From Octopus bimaculoides (taxonomy: Eukaryota): a stretch of 64,000 nt of DNA. Location of the stretch: assembly GCF_001194135.2 (NCBI RefSeq), contig NC_068987.1, positions 1,471,477 through 1,535,476 of the forward strand, in the 5' to 3' direction. Below the pieces are notes generated by a model. The model was given only the letters and a program-made list of their open reading frames with translations. It did not search any database and had not been told where the DNA came from. Every line of letters begins with the position of its first letter. The first letter of the stretch is position 1. Positions 1 to 64,000 of this stretch are shown one piece after another. A program made the position numbers and the translations under genes.

Positions 1-62
1 ATATTATGGAGAAATTTGCCTTCAGAGTTCGTTTTAAATTCAACAGTCTCTGTGTGTGTGTT

Positions 63-97
<35 letters not shown>

Positions 98-277
98 NNN
101 NNNNNNNNNNNNNNNNNNNNNNNNNNNNNNNNNNNNNNNNNNNNNNNNNNNNNNNNNNNNNNNNNNNNNNNNNNNNNNNNNNNNNNNNNNNNNNNNNNNN
201 NNNNNNNNNNNNNNNNNNNNNNNNNNNNNNNNNNNNNNNNNNNNNNNNNNNNNNNNNNNNNNNNNNNNNNNNNNNNN

Positions 278-318
<41 letters not shown>

Positions 319-510
319 TATTTGTATTTGTGTATCCTATGTATGTATATACACACATGTGCACATATGTTTCGCTGAATTTTAAAGTGACATCTAGCAA
401 CGTGACTGTGATATGGAAAAAGCAACGTAAATTCTGTTTGTGTGGCTTTGTGTATGTATGTATGTGTGGGCGCGCGTGTATGGGTTTGTATGCAGGTGGG
501 TAGGAGGCTG

Positions 511-548
<38 letters not shown>

Positions 549-720
549 AGCGAGAGGAATATTTCGTAGATAATGTTTCCCTATTGATCGAGGTATGGAT
601 TGACAGAAACTGGTGTCGCTTAGATAGAAATTACCGATATTGAAATTGTATCATGCAACGTTGCTTTATTTAACACGCACGCACACACACACACACACAC
701 ACACACGCGCGCGCACATAT

Positions 721-760
<40 letters not shown>

Positions 761-774
761 ATACATGTAGATAT

Positions 775-846
<72 letters not shown>

Positions 847-1237
847 GTTTGTCTAGTCATACATATTTACCAGTCATATATGATATATTGCATGTGGGGA
901 TATCATATATTGAGCATGCATGTTTGTTTAAATATACATACAGAATAACACACACATACACATACAGTAAGACACGACCACCTGGATGTGTGTATGTATG
1001 TAATGTATATATGCAAATATGTATGTATGCAGGTAGTATGTAGTGCTTGCTGTGTCATCGTAGTACACAGCGTTTGTGTTAGTGAGAGACTCGGAATAGC
1101 GCCGTCCGGCAGGCCAATTACCTCCCATCAATTTTGTGAACGATATTAACCCGGTCATCAAGTTTGATATTGCATTTGACAACTGAACTTATATTGGAAG
1201 AGAATATGCAGTGCCCATTAGTTATATACATACATAC

Positions 1238-1286
<49 letters not shown>

Positions 1287-1402
1287 GATACATGCATGCA
1301 CATATATATATATGTATATATATTTATATGCACATATATATACACGCACTCACACATGTATGTATATATGTATACTTATATATATCTTTAGACTTATGCA
1401 TG

Positions 1403-1435
<33 letters not shown>

Positions 1436-1917
1436 TTAATTTTTTTTAAGCACGCAAGACAGCCTTGTACTGAATGTGTGTAGACTTCAAACTCTATTTG
1501 TCATTTTTAATTTAAACAGGATTTCATATCCGGATTTATAGGATCCAAGCCTGCATGCAATTGACCTTGTGATCGATTATATAAAAGATTAAAAACAAAA
1601 TAAATACGCAACACCTGTTCGATTAATCATAATATTCTAGTACCGTATTGTTCGCAGTAACGCTTACTTTACAGCATTTTCCAATCCGAACATCCCTATG
1701 TTTTGCGAAGTGTATATTCAGTTTTATGTTAATAAAGTATTGTGTTATGTAGCCTCGAAATAATGTAATATCTATCGCTATTTCTACAGAATAAATCTCT
1801 GCATAGTAACCTGCCGAGTTTCTAGACATTCCTACAGCTATTCAGAAGTTTAATATGTATGTATGTATGCATGTTTAGACATATATACATACATATACAC
1901 GCACACACATGTACTCA

Positions 1918-1980
<63 letters not shown>

Positions 1981-1983
1981 GAA

Positions 1984-2143
1984 GGCACATGGCCCTGTAG
2001 TTAGAGCGTCGGGCTCACAATCCTGAGGTAGTGAGTTCGATCTCCGGAGCGGGCTATATGTTGTGTTCTGGAGCAAGACACTTTATTTCACGTTGCTCCA
2101 GTCCACTCAGCTGTAGAAATAAGTTGCCACGTCACTGGTGCCA
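1984..2143 (+). mobile_element. tRNA-derived SINE, 5' part (rest lost in N gap)
   Basis: A-box-like TGGCCCTGTAG, B-box GAGTTCGATCTCC, then CORE-like TGTGTTCTGGAGCAAGACACTTTATTTC. Confidence 0.8.
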
Positions 2144-2799
2144 NNNNNNNNNNNNNNNNNNNNNNNNNNNNNNNNNNNNNNNNNNNNNNNNNNNNNNNNN
2201 NNNNNNNNNNNNNNNNNNNNNNNNNNNNNNNNNNNNNNNNNNNNNNNNNNNNNNNNNNNNNNNNNNNNNNNNNNNNNNNNNNNNNNNNNNNNNNNNNNNN
2301 NNNNNNNNNNNNNNNNNNNNNNNNNNNNNNNNNNNNNNNNNNNNNNNNNNNNCAGAGAATCGTGTGTCTGCACAGAAAGCTCTTCTAGCAGACTCGGCTA
2401 ACAGACCACATAGTAGTCCAATACAGAGAAATACAAATCAAAGTGTCCTTGCAGCTGAAACCCAGATGATCCGATCAATGAAATCACTTTATGAGAAATA
2501 TATAAACAATTAAATGTCATTACAGCCATGACTCTAAGGTTATCAATTGGGTGAATTGGTAAATTCATCTCTCATACCTCCTCACATTTTATGGTTTATA
2601 CACACTCATACATACAAGCACACACGCGAACACATAGATTAGAAAAATAAAAGAGATATTAACAGACCTGTGTATATCCATATGATAAATTTTTCAATAA
2701 TTGCTGTCATAAATGTCATGTCTTCTTTATTTATGTTTTTATTGTTTTTTTTATTTTTGAAATGACAGTTGTCAAATATCTCGTAGAATGGCCTCACAT

Positions 2800-2985
2800 G
2801 CATACATAATGAGAAATTAGGTTTCTCAAAACCAGAAAGGAGAAAGCTCATTCGAAGACTACAGATCCAATCCATCATTGGAACTGTAAAAATCTGTCAA
2901 ACTTTCCAAAGGTTTATCATTTAAATATATCTGAGCATGTCTAGATATGCAAGTATATGCGTGAGAATACATACATAAAACAAGA
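2800..2985 (+). mobile_element. 3' end of a non-LTR retrotransposon (REL-endonuclease-type LINE)
   Basis: EKLGFSKPERRKLIRRLQIQSIIGTVKICQTFQRFII* (2811-2924) resembles REL-LINE C-termini; followed by a 3' UTR and (ACAT)n; family assignment from recall. Confidence 0.65.
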
Positions 2986-3493
2986 CATACACATCTTCAC
3001 ACATACATACATACATACATGCATGAGTGTATACATACATATATACATGCAGGCATACATACATACATACAAACAAACACTTGTTGAAATTCCAATGAAG
3101 GAGCCTTGAAATTAGGTTAGAAACCGGCTCTTTCTCTGTTGGCAAGAAATCATGAAATAGAACCGAATTATAACATACATACATACGTACATACACACAC
3201 AGCTATTTACTAGAGAACGCAATTATCTAAAGATGAAAGTCAGAAAACTCCGATACATAGTATACATACCGCCTGTATACCCCCTTTTTTTTCCATCAGC
3301 CTCTATCGCCACAGAAACACCTCGGTGATGGTACTTCATTAGATCATTGGTTAATGTGATAATTATATAATTAATTAAATAAACGAGTAAATGAAATTAT
3401 TGTTTTATAAATTTACTATATACATTTTTAGATTTGTTTATTTTCATTAGAAGTTTGGCTATTCTTATTTTTCTCTGTGCGTGTTTTTTGCAG

Positions 3494-3806
3494 GAATTTG
3501 GAGTGATTGCCAGTTCCCAGATTACCTCCAAAGTCCGTCCTACGATGCAAAACTGAAACCGTGGGGTACAAGAATGTGGTGGCTAAACGGCCGAGGTCAG
3601 CCGCCCAAGTGGGTGGAGAGGCAAGAGGTGTACGTGAGTGGCGGCGTAATATGGCGTTATAAAGAGTTTCCTACAAAGAGATGTGAAGGCTTAATCAAAC
3701 ACAGATTGTGGGAGTGTCCGGACAGTAGAGAGATGCTTTACAATAGGACGTGTTTAATGAAGGAGAGGTCTGATACATACAGAGTCATTGAACATTATCC
3801 AGTCAG
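3494..3806 (+). CDS. Internal coding exon of an uncharacterised Cys/Trp-rich protein
   Basis: Acceptor ttttttgcag|G at 3493/3494, donor CAG|gtaaat at 3806/3807; open 104-codon frame IWSDCQFPDYLQ...RTCLMKERSDTYRVIEHYPV with non-repetitive coding composition; phase 1 in, phase 2 out. Confidence 0.8.
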
Positions 3807-3882
3807 GTAAATGGCATTTCACGTCTATTATTATTATCATCATTATTATTGTTATTATTATTATTATCATCCTCATCATATA

Positions 3883-4016
3883 TTCAAATCCCGCCGAGGT
3901 CGGCTTTGCTTTTCATTCTTTCGAGGTGGATAAATTTAGTACCAGTGAAATACTGGGGTCGATGTAATCGACTAGTCTCCCCTGCCCAAATTTCCGGCTT
4001 TGTGCCTATAGTAGGA
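3883..4016 (+). mobile_element. tRNA-derived SINE (OK/Meta-domain-like family), 5'-truncated
   Basis: TTCAAATCCCGCCGAGGTCGGCTTTGCTTTTCATTCTTTCGAGGTGGATAAA...TACTGGGGTCGAT shared with about 9 other copies in the window. Confidence 0.8.
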
Positions 4017-4102
4017 TTATTATTATTATTATTATTATCATCTCCGTCACCGTTTTGTTTATTGTCATTATTACCATGTTATTGATCACTACCACCACTT
4101 CC

Positions 4103-4136
<34 letters not shown>

Positions 4137-4159
4137 TCCTCGTCTTCGTTGTCGACAAA

Positions 4160-4365
4160 TGGTGAATGACCAATCCAAGCTTCTCTGGTAGTTCCTCAAC
4201 AGTTAGGATGGGATTTTGTTCCACCAGCGTTTGTAGGACGTTTTCCCCGAGCTCCACAGATCTTCCAGGACGAGGCTCTTTTAGTCTGTAGTTTCCGGCT
4301 CGGAATTTCTGGAACTACCGTTGACACTGGCTTACACTTATTGTCCGATCCTTATGTACTGCACT
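4160..4365 (-). mobile_element. Mariner (Tc1/mariner) transposase N-terminal HTH fragment, pseudogenised
   Basis: DRTISVSQCQR*FQKFRAGNYRLKEPRPGRSVELGENVLQTLVEQNPILTVEELPEKLG resembles the mariner WF..FR.G....EPRSGRP motif; in-frame stop. Confidence 0.85.
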
Positions 4366-4599
4366 TGCTAAACAAAAACAGCAAAATATATATACCTTAG
4401 CTTAGTAGTGAAAAATGAAGAGGAAAATATTTGCAAGGATCTGCACATTAAGCTATCCACTACGGCACTAGCGAAATTTCTCACTACTTTATTTTTAGCA
4501 ACGAAATATTACATGGCCTCCAATGAAGAAAGAAAATAGGTAGGACGCCTGTGAAACTTAATTTTTAACTGCGATACGTTGACTTCTCGCTCATAACTT

Positions 4600-4682
4600 T
4601 GTGAGGTCAAACCCCGCCAAGGTCAACTTTGCCTTTCACCTTTTCGGAGTCGATAGAATATATACTAGCAAGTACTGGGTCC
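4600..4682 (+). mobile_element. SINE fragment (same family as 3883)
   Basis: GTCAAACCCCGCCAAGGTCAACTTTGCCTTTCACCTTTTCGGAGTCGATA. Confidence 0.7.
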
Positions 4683-4724
4683 TATTCTCTCTATCCACTC
4701 TTTTTCCTCCTTTTCTCTCCACTT

Positions 4725-4820
4725 CTTTCCTTCTTTCTTTCATTCTTTCTTTCTTTCATTCTTTCTTTCTTTCATTCTTTCTTTCTTTCATTCTTTCTTT
4801 CTTTCATTCTTTCTTTCTCT
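4725..4820. repeat. (TTTC/TTCA)n simple repeat
   Basis: Direct inspection. Confidence 0.9.
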
Positions 4821-5131
4821 TTGGTCTCGCGCCCTCCTCTCTCCCTTTTCCCCTCTATCACACACTCTTTCTCCATCCACCCCTCTCTCTCCCCCTTTCT
4901 CCCCCCCCCCAGGTCTTTCTGTTTGTCGAATGTACTTGTCATTCAAATATCCAGCCTTTTCACATCGTATGACTCTGGCTCGGCTTGAGAATTATATTAA
5001 ACGTACATGTCTACGGTATATTCAGCCACTTAAGTGCTAATTATACGAGTTATAATTCAGGTAATCAAATACTTGAATGATCACCGTAGACACCGGCGGA
5101 GGATCCACCAGCAGAAGTCCACGTCTATGTG

Positions 5132-5174
<43 letters not shown>

Positions 5175-5316
5175 GTGTGTGTGTGTGACTACATGCTCGT
5201 GTTTCGTTATATACGTACACAAAAATTCCGAGATATGTTCGTTCATACGCGCATTCATTGCATACGTGTGTGTTCGTGCGTTTCCCTGCCCTTGTATGTG
5301 TGTGTGCTTGTATGTT

Positions 5317-5347
<31 letters not shown>

Positions 5348-6039
5348 CTGTCTGTCTGCGTATGTACTGGCATGTGTCTGTTTAGGAACGCTGTTCATAT
5401 ATATTTTAGATGCTTTGAGGCCCTCACAACGCCACCTATCGGTACAGGCATCTACCTGTTTATAAAATATTAATGACACACAGTGCAGTACTGCTCAACC
5501 TGCTAATTGCAAGTGGCTTCATTAAAATTTAATTACAACTCACGTTAATTGGAATATTATGAAATGTTAAAACGGTGTTAATGGACAAACAATTGACGAA
5601 GGGAAACAAAATTGGCCCAGGGAAAACATTCACACACTCTTTCTCACTCCCTCTCTCGCGCTCTTTCGCTACTCCTTTCTCTCTCACACTTTCTCTCCTC
5701 CCCCTCCTATCTCGCCCCACCCCCATTCTGGGTCTGCTTCTAACTCATCTTTCATATCTATCCCTCCTCATTCAATTTTCGTCTCCTCCTTCTTCCTCTT
5801 AGTCTCTTCTCTCCCCCTCCTCCTCCTCCCTCTCTCTCTCTCTTTTCTCACTTCCATCTCCTTCCCTCTTCCACCTCCTCCTACTATCACCCTCCTTTCA
5901 CTCTTCACCTTATTTCCCTTTCTTTTACTCTGGCATTCACCATTTCTCCTATTTTTCTTCCTCTCCCACCCTAACCCTTCCCTCCATCCTCCACCTCCTC
6001 CGTCTCCTCCTCCTACTACTACACTTCCTATCTTTGCAC

Positions 6040-6235
6040 TTTACAATTTGCCACTTTCACCACATGTCGCTCACACTAGAAATAGCAGCTAAGTCTTCCC
6101 AGACAATGCTCTCTTAGAGAAGACCACATATAATACAGTGTCTGCTTCGTTTGCTCTGGAGAGAATGAGACGGGATGGTCATGGTTAGGATCTCTACTCA
6201 ATCAGGTTAATCCTGGACTTAACAACAACAACCAA
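6040..6235 (+). mobile_element. 3' tail of a dispersed retroelement ending in (CAA)n
   Basis: GGGATGGTCATGG...CTCAATCAGGTTAATCCTGGACTTAACAACAACAAC; related to the inverted units at 7320-7620 and to 11540-11650. Confidence 0.5.
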
Positions 6236-7072
6236 TCAAATTATATTTCTACTTTAAACATATTTCTCTCTTTGCCTCCGTAATATTCTTCCTTCCTCTC
6301 TCTCTCTCTCTCTCCCTCTCTCTCTCTCTCACACACACACTCTCTCCCCCTATCTCTCTTTCTCCTTCTCCATTTATATATTTTCTCCCCAACTCTCTTT
6401 TGTCTATCCGACACATACACACGCACACACACACAATAATATTCCTGCTCACTTCTCCCTGTCTGTCACTCTTTCGCCTCCCTCTCAGTCTCTCTGTCTC
6501 ACAATTCCTTTTTTTTTCTCCTCCTCCTCTCACTTTCTTTCGCCTTCGCTCTTTCCATCACTCTCGCCTCTCTGTCTCGCATTGTCTTTCCCGTCTTTCA
6601 ATCTCTCCTTCATTCTCTCTATCACTCTCTCCCACTCTCTCCTATCCTTCTTTAATGGTGCCATCAATGTAGCTCAGAGCATCACATAAAGAGTGCACCG
6701 CCATATTATAACTTTTTACATTAGCATAATGACACACATTCAGACTCACATACATACGTACACACACACACACCTGCAGGAACTAGTCTACTCAGCTGTA
6801 CTAGTCCTAGTATATAACTGGTATTATTGCACTTGGCCTTCGCAAGATTTGAACTCCAAAACTACAAAATACCGCAAGGTATTTTATCTTTCTCTCCAGC
6901 GAGCCTCACACCACGCGCCGTCACATGACCTGCACAGTTATAAGATTATTAGAAGAAATACATTTTAATAATGGTACTTTAATAATTGTGAGTAGCAAGG
7001 AGTAATTAGAGAACTCGATGTTCAGCTTCATACATGCCCGGAGTCAATTTAATTTTAATTACACTCTTTATT

Positions 7073-7289
7073 AAGGCAGCGATCTGGCAAAATCGTTAGC
7101 ACTCCGGGCAAAATGCTTAGCGACATTTCGTCCGTCCTTACGTTCTGAGTTCAAATTCAGCCGGAGTCGAGTTTGCTTTTAATCCTTTGAGGTTCGATAA
7201 AAGAAGTACCAGCTGAGTACTTGGGTCGATGTAATTGACTTACTACCTGCCATCCCAAAATTCCTGGCCTTTAGCCAAAATTTGAAACC
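7073..7289 (+). mobile_element. Full-length tRNA-derived SINE (OK/Meta-domain-like)
   Basis: AGGCAGCGATCTGGCAAAATCGTTAGC head, B-box GAGTTCAAATTC, central TTTAATCCTTTGAGGTTCGATAAAA, tail CCAAAATTTGAAACC. Confidence 0.85.
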
Positions 7290-7617
7290 AATTGTAATCC
7301 TCGTTGCTCTTTTATATTGATCCATGATGACCAAATGTTCCCCAGCTATTGTTGCCATTACTTTTAGTCGGGGACAGCCTATCTAGGAATACAATTTCTG
7401 ATAAGTTCTTAATACTATTGTTGTTGTGTAACCCCTGGTCTATACGTCCCGAGCAGGCTTTTTATGAAAAGTGTTCCCAGCCTGAGCATCGCATTTTTAT
7501 TCAGACTTAGTATATCTAGGAATACATTTTCTAATATATACTTCCTGCTAATGTTGATGGCATAAACATCCTATCTTTAATTCAGGCATAGTCTATCTAG
7601 AACTACATTCTCTAAAG

Positions 7618-7926
7618 CAATGCTTCTCCACCTCTAGACCTCTTTGATTCCAATTTGACTCTGCAGGAACCCCGCTAGACATTCGATGTTTAAAACATTC
7701 CCAGGATATTTTTATATTCAAATATTAATAGGAAATGTATAAACACAAGTGTTGAAATACTTTATGTACTGTAGAAGTGTAACCAATTTAATGCCTACAA
7801 ATTTTAACAACAAATCTTATCTAAAGCCTACAAAGGATACATGGACTCCTAAGGAATCATATGACCCCACCAGGGGATCATACGATCCCCCCAAGGGAAA
7901 GTAAGGGCCCCTGTTGAGAACCACTG
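7618..7926. mobile_element. hAT-like MITE
   Basis: Right TIR GTTGAGAACCACTG (7913-7926) and degenerate left TIR CAATGCTTCTCCAC (7618-7631) vs CAGTGGTTCTCAAC-type termini; no TSD recognised. Confidence 0.55.
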
Positions 7927-8503
7927 GGGTCGATGGGGTCATTCGATAGCCTGAGGTTAGATTTTCTAACTTTGTCACCGTCACTCTTTCTAGCCCGCAC
8001 TTTGTCCATCTTTCTTTCTCTCCATCTCATTCTCTCAATAGGACAGCATCTGTATGGTTTCTTCTCTCACCCCAACCAACCCATCATAGCTAATTCAGGC
8101 CCCGTTGGATAATGCCCTAAGGAAGTCTGAATGAAAAATATCTTCATCCTTCTTACATTTTATGGAGATTTGGTTACTACTACCAGCAGATAGGGTGAAG
8201 CAGTGAGTGCTCCCCACTTATTGGCCGGTTTCGTTAAGAAGTCATTAGGAGAGCAATCGAAGTTGTTGTGATTTGATGCTTTTCAAAATAAACAATCGAC
8301 GAATCGAATTTCACATTGAAAAGAGACATTTCAAAAGTTTTCTGGAAATACGAGACAGTTAATAATGCTGTTAACATCACAATCACCATCATCATCATAT
8401 TCATCATCATCATTATCATCTTCGTAATGTATTTGTTCTATTATTTCATTAAGATTGTTTTGTTTTATATTAAACAATCATGAGATTATTAGGCACAAAA
8501 CTG

Positions 8504-8541
<38 letters not shown>

Positions 8542-8569
8542 CGATATAGATATATGTGTGTGTACATGC

Positions 8570-8602
<33 letters not shown>

Positions 8603-8635
8603 TATACACGCATGTTCATATAGATAAGGAGATAC

Positions 8636-8734
<99 letters not shown>

Positions 8735-8940
8735 CACACACACACAAACACACAGATATTTACGTAAACATGTGCAAACGCACACAATGACACAGGCGTA
8801 TAGGAAGAATCGGCTGTCGCAGTGGATACAGAATCCTAACTATAGTAGGATGTAAACACATTTTAGTGAAAAACATATTTTTAAAATACCTCAATTTCAG
8901 TTCAAAACGATTGTATAATATTACTAATGAATGCGCAGCT

Positions 8941-9010
<70 letters not shown>

Positions 9011-9280
9011 CATATAAAGCAACCATATGCATACATCCACTTAACACAACGCTATGCATATACATATATGATAATCGTTTATTTAGACACATATGACACA
9101 GGCATATACATACATATTCACATACTTCTTCACATTGGAAAATGCGTATATGGAATATACGAGCTCAGAAGTAATCGTATACACACCTTCATATATAAAC
9201 ATTCACATACACACAATCTCATATACATTTATATATATTAACAATTGTATATTTGCAATTACATACCTATAGTTACATGG

Positions 9281-9680
9281 AAGAGACGCAGGTGCGGCTG
9301 TGTAGCAAGAAGTTAGTTTCCCAACCACATGCTTCCGGGTTCAGTCCCACTGCATGGCAGTCTGATTTTTACTATAGCCTTGGGCTGAATAAAGACTTTG
9401 GACTTCATCGCGTAGACGGAAGCTAAAAGAAGTCCTCCGTATATGTGTGTGTGTGTGGGTGTAGGACTTTGTTTGAGTTTGTCGCTCACCATCGCTTAGC
9501 AACCGGTGTTGGTGCGCTTATGTCCCCGTAATCTAGCAGTTCTGCTAGAATATGTACTAGGCTTTAAACATAAAAAATATATATAAGTACCGGCATCGAC
9601 TCTTCCAACAAAAAATTCTTGAAGGAGGTGCTCCAGTATGGCCACAGACTAATATAACAAACGTGTAAAAGATAAAAGAA
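9281..9680 (+). mobile_element. CORE-type tRNA SINE (OR-like family)
   Basis: GCAGGTGCGGCTGTGTAGCAAG...GGGTTCAGTCCCACTGC, internal (TG)n, tail GGTGCTCCAGTATGGCCACAG; collinear with 45195-45620. Confidence 0.8.
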
Positions 9681-10040
9681 CGATATGTATACACATATAT
9701 GCAAAAACGATTGCATATACGCAATCAATCAAACACTTATCTAAACACACACCCACACACATACACACACACGTATGCATATACACAGAACATATACACA
9801 TAAGTGTCAATGTGATGTATATATGTGTGTATTGAAAACCTTATCGCATGCGCTTAGACACATTTGTACAAGCACACACCTTCACAAACACAGAATCACA
9901 TACATACGCTCACATACACGCATTCAGACATAAACGTAGTCGCGTATAGAGCCATATGCACAACTACCTGCACTCACTCAAACATATGTACATACATACA
10001 CACATACATATCTATATCTATCTATATATATATATGCACA

Positions 10041-10088
<48 letters not shown>

Positions 10089-10186
10089 AACGCACACACT
10101 CTCACAATCAATCACAAACAGAGAAAAGAGACTACATAATAAACACATTTCCTCCATATCGATCAATAATAATAATGATGATGATG

Positions 10187-10222
<36 letters not shown>

Positions 10223-10437
10223 CTAAATCGTCCTTTTATTGCGCAATTCTTGTGCAGATTTCTTTATATATCGTCTCTTATTCCGATTTCAGTATTCTTC
10301 AAGACTTTTAACCATTATCTGTTATGATCGTTAATACACATTAAAAATAACCATAATGTACATTGTAGCGAAGTAATTATTATATCAATATACACATATA
10401 TTTTGATAGCATAGAGATGGCTGAATGCATACATAAA

Positions 10438-10548
<111 letters not shown>

Positions 10549-10989
10549 GCATGGATTCATATGTGTGTGTGTGTTTTATTTTGAATAAATATAAATAACC
10601 CAGAAATGTAGTATATTTAAGTTGCTCCGCGAAGGAAACATCGCTACATGATGCCGAACAGATGGCACGCTAAATATATTTTTACGAGTGTTTAAAACAT
10701 TCCCATCTCAGAGTGAATTAGATGAAAACGAATGGAAGACGGCTGGTGGGGTTCTTATTTAGATTGTCTTGTATTATTTGGAAACAGCGACAGAAAGTGA
10801 AGTAGAATATGTAACGTTTCGGACAGTTTTTCTTCATTTTGTTAAAACTGACAGGAGGGAAATAAAAAGCAAGAAAGCAGAGTTTTATATCTTCTCTATT
10901 AGAGAAACTGGCTCCGATTTTTTAATATCTGCAAGGCCAAGTCTACATTACAGAAAATTACTATATTCTTATGAACAGCAATATACTAA

Positions 10990-11060
10990 CTCAGTCCGAA
11001 TCTCGCCGAGATCGACTTTGCCTTTTACTATGTCGGGGGTCATGAAATAAAGTACCAGCA
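10990..11060 (+). mobile_element. SINE fragment
   Basis: CGCCGAGATCGACTTTGCCTTTTACTATGTCGGGGGTCATGAAATAAAGTACCAGC. Confidence 0.65.
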
Positions 11061-11932
11061 TCAACGTTTGGTCCATTGAAAACCCTATAAAACAACGGTA
11101 TCTTTGTTTAGAAATAATTATGGAAAATATAACAAAATATTTATAATCATGTTTTTAGATTTACATTGATAAAGAAATGTTTTGAATTCGTTCTAAGAAC
11201 TGCTTCGAGCGAAATTATATATGGCATTGCCAACACTGAGATAAGGAGGGATTCAAAGACAGTTTTGGGGGATAGAATTCAGGGATGGAATTGAGTAGAG
11301 AATTGAAATGTTGAAGTCAGAACCTATCCCAGCAAGTTTTCTTTTGAAATACAATAGTCCACAATTATATATGTCAAATGTTGTATCGGTCAGCAAGATG
11401 TGTTTCTCACGATCCTCACAAATACGGGACTGCGAGGGTCATTTCCTTCATGGTCGTTGAGATATGCGCATTTGATTGAGAAATTCATTACCTGGTAGTT
11501 GGCATTCACAGAAACACAATCGAGGAGTGTCCTGAAATCTCTACCGGTCAGTTCACCTGCTAGACATACTAGTCAAATATCCCTAAAATTCTACTTAGCT
11601 CTCAAAGGGTACAACCTACTGGATGGCGAATAAACTAGGCGGATCTCAGTCAGCTGTATCCAAAAGTAATGCATTTGTTCCATCAACTGAATTTTCCTAC
11701 CCGTTGTGAAAGTGGTTGAAGATTCCACAGACACGTGTAAACTTAATGTAAACCTCCATTGGAATTACCATGTCTGAGAAGGCTGGCGCTTTGACTTACT
11801 GGCACTGTTTCTCTGTTAGTGAAAGCAGAATAATGTGGCAGTGAAGTGGGTGTGCTGGCAGACGATCCTATGTCAATCAAATTAGGCAACTTTGGAGGGG
11901 TGGGGTTGACCAGAAGTCATCTTGTGTAACGA

Positions 11933-12005
11933 CACTAACGTCCCAATAACGTCTACATGTCCAATAACGTCCAACACTAACGTCCCACTAACGTCCACAA
12001 ACGTG
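11933..12005. repeat. Degenerate ~12-bp minisatellite (CTAACGTCCCAA-like)
   Basis: Six TAACGTC-like cores. Confidence 0.8.
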
Positions 12006-12019
12006 AAACAAATCCATTG

Positions 12020-12340
12020 TGATTGATGAGTGCAGTTCTGCACCGAACAATATCAGGCCAGGTATGGGGGCATGTGTCGATGCTGCATTCACCATCTGTC
12101 ACTGTATTGCCGGGTCCTCTATCAGGTCCCATCAGTCCCTATCTCCACAAGATACCTCCTCGTTGATCATTACCATGTGGCATGTAATATATACTGGAAC
12201 GATATTTCTGTGGTGGTGGGTTTAGTTGCATCTCTATCCCAGATACTGAAGACATTCTATTGCGATAGCTATATGAAGAATACCCCAGCCACAGCTATGA
12301 TAGCTGTAGTAGTAATACCACCCTAGATATGGGGACAATT
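12020..12340 (-). mobile_element. Decayed RTE-type LINE C-terminal remnant
   Basis: PHGNDQRG and INEEVSCGDRD*WDLIEDPAIQ*QMVN resemble the RTE P.HG.R.RG / L..D.G...DR..WR..V end; stops and frameshifts. Confidence 0.4.
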
Positions 12341-12950
12341 TTCCAGTATGGTGATTGTGGTACCGTCCTAAATACGACAGAAGTAATCAACGGTAACATT
12401 TATACATATACATGTATATATTTATGTATAAAGGATTCGGCAACGCATTATAATTATCTGTTAAAGTAATATAATATTTAGCAATTTGAAGAAGATAGTC
12501 TTGTATATTATAATTAGTAACAGTTTCGTCAAACTGGCCAAAACTGTCCAGGACGTGAATATGATGCAATGCGTCAACAGTATAAGAAAAAAACAAACAG
12601 GACGACATCAAACAAGCCTTTATATTTATTTTATCATTAATATTAATATCTATATTAATGTTAATAAACTATAAAGAGATTCCCAGATAGACAGACGATC
12701 TGATGAGATATAAAGGAAAAGAATATCGAATTAAGTAATACGCATAGATGTGTCTTTGAACATCTTTATATGTATAAAGACACATGCACAGGCACACACA
12801 GACATTTACATAACAAACTCATGCACAACTACATATATACACCTGCATACATATATATATATACATATATGTATGTTTGTGTGCGTACATATATGAATGT
12901 GTGCATCTTTGTATTTATTCATCTCTGTGAATGTATGTATGTATATATAA

Positions 12951-12989
<39 letters not shown>

Positions 12990-13640
12990 NNNNNNNNNNN
13001 NNNNNNNNNNNNNNNNNNNNNNNNNNNNNNNNNNNNNNNNNNNNNNNNNNNNNNNNNNNNNNNNNNNNNNNNNNNNNNNNNNNNNNNNNNNNNNNNNNNN
13101 NNNNNNNNNNNNNNNNNNNNNNNNNNNNNNNNNNNNNNNNNNNNNNNNNNNNNNNNNNNNNNNNNNNNNNNNNNNNNNNNNNNNNNNNNNNNNNNNNNNN
13201 NNNNNNNNNNNNNNNNNNNNNNNNNNNNNNNNNNNNNNNNNNNNNNNNNNNNNNNNNNNNNNNNNNNNNNNNNNNNNNNNNNNNNNNNNNNNNNNNNNNN
13301 NNNNNNNNNNNNNNNNNNNNNNNNNNNNNNNNNNNNNNNNNNNNNNNNNNNNNNNNNNNNNNNNNNNNNNNNNNNNNNNNNNNNNNNNNNNNNNNNNNNN
13401 NNNNNNNNNNNNNNNNNNNNNNNNNNNNNNNNNNNNNNNNNNNNNNNNNNNNNNNNNNNNNNNNNNNNNNNNNNNNNNNNNNNNNNNNNNNNNNNNNNNN
13501 NNNNNNNNNNNNNNNNNNNNNNNNNNNNNNNNNNNNNNNNNNNNNNNNNNNNNNNNNNNNNNNNNNNNNNNNNNNNNNNNNNNNNNNNNNNNNNNNNNNN
13601 NNNNNNNNNNNNNNNNNNNNNNNNNNNNNNNNNNNNNNNN

Positions 13641-13691
<51 letters not shown>

Positions 13692-13692
13692 T

Positions 13693-13723
<31 letters not shown>

Positions 13724-13819
13724 CGGGGGAGATAGATAGATAGTTGGAGAATATTGTGTAAATTGAATACATTTCGGAGAAGGTCTTATGATATATATAT
13801 ATATATATATATATATAAA

Positions 13820-14340
13820 TGTATATTTAAGTGAAATAATCCCAGAATTTGGTGTTATGTTATCGGTAAACATATCTTTGGAAAATACGTATATAACCAG
13901 AATATATCTAAAAGTTATCACTCTAGAGATAAACTAAGAAAAAGCGACCCACAAGAAAATACGTTACAACACCTTACTTCCTTTTTATAGAAAAGATCAC
14001 ACCTGATTAAACTGAATCTAGGATAGAATCTTCATCAGTCATCTGTAAAGATTAAAATTTGATAAATAAAGATCAACTGATCGAGTCAATATGTGATTAT
14101 GTAGCAAACAAGTAGCTTCTGAAACTCTGATGTTTTTTGTTTGTAATATATCCCTTGATATATTGTCATAACACCGGTTAGTAAAGAGGGAGAAGTAGAG
14201 ATATCAATAATTTTACTGAGTTTAAGATATTTGTTGTGAAATCGTGGTCGGCTGAATGTTGCGTACCTCGTGCAACATTCGACTACTATTGCCAGTATAG
14301 ATTCAAGCTGCTGCCACGAGCCAGATATCGTTGACATAAC
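13820..14340 (-). mobile_element. Decayed Penelope-like RT remnant
   Basis: Collinear GIYYKQ, YRY-DD-like, FLDI-like and VYR motifs across frameshifts. Confidence 0.45.
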
Positions 14341-16343
14341 ATGCACATAAAATGAAAGAACTCAGTCCTCTATAGAATGTTTATCAGAGATAGAGATAGA
14401 GCTAGACTTGCGACTGCTGAGGTTGCTGTAATGATTCGTGACAGACCTACCTAGTTATCAATAAATATTCATTAATGTTAGCTTAATGATATGAAAGATA
14501 TATATGGTGTTATATTATAATTAGCCTTAGTTGTAATCCCATTTTAATTACAACAGCCATATAATTTAATTTAATTTTTTTTTTTACTTGGGTTTCATCA
14601 TGTGGACGATTTAAAATGAGAATGAAATGGTTTTATACATGATTAAGCCGGACTAGAAATTTTGACAACCTTGTAATGAGTAAGAAAAAATATTAACTCT
14701 GTACATTCGGCGCATCTTCCTCAGTACTCTTAGATTTAAAATTCGATCTCCTAAAGATTAATTTTGAATTGTTTATCTCCCTTATAAAAAGCTAGTCCCC
14801 AGGAATCACCACATTTTAAAAGATACAATTATGTTCCTTACATCATTGCAAACATATCTCACACCTGTTTCAATTTCAACAACTATACGATTCTTGTTAG
14901 GAGAATGACTTATCGTAAGTACACCAAACGTTTTGCGACTAATAAAACAACACATCTTCACATTTTTCTTTTTAAAATCTTCCACATAGAAAGTACAGCA
15001 AATTTACAATGTCGGCCTAGAACCATATACATATCAAAACTTCAACTTCAATGTAAAAAACAAAAACAGAACAAAAAAGAAACGCAGCTACTCACAACTC
15101 ACGTATAATTGCTCCCCATATAATATGTAAAGTATATACTTTTGTGACTAACTCAGCATATCTTTTTTAACATGGTAACTAATTCCGGTCACGATTACCG
15201 GAAGTGGTAAATTTATCATTATTATTATTATTATTGTATCTACTCCCGTTCACACTCCCATTTATCATTTATCACACCATAACTGTTCATCATTTTCTAT
15301 GTATTCCATTATATTGTCGTTCTTATTTAACAGGAATTAAAGCGGCACACTGCTCTTGGCTATCTTCACTTATAAATTATTTTGCACGCAATTACCCATG
15401 GAATATAGTCAACATATGTGTGAATATATATATATTATGTGCATGTATATATATGTATATACACAGATATATNNNNNNNNNNNNNNNNNNNNNNNNNNNN
15501 NNNNNNNNNNNNNNNNNNNNNNNNNNNNNNNNNNNNNNNNNNNNNNNNNNNNNNNNNNNNNNNNNNNNNNNNNNNNNNNNNNNNNNNNNNNNNNNNNNNN
15601 NNNNNNNNNNNNNNNNNNNNNNNNNNNNNNNNNNNNNNNNNNNNNNNNNNNNNNNNNNNNNNNNNNNNNNNNNNNNNNNNNNNNNNNNNNNNNNNNNNNN
15701 NNNNNNNNNNNNNNNNNNNNNNNNNNNNNNNNNNNNNNNNNNNNNNNNNNNNNNNNNNNNNNNNNNNNNNNNNNNNNNNNNNNNNNNNNNNNNNNNNNNN
15801 NNNNNNNNNNNNNNNNNNNNNNNNNNNNNNNNNNNNNNNNNNNNNNNNNNNNNNNNNNNNNNNNNNNNNNNNNNNNNNNNNNNNNNNNNNNNNNNNNNNN
15901 NNNNNNNNNNNNNNNNNNNNNNNNNNNNNNNNNNNNNNNNNNNNNNNNNNNNNNNNNNNNNNNNNNNNNNNNNNNNNNNNNNNNNNNNNNNNNNNNNNNN
16001 NNNNNNNNNNNNNNNNNNNNNNNNNNNNNNNNNNNNNNNNNNNNNNNNNNNNNNNNNNNNNNNNNNNNNNNNNNNNNNNNNNNNNNNNNNNNNNNNNNNN
16101 NNNNNNNNNNNNNNNNNNNNNNNNNNNNNNNNNNNNNNNNNNNNNNNNNNNNNNNNNNNNNNNNNNNNNNNNNNNNNNNNNNNNNNNNNNNNNNNNNNNN
16201 NNNNNNNNNNNNNNNNNNNNNNNNNNNNNNNNNNNNNNNNNNNNNNNNNNNNNNNNNNNNNNNNNNNNNNNNNNNNNNNNNNNNNNNNNNNNNNNNNNNN
16301 NNNNNNNNNNNNNNNNNNNNNNNNNNNNNNNNNNNNNNNNNNN

Positions 16344-16383
<40 letters not shown>

Positions 16384-16771
16384 ACGTATGAATGTAAGTA
16401 AACAAAAGGAAAATGTCAGCTAAGAACTGCATGTAGTCATGGCGAGTGAGACGAGGGTGAGATTTTGAGATCATGAATATTATTAACAAACGTCGGAAGA
16501 GCAACACTTTCATTATAAAGCAAACCGAATGTTTTTGGCAATCAAGTGCTTTTAACAATGTCTTAACTTAGCTGAACCTAAGAATAGAGGTAATTTGATT
16601 CCAAGTTAGATACTCCATTCATAGTTGTCTAGAAAATTTGTAGAAATCGGGGTGCACTGCTAAGTCTAAAGTGAGGCACCGCTAATGTTGAGCGATCGAT
16701 TGTTAATGCGATATTTATTGTAGATTGTTTATCGTCAGCATTCTATACAGTGATTAATGTTTATATATATT

Positions 16772-16808
<37 letters not shown>

Positions 16809-17358
16809 CACGCGCGCATACAATCACAGACACACACACACACACACATACACACACATAGAAAAAAACTTACATGCACACACAAATTATGGCTCAATAA
16901 TTAACACATACCTTGAACTGTACGCATACCGAGTGTGTGCATATATAACGCATATAAATATACATATACACATACATATATATGTGCGTAAAGATATACA
17001 GATATATGTGTGTGTATGTGTGTGCGTATACGTATGTTCATAAGCATAGTCATTTCTATATATGACCAGCTTGTGACTCACTGATGAACTCCAACGAGAT
17101 TGAAACATGTATTTTGTTTCAGCTGGTTCAGTTTGACGATCTGTTTCTAACTCGGTTATCTTTATTTTCCAAAACTCCAAAATGGCTCTTATTGTTTTGT
17201 TGTTGGAGGTATCTTCTTTGAATTCCGTTTTTTTAAAATTCTTTTTCTGTTTTTTTTTCTTTCTTTTTTTTTCTTAGAATTCGTTGTCACATAAAATATT
17301 GTCTTTTGTTGGACGGGTAATCGAAACTAATTTCATGTATTTCAACTTGCGATCTTCG

Positions 17359-17500
17359 TAAGCTGGCAGAATCGTGAACTCGCCGTGCGAAATGCTAAGC
17401 AGGATTTCATCTGATTTCACGTTCTTAGTTCATATTCTGCCGACGTCGACTTTAACCTTCATCCTTTCGGGGGTCGATAAAATAAGTACCAGAGCCAAAC
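17359..17500 (+). mobile_element. tRNA-derived SINE (OK/Meta-like), internally deleted
   Basis: AAGCTGGCAGAATCG...GTCGACTTTAACCTTCATCCTTTCGGGGGTCGATAAAATAAGTACCAG. Confidence 0.8.
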
Positions 17501-18481
17501 TTTGAAATCATCATCACCATTATTATTATTATTGTTGTTGAGCAGCATATCCCACTCAAAAGGTCCCTGAATAAGGGTTGTTTAAAGATGATGAACTATT
17601 ATTATTATTATTATAAGGTAATATAAACATTTTCAGCGTTGCAAAGGTGTTTCCTTAACTCGTCGCAATGCCGACCTGATACCAAGTAAATATTCTAAAT
17701 TTATAGGCCACAATGTAGCATGATACGGAGAAAAAAAACATTCATAGACTTTCTCAAGTTACAGGTTTTATTGTTTTGTGGGTCACTAATTTAATTTTGA
17801 TCTTTCTAGTGTGACTTCTTTTTTAAAAAATCTTTAGAGGGTTTAGGACAACCAAAATTGCTCATAATTGAAAATTTCGGTAGGAGAATAGACAAGTATG
17901 ACAGTTTTTGTTTGTTAAATATCATGTTATTTATATCTAAAGAAAAGTCTTATAAAAGCATAAAGTTTTGAGCGAAAGGTGTAGAGGCTATGATATTAAG
18001 CGGAGATTCTATTGAACGGAGATGAGGAGTTTTTCTTAGATTATATAAAAAAGAGAAGATGTCCTCCTAGTTACTTCTGAATAAAAGCCACATTGCTGTA
18101 TTAGTATTCAGTTCCGAAGATCTGTTCATTAGTTGAGGTTTGAGAATCAGGTTATAAATTATAGACCTGTTAATATGTTGTGTCGATGGAGGAAATTAAG
18201 TATTTCGTTAGCATTGCTGTGAGGGGAATACAAATAACCGAAGATGTTGAGGGCAATATAAATAGATTTCATTTTTCGTAGAGGAGTGTCAGTCGTTATT
18301 GAGAACATCAATTGCTTGAAGAAATTGTGAACTTTTTTCTGATGCAATCAGGGTCGTATCGGTATTGGTTGTTTAACAGTCTATCTTCGCAATAAAGCCA
18401 CCCATCATACCAAAAATAAAATCTNNNNNNNNNNTTGTTTATTAGGCTAAATTTATATACATGCTGCTGCAGAATTGTGGG

Positions 18482-18790
18482 CTAAATTCTCTTTATGTAC
18501 GTGTTGTATTCAAAACACAATCTGTGTCGCAAGGAGACGAACGTCGCGATAGACGCATTTCGCCTATCTTCAGGCTTGGAACTGATGTGCATTCGATTGT
18601 CTCCTGCACGAAATCTCTGCCCCTTGTCACCTAAACGAAATTTATGCCTCCATATAAAATCAACAATACTATGACGAAATCTTTGCGAGCTGTTAGACAG
18701 TGGCATGCTTCAAGAAAGACAAAATGCATCTGTCGTTCTTGTGAATCCCTGCAGCGAAGAAGTTCGCCTCGCGCCGACATTTTAATACGT
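18482..18790 (-). mobile_element. Possible piggyBac-like transposase C-terminal remnant
   Basis: DAFCLS*...QRFRHSIVDFI...VSLRHRLCFEYNT loosely resembles NA..LY / FR..I / C..C.V.LC..CF..YH; CpG-rich. Confidence 0.3.
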
Positions 18791-18963
18791 ATCTTTGAAT
18801 AGATTTTTTCTCAAACAATTCCACAACACCATGTCTTCTAACAGTGTGTATGCATTTAGTATTATATAGAGGTTGCTATTTAAATTTAATGCCGATTCAA
18901 CTAAGTATGACAATTATATATATTCATATATATGCATATGCATGTGTGTGCGTATATATATAC

Positions 18964-19018
<55 letters not shown>

Positions 19019-19370
19019 CACACCCACTCAAACTCACTTGTATATGTGTATGTATTACGGTTCTTGCTCTGTAAGCGTACAAAATGTAGGAACTATAAAA
19101 CAAATATAATTATAAAAACTTAAAGAAGTGGGAGAGATAAACAGAAGCAGGAATATTACATATGGCAAGTTAGTAACTTAACTTTGGCAACATAGAACAA
19201 AGAGTTAAAATACACCGCATTAATTTTGCATAACACTTGTGGAACTTCAATTATTCAAACAGATTAGCAGTGTAACTAGAAGCAATTATATGTCTTGTTG
19301 TTAAATAATTAGTTTGGGAGACAGTTTAAATAACCGAATAATGAAAATACAAACTTAATTGAGAAAAATG

Positions 19371-19411
<41 letters not shown>

Positions 19412-20672
19412 CTGTGTGTCTGTGTGCGTGCGCGCGCGCGCGTTCTTGCCTGTCGGTGTAGTTGTATGGCGTGTGCTAAGTAATGGATTTTTCTTAGAAG
19501 TCTGAAGGACTTACACCCCGGACCTGATGAGTACAATTTCGAATCGAACGTATGGCAAAAATGTTGAAATTATTAAATCGTCCAAAACATGGAATGAAGA
19601 ATTTAATCAGGTACTTTCAGACTTTTATGAACACGGAATGGTAAAATATGTCATGTACTTTTCGGTAAATTGATTTGGCGGTGGAATGTCTGAGTACCAA
19701 ACACCAATAATATTGCGTAGTGCACAGCTTAAAGAAAAACGGTGATGCTCTACACACACACACACACACACACGCACACACACACACGCACACACACACA
19801 CACACACACACATACACACACAGCGTGTGTTTGTATGTTTGCGCGTGTGCATATGTGTCTCCTTGTGTATGTATGTGTGTATGTACACGATAGTATATAT
19901 GTGTGTATGTTACGTATGTGTATTTATGTTTGTATAAGTGTGCGTATGTGTATATATATGTGTGTGTATGTATGTACGTATGTATATACACACATATACA
20001 CGCAAATGCACTCACTCACCTACATATTTGAATATATTTTTCCGCAACCGCGAGGCTGTAGAAAAAGTTGTCTGACTCCTTATTGTTAAGCTGCTTAAGT
20101 ATAACTCAAGTCAGTCCCTTTTGTATTATCGTTAAAAAGACTTGCTTAGAAATGACGTCATTACTGAGTTGACTACCGATGGAAAAATGCCGGTTGTGGC
20201 GCCGGACAAAAGCCGGTGTCTCGGCCGTTCATTAAAGCGCCGGTGTGTTAAGTGTTAGGAAAGGCCCATAAATAGGCTTTTTCGTTATATATCCATATGT
20301 TTGCTGTTGGTTAAAGTAGCAGTGAGTTTCTTATTGAAATCAAGGATGTTCCAAGTTGATTAATTGTACGTGACTGACTACTATGAGCGTTAATATAATA
20401 CCACACCTCCCCTCTATGTTTAGCTCCCTGTGGGTAATAAAGAAATAAATATAATACCACATCAATCAATGATTGCTTATTAGATATGACCATCGTCCTG
20501 ATTCTCGCGGTGATTCTGATGTCAATGTTGCAGCAGGTGAAACTCTGCTGAGCGAGATGTTGCTCGTGTTTGGGGAGAATAATCAACACAAGATATTAAT
20601 TCAGAAGTCAGAGTTAGTATGTCGTATTAAATTTATATACCCACGCATATATGTATGCATGTATGAATGTAT

Positions 20673-20768
<96 letters not shown>

Positions 20769-21599
20769 TAGGCATTAGTCCGCTTGTTATAAGGTGCCGC
20801 GCAGTGGAACTGAACCAGATACCATATGTGAACTTCTTAACGACTCATTTTAGCAATCCAACAGATAGATATAAAAAAAATATATCCCTTTAAAATCCGT
20901 AAATTTTGAATGGCTAACATTAGACTTCCAAGCTATGTTTTCATCAGTTTTATCCCATGGTGCCAGATGAAATCACTTGACAGACAAATATATCTCCGAA
21001 ACATAAGAATGTTACATTCATCTAAATAAATATATACATGTGAGTATATATATATGTGAGTATATTTACACATTTAATCTTTAGAAGAGGACAACAAAAT
21101 GAGGCTAAATAGCCTGACAAATAGTCTTTATGAAGGGGGATAGGAATAAAAGTATTTTATTGGCGACAAGAAGAATAAATATAAAGAAAAGAAATGGAAA
21201 ATATGAAGGAAGAAGGAAATTTAGATAAAAAAAAAGGATAAAGTAGAGACATATGACATATTCTTGTAAAGCATCGTATAACAGCCTACTTGTGGAGAAG
21301 GTTCATTTCAGTGCACGTCTATCTATTTGTAACATCTATTCAGTAATTTTATACGGACATATAATAATTAAAAGTGAAATTAAAACTGATAAGCAAAATG
21401 AAGTGTAAAATTGGAACACTTCAGGATACATCTCGACGAATATGTAATGATGTTTACGTTTACATGAGTGGCTTAAGCTTAGAAATAATGTCAGTATGAG
21501 AGGAATGCAATTATTTCAAAAATATATTTAAAAATACATAATGCATGGGAATAAAAAAGTATGAGCTTGTACACAGATATTTCGATATTTATATCTAAA

Positions 21600-21815
21600 G
21601 AAGGCGACGAACTGGCAGAAACGTTAGCGCGCCGGACGAAATGCTTACCGGTTTTACGTCTGTCTTTATGTTCTGAATTCAAATTCTACCGAGTTCGACT
21701 TTGCCTTTCATCCTTTCGGGATTGATAAATTAAGTACTAGTTACGTACTGGGGTCGATTTAATCGACTGGCTCCCTCTCCCAAAAATTTCGGGCCGTGTG
21801 CCTAGAGGAGAAAAG
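21600..21815 (+). mobile_element. Full-length tRNA-derived SINE (OK/Meta-like)
   Basis: GGCGACGAACTGGCAGAAACGTTAGCGCGCCGG...GACTTTGCCTTTCATCCTTTCGGG...TACTGGGGTCGAT. Confidence 0.9.
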
Positions 21816-21830
21816 GATATCTAGATCTAA

Positions 21831-21878
<48 letters not shown>

Positions 21879-22269
21879 GTGTGTGTACATATGTATGTAT
21901 ATCACTCAATTCTATTTCAAGCTTTCTTGCCAATAGAGAAAGGTGTATGTATGTATGTATGTATGTATGTATACCCACATCAAGTTGTTGAAACTTTAAT
22001 TGTATTACACCTATCTGTGTTCTTTATAATCTCCGTAACGAGGGCAAGATTCATAGAACGTAACACGATCTAAATTTTTCGCTTTCACCAGCTTCACTCT
22101 GAGGAAAATTCCTTAAATGGAAATTTTCAATGAAGGCCAACGTGATATTTTCTCTTCCACGCAAAACGCTAAAATGTGTAAACTTTCAAAAGAAAGCATC
22201 AACGTCAAAGTTCTGAAATTTTCCCTTTTTCTACTTTTGTAGAATACACAGTGTTGTGTATTCTATTTT

Positions 22270-22371
22270 GCATATGTCGTAGTGGTTAAGAGCGCGGGCA
22301 TATATCGTAGTGGTTAAGAGCGCGGGCTACTAACCCCAAGATTCCCAGTTCAATTCAAAGCAGTGACCCGA

Positions 22372-22407
<36 letters not shown>

Positions 22408-22845
22408 TCAAAATTAAAAGAAGAGTGCCATTTGCTATCTTGTGAACAATATTTCGACATATCGCGTGTTTTCCACTGGTTCAAAAAATAAATTTGTCAA
22501 TCTACTTCATTTTGGTTAATATAGAAAGGATTGAGGTAACTCCTCCTGAAGATATAGTCAAAATATTGTTCACAAGATAGCAAATGGCACTCTTCTTTTA
22601 ATTTTGACTCTCTATCTTCAGGAGGAGTTACCTCAATCCTTTCTATATTAATAATAATAATAATAATACCAACAACAACAACGAAAAATACTTTAAGAAT
22701 GATAATCCAGGTTCAAAATTTCCCCAAGACACCTGATGAAGGCTGGAGGGTATATCAGCCGAAACGTTGTTTTAACAAGATAAGAACATATATCCGTCAA
22801 ATGTAAATAATGAACATAATTCCTCACCTCTTAGTTACAGAACAG
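22270..22845 (+). mobile_element. tRNA-head/(AAT)n/hammerhead SINE-like element with 5' 28-nt duplication and an insertion inside the (AAT)n
   Basis: Head TCGTAGTGGTTAAGAGCGCGGGCTACTAACCCCAAG; body collinear with 53335-53640. Confidence 0.85.
22728..22773 (+). ncRNA. Minimal type-I hammerhead ribozyme
   Basis: GACAC-CUGAUGA-A-GGCUG(loop)CAGCC-GAAACGUU-GUUUU; core intact, one stem I mismatch. Confidence 0.7.
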
Positions 22846-23186
22846 TTAAAGGTAACATATTAAAATTATCCAACGGAATTTATCTCTTAATTCTTATTTT
22901 ATGGGAATTATTACTAGATTTATATTCTAACCGTTGAAAACCCTATTTTTATACCAGTGAGCAAGCCGGTTAACGTTTGGAGAAATCCCTTTCTAACTAC
23001 CAATATATAGTCAGCAGGTTCAAGCAGGAGACCTCCGTTATTAAGTAAACTGAACAACACACCCACGCCTTCAGCGATGATGTCGAATTTTATTTCATCA
23101 TCAAATTTTTATGTATGTCTCTGATTTCTCTTGAACAATTCCTTCAAAGTAATGCCGACATATAATACTGTCACAAAAATTCTAAC

Positions 23187-23303
23187 TATCATATTACTGT
23201 AGAACTAAATTACAATTATCATATTACTGTAGAACTAAATTTTAATTATCATATTACTATAGAAATAAATTACAATTATCATATTACTGTAGAAATAAAT
23301 ACA
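23187..23303. repeat. 30-bp tandem repeat x ~3.9
   Basis: Unit TATCATATTACTGTAGAACTAAATTACAAT at 23187, 23217, 23247 and 23277. Confidence 0.95.
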
Positions 23304-23759
23304 TTCAATGTTTTACTTTATTGTTCTCACAAGTATTTCTCGTTTGTTCTTTAAGCACACCAAAAATTATTTTTCCCCAACGGCGCTAGATTTGTTTCTG
23401 TTTCGAAAGACCAACAAAATTATTAACAGCAACATAGCAAGAATAACATAATTAACAAGAACAACAACAGGTTTAAAATTCCTACAAAAATAATTAAAGT
23501 AATGGCTTCAAATAATTTTTGATAGTTTTAAAATTTGATAATTTACCGTAAATTTTCTTAATTCTTACCAATATTTACACCTCGTTTTTAGTTCATAACT
23601 TTCTGCACAGACTAATGTACGTGTGTATATGTACAAATGCATGCCTGTGTATGTATATATGTGTTTGATGTATGCATACGTGTGTGTATTAGTTGAAAGC
23701 TTCTATGTATTTATTTATTTATGTTTCGCTTTATTTTGGCGATTTCTATTGCGACTTCT

Positions 23760-24370
23760 CGATTCTTCATTATTCCATCTTCTAAATTCATCCAATGTTT
23801 AACAAATTACTGCTGTGCACTCGAATAATATGTAATAGAAGCTGACAAGATGGCATTCAATTTGTCAATAGCTTCACATTATCCGCTATTTTTCTGAACA
23901 GTTCGCAATTATAGACGTCGCTGTTGATGATATACTATTTTTGCTTCATTGCACACTTAAACACCATTTTGCATAATCAAATCAAAATTGCAGTCACTTG
24001 CAGACAATTCTAAACTGAAGTTCCTTTTGGAAAATTTCCCGTCAAACCTCTGTAAAGTCAGCAATAATCCTTTTAATGAGGAAACATTGATCTACTTCTC
24101 AGTGTCAGCGTTTCTGCAATAATTACAATGCGGTATGGTCAGTAGGTTTGTATTTGCTGTATCTAATTCAGTAGTGTTTTGGCCAGCAATCGTAGAGAAA
24201 GAACAAAATAATTGACAGACATTCCACTCAAGAAATGTTTAATATATCAGCCATTAGCCACAATCTTAAGAATTGTTTCTCTGTTATTCATTTATCGAGT
24301 AATCGTTTAGAAAGAAAACAAGCTGTCCACAGTGAAGTAGGGCTGTACTTCTTGGAATCGTTTTATTTAC
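23760..24370 (-). mobile_element. Decayed CR1/L2-type LINE RT remnant
   Basis: TANTNLL, YIN.D...IADNVKL and LDEFRRW resemble T.TNLL / YINDL..FADD.KL / LD.L..W; heavily mutated. Confidence 0.5.
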
Positions 24371-25652
24371 CAGAATGACTTACTGCTGTTCACAGCAGTT
24401 ACGTTTGTTATTGACTTTGAAATTGTTCCGTTCAAACGAGGTTTACATCAATCTACATATGAAAAATAGCAGCTTCTGCTGCTGCTGCTGCTGCTACACA
24501 TTTACATACATTTTCATACTTCCTGCTGGTATATCCCTATATATATACATACACATTCATATATGTATATGTGTGTGTGTGTGTGAATATATATACAGGT
24601 ATGTATACACGCACACACACGTATACATATATGCTAGTGTTTGTTTCTATGTCAAGTTGTATATAAAACAGTTTTACATTAAACTGAAAGATTACTGATC
24701 TATTTTGTTAGAGCAGATGTTTATTAAACTTTCACTGGGAAAAAGATGAGAGTGACTTCGAAGTTACATAAGATTGCCCCCCGTTCGTCAGACAGTGCTA
24801 TACCTGATTTCTTTTTGGCTTTATATAATTTTCGGCAAGTCTTTTACGCTTTTGGCTGTCGGTAAGTGGTGGTGCGTGAAATGACAATTCGGTGTGGTGT
24901 AGGTAGGTGGAAGAAATATTGTATACACTATATATATATACAATATATATACACTTCCGGTCACTTCAGCAATGTAACTACACAGGTGCCGCTTCCTCTC
25001 CATTTTTCCTTCTCTCCCTTCTCCGAGCGTCAAGCCAATACGTTTCTTGTGCAGGTCCTTACGTTGGTTTGTTTTTCGTTATTGTATTTGAATTGTTTGT
25101 CTATTTGAATAGGCTATATATATATATATATATATATATATNNNNNNNNNNNNNNNNNNNNNNNNNNNNNNNNNNNNNNNNNNNNNNNNNNNNNNNNNNN
25201 NNNNNNNNNNNNNNNNNNNNNNNNNNNNNNNNNNNNNNNNNNNNNNNNNNNNNNNNNNNNNNNNNNNNNNNNNNNNNNNNNNNNNNNNNNNNNNNNNNNN
25301 NNNNNNNNNNNNNNNNNNNNNNNNNNNNNNNNNNNNNNNNNNNNNNNNNNNNNNNNNNNNNNNNNNNNNNNNNNNNNNNNNNNNNNNNNNNNNNNNNNNN
25401 NNNNNNNNNNNNNNNNNNNNNNNNNNNNNNNNNNNNNNNNNNNNNNNNNNNNNNNNNNNNNNNNNNNNNNNNNNNNNNNNNNNNNNNNNNNNNNNNNNNN
25501 NNNNNNNNNNNNNNNNNNNNNNNNNNNNNNNNNNNNNNNNNNNNNNNNNNNNNNNNNNNNNNNNNNNNNNNNNNNNNNNNNNNNNNNNNNNNNNNNNNNN
25601 NNNNNNNNNNNNNNNNNNNNNNNNNNNNNNNNNNNNNNNNNNNNNNNNNNNN

Positions 25653-25690
<38 letters not shown>

Positions 25691-25733
25691 TATATATAGT
25701 TAGAGTATTTTCTGTTACACACACACACACCCG

Positions 25734-25769
<36 letters not shown>

Positions 25770-26465
25770 TATATACACACACAGACATATATTTATGTAC
25801 GCGCGTTCGTACGTATGTGTACGTGTGTCTATAGTCGCATAAACACAACCACATGGATACAAATACTATAAGTACAAATATCAAAACCGCGGGTCTCAAA
25901 CTAATGTATAGATACACTACTTGCTAAAGCAGTGAAGAATGAGTCATTATTTATTGCACTCTTCCCTCTAAAACGGTCACAGGGTCAAACAAAAGGTCAG
26001 AAACGCTGTGATTCTTCCTGTAATGAGGTCATGCTTTATATCTTAACATTGACTTCTAGAAGAGCGGCATAAATATTTCTTGCCAATCGATCGCTTGTTC
26101 GATAAATGTGAGAGATGAGTTTGAAAGGAGCGTCACAATAAAAAATGTGCCATAAATAGTTTATCCTGACGCATCATGATTCTCAATTAAATAATAAAAA
26201 GATAGATAATTGTTCCTCACGAACAATTATCTATAAAATCGCAAAGCGCCTCACCAGGCGCTCTGTGATTTTTATCTCTACTAATATAGATAATGTTTCT
26301 GCAAAAGTTGGCGATATGTGTTTAAAGAAATTTTTACCTATTTCACAAAACTAATTGAAATTCTATGTACGCAGGGAAGCTAATTGATTTGGGATAACTG
26401 AGATACACCTAATTTAATGTTGTCTTACAGTTGTGTAGGAAACTACACACACACACACACACACA

Positions 26466-26509
<44 letters not shown>

Positions 26510-26865
26510 CACACATTACATGTTCATAAATTCCATCCAAGGATTATTCTATGTATATATATATAAGGTATTGGTAGGGTATAAGGAAAGCGCGTTTCCA
26601 ATGAAGCGCTCAACCCGAGTTCTGGGTTATCAATCCTGTCAAATTCCAGACTAATACCGAAATTCTTCTTGGTTTCGCGACTGTGAAACCGTTGTAAGAG
26701 TTTATTGAAGAGTAAAATGCAATGCAAATGAGAATACAACGAAATTCTTTAGCATATCTTTAACGATCAGTTACAAATGTTTCTGTACCAACTTTGTTAG
26801 CAACGCCAGTTTAACCCAAAATTCGAAGTGAAAATGTTTGTAATATATGGATTACAAACACACAC

Positions 26866-26901
<36 letters not shown>

Positions 26902-26926
26902 GTACAGAGATACATTCATTTATACG

Positions 26927-27214
26927 TTATGTACATCATTTACATTTGACGGATATTCGTCCTAATCTTGTTTGTTGTTAACACAACGGTTCGGCTGGTA
27001 TACTCTTCAGCCTTCATCAGGTGTCTTGGGGAAATTTAGAACCTGGGTTCTCATTCGTAAGGTATTTTTCGATGTTGTTGTTCATGTCACTGCCTGGAAT
27101 CGAACTCGGAATCTTGGGTTTAGTAGCCCGCGGTCTTAATCACTACGCCACATGCCCGTAGTTAAGTGCACGGGCTACTAATCCCAGGATTCCGAGTTCT
27201 AATCCAGGCAGTGA

Positions 27215-27253
<39 letters not shown>

Positions 27254-27360
27254 TATCGAAAAATACCTTAGGAATGAGAACCCAGGTGCGAAATTTGCCC
27301 AAGACACCCGATGAAGGCTGGAGGGTATATCAGCCGAATCAACAAACAAGAGGAGGACAA

Positions 27361-27364
<4 letters not shown>
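26927..27364. mobile_element. Head-to-head inverted dimer of the tRNA/hammerhead SINE-like element
   Basis: Minus copy 26927-27158 (A box rc 27141-27150, B box rc 27096-27107); 5'-truncated plus copy 27157-27364; both HHR cores mutated (GAACC; CCGAUGA plus deletion). Confidence 0.9.
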
Positions 27365-27428
<64 letters not shown>

Positions 27429-28228
27429 TTATATATAAGTGTGTGTGTGGTCATATTTATGTCTACCTTGATCAGAGTAATTAGTATAAAGGTTAAGGGA
27501 TATAACTCTTACGGCATTGCACCATTTGTATTTTCTTAATTGGTTTGCTGATATCAAATGAAGCCAAATTTAAAGCAAGCGTATCACAAATGAATCTCAT
27601 ATTATTTACAGACTCCCAAAACTATTCAATATTGTATTTAGTATTGTTACCGTTTATAATGGAACGTAAAAACGTTTCGTCATATTTCTCAAACCTGGTC
27701 CTTAACCCAATTTCACAAAACCTGCCGAAAATTAGATACAATTATGATTTTTTTTAAAACCACGTGACGTAACTTCTCTCTCTTTATTGTTTTCTTTGTG
27801 TTTGTTGTTTTCTCTCTTATTTGCTTATTTTCGTAGTTATTTTCAACTTTAAGCATGTCAATTTAATGCATAAACAACCTATTTGATCTTCTGGAGAATG
27901 CTGAACCTGTCGGCCACCTCCATTATTTCTATCTCATCTTCCACCGTGCCATTCTTTAGTCGCGCTCGAAATCAATTCCACTCTTCTTCTTCTTCTTCTT
28001 CTTCCCCACAGTTTGGTTATTCTGTTTTACTATTTTAATTCTCAAATGTTTTTATAAATTGTCTCAAAGTACCTTTGAAATATCTGCTTATACTCTAAGG
28101 CTATTAGGTTCTTGCTAAGTTGATGGATTTAAACGTTATGATGAAAAGAAAAGCGTTTGTAGAACGAAAAATTATTACACTTACACACCTATACACATTA
28201 ACGGAGATATGCATACATATAAACACAC

Positions 28229-28288
<60 letters not shown>

Positions 28289-28589
28289 CTACATATGTAT
28301 GTGTGTATATGTGCATATATGCTCGTATGTGTATGTGTATGTGTATACGCCTATATATTTATACATACATACAATTATATATGATATATATACATTTATA
28401 TATACATATATATATATATTTATAAATATACATCTATATATATATATATATGTGCATATATGTATGTACATCTGTATGAATGTGTGTATGTACCTAAGTC
28501 TGTTTGTTCGTGTGTATGCATCTAAGTATGTATGAATATAGTGACATGCCAATACGTGAAAAACTAACCGAACATGGGAAAATATATGT

Positions 28590-29000
28590 ATTTATTAAGT
28601 GCATATGTTTCCCGCCTCCGTTTGAGAAAGTGTTCTCTCCTCTCCTATACCATCTGGTTCGGTTTTCTGTATTTGCGTTTTTGCCTCATAAAACAGTTTA
28701 CATACACCGACTCTTCCGACCCAACCAAAGTGCTTATCTAGTTTTGTTTAGATATGGCTGAGATAAAGGTTCTATTCAGTGGTAGCTGTTGCAATTTTTC
28801 CCAGAAACTTTCTCAAATACTTTGTGTTCTGTCTCCCAGATTTCAGGGTTATTTCATAATTGGTGCTACTTTATATTTTATATTGTAAATCAATTTTGGA
28901 TGCAGTTGATATATTTCTTCGGACACTCGTCTCACCAAGGCTGTGTAAAAGATACGACTGTCGGATGATCCACCTTGTATATCTACCTGCTCTTTTTGTT
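28590..29000 (-). mobile_element. Decayed PLE GIY-YIG endonuclease remnant
   Basis: IYKV..., LGETS..., CKLFYEAKTQI in the expected order across frameshifts. Confidence 0.45.
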
Positions 29001-30959
29001 TTTCCGTTAAATTAAATATTTGTAAGTTCTACGAAGAAATTAGTAAATATATTCGTAATTTCACCATAAGACTTAATATTACGCTAACAAAATTATTACA
29101 CCAGGTCTTATCTATGACAGTTTTATTCTTTTCCATCGTTAAACTATTCTAAAATATGTTACGATATATTGGGAAGAGTTGATCTTATTGAACGTCTATA
29201 ATATTAGCAAACTTTCTTGACTCCCCTAATACACCCTCATATTTTCTTTTTGTGTGTACACCGGGGCAACATGCTGAAGATGAAGTTTACGAGCTGAAAT
29301 AATCTTCAAATATTCGTGGAACACTTAATTTTCTGAAACATTAGTACTGACACAATCTTCCTTACAAGTGGCACATATATCTTTACATTTGATACATCAG
29401 TTGTCACACTTCCCTCATCGTGCCACTTCCTTTAATATCAGTGACACATGCCTCATTATTTGTGATGCACGCTGCGTTAATAATGACACATTCTTCATTA
29501 CAAGTGGCACATTACATGCATCATTATTAATGAAACGCCATATTTGTTCTAATATTTCTTTCATTAAGATCTTATATTTAACTGTTTATCTTATTGCTGA
29601 ATCTTCTCTAATCGTTAGAGTGTTCATCAGACTTTTTCTGTAATTTGAGTGGAGTTTTCGCGATCCGGTTGTCCCGTTGGTACTGTACCTAGCTGTCCAT
29701 AATTCAATGTCCATTATAGTTACTGTCATGTCACCATTTTCCATTGTGGAGTCAATTGAAACTTTTATATAATCGCGAATGTAATATGCTGTGTGGTTTC
29801 ATTCACATAACCTAATTTCCAACACCTTGGAGATCTATCGAGAAATCATTAGATAAAAACATTAGCATAGCAAAATACAGTGAGGTATAAATGTATTAAT
29901 ATTTGAAGGAGATAATTCTGTAAGAAGCAAACTGGGAAAAATGTATGTAACCGAATATTCAATGACTTTATTAACTGGCTACGGAAACAAACACAATCCT
30001 GTGTTAAGCTGTGTATGAAAGAGAAAAGTTAAACATCGCCGACTCCTTTAGGGAAAAGACATGAAGAAAAAGAAAATTGAATCATCGTTACATATCTTCA
30101 AAGTTATCATATTTGTCTCCGAATTTCAGTGTTTTGTATTTAAATATGGCTTTCAGGCTGCATCTGATTGCTCGATCAATTGTGGTTCTCATAACTGTTA
30201 GTATTTCAAGAAGGAAGGGCTGGATTGTTAGACCCGTTATAGCGGATAACAGTGCACTTTTCATCGCAGAAGTGATTGCGGAGGTTCACATAGTTGCGGT
30301 CAGACAAGACAACATTACCCCTGCCAATGGATAAATATTCTTTCCTATATTTCAAAGTGAGGAACAGACGCATTCAAAGAATCTTGACGTTATAGAGCAT
30401 CACATTCAATTAGACACATTGACTTTTCCACCGGAGCATTCGTAAACTTATTATCGACGTGTAAAATAGATAAATCACCTACTTCGATAGTTTCTGATAA
30501 GTTCGTTTGAAACTCTTCGGATGTCCGTTACATTGATGACGGATGGAAAAACGAATGGATGAATGGATTGATGGATAAATAGATAGAGAGATGAATAAAT
30601 GGCTACATGAATAGTTGGATCGATAGAGTGATGAAATGATGGATGGATGGAGTGAGGGAAGATGGGCGGGTAGACGGAAGGATGGACTGATATATATATT
30701 ATCTAAAATATTTCTACTCGGCAGGAAGACAACCAATAAGATGTTAAATATATGGAACCATATGGATCCCATTCATTTTAAGGAATATATGACAGTTTGC
30801 ATCCAAGGGAATATAGGGCATAAAGTAAACGGGAAACCTGTGTTACTAATATTCATCTGTAATATTTCACTTATATTTCAGCAAATTAATGTATTGAGTA
30901 GTTCAATTTACTTTGTGTAATTTCAAATATATCTTTTATGCATATATACACACATGCAA

Positions 30960-30992
<33 letters not shown>

Positions 30993-31114
30993 TAAATGAA
31001 TACACACACAAACACATACATATATGTGAGTATATATATATATCAAGATATATATATCTATATATACATGTACATACAAACATACGTGCATACATACATA
31101 TATATATACCTACC

Positions 31115-31149
<35 letters not shown>

Positions 31150-31190
31150 GTACATACATATAAATATTTCATATACATACATGTACAGAA

Positions 31191-31221
<31 letters not shown>

Positions 31222-31241
31222 CATACACACACATACACACG

Positions 31242-31296
<55 letters not shown>

Positions 31297-31661
31297 ACAT
31301 ACATACATGCGATCATGCAAACATATACATATGCAATCCTTGAAAATGCGTATGTATTTCTAACCATGTAGACATATAAACTATCTGCCACAACATTGCT
31401 CGTGTTTGTTGTATGCAAGGTAGAATGCACGAAAAACTGCATGTTTGGTGGCACGTGTGAGCAGCTACAAGCATGCGAGCAGGTGCATCTGTAATGTTTG
31501 ACATATCTTCGCTCTCTTGTTGTGTATGTTCTAGAAAATGTTACTGCGCACGAAGGCATGTGAACGTGTTGAGATAGAAATTGTAGATTACAATTTAGAG
31601 ACGCTAGCATTATCTGAATGTTGAAAGAAAATATATAAAACTATTGTCTTTAGGAAATACA

Positions 31662-31692
<31 letters not shown>

Positions 31693-31847
31693 GATTATTA
31701 TTATTATTATTCATTTCTTTGTTATTGAACCATGTTATGATAGTTGGGCACCAACAGGTGCACCACCTTGTTTCTTGAGGTGTTTGCAACAATGTCTATT
31801 GGGAGTGTGCGATGGTGTTCGTTTGTTTCTAGTACTTATGATTGAAA

Positions 31848-31885
<38 letters not shown>

Positions 31886-32574
31886 NNNNNNNNNNNNNNN
31901 NNNNNNNNNNNNNNNNNNNNNNNNNNNNNNNNNNNNNNNNNNNNNNNNNNNNNNNNNNNNNNNNNNNNNNNNNNNNNNNNNNNNNTGTATAGAGGCTCTG
32001 GATGTCTAGAGTGAAGAGAAGCTTAGAAGGGCCTGATATATATATATATATATATACACAAACAAGGCTGTTCAAGCAGAACCGCATATTGGAATGTCGA
32101 AAGAATAGTTCATTAAAAGAAAATTCTTTAAAAAAGACCTTAGCTGAGATTTTCTGTATTTTTGTGTTTTTTGCATTTTCCTGTTAAACGAATAAATTTT
32201 GAGAAGTTGTTCCATTGATACGTCATTTGGAAGGTAAGTGGAGACAACATCCGATTGGCATGTAATCCAGGCCTCCATGAGCTATTTCTTCTCGAGCAAA
32301 TACTGAGGTTATCGCACTCGCTCACATGCAGGCACATGTACACACTCAGCCATGCGTAGATATGGACATTCATATATATATATGAAAATAAACAAATGGA
32401 TTTGTGTTTGTGTAAATATGCTTCTATATGCATGCGTGCATGTGATGTGCTGATATACTACCTTTCTACATACACGTTTATGTAAATGCGTATATGTATC
32501 TCTATGTATATTCTATAAATATATATAGCCACCACATGGATATATGTAAATATGCTTCCATATATAATCAGCTC

Positions 32575-33195
32575 AGAATCTATGAGTCACAAGGGCAATC
32601 ACTCGCATACTGGTCAATCGACCATTTGCACAACACAATATTATAGGTACATTTGAATCGATTTTATGAAACCGATTAGTGAAGTCGACTGAGATGCACT
32701 GCCTTTCCAACCACAGATCCTCTTTCAGGATCCTTGGAGAGGAGATATGGTAGGACTTTAAGCAGCCATGTATGGCGGCTGAAAGACGAAGGAATTCCAC
32801 ACGTAATGTCATGGAAGATCCTAGAAAATTCCGGCTCCTACATCAATGGGACCAAGTGTTGTAAGCTATGCATAGCCAAACAGACGAGGATATTAAAGGA
32901 CTCCTTTAATCGGGGGGAAACATCATTAACTCTGCAGATTTAGCACCCTGCTTGCATTTCAGGAATTCCTACTAACGTCATGAACCCCACAAGTCAACAG
33001 GGTCAATCACGGATAGCGGCCACAGGGAGACAATCTCCCGTTGTTGACAAACAGTAACTAGGTCTCTTCCTCCTCTGTATTCTACAGAGGCCATTTGCTA
33101 GAGAGAGACCATAGGCCAACGGGTTTTAGGGTCTGAAGAAACGCTGCAAATGCAAGCGCTTTATGGATTTGAAACCTCGGGTAACCCTATAAACC
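32575..33195 (+). mobile_element. PLE 3' end: GIY-YIG remnant plus 3' UTR/pLTR
   Basis: IGTFE..SNHRSSFR / TLSSHVWRLKDEG...WKILENSGSYINGTKCCKLCIAK / SLNSADLAPCLHFRKFLL-like C-terminus, with frameshifts. Confidence 0.85.
33127..33189 (+). ncRNA. Type-I hammerhead ribozyme at the PLE 3' end
   Basis: Stem I UAGGGU/ACCCUA, CUGAAGA (33133-33139), GAAA (33171), stem III ACC-UCG-GGU, GUA cleavage triplet; stem II irregular. Confidence 0.65.
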
Positions 33196-33786
33196 AGCCA
33201 TATCTGCCTTTATATGTATATATACATGTGTATGCGTGTGTGTATACACACTTATATGTATATATATACATATATATATNNNNNNNNNNNNNNNNNNNNN
33301 NNNNNNNNNNNNNNNNNNNNNNNNNNNNNNNNNNNNNNNNNNNNNNNNNNNNNNNNNNNNNNNNNNNNNNNNATATATATATATGCACACACACACATGC
33401 ACATATATATGTGTACACACATCTCAGACACATATATATATCTATTTATACATGCACATATATGTACACATCACACACACATGTATATACATATCTATCT
33501 ATCCATCCATATATCTATACACTGGATTTGGTTAAAAAGAGATGAGCGATGGCTAGAAGAATATTGAGCCTTATTTAATAACCAGCTGAACTAGTGAGGG
33601 TGGGGATGCGTGCATTGATGCCGTCGAAAGGTAGGCCCCGAAATGGGACGCATTTTTCCCTGATGACTCCATACATTTGTTGGCTTCCGGTATGCGGAGC
33701 TCGCTACTGGTAGCACTTGCATGTGCAAGTTGTTTGCAAAACATAGTGTTTGAAGTGGGATACAGATATTGAATAATGAGAAAAAG

Positions 33787-33912
33787 AAAGCAGTCAGAAT
33801 TCTGGATAATCCTTTATTAGCGTTTTCGTTCGGTTTTCGAACTCATCAAGACAAAATCAAAATGTTAAAAACAGAACGTTTCGGTGTTCATCTATATGAA
33901 TCGGATGCTTTT
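33787..33912 (-). repeat. ~125-bp arm of an inverted repeat carrying an HHR-like motif
   Basis: Reverse complement of 34921-35045; UUGAUGA-GUUCG-AAAAC-CGAAC-GAAAACGCUA. Confidence 0.8.
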
Positions 33913-34920
33913 TGCTTTGTTCAGAAGAGGAGAATATTGTTTTTGCTTTTTTTGAAAAGAGGAGAGAGAGAGAGAAGTAAAGGTGGGAAATGGATAGAGA
34001 GAGAGGTTTTAGGACAGCCAAGAAAGAGGAGAAGAAATACTAAAGGGTGGGAAAGCATAGATAGATAAAGAGAAAGCTTTCTGTTCAATTTGTTGATGTG
34101 GTCAATTCATTAAAATTTCATTTCAAAGCATATTTCTTTTTTCTTTCTCCTTTCTGTTATACACCTGTCAACATATTTGTAAATAAACTCATTTTCTCAC
34201 AAGGCCTGGTGACCTTTCAAAGATGTCAATTTTAGGAAACAGGATCAAAGAAATAAGAAAATGGGGGAGGGTGCGGTTATCCCTGAAAAATAAAAAAGCG
34301 TTCCTTTACATTTGTATAGCTAAGTCCCATATTCAGTGTAATTCTGTGTTATGTGTTGCATGAACAAACATTAAATATTAGTACAATATTCATAAATTAG
34401 GAAAATATAGTCAGCCTTTTAAAAAGTAATTTGGTACTGTTTCTAATTTAATCTATTCTCTTACACATTTAATCAAAGCTCGTAAATGTGTTTTGTACGC
34501 ATATTGTATATTTAGCTGGAAGCTACTCTGTACGATATAAATTAGATGATAAGGAAGGCCTGCTTAAATGTATTTTTTTGAGTATCTTTCATCCTTTTCT
34601 AGGATTTATTTTTCTTTCTCTCCCTTGCTTAGATAAGAGAATTCAAAACAGATCCTTTTTCACGAATTTCTTCGCCAAGTAGCTACATTGGATATCTTTC
34701 CTAATCAGTGGTAAAATGGTTCTAGTATTGTTTCTTGAGTATATGTAAGTTCTATAAGAACAACAGTTCTCAAAATCCCAATGTTATATATATATATATA
34801 TATATCTGATCATTTCTGTCTATTCCCCGCCACGTTGCTTTTCTTTCTCCCTCCCCCCATTTTTTTCAAAACAAGAAACAAAAAACAAAACCAATATTCT
34901 CCTCTCCTAAAAAAAAAAAG

Positions 34921-35045
34921 AAAAACATCCGACTCATATAAATAAACAATGAAACCTGCTTTTTACAATTTTGATTTTGTCGTGACGAGTTCGAAAACCG
35001 AACGAAAGCACTACTAAATGATTATCCAAAATGTTGACTGCTTCC
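34921..35045 (+). repeat. Second arm of the inverted repeat with HHR-like motif (runs into gap)
   Basis: GUGACGA-GUUCG-AAAAC-CGAAC-GAAAGCACUA at 34982-35013. Confidence 0.8.
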
Positions 35046-35352
35046 NNNNNNNNNNNNNNNNNNNNNNNNNNNNNNNNNNNNNNNNNNNNNNNNNNNNNNN
35101 NNNNNNNNNNNNNNNNNNNNNNNNNNNNNNNNNNNNNNNNNNNNNNNNNNNNNNNNNNNNNNNNNNNNNNNNNNNNNNNNNNNNNNNNNNNNNNNNNNNN
35201 NNNNNNNNNNNNNNNNNNNNNNNNNNNNNNNNNNNNNNNNNNNNNNNNNNNNNNNNNNNNNNNNNNNNNNNNNNNNNNNNNNNNNNNNNNNNNNNNNNNN
35301 NNNNNNNNNNNNNNNNNNNNNNNNNNNNNNNNNNNNNNNNNNNNNNNNNATA

Positions 35353-35428
<76 letters not shown>

Positions 35429-35949
35429 TATATATATATACATACATACGCGCATACATATACACATACACACATTCACACATATATACACATATTCATA
35501 CATACATACATACACACATACAAAATTGATATGTATGATTTAAACTTCAGAAACGTTACTCCGGGTATTTCCTTACCAATTTTAGAACATCAAAATTTTA
35601 AATTGTGAGTACCCATAGAAGTCTTTCGTGCAACCTCTCTTGCACAATTATTGTTATTTTAATATTAATGTTTATTTTTGGGAGTAACTTTGCTAAAAAC
35701 ATACAGTAATGCTATCAATGCGAGAAAAACGAATTATTAAATGAAGATATAATAATGATATAAAAGGTAAGATATACAATAATAAGCTCGAATATAAATA
35801 GCGTTTTTCTTTCCGATAACGGACAGTTCATGGTAGTTGACTCAAATGAGAAAAGTTTAAAAAGTGAGAAAAGTAATATTTTCCAGGAAAAAATTCTTAC
35901 CAGAAAATATTTTCCATTATATTTAACATATTAATTGCCTTATGGGTAA

Positions 35950-37300
35950 TATAAGATAAAATATAAGATTCTTCAATCATAATTTCACGTAATGTTAGCC
36001 CGAATTGAAAAATTCAAACTTTTTATTGGAACCATTGCTATCAGCTTTACAGTTGAACACGGAGACAATGAGGATTGCATACAATGAACCGAAAGTTAAT
36101 ATCATTATAAGAAAACTAATGTTTGGTAAGTGAATTTTAAAAACCATAAACTGTGTATGTATTAAGGACCAAAAATATTTCTATAAAAGTATTCATAATT
36201 TTTGAAGGTATGGCTAGAGTGAAGACATTTTATTAAAAAAGAAGAGAATATTTTGTAATGCAAATACTTGTGTCAGAGTTGATTATATTTTGTTTTAAAG
36301 AAAGTTAATGTCAGATAAATGTTGGATTTAGGAGCAGTGTCATTACTATTAAAAAGACGACTGGTTTGGTTGTAACAGGTCCATGAACTTGTGGGAATTA
36401 TATAATTTCGGTGGTAAAGGCCCGTGGTGAGACTATAACAGAGATTGAATAGTTAACGGGACAAGAATTGCTGAATTTAAGAGGTTTTGTGCTCCACAAA
36501 TGCAAAATTATAATGTACAATATCTGTAACCATAAAGGAAACGTTTCTCAATCTAGTGACTGTGGATTAAATCCTCGCAGATTGATTGATCTCCTTTTAG
36601 ATATTTAAATATAATATTTATCTTCTATGCAATCAAGTTTGTCTGTCAGACTGACATTATTAATTCTTTGTTATCGTGTGCTGTACCCTTAAGAAAGGCC
36701 TCGTCAGAAGCTAAACGGAATACGTGTTTACTAACGCTATATACAAGCTACACTAATTATGCTGTTATATAAAAAGGTTTCTTTTCAATTTGTGGTAGGT
36801 TTGTTCGGAATTTCTGCAAGTTAAAAAGATATTCCGAAAATTAACCACACAAATTATTATTATAAATCGTAATCCTTACGTCTAATTCTGATGTCTTTTA
36901 CTAAATCCATTTAATCAATAACCGTTCATATTACGATCTCTTTTTAATCCCTCGTACCGTAATAAACCACCTTCAAAAAATATTTAACATAATTATGTCC
37001 CCTAATTACTACACATGGTGCCATCAAAAGTTCCTCAACTTTCATTTGAATCTTAAATGACCTGTTAAAGGATAAAAGAGATTTCCTTGCAGGTGTAATA
37101 ATCCTGATGCTAGATTCATTGATGAAGCACAAGACATTAAATATAACAATTTTTGGAGAAGATTTTTTGTTAGCGATGGATAGAGTTCTCTTGTATCCAA
37201 TAGGATTTTTTGTTTATGAAATCATATTACTGAAAGCCATAAAACCACTTTATGACAGATACGGGAGTCACGTATCCACCATAAAGTTATGAATAATATT
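35950..37300 (-). mobile_element. Decayed Penelope-like element ORF (RT, thumb and C-terminal GIY-YIG)
   Basis: Collinear DTRELYPS, IITPARKSLL, FDGTM, GLLRYEGL (cf. GLYRDDGL), VVNF, GFNP (cf. WFNPP) and VNYS motifs; many stops. Confidence 0.8.
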
Positions 37301-37897
37301 ATTCCACAATGGAATAAAAAGAGCTTTAATTTTAACAATAACCAATTTTAATGAATGTACTCACCCTTATTACAACACACAATTACTAGAGTTAATTAAC
37401 CAATATATGTTGTTTCTAATAAAGTAATGTCGTAATATGGTAACGCAATGTCGGTAATTAGTACGCTGGAAATCCCTCTTATGTCACGGAGGATATTTCT
37501 ACCGTATAATATTTGGCGAATGCTCCGTAGTACTTTCATATTGTAGTAAAGAGTTTCATAGGAGTAGAAAGTGGTTGTTTTTTCTTAAAACAAATTAAGA
37601 TTGTTTGACTAGGCCTACCTAGAGCGGCTTTATTACATCATTGCTTATTCAAATATGTTCTGTCGGAGTCGATGTAGAAAATCCTGTCACAATGTTATGC
37701 ATTTTTCAAGAAGTGTCATTTCCAATCAAGATTTGTGATCTTTAGTATAGTAGCTGTGAATAATCATTTTACTATACCTAGCCATTCTAGCAGGACAGAT
37801 ATTAGTACTACTATATCCGTTAGATTGCATTTCTTTATTTAGGTCATCATCATCTTCATCCCCACCACCACCATTATTATGCTCATTACTATTAATT

Positions 37898-38075
37898 AAG
37901 GTGGCGAAATAGCAGAACCGTTAGTACGCCGTGCATAATGTTTAGTGACATTTCGCCCGACTTCGCCTTTCACCCTTTCGGAGGCGATAAAAAATAAGTA
38001 CCAATTGAGTGCTGGGGTCGATTTAACTGGCTGACCGGCTTCCCAAAGCTTTATAGTCTTATGCTGAAATTTGAA
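37898..38075 (+). mobile_element. tRNA-derived SINE (OK/Meta-like)
   Basis: AGGTGGCGAAATAGCAGAACCGTTAG...TTTCACCCTTTCGGAGGCGATAAAA...GGGGTCGAT. Confidence 0.8.
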
Positions 38076-38708
38076 ATGACAATTACAAAATAATTTAGGC
38101 AGCGAGTCTAAATGAAATCATTATTATTATTATTATTATTAACATTTATTGAGTTTATGGCTCTTGTGTGTTTTTCCGACATAACATCGTATCGACATTC
38201 AAGTCCAGAGTTTTGAAACGATTTTGTTATTGGAGCTGTTCCACATAAAAGGTTCCCAGCGCCTACTTTCTTTTATGTTAGCAACATGTGTAAGTCCCGA
38301 AGTCTGGGCCATATTTAAAAGATTGTTTCGGTTTTTCGTACCAAGTTACAGATTGTCGTTATAATTAATAATTGGTTTTCAAGCATAAATTATCGTGAAT
38401 TTACGTTGATCCTTTCATGAATAAACCTCTCCTTTCCAATTGGAACTTAGTAACAATTTCCAAATGATATTGCTTGACTTCCTCTCCTGTGTACAATGAC
38501 GTGGGTCAGATATACTCAGTTTTTTTAAAGTTGATTTGTGTGAAGCAGTATTAAATTAAGATTATATAAATCAGATATTTCTATAGTTAGATAAATATAT
38601 AAATCAGATAGTCGCGCTTTAGAAGATGAATGAGGAAATAACGATAAGGTCGGGTTCCCGAAATCAAAATGTTACAGAGGACAACGTTTTCATGTCTTTC
38701 AAATAATA

Positions 38709-38840
38709 CAGTTATATATTTAAGAGATGAGGAATTATGTATATTATTTACATTTGACGGTTATTTGTCCTCATCTTGTTTGTTATTAACACAACGTTTC
38801 GGCTGATATATTCTCCGGCCTTCATCAGGTGTCTTGGGGA
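38709..38840 (-). mobile_element. Solo 3' (hammerhead) portion of the tRNA/hammerhead element
   Basis: Reverse complement GACAC-CUGAUGA-A-GGCCG..CAGCC-GAAACGUU-GUGUU (38788-38833) plus terminal CCTCATCTCTTAAATATA; core intact. Confidence 0.85.
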
Positions 38841-39819
38841 ATAATTCGAGAAATATGTAAGTCCTGATCACCCCACCCCCGCCACTGCTCATGTACTGCA
38901 TTTTAGTTATAAGAAGAAAAACTATTTGAAGGATGTCGTAGAGGATGCAATCGACTTACTGTACGTGACAAAAAGAACCACGTGATGATTTTGTGTCCAG
39001 AAGGGATGAAAAGCAGTGAAGTAAAGAAAGCAGTCATACGATGAAGAGTGTTAAACTAGGCAGGAAATCCCAGGAGCCTCTACTGTCAGAGTATCACTGA
39101 TTGCAACTCAGAAAATAACAGAGAATTTGTCTGATTCTCAGTGCCAAGAATTAAATACTCGTAAGTCGAAGTGGGTTTATCTAATAGTACCATGATACAG
39201 TTATGCGGTGATGAGCGGAAGGTGGCCGGAGAAATGATGAGCTCTTTGGATAATTCAAATATAAAAAGAAAGAAGACGCAGGAAAAAAAAGCGAGTCCAG
39301 ACGAAAGATGACCCAACCGCGTAAAGAGGAAGCGAATGCTTTCTGATACAGCATGAAGTTCATATTCGTTAAAGTTGAAAACTTTAAGGTTCCATCTGCG
39401 GCATTTGAACAAACAGTTCATGGATTAAAGAGAAAACGTGATTTTATGCAAGACTTAAATGGCAGATACTGGTAGCAATCTACCTTAACGACATATACTT
39501 CCGGTTATATCGGAAGTTATCGATTCCAAAGCCAGGAATTTTATGACCTTCCTTAAAACAATCTCGATGGTGACTTTCCACCCGTGTGAGGCGGGTTACC
39601 TTTCTTGGCTTTCATTGATGTCAATTCATTTTCATTTCTTATGTATTTATTTCTGTATTTCTTGGAAATTAATGCGTCACTTTACTAAAGATTTTGTCGC
39701 CCACCCACCTCGAGGGTTTGTGCTCATCCCCACTTGCTTTATAAACTGCATCTGTCTCTGAATAAACGGAGATCAGAGCAAAGAAAGCAAATAGATTATT
39801 AGGGCGACAAGAATCGGCA

Positions 39820-40110
39820 AAAGGCGACATGCTGACGGCATCGTTAGCACGCCGGGCGAAATGCTTGGCAGTATTTCATGCTTCTTCGTGTTCTGAACTC
39901 AAATTCCGCCGCAGTGGATTTTGCCTTTCATCGTTTCGGGGTCGAAAAAAAAAGTACTAGCTGAGTACTGGGGTCGATGTTATTGATTATCCCCTTCCGC
40001 CAGATTTCAGGCCTTGTGCCTAGAGTGGAAGAGATTATTAGGGCGTCGAGCCGGTAAAAGTGTTAGAGCTTCGGACAAGAAGTACTCCGCAAGATTTCCG
40101 TTTCTTTATT
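39820..40110 (+). mobile_element. SINE (OK/Meta-like) followed by a second SINE head
   Basis: GTTAGCACGCCGGGCGAAATGC...TCGTTTCGGGGTCGA; AGATTATTAGGGCG repeated at 39793 and 40032. Confidence 0.8.
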
Positions 40111-41841
40111 GCAAGAGTTGAATGTCCGTTTCTTTATTGAACGCTTGTATGCGTTGCCATACAACCTTTCAAGCTGGTACGATATTGTTCTCGAAGTCGA
40201 ACCTGAGAATCCGTCGTTATATGGCTTTCACTTTTACCGCTCGATTTCCTCGCATTCATGCTATCTGCTTTTAATGCAACATATTTTGTCATTATACTGG
40301 CGTCTTTGTCTACAAGGTTTTTGCTCGAAGAATTTGCAATTATTATTATTATTATCATTATTATTATTGCTAGTAGTAGTAGCAGCAGTAGTAGTAGTAG
40401 TGGCAGCAGCTGCAGTAATTATTGTCATTATCATCATCGTTAAGACGTTTGTTATTTTTTTTATTCCACCCTCCAAAACACGTTTTACTTCAAGCTTTAT
40501 CAAATGAACATTTTTCGTCGAAATACTCGCAAAAAGATCTATGACAGCCTGAGGAGCGTCTGTCGCCGATGCCCAAGGGTAGACATTTTACTTGACACTT
40601 ACATTTTCAAATCCAAAATGTCTACAACACATAATTTTCCCATACGACAAAATAGTACAATAGCTGAAAGAAAACAGATTGAGAAGATAATTATAAGAAT
40701 GAAAGGAGGAAGAAAATGAAGAGAACAGTGAAGAATTGATAAAATAAAAGATCTAATATCTCAAATAGTGAAATTAGTTATGTGGAGGAAGGTGTCAGCA
40801 ACGACATCAACAACAATACTAACAATTCCTTCACGAGCCCGTTCCAATGGCATCTGTGACAAAACAAATATTCCTTCAATGCTAAACGAAGAGAGTCTTG
40901 GTGCATCTGGTTGTAACAAAAGAAATGTAGGTGAGAGAGAATTTTGTAAAACCGAACAGCATTCATCTCGTTCATTTACAGTGCCAAGCTATAGGACAAC
41001 AACGTCTTGAAGTCTTAAGGAATAACCAACATTTTAAAAAGGAGAAAAAAGTACAGGAAAGCAACGATACCAGGCAAGTGAAGAGGAATAATTTCTTGTA
41101 ATCCACAATAAAATACCTTTTCAGCAAAATAAAGAAGAAAATGTAAGATGATGAAGATGACCTAAGAGCCAGCGTTCTTCGGAAGAGCAACGTACCGTTG
41201 ACAAAAAGTTCAGTTGTGGTACCATAGATTCGCTGAAGTTATTTGAATGACACAAAATCACTTAAGCTCAGAATATAAACAACACGCCTCGATAGATTTC
41301 TATGAAAGTTAGAATTTTACAATTGAGGTTTATAAAAAGAACGCTTGAGATGTTTGCAATAGCAAATACCTCACAAAATGCTTAGTGGACCAACTGGTCG
41401 CACTCGAACGTAATTTGAAGAGCGGTTAATTGAAGGGGGTTGTGCTGTAAACAACTCAAACTAGGTAGAAAATCTTTCATGTTTAAATTACTTAAATTAT
41501 AATTATTGCATATTTCATGGTAAATCTTATATTTATTTCAAAGCAGTGATGTGTGTATGCAAAAGTCAACGAATATGTATCTATATATAGGGTCATGTCC
41601 GCAAATATATATACATACGTTGGTAGGTGTATACGCATGTGTGTCGATAAATTTATATATATGTGTATGTGTGCGCGCTCCTTTCAAATACTTTATACGT
41701 CTTTTCCGTATATTGCGTAACCTCATTTACACGTCTTTTCTCAATTGTAAAGGTGTGTTTTATTCCGCACTCCCACTATACATTTTAACCCCCATTAAAA
41801 GTTCCTTGCTTCGAGTCCTTGCGGCGAATAAAGAAAAAAAC

Positions 41842-41881
<40 letters not shown>

Positions 41882-42258
41882 GTATTTTCTTAAGCAGTTA
41901 ATTGTAAAAATGATAGATCGATTATAGGATACGGTTTTTAATACGGCGAGAAAGCTGGCTTGTTTTCCTGTAGATGGAAAACTGAGGAGTTAGCTGGTCA
42001 TTCCTGAATAATTTTCTATTGAAATCTCTAGAATAGCGTTGTCAAAGTCTAGTGACAAGCTAATAATGTTGTAAAAACGGACAATGCTTCCAATGTCTTG
42101 GACAGTTGCCATTGGGAAGAAATTTCCCATTGGATTACAATAGCATGAGGATTAATTGACGTTAGTATAGACAGAAGTTAGGGAGGTGGAAATTGTGGAA
42201 GAAAAACCTTCGAAACAAAGAATGAGAAATAAAAATAGTAAAACTAACATATAAAAAA

Positions 42259-42296
<38 letters not shown>

Positions 42297-42620
42297 NNNN
42301 NNNNNNNNNNNNNNNNNNNNNNNNNNNNNNNNNNNNNNNNNNNNNNNNNNNNNNNNNNNNNNNNNNNNNNNNNNNNNNNNNNNNNNNNNNNNNNNNNNNN
42401 NNNNNNNNNNNNNNNNNNNNNNNNNNNNNNNNNNNNNNNNNNNNNNNNNNNNNNNNNNNNNNNNNNNNNNNNNNNNNNNNNNNNNNNNNNNNNNNNNNNN
42501 NNNNNNNNNNNNNNNNNNNNNNNNNNNNNNNNNNNNNNNNNNNNNNNNNNNNNNNNNNNNNNNNNNNNNNNNNNNNNNNNNNNNNNNNNNNNNNNNNNNN
42601 NNNNNNNNNNNNNNNNNNNN

Positions 42621-42686
<66 letters not shown>

Positions 42687-43255
42687 GATAAATATATGCA
42701 TACACTAGTTACTGTATTTCTAGATTGCTTGTATATACTTAACCTTGGAATGTTCGGCAATATATTATATGTGCAACGAATATCCTCCATTTTGAACACT
42801 GTAATCCCCCCCGACACACACACACACGCATACACACGTATGTATATGTGTATATACATACATCTATATATATATATATATATATACATACACACACACA
42901 CAAATAGAATATATATTTAACAGAATCCTTGTATATAAATCGTTTTCTCTAACATTTCTATTGTTTTTCGTCGGTCTTGTCACTATCCTTGTCATCAATG
43001 TTTTAATTCTCTTCTTCTTCTTCTTCTTCTTCACCCTACTTTCTCCGTGTTCCGCTCCGAAGGTTTGTTTAACGAACACCCACAAGGCTAAGTCATATAT
43101 ATCGAGGTCAATGATTAGTCATCAGCCACGAGACACCGAAAAATACGTCTCTTCATCATCTCCACATTCACGCATTTTCACCTGTCTCAATCTCCATAAC
43201 TCCATACCTCTACATTCTCTACCAACACGCCTCAGCTCCTCGAATATGTATACAG

Positions 43256-43303
<48 letters not shown>

Positions 43304-45194
43304 GTGTATGTATCGTATATTATATATATATTTGTATAGATACGTGTGTATGTATGTATGTATGTATATAAACATATATATATATATATATATATGAATG
43401 AATATATGTGTGTCAGCGCAATGATAAACATGACATATAACGCCAACATAAACTCATTCCAATGAACAACTACATATTTGCATCTCCATTAGAATTGATC
43501 GATGTGGAATTATGATGTCAAATCGTTATTTATATTGGTGCTGCCAAAATGGAGAAAATACAGAAAAGACAAGGAAGAAGAAACATGGGAAGAAAATTGT
43601 GAACAGCTGAATGTATGCGTTAGTTGGGCTTAATAAAATAGTCAGCTGAACATGGTCGGAATAATGTTAGAAATATGTTATTTATCGACAATAAATTTAT
43701 CTGAATTCTGCTATGAATCAAAATGTTCACCATGTAGATTTTATTTCTTTCTGCAAATTTTCTTTTCGACGAGAAGTAAAGAGTAAATGATAAAATTCTA
43801 GTATAAAATGTTATCTGCATAGTTTTCAAGAATACGTTATGTTGTTTAGCAAAGTCTCTGCTAAAATCCATTTATTTAAATCACGGCTTTTTCTTTTATA
43901 TCTTAGGGCCGGGGTGCGTAGAGCTTTTATCGTTATTGTTTGGTTCATCCAAAATTCTTGGAGAAAGTGAGATAGATACCTTGCTTCCTTCGTTGCATGG
44001 TTTCGATCTGAATTCTTGAAACACAGTTAGTGCAAATAAAAACAACCAATAGACTACCGGTTCATGACGTTAAAATAGGCGATGGAGCGCCTACCTTTGA
44101 AGGGTATAAAACAAGCTTGAATTCATTTTATGTTAAGCTTTGACGAATAGAAGCTATTGTAGAAGACTCTCTCTCCCAAGATTATGTGCATGCAAACAAA
44201 ACACGGTCTCGGCAATTGAAAATAAACTTAAGCACAAATCCTTTCTGCAGAGATATGGCATTGTCGGCAAGATGGTTTACAATGCAATTGTAAGAAGAAA
44301 AATTGCTCTGAAGACTATACCAGAGGCACCACGACACTACTAAATTTATAGAAAGGTGGAACATTTTCATAAAAGCAGCAACCCAGTATAAGAACAAAAT
44401 GCAAGCTAAGAAAGGTGGGTTGGGGTTAAGAAACAGGACTTGTGCACCATTTTAAGGACCAGCTGCACAGTGGGCGTGAATGTCTCATCAAAAATTGGGG
44501 AAATGTTCATCTATGGAGAAATGATAAGAAGCCTGCAGATCTCATAGCAAGGGTTTCGATTTTCATGTTTTCCTGTTATTGTAGGTGCATTGGACTACAC
44601 AACAACATTTGCATGAAACTGTAACCATGCTTTGGTTCTCTAAAATGAAACCGAGCAGACTAATTCGTATTCTTCAGCTATAAGCGATTCGCGAAACAGA
44701 AAATTTATAAAATATTGTAAGGCTTCTCGATTTGAGTGTTCTAGCGCGGACTTATGGAATACGTTTGAATTTATGCAGATAAATAGTGATGAAACGCGAA
44801 CTTGTATTCCGTTGAGACACGCACCCTCAAACATGCAACTTTACCTGCACGTACACACGTACAAAAGTATACGTGCATACATCAATCAATCCAGATGGAC
44901 TCAAACCCCTTGAGCTGTCCTCACCTTTGTTAGAGTCAGCATTTTGAATTCTGCAAAGAAGGAAAGCTTAAAATATATTCCAAAGTAAACGGAGGACTAA
45001 CTAGGGAAATTCTAATGAACTAGATTTTTTTCTAGGCGAGAGACTGATTGTTTTGCATTTGGGGACAAATTCGCAAGCATAAATCGAGAAAATATATACA
45101 CATACATGCATTCGTTGATGCCTGTATGCTTTCATGAACATATGCATAGAACCATGCACGCACATAAAAGTACATTCAAGCATCCAGAATACAT

Positions 45195-45620
45195 GACCGA
45201 AGCATGTCTGTGTGGTAAGAAGCTTGCTTCCAAACCACATGGTTCCGGATTCAGTCCCAGTGCGTGGCACCTTGGGCAAGTATCTTCAGCTATAGCATCG
45301 GGTCGACCAAAGTCTTGTTAGTGGATTTGGTAGACGGAAACTGAAAGAAGCCCATCGTATATATATACATGTGAATGTGTGTGTGTGTGTGGGGGGGGTA
45401 TGTCTTCGAGACTGTGTTTGTGTACACTCCCATCACTATCTGACAACTGGTGTTGTGTCTACATCACCGTAAATTAACGGTCCGGCAAAAGAGACCGATA
45501 GAATAAGTTCTGGTCTTAAAATATAAGTCCTGGGGTAGATGGTTTCTACCCCAGTAAATCCTTCAAGGTGGTACTCCAGCATGGCCACTGTCAAATGACA
45601 AACAACTAATGGAATAAAAA
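45195..45620 (+). mobile_element. CORE-type tRNA SINE (OR-like), near full length
   Basis: GTGTGGTAAGAAGCTTGC...GGATTCAGTCCC, CORE CACCTTGGGCAAGTATCTTC, tail CCAGCATGGCCACTGTCAAATGAC. Confidence 0.9.
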
Positions 45621-45640
45621 AATACATAATTACATGTATA

Positions 45641-45842
45641 AGGTGGCGAGCTGGCACAATCCTTAGCCCGTCGGACAAAATGATTAGCAGTGTTTACTCC
45701 GGCTCTTTACATTCGAGTTTGAAGTAGCTTTTTATTTTTTCGGTGTTGATAAAAGATATCCCATTTGAGCACGGGTGGGGGGTCAATGTTTTCGGCTTAA
45801 CCTCCTCCACTGGAATTGCTGGCCTGGTGCCAAATCTCAAAA
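45641..45842 (+). mobile_element. SINE (OK/Meta-like), degenerate
   Basis: AGGTGGCGAGCTGGCACAATCCTTAG...TTTCGGTGTTGATAAAA...CCAAATCTCAAAAC. Confidence 0.75.
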
Positions 45843-46379
45843 CTATATTCATACAATTGTATGGTTACCAAACTGATGGAATCTGAATCCCAATGAAAAG
45901 ACCTTGTTTCTAGGTTAGTAACCGATCAATTTTACATAGATGATAGATTCAGAAAAAAAAAAAAAAACGGAAGCGCAGACATAGAATCAATTTCTTGCTT
46001 TTATTTTTTCACGCAAAAAACAGTTGCAACATTCTAAACGTAATTGTTATGACCTCTGTATCCCTAATCGTGAAACGACTGTGAAAATGTATGACCCCTT
46101 GCTCCGTCTTGTAGGCGCAACAACCAAAATAATTCAAATACTTTCTATTACTTATGATAAATTGACTAATTAAGTTATACACGTCTTGAATCGAAGTATA
46201 TTCGTCCATTCTAATATGTCGTTAAATTCTTAGTAAATTTGAATTCGGTTAGATTTTAGAAAAGTAAACTAGAAAAATTGACCTGATGTACATACATATG
46301 GGTGCATATGTGTGCGCACGCGCGCGTGTACGTGTGGGTGTATACATGTGTATATGTATAAGCATGTATATATCATTGC

Positions 46380-46465
46380 AAACACACACAAAAACCTGTA
46401 AATATGTATGCGCATGTGTATGTGCCTGCGTGTGTATGTATACATAATGTATACATCGTGAGTTG

Positions 46466-46496
<31 letters not shown>

Positions 46497-47180
46497 GTAT
46501 GNNNNNNNNNNNNNNNNNNNNNNNNNNNNNNNNNNNNNNNNNNNNNNNNNNNNNNNNNNNNNNNNNNNNNNNNNNNNNNNNNNNNNNNNNNNNNNNNNNN
46601 NNNNNNNNNNNNNNNNNNNNNNNNNNNNNNNNNNNNNNNNNNNNNNNNNNNNNNNNNNNNNNNNNNNNNNNNNNNNNNNNNNNNNNNNNNNNNNNNNNNN
46701 NNNNNNNNNNNNNNNNNNNNNNNNNNNNNNNNNNNNNNNNNNNNNNNNNNNNNNNNNNNNNNNNNNNNNNNNNNNNNNNNNNNTATACATATATATATAT
46801 ATATATATATATCTACATATGTATACATATATATACATATATATGTATAGATACATATATATATATAAATACATATATATATACATATATACATATGTAT
46901 ACATATATATACATATATATGTATAGATACATATATATATATAAATACATATATATATACATATATATATATGTATATATATATATAGACATATATATAC
47001 ATATATATATATGTATATATATATGTATACATACATATATATATATACATATGAATACATACATATATCTATATACATATGTATACATACATATATATAT
47101 ATATATATGTATTTGTATATATATATATATGTATACATGTATACATGTATATATGTATATATGTAAATACACATACACAT
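46380..47180. repeat. Compound (TA)n/(TACA)n microsatellite block with gap
   Basis: Direct inspection; source of spurious IYIY ORFs. Confidence 0.95.
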
Positions 47181-48863
47181 AAATGTATGGAGTTAACGCC
47201 ATAATGAACAATGGTGTTTAGAAAAGTCTATTTACTGCGAATTGAATGAAGTCACGTATCATCTTGATTAATTCTGGGTTTCCATGTAAACACTTGATAT
47301 TTTAGACAAACGGTCCAAGGAATATCTTCTCTAAATTCCAGTGTGTTGATGCCTAACAAACATTGTTATTATACTTCATTGCCAGACAATGTTGTTTGAA
47401 GTATTCCAACGAAAATAGCTGACGGCCATGCTTTAGTGTGGTGAAGTCAGTGTTTACAGATGTCGTACATACCGAATATGATATTTGTGTTGGTCAAACC
47501 AACGAGAAATTGTAGCCGCTGACTTGATAAAGTGATGTGATATCGAGCAAGGTTTTCTAACATCAGTCTTCTCACTTACTTGCAGAGAAAGCAATCATGG
47601 AAAGAGAAACTGAGTCTGATATACTTACGGAGTTTTCTACACTGTTTAACCCTCAAACAATTCCACAAAACATTGAGTGAATGCTAAGATTGAAACATGT
47701 TACTTGACGATGAAAGAATTTCACAAATATAAATTCGAGATTTAAAAAAGAGTGGTGGGTCTCGGCCTTTCTAGAGGGACGTCTAATGTTTTAAATAGAG
47801 TTTGGTATCACGAGGAAAGCAAAAAGGCTAACGTTTCGAGAGTGAAATGACTTATTGGGAAGTGGAGAATAATTTCCGCTTGATAAAAATTAACTATATT
47901 CACTACTTTCGAATATATAAACCTCTGCCGCAACGCACTGTGTTTTTGTATTCTCAATAAACGGCTCATGAGGTTCTAGCCTTCACATTTCCATTTACAG
48001 CTGCCTGAGAGAATACATATCATCTTCAGTCCACAATCGGATAGATAGTTTATACTTAGATGTAGTGCATGTAAACAAATGGTCAGGCGAATTATTCATT
48101 TAGATTTGCATAACAGCATGTGTGCTGGTGGAGTTGATATGTTTTTAAATTCATGGTTTTAGATAATGTGGAAATAGAAGCTATATAAATTTATTCAGAA
48201 ACATACAATTCTAACTTTCTATAACAGAGTATGATAGTAGTCGGCTCAATCTCCTATTTTTCTGTCTACAGGTGTATCACACCTGTCGTACATTAAACGA
48301 TCCACTCCGATATACCACACATTGTTATGAAAATTGCAATTAGTAGTTTCACTAAACACTTTGGAGTAACTACACACTGATATCGTGTATAGCTGTAAGG
48401 TAATGTGCATGTGCGGTTAATCTTTCATTGATAATGGTTTTAAAACATTTAATGTGATACGATTGATAGTGCAGTGTTGAGAATTTTGCCATCAGAATGA
48501 CAGTGTGACATTAAGAGATGTTCTTAAACTTGTATTAATATTAAAATAAACGCCTATCGTGCATTACAAATTATCATTTAAAATGTTGGTTTGACGTGTG
48601 GACGTCTCGTGTATGGTTCTGCAAATTATATTTTGCTATGACGGTCACACTGATGAATTGCGGACATTTGTGTATGTAAATATGTAAAGGGTAACAATGA
48701 ACCCTAGTATGCGGCTAATCATTATATTTTGTATCTTTTCATTTGCTTTGCTCGCTTACGTTCTTGAGAACATTCTTCTCTTAGTGGTCAGACCGTATGG
48801 GGTCTACATCTAGCATATTTGATGTCTACTTAGTATTCATCCCCCTTATACACACACACATAT

Positions 48864-48926
<63 letters not shown>

Positions 48927-49237
48927 NNNNNNNNNNNNNNNNNNNNNNNNNNNNNNNNNNNNNNNNNNNNNNNNNNNNNNNNNNNNNNNNNNNNNNNNNN
49001 NNNNNNNNNNNNNNNNNNNNNNNNNNNNNNNNNNNNNNNNNNNNNNNNNNNNNNNNNNNNNNNNNNNNNNNNNNNNNNNNNNNNNNNNNNNNNNNNNNNN
49101 NNNNNNNNNNNNNNNNNNNNNNNNNNNNNNNNNNNNNNNNNNNNNNNNNNNNNNNNNNNNNNNNNNNNNNNNNNNNNNNNNNNNNNNNNNNNNNNNNNNN
49201 NNNNNNNNNNNNNNNNNNNNNNNNNNNNNNNNNNNNN

Positions 49238-49274
<37 letters not shown>

Positions 49275-49771
49275 CTTTTACTTGTTTCGTATTAGGTTTT
49301 AATCTTAAGGTGATCTTACGCAAGTTTTTCCTACATATATACATTTGTAACTCCTTTCTTTGAAAAAAACCCAAAAAAACGTGTAACATGGAACTAAAAG
49401 TATACCAAATTTCCAGTCTTTTATTTCGATAAGCAATTACTCTGCAAATAGAATTTAGCGGATTTTTTTCAAATGCTACGTATAATTCATTTAAAATAAA
49501 GCACCAAAATGCATACATTTGATTACTGAAAAATGCAGACGTGTTTCACATCTTGGATTATAACTCCTTCTATACATTTGATAGATCGACAGAAAGATAG
49601 ATGGAGAGGTATATTAGATAGATAGATAGATAGATAGACAGATTGACGGACAAACATACAGACAAGCATATGGATAGAGCGACAGACAGAGAGGCAGATA
49701 GAAAGATTGACAAATACATAGGTAGCTAGCTAGCTAGATAAATAGATAGATAGTGACAGTGAGAGAGCCAG

Positions 49772-49823
<52 letters not shown>

Positions 49824-50372
49824 CAGACTTATGTACGTCCACGTTACGTAGATATGTTACAGAAATGGGCGCACTGATAATTACATAAGGATTGAATTAA
49901 AGTTCGTTACGTAGTGATTTAAATGCAACGAGCCTCCGATATTGGAATTTAATTGGTAAATTCTATAGAATCTCGTAGACAAGCTCCCCCACCCCAGTTC
50001 CTGAAGGATCTGTGAAAATCTAGTTTAAACTCTCAATGACGTCGAAGCACCAACCCATCCATGCATCGCCTACAAGCGAATATGTCACTGTTTGTAGATA
50101 TGTTAGTCTATACAAGAATACTTATACATACATGTAGTCGTATACACGTATGAAAAGACACAAATGAATGTATAGAAATATTTCTGTGCGGGTGGTGGTT
50201 GTATGTATACATTTATATATATGTATGTATGTATGTATAATGGGTGTATATAAGAACTATTCGTTGGTGAAAATGTCTCAATTCAGATATGTCTATGTAT
50301 CTCTCTCCCACCCTTTGTATATAGATGTATATGTGTGTGTGTGCGCGTGCATGTGTGTGCCTTTGTATGGAG

Positions 50373-50412
<40 letters not shown>

Positions 50413-50528
50413 ATTGTAAAATACAGAAGAAAAAATATATATGTATATATACATATTTATATATGTGTATATATACATATTTATGTATACAAATATACAT
50501 ATACATATATATAGATATGCATATATAG

Positions 50529-50607
<79 letters not shown>

Positions 50608-50879
50608 NNNNNNNNNNNNNNNNNNNNNNNNNNNNNNNNNNNNNNNNNNNNNNNNNNNNNNNNNNNNNNNNNNNNNNNNNNNNNNNNNNNNNNNNNNNNN
50701 NNNNNNNNNNNNNNNNNNNNNNNNNNNNNNNNNNNNNNNNNNNNNNNNNNNNNNNNNNNNNNNNNNNNNNNNNNNNNNNNNNNNNNNNNNNNNNNNNNNN
50801 NNNNNNNNNNNNNNNNNNNNNNNNNNNNNNNNNNNNNNNNNNNNNNNNNNNNNNNNNNNNNNNNNNNNNATATATATAT

Positions 50880-50922
<43 letters not shown>

Positions 50923-51884
50923 GGAGAGAGAGAGAGAGAGAAAGAAGTGTATGTATATGATATACATGAAATATGTCTATATACATACTGCAATACGTAC
51001 ATAAACAGCACATACACCCACATATAATCATAAAAAAAATATATATTTATATATGCGCATTGGGTAAATGAATATATCACACATATATATATGTATATAT
51101 ATATATATATATATACATACGCACATGAGTTTATTTATTCGTGCTTTTATGTTCGTTTCCTTGTATGTATGTATGTATGTATGTAGGCATGTATGTATGT
51201 ATGTATGCACGCACGTACATCTGTATGTGCCTGTGTGTATGTTTGTATGTATGAATATATGCATGTATGTATATACGTTCGCTGGCCGGTGTGTTTGTTG
51301 TTGTGCTTGCCAATAAAGCGACCGATCTCTCAAAGAGATTAACGGAGAAACAATAGGCGAAAATGAAGAGGCCATTTTCAGTGTTTAACGGAGCAAATAT
51401 AAACCAAAATGTTTAAATAATATCTCAATTCAGAGAAAAAAAACTGTTCTACCAAAAATACGAAATATAAAATACTAAATAAAAAAAAATATAAGGAAAT
51501 CAAAATATAATTTTAAAGAAAACTTGATGAGAAAGATATGAAGAAAATATCCGAAAATTAGAAACAAAAGAAATAAAATTGAGTGCGAATTTTTTTTTTG
51601 TTGTCTTTTTTTTATCATTAGAGAGATGAAAGTTTATAAAAGAGAAAGAGATTTTTTTTTTGAAGAAATATCAACAAATATTGGAATTTGAAGAATGGAT
51701 AATTACGTAGAATGGGTCATAAAGTGGAATTGAGAAATGTTTCCCCTAATTCCTCTATTGCTCTGGTGTTTTTCAATTCAACAAATTTCGTGTTTAAATT
51801 TCTTCTTAGTTTCTTGAAATTGTCTCTTATTTTTTTCTTTTTCATTATTTTCCATCTAATTCCCATTTTCAATTTAATCTCTAC

Positions 51885-51923
<39 letters not shown>

Positions 51924-52623
51924 GCGATTTGAAATACATCAATAGTATTAGCAGACTTTACGGAAATTTAGACGAAGAATGCGTTGAATGGAATAAAATG
52001 ACATTCACAAAACGATATTACAACCTCTTCATCTTCTTTCGTCAAATTCTTCTGATTTTTGCGGTTTTTTAATACTTTGTCAATTTTTTCTTTGCTTTCT
52101 TCTCTCATCTTGTCTCATCATTTTTGTCCTCTTTAATTCAACCTGGTTCCTTCTTCTTCTTCTTCTTCTTCTTCTTCTTCTTCTTCTTCTTCTTCTTCTT
52201 CTTCTTCTTCTTCTTCTTCTTTACTATTTAAGCTTTATCATCATGATCATCATAGTCATCCTCATCATCGCCGACTTCTTAGCCACCACCACCATCACCA
52301 ACAACAGCAAGACCAGCATCATCTCCAGAACTTGCGTTACCACCACTATATCATCATCAGCTGCAGCAGCTGCAGTAGTAGTAGTAGTAGTAGTAGTAGA
52401 AGTAGTAGTAGTAGTAAGCAGTTTTTATGCTAGTTTCATTAGCAGTTGTGTTGTGTGTTTTATTGACAAAATGTCCCGTGAAATTTCAGGAATCTTTTTT
52501 TAGGATTCTTGCAGAACATACGATGGTTCTTTTCTGCAGGTCGACAATGCGAGTCTCAATTCCAATCATTCTTAGTGTTTTGGCGAGCATTTTGGTGATG
52601 TGCCAATGCACCAATTACCATAG

Positions 52624-52672
<49 letters not shown>

Positions 52673-52677
52673 TTCAT

Positions 52678-53001
52678 TAATTGATAGGGGAGACAGAGTG
52701 TACTGTAGATTTTATTTAGTACGACGATCGTTTCGGCTTTCATCTGCACTGCTACCTAATGAGAGAAGAACGATATATGGAAGCGAATACAATTCACAGT
52801 GCAGAAGAAACCTCATCAGGTTACATCATAATACGCTAAATGTAGCGTATTATGTCACGTGATGAGGCTTCTTCTGTACTGTTAGGTGCATTCGATTCCA
52901 TTGTATCGTTCCCCACTCACTAGGTAGGAATGCAAATGTAAGTCGAAACGATCGTCGTGCTGAGTAAAGTTTACAGTACACTCTATCTTCCCTATCAATT
53001 A
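52678..53001. mobile_element. 324-bp imperfect palindrome of two divergent hammerhead-bearing units (PLE pLTR-like)
   Basis: Termini TAATTGATAGG/CCTATCAATTA; central hairpin CATAATACGCTA-aatg-TAGCGTATTATG; each arm has [C/G]UGAUGA..GAAACGAUCGUC. Confidence 0.85.
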
Positions 53002-53092
53002 TTTAGAATATACTAAACGTGTCCTTATTACACCCTGAAGTAGGAATCGTTCTCGACAAATTCTCGGATTTCGAGATCTGTATCCGAATTAA

Positions 53093-53245
53093 TATAATCA
53101 GTTCTACATTATTTATATTTGATGGATATTTGTCCTCATCTTGTTTGTTGTTAACACAACGCTTCGGCTGATATACCCTCTAGCCTTCATCAGGTATCTT
53201 AGGAAAATTTCGAACCTGGGTTCTCATTCCTAAGGTATTTTTCGA

Positions 53246-53313
<68 letters not shown>

Positions 53314-53404
53314 TCACTGCTTGGAATCGAACTCGGCATATGGCGTAGTGGTTAAGAGCGCGAGCTACTAACCCCAAGATTCAGAGTTCCATTCCAGGCA
53401 GTGA

Positions 53405-53464
<60 letters not shown>

Positions 53465-53653
53465 TAATATCGAAAAATACCTTAGGAATGACAACCCAGG
53501 CTGGAAATTACCCCAAGACACCTGATGAAGGCTGGAGGGAATAACAGCCGAAACGTTGTGTTAACAACAAACAAGATGAGGACAAATATCTGTCTAATGT
53601 AAATAAAGTCCATAATTCCTCATCTCTGAAATATAGAACTATAATCAGTTCTA
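53093..53653. mobile_element. Head-to-head inverted dimer of the tRNA/hammerhead SINE-like element with candidate 14-bp TSD
   Basis: 5'-truncated minus copy to 53336, full plus copy 53335-53640; TATAATCAGTTCTA at 53093-53106 and 53640-53653. Confidence 0.9.
53517..53562 (+). ncRNA. Minimal type-I hammerhead ribozyme, intact
   Basis: GACAC/GUGUU stem I, CUGAUGA 53522-53528, stem II GGCUG/CAGCC, GAAA 53550, palindromic stem III ACGU, GUU triplet ending 53557. Confidence 0.8.
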
Positions 53654-54010
53654 AATCATTATTTGTATCTCCATTTAAAAGCTATGGCATATATTCTTAT
53701 TCTAATCTCATTCTTATGTCTTGCCTGGAATCTGTGCCGAATATTTAGCAGGATTCCCCACTCGATATGTCCCTTCGTGATCACTTTCAAATCTTCCATA
53801 GAGAGGAAATGGTTTCTAGCTTGTCTTTTTAAAATGGTGGAATCATTGATGAGAAGACTTTGAGTGAAACAACAAATATTGTTCGATGATAATGATTGGT
53901 GAACTTTATTAGTGTTGATGCTTAATTAATTTTTGGATAGAGTCTACAATATACAGGAACTAATGAAAAGAAACAGTGTAGAAAGTCACACAATAATAAG
54001 AGAATTCAAC

Positions 54011-54059
<49 letters not shown>

Positions 54060-54450
54060 TATCCACACATAAAAGTAAATCTTGTGCTAGAACACAGAAT
54101 ATTACGATAATAACTTCTTGTATGGATTTTGATGCGTATAAGCACTCTTGTTTGTAACACTAGCGAGAGACAAGCATATATACTTAAGTATATATATATA
54201 TAAACAAACACGTATGCCTACACATACATACATACATACATACATACATACATACACACTGCAATCTTCAGGCGAGAAGTGTTATTTACATTGTATCTGT
54301 GCCCCATAGAGAACCATCGGAGTGGCGGCCTCTCATCCACGTCGGCTCCGTTTAATTTTTCAATATCATTTTGTTATTATGTTTTTGTGGTTTCCTTTTG
54401 GGTTCCATTTTCTGTAGTCGTCATGAATGAATTACTTTGAGTGTGTGTAT

Positions 54451-54502
<52 letters not shown>

Positions 54503-55369
54503 ATTTGTGTCTGTGTTTATTTGTGTGTGTTCGTGTTTCCGTCTATGTATCTGTGTGCGCGCACGTGTGTGTAGGAATGCTAATACAGTCCAGTGCAACC
54601 AACTGTATTAAGTAAATACAATTTGCTGGAAGGATGAATACTTAGGAAGTATCTGGAGAATAATTACAGGAACAGAATAACTTCAGTAAATATGAGTGCA
54701 ATATGTTTATGTTAAATACACAGATTTTCCCTACAAAATACTAAAATTGCTGCATAACACAAGAGGTTTATGACTCTTATGGAGGCCAATGAAAATCGTA
54801 TTAGCTCGATTCACTAAAAATAGTAGTTATATATTCCTGAAATGTATTTTTCTGCCATATATACTAAATGCGCTAAACGATGAAGAACAATCTCCGTATT
54901 CGCTCGACTTGCAAAACATTGTAGCTAAATATTCCTCAAATCAAATGCTATTGTGTCATATAATAAATATATAAATATCTGATGTATGTATGAGTGTGTA
55001 TGTATGTACGCGTGTGTGTGTATCTATCTGTGTGTATATACCTATAGATATTCGTGTATGTATGTGCATGTGAATGTGTGTATATACGCCAACAGATAAA
55101 CTACGTCCTCTACACTCGATGAACAAAGAAACAACAGCTAATCCTCCTCCAATATACACCCTAATCCTTTTCTACTCCTGACATTTACTGCAAAGTGTGA
55201 GCCTCACCGTTGTCACTCGGAATGCTTTCGATTTAACTCTCCCGTACTTACGACACTGCACCCTGTGGGTGCGACTGGAGTACATTTTATCCTATGACGA
55301 AGTGTTACATCTCAGTGCCTCCCTTAGATACGTTACTTGCCGATATTTACTACCCATTCCATGGCGGCA

Positions 55370-55521
55370 TTTCACCTGGTCTTTTACATTGTGAGTTCAA
55401 ATTCCAAATTCCACTTTACCCTTTCGGGGTCGATAAGGTAACTACTTATTGGACACTGTGAGCGATGTAATCGCCAAGCCCCTGCACCGAAATTGCTGGT
55501 CTTGAACCAAAATTTGAAACC
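55370..55521 (+). mobile_element. SINE (OK/Meta-like), degenerate
   Basis: GAGTTCAAATTCC...CCCTTTCGGGGTCGATAA...CCAAAATTTGAAACC. Confidence 0.75.
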
Positions 55522-56229
55522 GATGTTTTGTTGTTTTCTGCCCCCATGTGTTGTAGTGGGTTATTAGATAAATACTTTAATTTTTTTTTTCTACGTGCAC
55601 TTATTCAAATTTCAAAAACGATAAACACAAGTTATAGAGGAAGAAGGGAGCAAGAAATAAATAAATAAACACTGCACAACGATAAACATATTTTCTGTAT
55701 CAATTCAAGTAACACTGAAAAAGAATTAAATATATGGGGAACCACCCCATTTTTTTGTCTGATGACCCATTGTATATAGCTTATAGAGTGTAGCGCTGAA
55801 CAAGCAGATCTGAACTGGTGTTATGGTTCCGATCACTACCGAGTTGGACGTAGATATGATTATACAGAATACCAGTAATTTCCGACGGGTTTTGCGTTGA
55901 CAATTACAGCAAAATCTTGTTGGCTAAGCAATCAATCGGTTTTTGGTTTCCTAAAATCCTTTCGTCGCTATTCTTAACCTCATCAATAACATGCCCTCTC
56001 ACCTCAATGTCTTCCTTGAGTCTGTCTCAGAATTAGTCTTATGTCTGTGTCTATGTAGATGTGGTTGCTTACAAGAGAAGTTAAGGATGAGCTTATGTGT
56101 GTCTGTGTGCGTGCCTGTGTGTATGAATATGTGTGTGTGCATGTGCGAGTGTGTGATTGAGCGTGTACACTCGAGTGACTTCATGTATGTGTGCGTGCAA
56201 GTATATGGGCATTAACCATCCGTGACCTC

Positions 56230-56620
56230 TTTAACGGCTCTACTTTTGTCTTTTGATTCTTAAAAAGAAAATAAGGAGCGATGTGTGGAGCGCATGACGT
56301 TCCAGGTATGGACCGGTTTTTTTCCATTTATATTTCCTTTGGTAAAATTATCGTTGACATAACTAAACAGACCCCATCTCTTTGTCTTTCAACAAACATA
56401 TTTATCGTAAGAGTGTTATTATCTATAGCTCAAGTTATGATATTTCTCACTTTGTTAATGACGCTCAATAATTTACGACGTCTTAAATAGACATGCAGGG
56501 CATATCACTTGCTGGGAACGCCCACTGTCACAATATCGATTTGTACTTATTCTTCCTTTCCGATACCCAGCCGTATTTCCTATTTTTCAAAGAATTATGA
56601 AATCGTCCAATGTTTGGTAT
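56230..56620 (-). mobile_element. Decayed Penelope-type RT remnant
   Basis: QIDIVTVGVP (cf. QIDGVAMGSP) then SYVNDNF (cf. RYVDD.F) and THRSLFSF*E (cf. H..I.FT.E). Confidence 0.6.
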
Positions 56621-57020
56621 TTTCGTTTATTTTTTTATCTTTTTTATATCATCCGATATATACCAGAATATCAATACTTTCGTCAAATATTCGCAGATTT
56701 CTCTACAAATTCTTCAATATAACAGTGATTCCATTACGCAAAGAATATCAGATTCACTGAACCGTCAAACTGGGAATATTTATACCTCAAGGAATTAACC
56801 GGAGGAATGGAAGCTTACATGCTAGAGTGAATCAGAATACTAGTGGTGGGGACAAATATATTGCATTTAGGTTGAACATGTTATTTTGGTGTAAGGAACC
56901 AAAAGGATGAGGCATCAAGAGAACAGTTTTAGAAAAAGCAACACATTTATTCTCTCTCCTGTCTTATTCTCACTTTTATCTCATTCTGCTACTTACTACC
57001 TCTCTCTATATACTGCTGTG

Positions 57021-57053
<33 letters not shown>

Positions 57054-57243
57054 NNNNNNNNNNNNNNNNNNNNNNNNNNNNNNNNNNNNNNNNNNNNNNN
57101 NNNNNNNNNNNNNNNNNNNNNNNNNNNNNNNNNNNNNNNNNNNNNNNNNNNNNNNNNNNNNNNNNNNNNNNNNNNNNNNNNNNNNNNNNNNNNNNNNNNN
57201 NNNNNNNNNNNNNNNNNNNNNNNNNNNNNNNNNNNNNNNNNNN

Positions 57244-57284
<41 letters not shown>

Positions 57285-57339
57285 ATGTATATATGTATGA
57301 TTGCTATTACCCAAAACCTATTGTGCTATCAATCATTCA

Positions 57340-57760
57340 ACAATTCAATATACCAACGCGTTCGTGACGCGTATCAAAAAGCAGGAAGATGTAGTGTAGT
57401 CGCCATCTTTGATTGGTATCCTTCACAAAATGCATTCATTTAATCAGTTTTAATCCTCATTATCCGCTCGGATTCTGCGATGGGGTGTTCAAAAAGAATT
57501 TGCTATTCTTTCTTCGCTATCTATATACTTTCTACTTACAGTATATATGCCATCTAAACAGTTACAAACTGTTGTATCAGTTAAAAACTGGTAAATGTTA
57601 TGATACAAACTGTCGAGAGGTATGTGAAAATCAGAGTGAAATAAACAGTTGTGGACCGATATTAATTTAACTTTCATCTACTTCGGAGAGAAATTGTAAC
57701 CAAAGTCAATGTTAAATGAAGCAATAATCCAGCAAAAAATTATAGCCGGAAAAGTGGTCC
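57340..57760 (+). mobile_element. Decayed PLE RT remnant
   Basis: DWYPS, SFN..HY and SAMG motifs in RT order across frameshifts. Confidence 0.4.
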
Positions 57761-59829
57761 TGATATAAATAATAATAAAATCAAGAACGATAATGACAAT
57801 AATAACAACTACGAAGACAATCATGATGATGAGGATCAGAATCGCCCGTTGGATGAGTAGATCTTGTGCAGACTCATACAGAGTTCAACGATAACCGACC
57901 AGATATGGGCATCAAGATTTGCATCGAATCTTTTTGTACATTCAAACTGTTTTGACCAAAATATTAATCAGAGGGAATGAAGATGAATTGACACAAGTGG
58001 GATTTCAGACACGGAAATGAGAAAATTATATCAATTATAACAAAACATCAAATCAGCACTCAACACTAACGCATATTGTACCACACGTCTCAATGAACCA
58101 ACACTTGACAACCTTTCTGAAGTGTATCAGGATAAAATTCGTGTATCTTAGTACTCTATATTTTCCATGGCAACACGTGTGATACACTAACTTACCTTAT
58201 CTTCTCATTCCGTACTCGATTTTATATAATGCATATAATTCCATATAATCTACCCTATTCGACCGAGCATATCTCACGCTACAGAGAAATTTTCTTCCTT
58301 CACCCCTATGTGTTACTGGTTCGCATTAAAAACACACTGGTTGTTATTACATAATGTTTTTTTTATTGACATGTTGTCTTTCAAGTCATGTTTGTAAAGG
58401 ACGATCACAACCGTATTCTCTGATGCCATCCACGGAAAATATTCGCTACTTTTCCAAAGATTTTAACAACAAAAGAATCTTCATGGCTATTTGATTTTCT
58501 TGGATTTTTTTTTTTTTTTTTTGTAGTGGGGTATATTGAAATTGTGCTGAAATTACTTCTCCTTCAATAGGTTTGCTTTTGTGGCGTAGAGTTTCCTCAT
58601 CCTTGTCATCTGCATAGAGGTCGGCAACCTACGAAGACAATAAAACTTCGATAAAGTTAGACTTCACTTTTTCGACTTGCACTGTTTGAGCAGATTTCAA
58701 AAAGATTTCTGTAAAACTTGTATAAAAATACATTCAATAAATTATGTCTTTACGCAGTTCACATTTAGTGAAATCCAGAACGACGAAGTATGGCATGAAA
58801 AACACGTCTAGACAGGTCACCAGTCAATAATAATAAAAAGAAGAAGAATAACAACAACAACAATACGTTATTTAGTTAGATACACCCAAGATTAGGAAAC
58901 TGTATTATTATTATTATTATTATTATCATTATTATTAAATTGTTAGTTTTTCGACATAGGAAGTCGTCTCCAAGCACCTCCATACCAAGCACAACAAATT
59001 TGATAATAATAATAATAATAAATGATAGTGATTGTAGGAGAAGATGGAAATTTTTTGTAGCAAAACAAAATATATAAAGCGATAGTCGACTAATATATAT
59101 ATTTGATTATCTAATAAAACGGTGAGAGCTGTAACAGTATTCGGTGTTTTTCCTCCCGAAATTCAATTAATATTTGTCATAAATTAGATGTGGACAGCAT
59201 TATGTCTTCTATCACTGTTACAAAACAAAACAACAACAAAAACAATATCATAAAATAGCAACACAACTTTGTTTTTATTCCTGAGTGCGTACCGTGAATA
59301 ATACTCAGTTCCGTAGGTGAGTGAAGGAGCGTTTCATATGTGTGTGCGTATGCGCTATGTGCATGGGTTTGCGTGTGAGTGTGTGTGTGTCTATATGTGG
59401 GTTTGTGTTCATGTGTTTGCGTGTGTGTGTGTGTGTTTGGTTTGGGGGGAACATTTTTTGTGTGTGTGCGTGAATTAATGTGTGCGGTGTCTAGTGTTCG
59501 CCCATATAACACGCCATAACACTTAAAAGAATAGTTGCCATTGTTTTGAGGCTGAGTTTGGTTCTGTATAATGTAAGGATTCTTTGCCATAAGAAATGCC
59601 ATTTTTAGATGTGAGCTCCATTACTAATTCAATTATCAACAAATAATATAATTTCAAAAGATTCAGCAACGCAATTTTTTTTTTCCTTTCTAAACCATTT
59701 TGTTATGTTTTACCTTTAATCATTATCATTAAACCAAAAATAAAAAGATACAAAGTTCTGGTATTGATAGCTTCAAAATTAATTCTGATTATTATCTTCA
59801 TCAAAGCTAGTACCAATCATTATTGTTAC

Positions 59830-60110
59830 AGGTAGAAAGTGGCGGTGCATGCCCTGCAGTATTCTCTTACGATCTTTTATGTCCGAATTCAAAACACACC
59901 GAGATCAAAACAGAAACAGAAATAAACATACATCTTTATTAATAAGTGGTTCAACTGGCGAAGCCATTTCAACGGAGAGCAACATTCTTTGTGGTATTCG
60001 TTCGGGCAAATCCAAAGATAGATGGTTCGAGAAAATGCGAGCTTTGTCTTAAATTAGGCATACACTTTTCTGCTATAAAATGCTTTCATCACGCATTTAT
60101 GGATTTGTTT
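59830..60110 (+). mobile_element. Possible PLE GIY-YIG C-terminal remnant
   Basis: SEFKT..., ANPKIDGSRKCELCL (cf. Y..GSK.C.LC..EK). Confidence 0.4.
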
Positions 60111-60239
60111 TTCGAAGACTGTCCGTTTATTGTTGTAGTCGACGTAGTCTGTCATTTTTCCAGAAGGATTTTGCCAACGTTGCGATCGCCCGTTTTGTCG
60201 TTGCATTTCACAAAGAATGATTCATGGTTTTAAGACCTT

Positions 60240-60660
60240 TTATTGAAAGGCCATTTATACGTGCGTATGTAACTTTCTTTATCAATTGTCTGGAATAGCC
60301 GTTTTTGATAAGATTTCGGCTTTGTACACCACTAATTTTACGAATTAATGCATGAAGAAAATTAAGACGGCCCAAAAAGAGAGAATCCAATTTGGTGGAT
60401 GAAAACGTGTACAAGAACTTGCTAGAAATCATATTTCTAGCGATTGAAATTTGTTAGAGATACAAAAGTTTACTCAGGAGTAGCAAAAGCCAACGTACTA
60501 TCAGAAGGGAGATAATAAGTAGGCTAAATATTGCTATAAAATAACGAATATTTTTCAAACATAGATTTCTGTCTCTATTTGCAGGATTCCAAAATTTACC
60601 TGCATGAAATTTCTTCAGAGGACGAAGAATGTTGTACAAGTTTTTGAAAGTAAGTTCTTT
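60240..60660 (-). mobile_element. Possible PLE RT-thumb remnant
   Basis: NILRPLKKF and LIKNGYSRQLI (cf. L..NGYP...I). Confidence 0.4.
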
Positions 60661-60842
60661 TACCATCCAATTAAAATATGTATATATTCATGCGAAATTT
60701 TTTCAGCTTTCTTGTTCAAATATTCGAGAACAAACACACACACAAATGATATTATATATATATATATGCATTATATAATATGTATATATATACATAATAT
60801 ATAATGTATATATAACATGTAATATTATATATGTGTGTATAA

Positions 60843-60893
<51 letters not shown>

Positions 60894-61332
60894 TTATGCA
60901 AATTTTTTTCAGATTTATTCATCAAAATAGTCGAACAGATACATATACGAATTTTTAAACATATATAAGTGTTGTGTGTGTATGTGTATTTGTGTGTTTA
61001 ATATATACCGTATTTTTATATGTGAGCATATATTATAACAGGTAGATATGTGTTGGTATGTTTGTGTGTGTGTATATATATAACTATATTTTCACTCTCC
61101 ATGAATCCCAAATTTTATTGTGGTACTTATTGGAGCAAATGTTTTCGAAGACTTATATTGTCTTTCAATGCTCGAAATGAGGAGTAGATAGACAGCCGAC
61201 AACTGATGAAGGGTCGTTCTTTATGTTACATGTGCTGTTTTCCATTTGTTTCTCTCGTTGTTTGCGTACTGAACTCATTCATTTTCGTATTTCATGTTGG
61301 TTACTGTTGGTGACGTTCTGTACCCATATATG

Positions 61333-61374
<42 letters not shown>

Positions 61375-61934
61375 TGAGGTGTTAAAAGGAAACGGGCTGG
61401 TGACCGTTGTTCTAAAGTTAACGTTGAATTTTTTCCGTGAGACAGTCTTAGAGATGCTACGAAAATGCAAATTCGTTAAGAAATATACTAAACGTGAATG
61501 AAAGTTATTTGTTTGTTCTGAAATCTTAAAAAAAATACCAGGATGTAATTGTTGTAATTTCTGAAGAAACTGCTAGATCAAATCACTCACCACACGTGGA
61601 AGAAAAAAATGTGGAAATATTGAACAGTGCATCTAATGAATATCTTAACACTGACTTCTTTATTTCCCTTATCTGGTGCATATATTTAATTACAGATTTA
61701 TTTCTAATTAGTTCTCTAATGAGCTAATTATATATGTAAACAATCACTCATCTATGTCTGTATCAGTATATCTATGCTTGAACTTTTGTCTCTCTCGTTA
61801 GCTTTTTTCTGCTGCTCCCTGTATTAAATACATTAGCTATGACATACATAACTACTTAAGCCCGCACTGGCTTATCGATTGCAACACGCCTATTTCTAGT
61901 TACCTATGTAATACCGACCGAGTATAATGTTAAC

Positions 61935-61935
<1 letters not shown>

Positions 61936-61978
<43 letters not shown>

Positions 61979-62160
61979 GCTTTTCATTCTTTCTTTTTTC
62001 TTTCGTTTTTTCTTTCTTCCGTTCTATCTATCAATCTACGCATCTGTCTGTCTATCTTTCTTCCTTTCTTTCTGTCTTTCGTTCTGTCTATCTATTTATC
62101 TGTCTGTCAGACTGTCTGCCTGCCTGTCTGTCTCTCTGTCTGTGTATCTATCAGTATATG
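61936..62160. repeat. (TCTA)n/(TTTC)n/(TCTG)n compound microsatellite
   Basis: Direct inspection. Confidence 0.9.
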
Positions 62161-62208
62161 CCTCTAACGCTTATAAATTTGTATTTATGAATACACAAAC
62201 ATCTTTGT

Positions 62209-62239
<31 letters not shown>

Positions 62240-63407
62240 CAGACACACACATATATATATATATCTTGGTGTATGTGTGTCCTCATATATATGTGAATCT
62301 ATTTATTAATATATGCGCATATACGTATATGCATACGTGTATATATGCTGTGTGTGTATATCTGTATGTATGCTTTGCATCTATATTTCACCCCAATTCC
62401 TATAATCCTCTACTTTCGCCAAAGCAATAACACCAACTTCACTGTACAACTCTTTATCACGCAGCGTAAAGAGCATGTACGTGCCAAATAGAGCTGCTTG
62501 AAATAGCTACCAAAACGTCCGTAAGAGGAAGGACACGTTAGATTATATAGTCCTAGGTTCATTGTGTCTAAATAAGAAAGCCTTGCATTCCAGTGGCAAT
62601 TTATAATTCCACTCAATGCCATTCGCTTTATATTATCATACCACGCTTGTCTGTGTGTTGTGCGTTTATTAATGTGTGTTTTTCTGTGTGTGTATATATT
62701 TAAGTGTGTTTCTGCAGGTGTGTGTGTGTGTGCGCGTGTATGTGTGTATGCACGAGTGTGTATTCGTGATTTTGTGTAAGTGTATTCGAAGGTTTAGCTC
62801 TTAGGAGATCAATACACTCACTTGATTGATTGGCGTTAATAAATTGATATCAGAGATGATTCCATCCGTGATAATTAACCAGTATTAACCCCCCTTAGGT
62901 TACTTTATAAATAAATATAACCACTGACCCTTACAGTCATTGGGACTGATAAAATGTAACCTATGAAGTATAACAACAACATTGTAGACCCAAAGGGGCG
63001 TTCGATCTTCGGCCTAAATGAAACCTCATTCCTCAATTATTGGCTTTAAAAAGAATAAAATCAAGACTGTCTAAATATTACGCATTATTTTTATGGTTTA
63101 CTTTTATCATCACAGTTTAAACACAGGAGAGAACGAATCAGGCTCATATCGTATTTTACGATCTCCAAGACTTGGTGGTTTGAATAGAGGAAGGTGTTAT
63201 TAAACCGAAGATTTCACCTGAAAGTATACAAAGTGCTGGATTCTCTTGAAGGCAACAATGGCTCGGGTGGAGTGCTGCACCGAACAATGAATCAAGGCAC
63301 AGCCCAAATCTGGTTCAATCTCTCCTTCTTTTCTCTACTTGAAATTTTGCTGACAATTATTTGGGTTGACCCAGATTCAGTAGTGAGAACACTTGTTCCA
63401 TTTGGAG

Positions 63408-63470
63408 CGTAGAAACATCGAACTCGAAACCTTGGAGTTAAAATGTAGGTCTCTTACCCATCTGAACTAA
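63408..63470 (-). mobile_element. Degenerate tRNA-like SINE head
   Basis: Reverse complement TTAGTTCAGATGGGTAAGAG...GAGTTCGAT (A- and B-box-like). Confidence 0.4.
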
Positions 63471-64000
63471 ATCTAACCTCAAAATAATAACGAAATAAAA
63501 CTATTGCTCGGCAAGATTAATGAAATCTCTATGATTCTAATGAGAAGTCAATCGTAAATGTAGAATGCCATGTGAGCAAATGAGAATTTTCATTGTTGTT
63601 CAAGTTTGCTCATCAGATATTCTTTCTATTAATGCGTGTAGCAGACGACATTTACGACGACGGCGACGTCGACAACAAAAACAAAAACAACTCACACAAA
63701 TGATTTAATAGTAAAATGTAACGTCTGCCAAATCTACCATACATAGCTAGTCATTACTTCATTTTTTATTACTGTTATTTTCTTTTTTTATTTGCCAACA
63801 TTTTGAAATGCTGTTATCAAAGTCGTGTGTTTATTTAACACGTAATTGTCACAAAGATAATTTTCAGACTCATTGTTACACAATATTTAAAATATTTTTC
63901 ACAATTTTATTTTCTATATTTAACAAGATAAATTCATCAGATCTATAACTTAGAATATTAATTTGCTTTTTTTACTTTTAAACAATTTTTTACGCCACTA

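What the first reader, a model, noticed from the sequence alone, without database searches (positions are those of the whole stretch)
53335..53640. Candidate new SINE type: Pol III tRNA head + (AAT)n + Penelope-type hammerhead ribozyme tail
Seen: one ~300-bp element recurs at 22270-22845, 26927-27364 (x2), 38709-38840 and 53093-53653 (x2). It has an A box (TGGCGTAGTGG, 53341), a B box (GAGTTCGATTCC, intact in the minus copies), an (AAT)n linker and a minimal type-I hammerhead (GACAC-CUGAUGA-A-GGCUG..CAGCC-GAAACGUU-GUGUU). There is no ORF and no poly-A. Established: minimal type-I HHRs with a palindromic stem III, thought to cleave as dimers, are typical of Penelope-like element pLTRs; classic SINEs borrow LINE 3' ends. 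Inference: a Pol III-transcribed SINE that uses a PLE RT/GIY-YIG partner and a ribozyme-defined RNA end. I cannot check whether this family is already described.
Basis: partly seen in the sequence, partly recalled or inferred. Interest (0 to 1): 0.9.

Follow-up and report, generated by a model that had tools for sequence, protein, structure and literature searches.

The report
Octopus SINE with Penelope-type ribozyme tail
This is a short, non-coding mobile element of an octopus genome that joins a tRNA-like promoter head to a tail carrying a Penelope-type hammerhead ribozyme motif, and its insertions look as if Penelope-like retrotransposons copied it, a partnership I did not find described in the papers I could search.

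Summary
Six copies of one ~300-bp element lie at the stated coordinates. Each is built as a tRNA-like head (A and B boxes 44 nt apart), an internal (AAT)n repeat, and a 171-nt tail with a minimal type-I hammerhead and a 3' stem-loop. There is no ORF and no poly-A.

A translated tail matched two Octopus bimaculoides proteins, so the window is octopus DNA.

The motif meets every published sequence criterion for Penelope-like-element (PLE) "min-HHRs". Rfam's hammerhead and tRNA models do not detect it.

New support for PLE mobilisation comes from two loci (53105-53639 and 26927-27368). Each is a full-length copy abutted head-to-head by an inverted, 5'-truncated copy, and one pair is flanked by a 14-bp target duplication. 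This is the published PLE insertion signature.

All copies continue 50-85 nt past the cleavage site, so the ribozyme did not define the end of the transposed RNA.

Three things remain untested: a partner PLE sharing the tail, self-cleavage, and Pol III transcription. Covariation had no power.

It is not a wholly new type. Schistosome SMalpha/Sjalpha elements already combine a Pol III promoter with a hammerhead, and octopus tRNA-SINEs have been known since 1994. I rate it a new variant of a known kind. Repbase, Dfam and SINEBase could not be checked.

The parts
53335..53639 (+). Copy A: full-length element (head + (AAT)n + tail)
   Evidence: Query; nhmmer head E=9e-26 and tail E=9e-53; sequence
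53335..53408 (+). tRNA-like head of copy A; A box 53341-53351, degenerate B box 53384-53395
   Evidence: A/B consensus with 44-nt offset, 2 mismatches, 0 expected by chance. About 65-68% identical to tRNA sequences I recalled from memory, z about 8. Not called by ARAGORN at default or by Rfam tRNA
53409..53465 (+). Internal (AAT)n microsatellite linker; its length differs between copies (3 to about 20 units)
   Evidence: alignment of copies
53466..53639 (+). Tail module of about 171 nt, starting ATCGAAAAATACC at the same junction in 5 of 5 copies
   Evidence: Alignment; nhmmer
53517..53562 (+). Minimal type-I hammerhead motif: helix I GACAC/GUGUU, core CUGAUGA, unpaired A, helix II GGCUG/CAGCC, GAAA, palindromic ACGU, cleavage predicted after U53557
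   Evidence: Strict descriptor gives 1 hit against 0 in 200 shuffles. The minimum-free-energy fold recovers helices I and II. Criteria taken from PMC4209133
53574..53625 (+). 3'-terminal stem-loop: 9-bp stem AGAUGAGGA (53574-53582) / UCCUCAUCU (53617-53625)
   Evidence: Folds of the consensus and of copies A and F give -11.3 to -11.6 kcal/mol; lost in the decayed copy C
53105..53334 (-). Copy B: inverted copy, 5'-truncated at element position 50, joined directly to the 5' end of A; hammerhead at 53153-53198 with GAAA mutated to GAAG
   Evidence: q50-275, 90.4%; 201-nt arms, 92% complementary; alignment
53093..53106 (.). Left copy of the target-site duplication TATAATCAGTTCTA flanking the A+B pair
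   Evidence: 14 nt exact, 21 nt with 2 mismatches
53640..53653 (.). Right copy of the target-site duplication TATAATCAGTTCTA
26927..27156 (-). Copy D: full head with intact A and B boxes, short (AAC)3 linker, tail; hammerhead at 26980-27025 with GAAA mutated to GAAC
27158..27368 (+). Copy E: inverted partner of D, 5'-truncated at position 14; hammerhead disabled (CCGAUGA and an 11-nt deletion over the cleavage site); runs into (AT)n(CA)n
22297..22831 (+). Copy C: full-length element interrupted in its linker by a 243-bp nested insertion (22408-22650); hammerhead at 22728-22773 with helix I weakened
22270..22296 (+). Direct duplicate of the first ~27-28 nt of the head (22270-22296), immediately upstream of copy C
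   Evidence: q2-28, 96%; nhmmer E=7e-6
38710..38842 (-). Copy F: tail-only copy, 5'-truncated at position ~173; hammerhead at 38788-38833 with one helix II mismatch; 3' stem-loop intact

Best explanation
This is an abundant, non-coding, tRNA-related SINE family of an octopus genome, built from three parts. The first is a 74-nt head that keeps the Pol III A and B boxes at tRNA spacing. The second is an internal (AAT)n microsatellite. The third is a 171-nt 3' module carrying a Penelope-type minimal type-I hammerhead motif followed by about 85 nt that end in a 9-bp stem-loop, with no poly-A or terminal repeat.

Proposed mechanism. (1) Inferred: Pol III starts at the head and reads through the element, which has no T4 terminator on the sense strand, to a T-run in the flank. 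(2) Inferred: the 3' module, inherited from a Penelope-like element (PLE), is recognised in trans by a PLE reverse transcriptase/GIY-YIG endonuclease. (3) Shown by the copies: the uncleaved, full-length RNA is copied into the genome, with frequent 5' truncation and frequent formation of an inverted, 5'-truncated second copy joined to the 5' end. The whole unit is flanked by one target duplication.

The hammerhead is probably a retained part of the PLE recognition or processing module, not the determinant of the transposed RNA's end. Whether it cleaves is unknown; as a dimer through the palindromic ACGU is the expected mode.

A likely origin (inference) is a 5'-truncated PLE 3' end that landed in the (AAT)n tail of a simple tRNA-SINE, since PLEs favour microsatellites.
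For: Six copies share a star-like 86-92% pairwise identity. The three full-length copies share one 5' end, GGCAT. The A/B boxes sit at the canonical offset, with none expected by chance. The head is generically tRNA-like (reference sequences recalled from memory). The consensus sense strand has no T4 run against a background of 7.9 per kb, whereas the antisense strand has a T5.

The hammerhead motif is intact in the consensus and in copy A, with 0 hits in 200 shuffles. [quoted passage not shown]

The PLE insertion signature of PMC8557442 is present. 5' truncation is seen in B, E and F. An inverted 5'-truncated copy directly at the 5' end is seen at two independent loci with different junctions, q50 and q14. 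A 14-bp exact duplication brackets the A+B pair.

The same paper that defined min-HHRs reports dual motifs 100-700 bp apart on opposite strands, which matches the A/B and D/E pairs. The organism is an octopus. Octopus genomes hold active Penelope families and about 11.6% SINEs, most of them unclassified (PMC13282606).
Against: No autonomous PLE sharing the tail was found. The window holds no RT or GIY-YIG remnant (Pfam on 136 ORFs; tblastn with 120 PLE RTs), and no other octopus DNA could be retrieved.

Rfam hammerhead and tRNA models and default ARAGORN give nothing. Helices I and II show no compensatory change, although six near-identical copies give no power. Only one of four loci has a clear target duplication. 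Only one of six genomic hammerheads is intact.

Cleavage would separate the promoter head from the 3' recognition end, so an active ribozyme looks counter-productive for a SINE. Pol III transcription rests on sequence motifs alone. The absence of T4 runs has a chance probability of about 0.1.
Confidence: 0.6

Rival explanations
1. An ordinary LINE-dependent tRNA-SINE, with a partner such as RTE, CR1 or Dong-R4, which are abundant in octopus. The hammerhead-like stretch would be a captured or fortuitous passenger, and the inverted pairs would arise from a generic process such as cDNA snap-back or twin-priming-like events.
For: No PLE partner was shown. LINEs make up 12.9% of the O. vulgaris genome. 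No covariation was seen in the hammerhead helices. Rfam finds no hammerhead.
Against: The element has no poly-A or terminal tandem repeat, which most LINE-dependent SINEs carry. The motif meets all PLE-specific min-HHR traits and does not arise in shuffles. In classical twin priming the inverted part is a different segment of the template, whereas here the two arms duplicate the same segment, q50-275 against q1-306. The head-to-head, 5'-truncated arrangement is the one published for PLEs.
Confidence: 0.2
2. A non-autonomous PLE derivative transcribed by read-through or Pol II. The tRNA-like head would be a dead passenger fossilised from the SINE into whose (AAT)n tail a PLE fragment once inserted, not a working promoter.
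For: The head fails the tRNA models. Metazoan retrozymes and PLE fragments are reported to lack their own promoters (PMC7761336). A SINE piece is exonised in an annotated O. bimaculoides mRNA model, so Pol II transcripts that contain the element exist.
Against: The A and B boxes are kept in the consensus at exact tRNA spacing. The three full-length copies share one 5' end at the tRNA +1/+2 position, as expected from a defined internal-promoter start. The sense strand avoids T4 runs.
Confidence: 0.12
3. Two separate elements: a simple SINE (head + (AAT)n tail) and a short PLE-derived unit that targets (AAT)n microsatellites, so that their adjacency reflects target preference and not co-mobilisation.
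For: PLEs show an insertion bias for microsatellites (PMC8557442). The microsatellite lies exactly between the two parts.
Against: Thirteen other (AAT)n loci in the window carry no tail module, while 5 of 5 head-linked ones do, giving a Fisher p of about 1e-4. The linker/tail junction is identical in all five. No (AAT)n remains downstream of any tail. Copies B and E are truncated inside the head and run through linker and tail, and A+B share one target duplication, so one template held all three parts.
Confidence: 0.03
4. A foldback or MITE-type DNA transposon with ~230-bp terminal inverted repeats, or a retrozyme that spreads through circular RNA.
For: Two loci are long palindromes (201-nt arms, 92% complementary). 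A hammerhead is present.
Against: Copies C and F are solitary and not palindromic. The two palindromes have different centres (q50 and q14), so they are not copies of one foldback master. A 14-bp duplication is atypical for DNA transposons. There are no tandem head-to-tail repeats and no circularly permuted copies, both of which define non-LTR retrozymes (PMC7761336).
Confidence: 0.03

Closest known systems
Schistosome SMalpha / Sjalpha SINE-like retroposons (Ferbeyre et al. 1998; Laha et al. 2000; summarised in PMC6765202 and PMC8490949)
   Same: Short (~330 bp), non-coding, dispersed retroposons that combine a Pol III promoter with a type-I hammerhead; they occur in a genome that also holds PLEs with hammerheads.
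   Different: SMalpha carries a canonical hammerhead that is active in vitro and often sits in tandem (satellite-like) arrays where the ribozyme cuts multimers. The octopus element has the minimal PLE-type motif (no loop 3, unpaired base before helix II), is not tandem, forms inverted pairs, and has an internal (AAT)n. Sequence homology was not tested because no SMalpha sequence was available.
Minimal hammerheads of Penelope-like element pseudo-LTRs (Cervera & de la Pena 2014, PMC4209133; Lunse et al. 2017)
   Same: Same core, unpaired nucleotide between 9 and 10.1, G10.1-C11.1, palindromic helix III without a loop, short helix I. Thousands of dispersed single motifs and opposite-strand pairs 100-700 bp apart were reported in animal genomes.
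   Different: Those motifs were assigned to PLEs or to 'truncated PLEs'. Here the motif sits in a discrete ~300-bp unit with a tRNA-like Pol III head and no PLE coding sequence.
PLE insertion architecture (Evgen'ev & Arkhipova 2005; Craig et al. 2021, PMC8557442)
   Same: High 5' truncation; an inverted 5'-truncated copy immediately adjacent to the 5' end; no poly-A; proximity to microsatellites.
   Different: The inserted unit is a 300-bp non-coding SINE, not a 3-4 kb RT/EN element. The usual partial tandem (pseudo-LTR) is not seen, only a 28-nt head duplication at copy C.
Metazoan non-LTR retrozymes (Cervera & de la Pena 2020, PMC7229834; Li et al. 2026 bioRxiv 10.64898/2026.07.22.740005)
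   Same: Small non-autonomous elements with type-I hammerheads, proposed to use PLE machinery.
   Different: Retrozymes are tandem repeats, are expressed as circular RNAs, are reported to lack promoters, and mostly carry canonical hammerheads. This element is dispersed or inverted, not tandem, and has a Pol III-type head.
Octopus tRNA-derived SINEs OK, OR1, OR2 (Ohshima & Okada 1994, cited in PMC4758252 and PMC3531059) and the 'octopus-specific SINE' of genome papers
   Same: Same host group; tRNA-derived heads; very high copy number (six copies, about 2.5% of this window).
   Different: I could not obtain those consensus sequences, so identity with OR1 or OK is possible and untested. OR2 is a CORE-SINE, and no CORE domain is evident here. 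None of the papers I could search links an octopus SINE with a hammerhead or with PLEs.

Membership tests
SINE (SINEBase definition, PMC3531059) | Short (<700 bp), non-autonomous, no coding capacity | tested here: met
   About 282-305 bp; no start-to-stop ORF; no Pfam hit in the window ORFs
SINE (SINEBase definition, PMC3531059) | Head derived from a Pol III-transcribed RNA, with an internal promoter | tested here: inconclusive
   A/B boxes at the 44-nt tRNA offset, 0 expected by chance; 65-68% identity to tRNAs recalled from memory. But no Rfam tRNA hit at E<=10 and no default ARAGORN call
SINE (SINEBase definition, PMC3531059) | Transcribed by RNA polymerase III | not testable with these tools
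   Only indirect evidence: a shared 5' end in three full copies and no sense-strand T4 run in the consensus
SINE (SINEBase definition, PMC3531059) | Dispersed retroposed copies with 5' truncation and target duplications | tested here: met
   Six copies at four loci; truncations at q14, q50 and q173; a 14-bp exact duplication around A+B
SINE (SINEBase definition, PMC3531059) | Reverse transcription by a partner LINE that shares the 3' region | not tested
   No partner sequence could be obtained. The signature points to a PLE, which Repbase groups with non-LTR elements (PMC5753468)
PLE minimal type-I hammerhead (Cervera & de la Pena 2014) | Conserved cores CUGANGA and GAAA flanked by helices I and II, with helix I open | tested here: met
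   Copy A and the consensus; helices 94.5% paired across copies; the minimum-free-energy fold recovers both helices
PLE minimal type-I hammerhead (Cervera & de la Pena 2014) | [quoted passage not shown] | tested here: met
   CUGAUGA-A-G...C-GAAA in all six copies
PLE minimal type-I hammerhead (Cervera & de la Pena 2014) | Helix III reduced to palindromic 15.2-16.2 without a loop (dimer-forming) | tested here: met
   GAA-ACGU-U; ACGU is self-complementary
PLE minimal type-I hammerhead (Cervera & de la Pena 2014) | Families show covariation or compensatory changes | tested here: inconclusive
   0 compensatory changes in 10 pairs. Six copies at about 88% identity give no power
PLE minimal type-I hammerhead (Cervera & de la Pena 2014) | Located in the pseudo-LTR of a PLE | not tested
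   No PLE in the window; no octopus PLE DNA could be retrieved
PLE minimal type-I hammerhead (Cervera & de la Pena 2014) | Self-cleavage, weak and as dimers | not testable with these tools
   Needs an in vitro transcription and cleavage assay
Rfam hammerhead families (RF00163, RF00008, RF02275-7) | Match to the covariance model | tested here: not met
   No hit at gathering score or at E<=10 on 571-nt and 431-nt stretches. This is probably because these models describe a helix III hairpin, which the motif lacks (my reading, not checked).
PLE-mobilised insertion (Craig et al. 2021) | Inverted 5'-truncated copy immediately adjacent to the 5' end of a fuller copy | tested here: met
   A/B joined at 53334|53335 and D/E at 27156|27158 with no spacer and different truncation points
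PLE-mobilised insertion (Craig et al. 2021) | Partial tandem (pseudo-LTR) upstream of the full copy | tested here: not met
   No tandem tail-head arrangement; only a 28-nt duplicate of the 5' end at 22270-22296
PLE-mobilised insertion (Craig et al. 2021) | 30-40 bp 'tail' extension at one end; bias for microsatellites | tested here: inconclusive
   The direct repeat around A+B extends to 21-30 nt with mismatches. D/E sits between (TA)n and (AT)n(CA)n, but the whole window is rich in microsatellites
Non-LTR retrozyme | Head-to-tail tandem repeats of 170-400 bp, each with a hammerhead | tested here: not met
   No tandem copies
Non-LTR retrozyme | Expressed as circular RNA | not testable with these tools
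   Needs RNA data. No circularly permuted genomic copies were seen
Schistosome SMalpha/Sjalpha | Sequence homology to the SMalpha consensus; canonical hammerhead with loop-loop contacts | not tested
   No SMalpha sequence was available. The motif here is the minimal type, not the canonical one

The most novel reading that the evidence does not exclude
One of the main SINE families of octopus genomes is a Pol III-driven tRNA-SINE whose 3' module comes from a Penelope-like element and which PLE reverse transcriptase/GIY-YIG endonuclease mobilises. This would be the first documented SINE-PLE partnership. It would explain many of the dispersed and opposite-strand minimal hammerheads seen in animal genomes. 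Because PLE-type insertion builds ready-made inverted duplicates, it would also seed the long dsRNA hairpins that may feed the exceptionally heavy A-to-I hyper-editing reported for octopus (PMC5625713).
Probability: 0.3. Interest if true: 0.75.

Novelty: new variant of a known kind. Interest (0 to 1): 0.55.

Why it matters
SINEs are defined by their dependence on LINEs. A SINE that depends on a Penelope-like element would widen that rule. It would also provide a small, abundant and easily assayed substrate for the poorly understood PLE transposition cycle, including how inverted and tandem copies form.

It would reassign many "orphan" minimal hammerheads from "truncated PLEs" to a Pol III-expressed RNA. 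That makes the long-open question of what these ribozymes do directly testable: mutate the core in a SINE reporter and measure cleavage and mobility.

For octopus biology, a high-copy element that inserts as a built-in palindrome is a plausible source of dsRNA for ADAR.

If the family turns out to be a catalogued SINE with a LINE partner, the finding reduces to a routine repeat annotation.

Tried and rejected
1. Rfam at gathering score and at E<=10 gave no hammerhead or tRNA. The whole-window E-value scan is swamped by microsatellite-derived pseudo-miRNA hits, and the D/E palindrome mimics a miRNA hairpin (MIR4414, 42.7 bits against a gathering score of 100).

2. ARAGORN called nothing at default. 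Only copies C and D were called, at 80% and 70% thresholds, with implausible structures.

3. Pattern scans of viral and metagenome collections with the hammerhead core and with the head returned 0 loci.

4. An exact look-up of 10 window ORFs in the protein collection found none.

5. The translated sense tail identified the organism through two O. bimaculoides proteins. DNA could not be fetched: one gene range was too long and the other protein was not on record. The antisense frame found nothing.

None of the 120 listed was labelled as octopus. tblastn of all 120 against the window gave nothing below E=0.05. Two PLE loci fetched from a pearl oyster and a sea urchin showed no min-HHR with my descriptor, so they served neither as positive control nor as comparison.

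7. Pfam on 136 window ORFs found no RT or endonuclease.

8. The covariation count had no power.

9. Assigning the head to a tRNA isotype failed: Arg-ACG, Ile and Thr tie, so the idea that this is the 1994 'OR1' (octopus-Arg) family stays a guess.

10. Three readings were considered and rejected: a foldback or MITE element, a retrozyme, and independent targeting of (AAT)n by the tail module. Reasons are under the rival explanations.

11. Ohshima & Okada 1994, Ferbeyre 1998, Lunse 2017 and Albertin 2015 are not held in the library, and the cap on papers was reached.
Full report
**Observation**

It holds a head with TGGCGTAGTGG at 53341, an (AAT)19 run at 53409-53465, and the string GACAC-CUGAUGA-A-GGCUG...CAGCC-GAAACGUU-GUGUU at 53517-53562.

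BLASTN of this stretch against the window and nhmmer profiles of head and tail find six copies and no more:
- A, 53335-53639 (+), full length.
- B, 53105-53334 (-), starts at element position 50.
- C, 22297-22407 plus 22651-22831 (+), split by a 243-bp nested insertion. A 28-nt duplicate of the head lies at 22270-22296.
- D, 26927-27156 (-), with a full head.
- E, 27158-27368 (+), starts at position 14.
- F, 38710-38842 (-), tail only, starts near position 173.

All stated coordinates are therefore correct. Pairwise identity of the copies is 86-92% with no structure among them. This is the pattern of one burst of dead copies, each roughly 6% from a common source.

**Is it more than chance?**

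The tRNA-gene promoter consensus (TRGCNNAGTGG, 33 nt, GGTTCGANNCC) matches copies A and D at two mismatches, with none in 100 shuffles.

I wrote a strict descriptor for the minimal hammerhead. It requires the cores, an optional base after A9, helix II of at least 4 bp closed by G-C, a palindromic 15.2-16.2, U16.1, a non-G at 17, and helix I of at least 4 bp. It hits copy A once and never hits 200 dinucleotide shuffles.

The majority consensus of the six copies is an intact motif. Each of the other five copies carries a single disabling change: GAAG in B, GAAC in D, CCGAUGA plus an 11-nt deletion in E, a helix I mismatch in C, and a helix II mismatch in F. This is what neutral decay of copies from a source with an intact motif would give.

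Curated models see nothing. Rfam gives no hammerhead or tRNA hit at gathering score or at E<=10 on short stretches. ARAGORN calls nothing at default.

The head is nevertheless generically tRNA-like. Arg-ACG, Ile and Thr tie, so the isotype is open and this point rests partly on recollection.

**Organism**

The window is AT-rich non-coding DNA packed with microsatellites and assembly gaps (4298 N) and has no real genes.

Translating the consensus tail in its open frame retrieved two proteins, both from Octopus bimaculoides. One is an uncharacterised 51-residue protein at 90% identity. The other is the N-terminus of a 'dystrobrevin beta isoform X1' model, in which a piece of the element has evidently been annotated as an exon. 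The window is therefore from an octopus.

Published work puts SINEs at about 11.6% of the O. vulgaris genome, mostly in 893 'unclassified SINE' families, and counts 30 recently active Penelope families (PMC13282606). A PLE partner is thus available in principle.

**Anatomy**

The element has three parts:
- A 74-nt head.
- A microsatellite whose length differs between copies, from (AAC)3 in D to about 20 AAT units in A and B.
- A 171-nt tail that always starts at ATCGAAAAATACC.

Within the tail, the hammerhead occupies 46 nt. It is followed by about 85 nt that end in a 9-bp stem-loop (AGAUGAGGA/UCCUCAUCU, 53574-53582 and 53617-53625). This stem-loop is kept in A, F and the consensus. There is no poly-A and no terminal repeat. 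The three full-length copies share one 5' end (GGCAT).

The sense strand of the consensus has no run of four T. The window averages 7.9 such runs per kb per strand, and the antisense strand has a T5. This is compatible with Pol III read-through, but the chance probability is only about 0.1.

**The hammerhead as a Penelope type**

Cervera and de la Pena (PMC4209133) list traits that emerged from their PLE min-HHR families and were not part of their search descriptor:
- A G10.1-C11.1 pair.
- Palindromic 15.2-16.2, with loop 3 absent.
- A short helix I of 4-5 bp.

The octopus motif has all of them. They also report that most such motifs are dispersed singles 'probably related to truncated PLEs', and that some occur as two motifs 100-700 bp apart on opposite strands. 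That is exactly the picture at A/B and D/E.

Helices I and II are 94.5% paired across the copies but show no compensatory change. With six copies of one family the test has no power, so covariation neither supports nor refutes the fold.

**New evidence for PLE mobilisation**

A full-length copy is joined at its very 5' end, without a spacer, to an inverted copy that is 5'-truncated. A is joined to B at 53334|53335, and D to E at 27156|27158.

The truncation points differ (q50 and q14), so the two palindromes arose independently. The A+B pair is bracketed by a 14-nt exact direct repeat, TATAATCAGTTCTA, which extends to 21 nt with two mismatches. The pair therefore went in as one event.

Craig et al. 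[quoted passage not shown] Classical L1 twin priming does not fit. In twin priming the inverted part is a different segment of the template, whereas here the arms duplicate the same segment.

The usual PLE partial tandem is not present.

**What does not hold**

Cleavage would fall after 53557. Yet A, C and F continue for about 80 conserved nt to a common end (...AAATATAGAAC), and B and D continue for about 50 nt. The RNA that was reverse-transcribed was therefore uncleaved, or re-ligated.

Cleavage would in fact separate the promoter head from the 3' end that a reverse transcriptase must recognise. The hammerhead is better seen as part of a module inherited from a PLE, whose role is admittedly unknown even for PLEs themselves (PMC7761336).

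**Rivals**

The most serious alternative to co-mobilisation is that the tail is a separate PLE-derived unit that targets (AAT)n tracts. It is rejected for four reasons:
- Thirteen other (AAT)n tracts in the window carry no tail, while all five head-linked ones do.
- The linker/tail junction is constant.
- No (AAT)n follows any tail.
- Copies B and E are truncated inside the head, so head, linker and tail lay on one template.

That idea remains attractive only as the origin of the composite. A foldback or MITE element and a retrozyme are excluded by the solitary, non-palindromic, non-tandem copies. A LINE partner with a passenger hammerhead, and a dead head with read-through transcription, remain possible (about 0.2 and 0.12).

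**What could not be done**

The decisive test is an autonomous octopus PLE whose 3' end matches the tail. It failed for lack of octopus DNA:
- Pattern scans of the viral and metagenome collections were empty.
- The two octopus proteins gave no retrievable locus.
- A PLE RT probe found 6110 PLE-type proteins, but none of the 120 listed was labelled octopus.
- The window itself holds no RT or GIY-YIG remnant.

I could not compare the family with Repbase, Dfam or SINEBase, nor read Ohshima and Okada 1994, which described the octopus SINEs OK, OR1 and OR2. Full-text searches for octopus with hammerhead, SINE or Penelope found no paper that makes this link.

**Comparison and verdict**

In function, the closest known things are the schistosome SMalpha/Sjalpha SINE-like elements (Pol III promoter plus hammerhead; PMC6765202) and the metazoan non-LTR retrozymes proposed to ride on PLEs (bioRxiv 10.64898/2026.07.22.740005).

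The octopus element differs from SMalpha in four ways: it has the minimal PLE-type motif, an internal microsatellite, no tandem arrays, and PLE-style inverted insertions. It differs from retrozymes in having a promoter-like head and no tandem repeats.

It is thus a real, abundant SINE-like family with a Penelope-type tail. I rate it a new variant of a known kind, not a categorically new one. There is a fair chance that the sequence is already catalogued while its hammerhead and PLE link is not. Confidence in the full mechanism is 0.6. Interest is moderate (0.55).

Noticed in passing
window 22408-22650: A 243-bp insertion sits inside the (AAT)n linker of copy C. It has two interleaved pairs of ~50-nt inverted repeats (22408-22458 with 22557-22607 at 98%; 22509-22557 with 22610-22658 at 92%). 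It has no other copy in the window. It could be a MITE-like or rearranged foldback element.
   Followed up: partly
window 63417-63470 (-): A second, more decayed tRNA-like head (TTAGTTCAGATGGGTAAGAG ... GAGTTCGATG). It matches the head profile only weakly (nhmmer E=0.024) and has a different downstream body, so it is probably another, older octopus SINE family.
   Followed up: no
whole window, e.g. 18920-18990, 10489-10568, 24558-24633: Hundreds of sub-threshold Rfam 'miRNA' hits (mir-297, mir-3149, mir-466 and others) are (TA)n/(TG)n microsatellites and not genes. The window also has 4298 N in gaps that sit inside microsatellites.
   Followed up: yes
window 27093-27210: The head-to-head D/E junction folds as a long hairpin and scores as MIR4414 and mir-1263 below threshold. 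Such SINE palindromes could be mis-annotated as miRNA precursors and are potential dsRNA substrates for ADAR.
   Followed up: partly
P0002 (O. bimaculoides 'dystrobrevin beta isoform X1', residues 10-32): The N-terminus of this annotated protein isoform is a translation of the SINE tail, including the hammerhead region (EGWRVYQPKCCVNNKQDEDKYPSK). The element has been exonised or mis-annotated in a gene model.
   Followed up: no
consensus tail, frame +1 (e.g. window 53466-53639): One sense frame is open across the whole 171-nt tail (56 codons; chance about 0.05 in this AT-rich DNA). It could be a relic of the C-terminal coding end of the parent PLE, but no PLE protein matched it.
   Followed up: partly
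one of 136 window ORFs (not identified by the tool): A weak Pfam hit to Telomerase_RBD (E=0.0015 for one ORF among 136, so not significant after correction). It is noted only because PLE reverse transcriptases are relatives of telomerase.
   Followed up: no
window 26868-26905 and 27355-27430: The D/E pair sits between a (TA)n and an (AT)n(CA)n tract. This is in line with the microsatellite bias reported for PLE insertions, but it is uninformative in a window this rich in microsatellites.
   Followed up: partly
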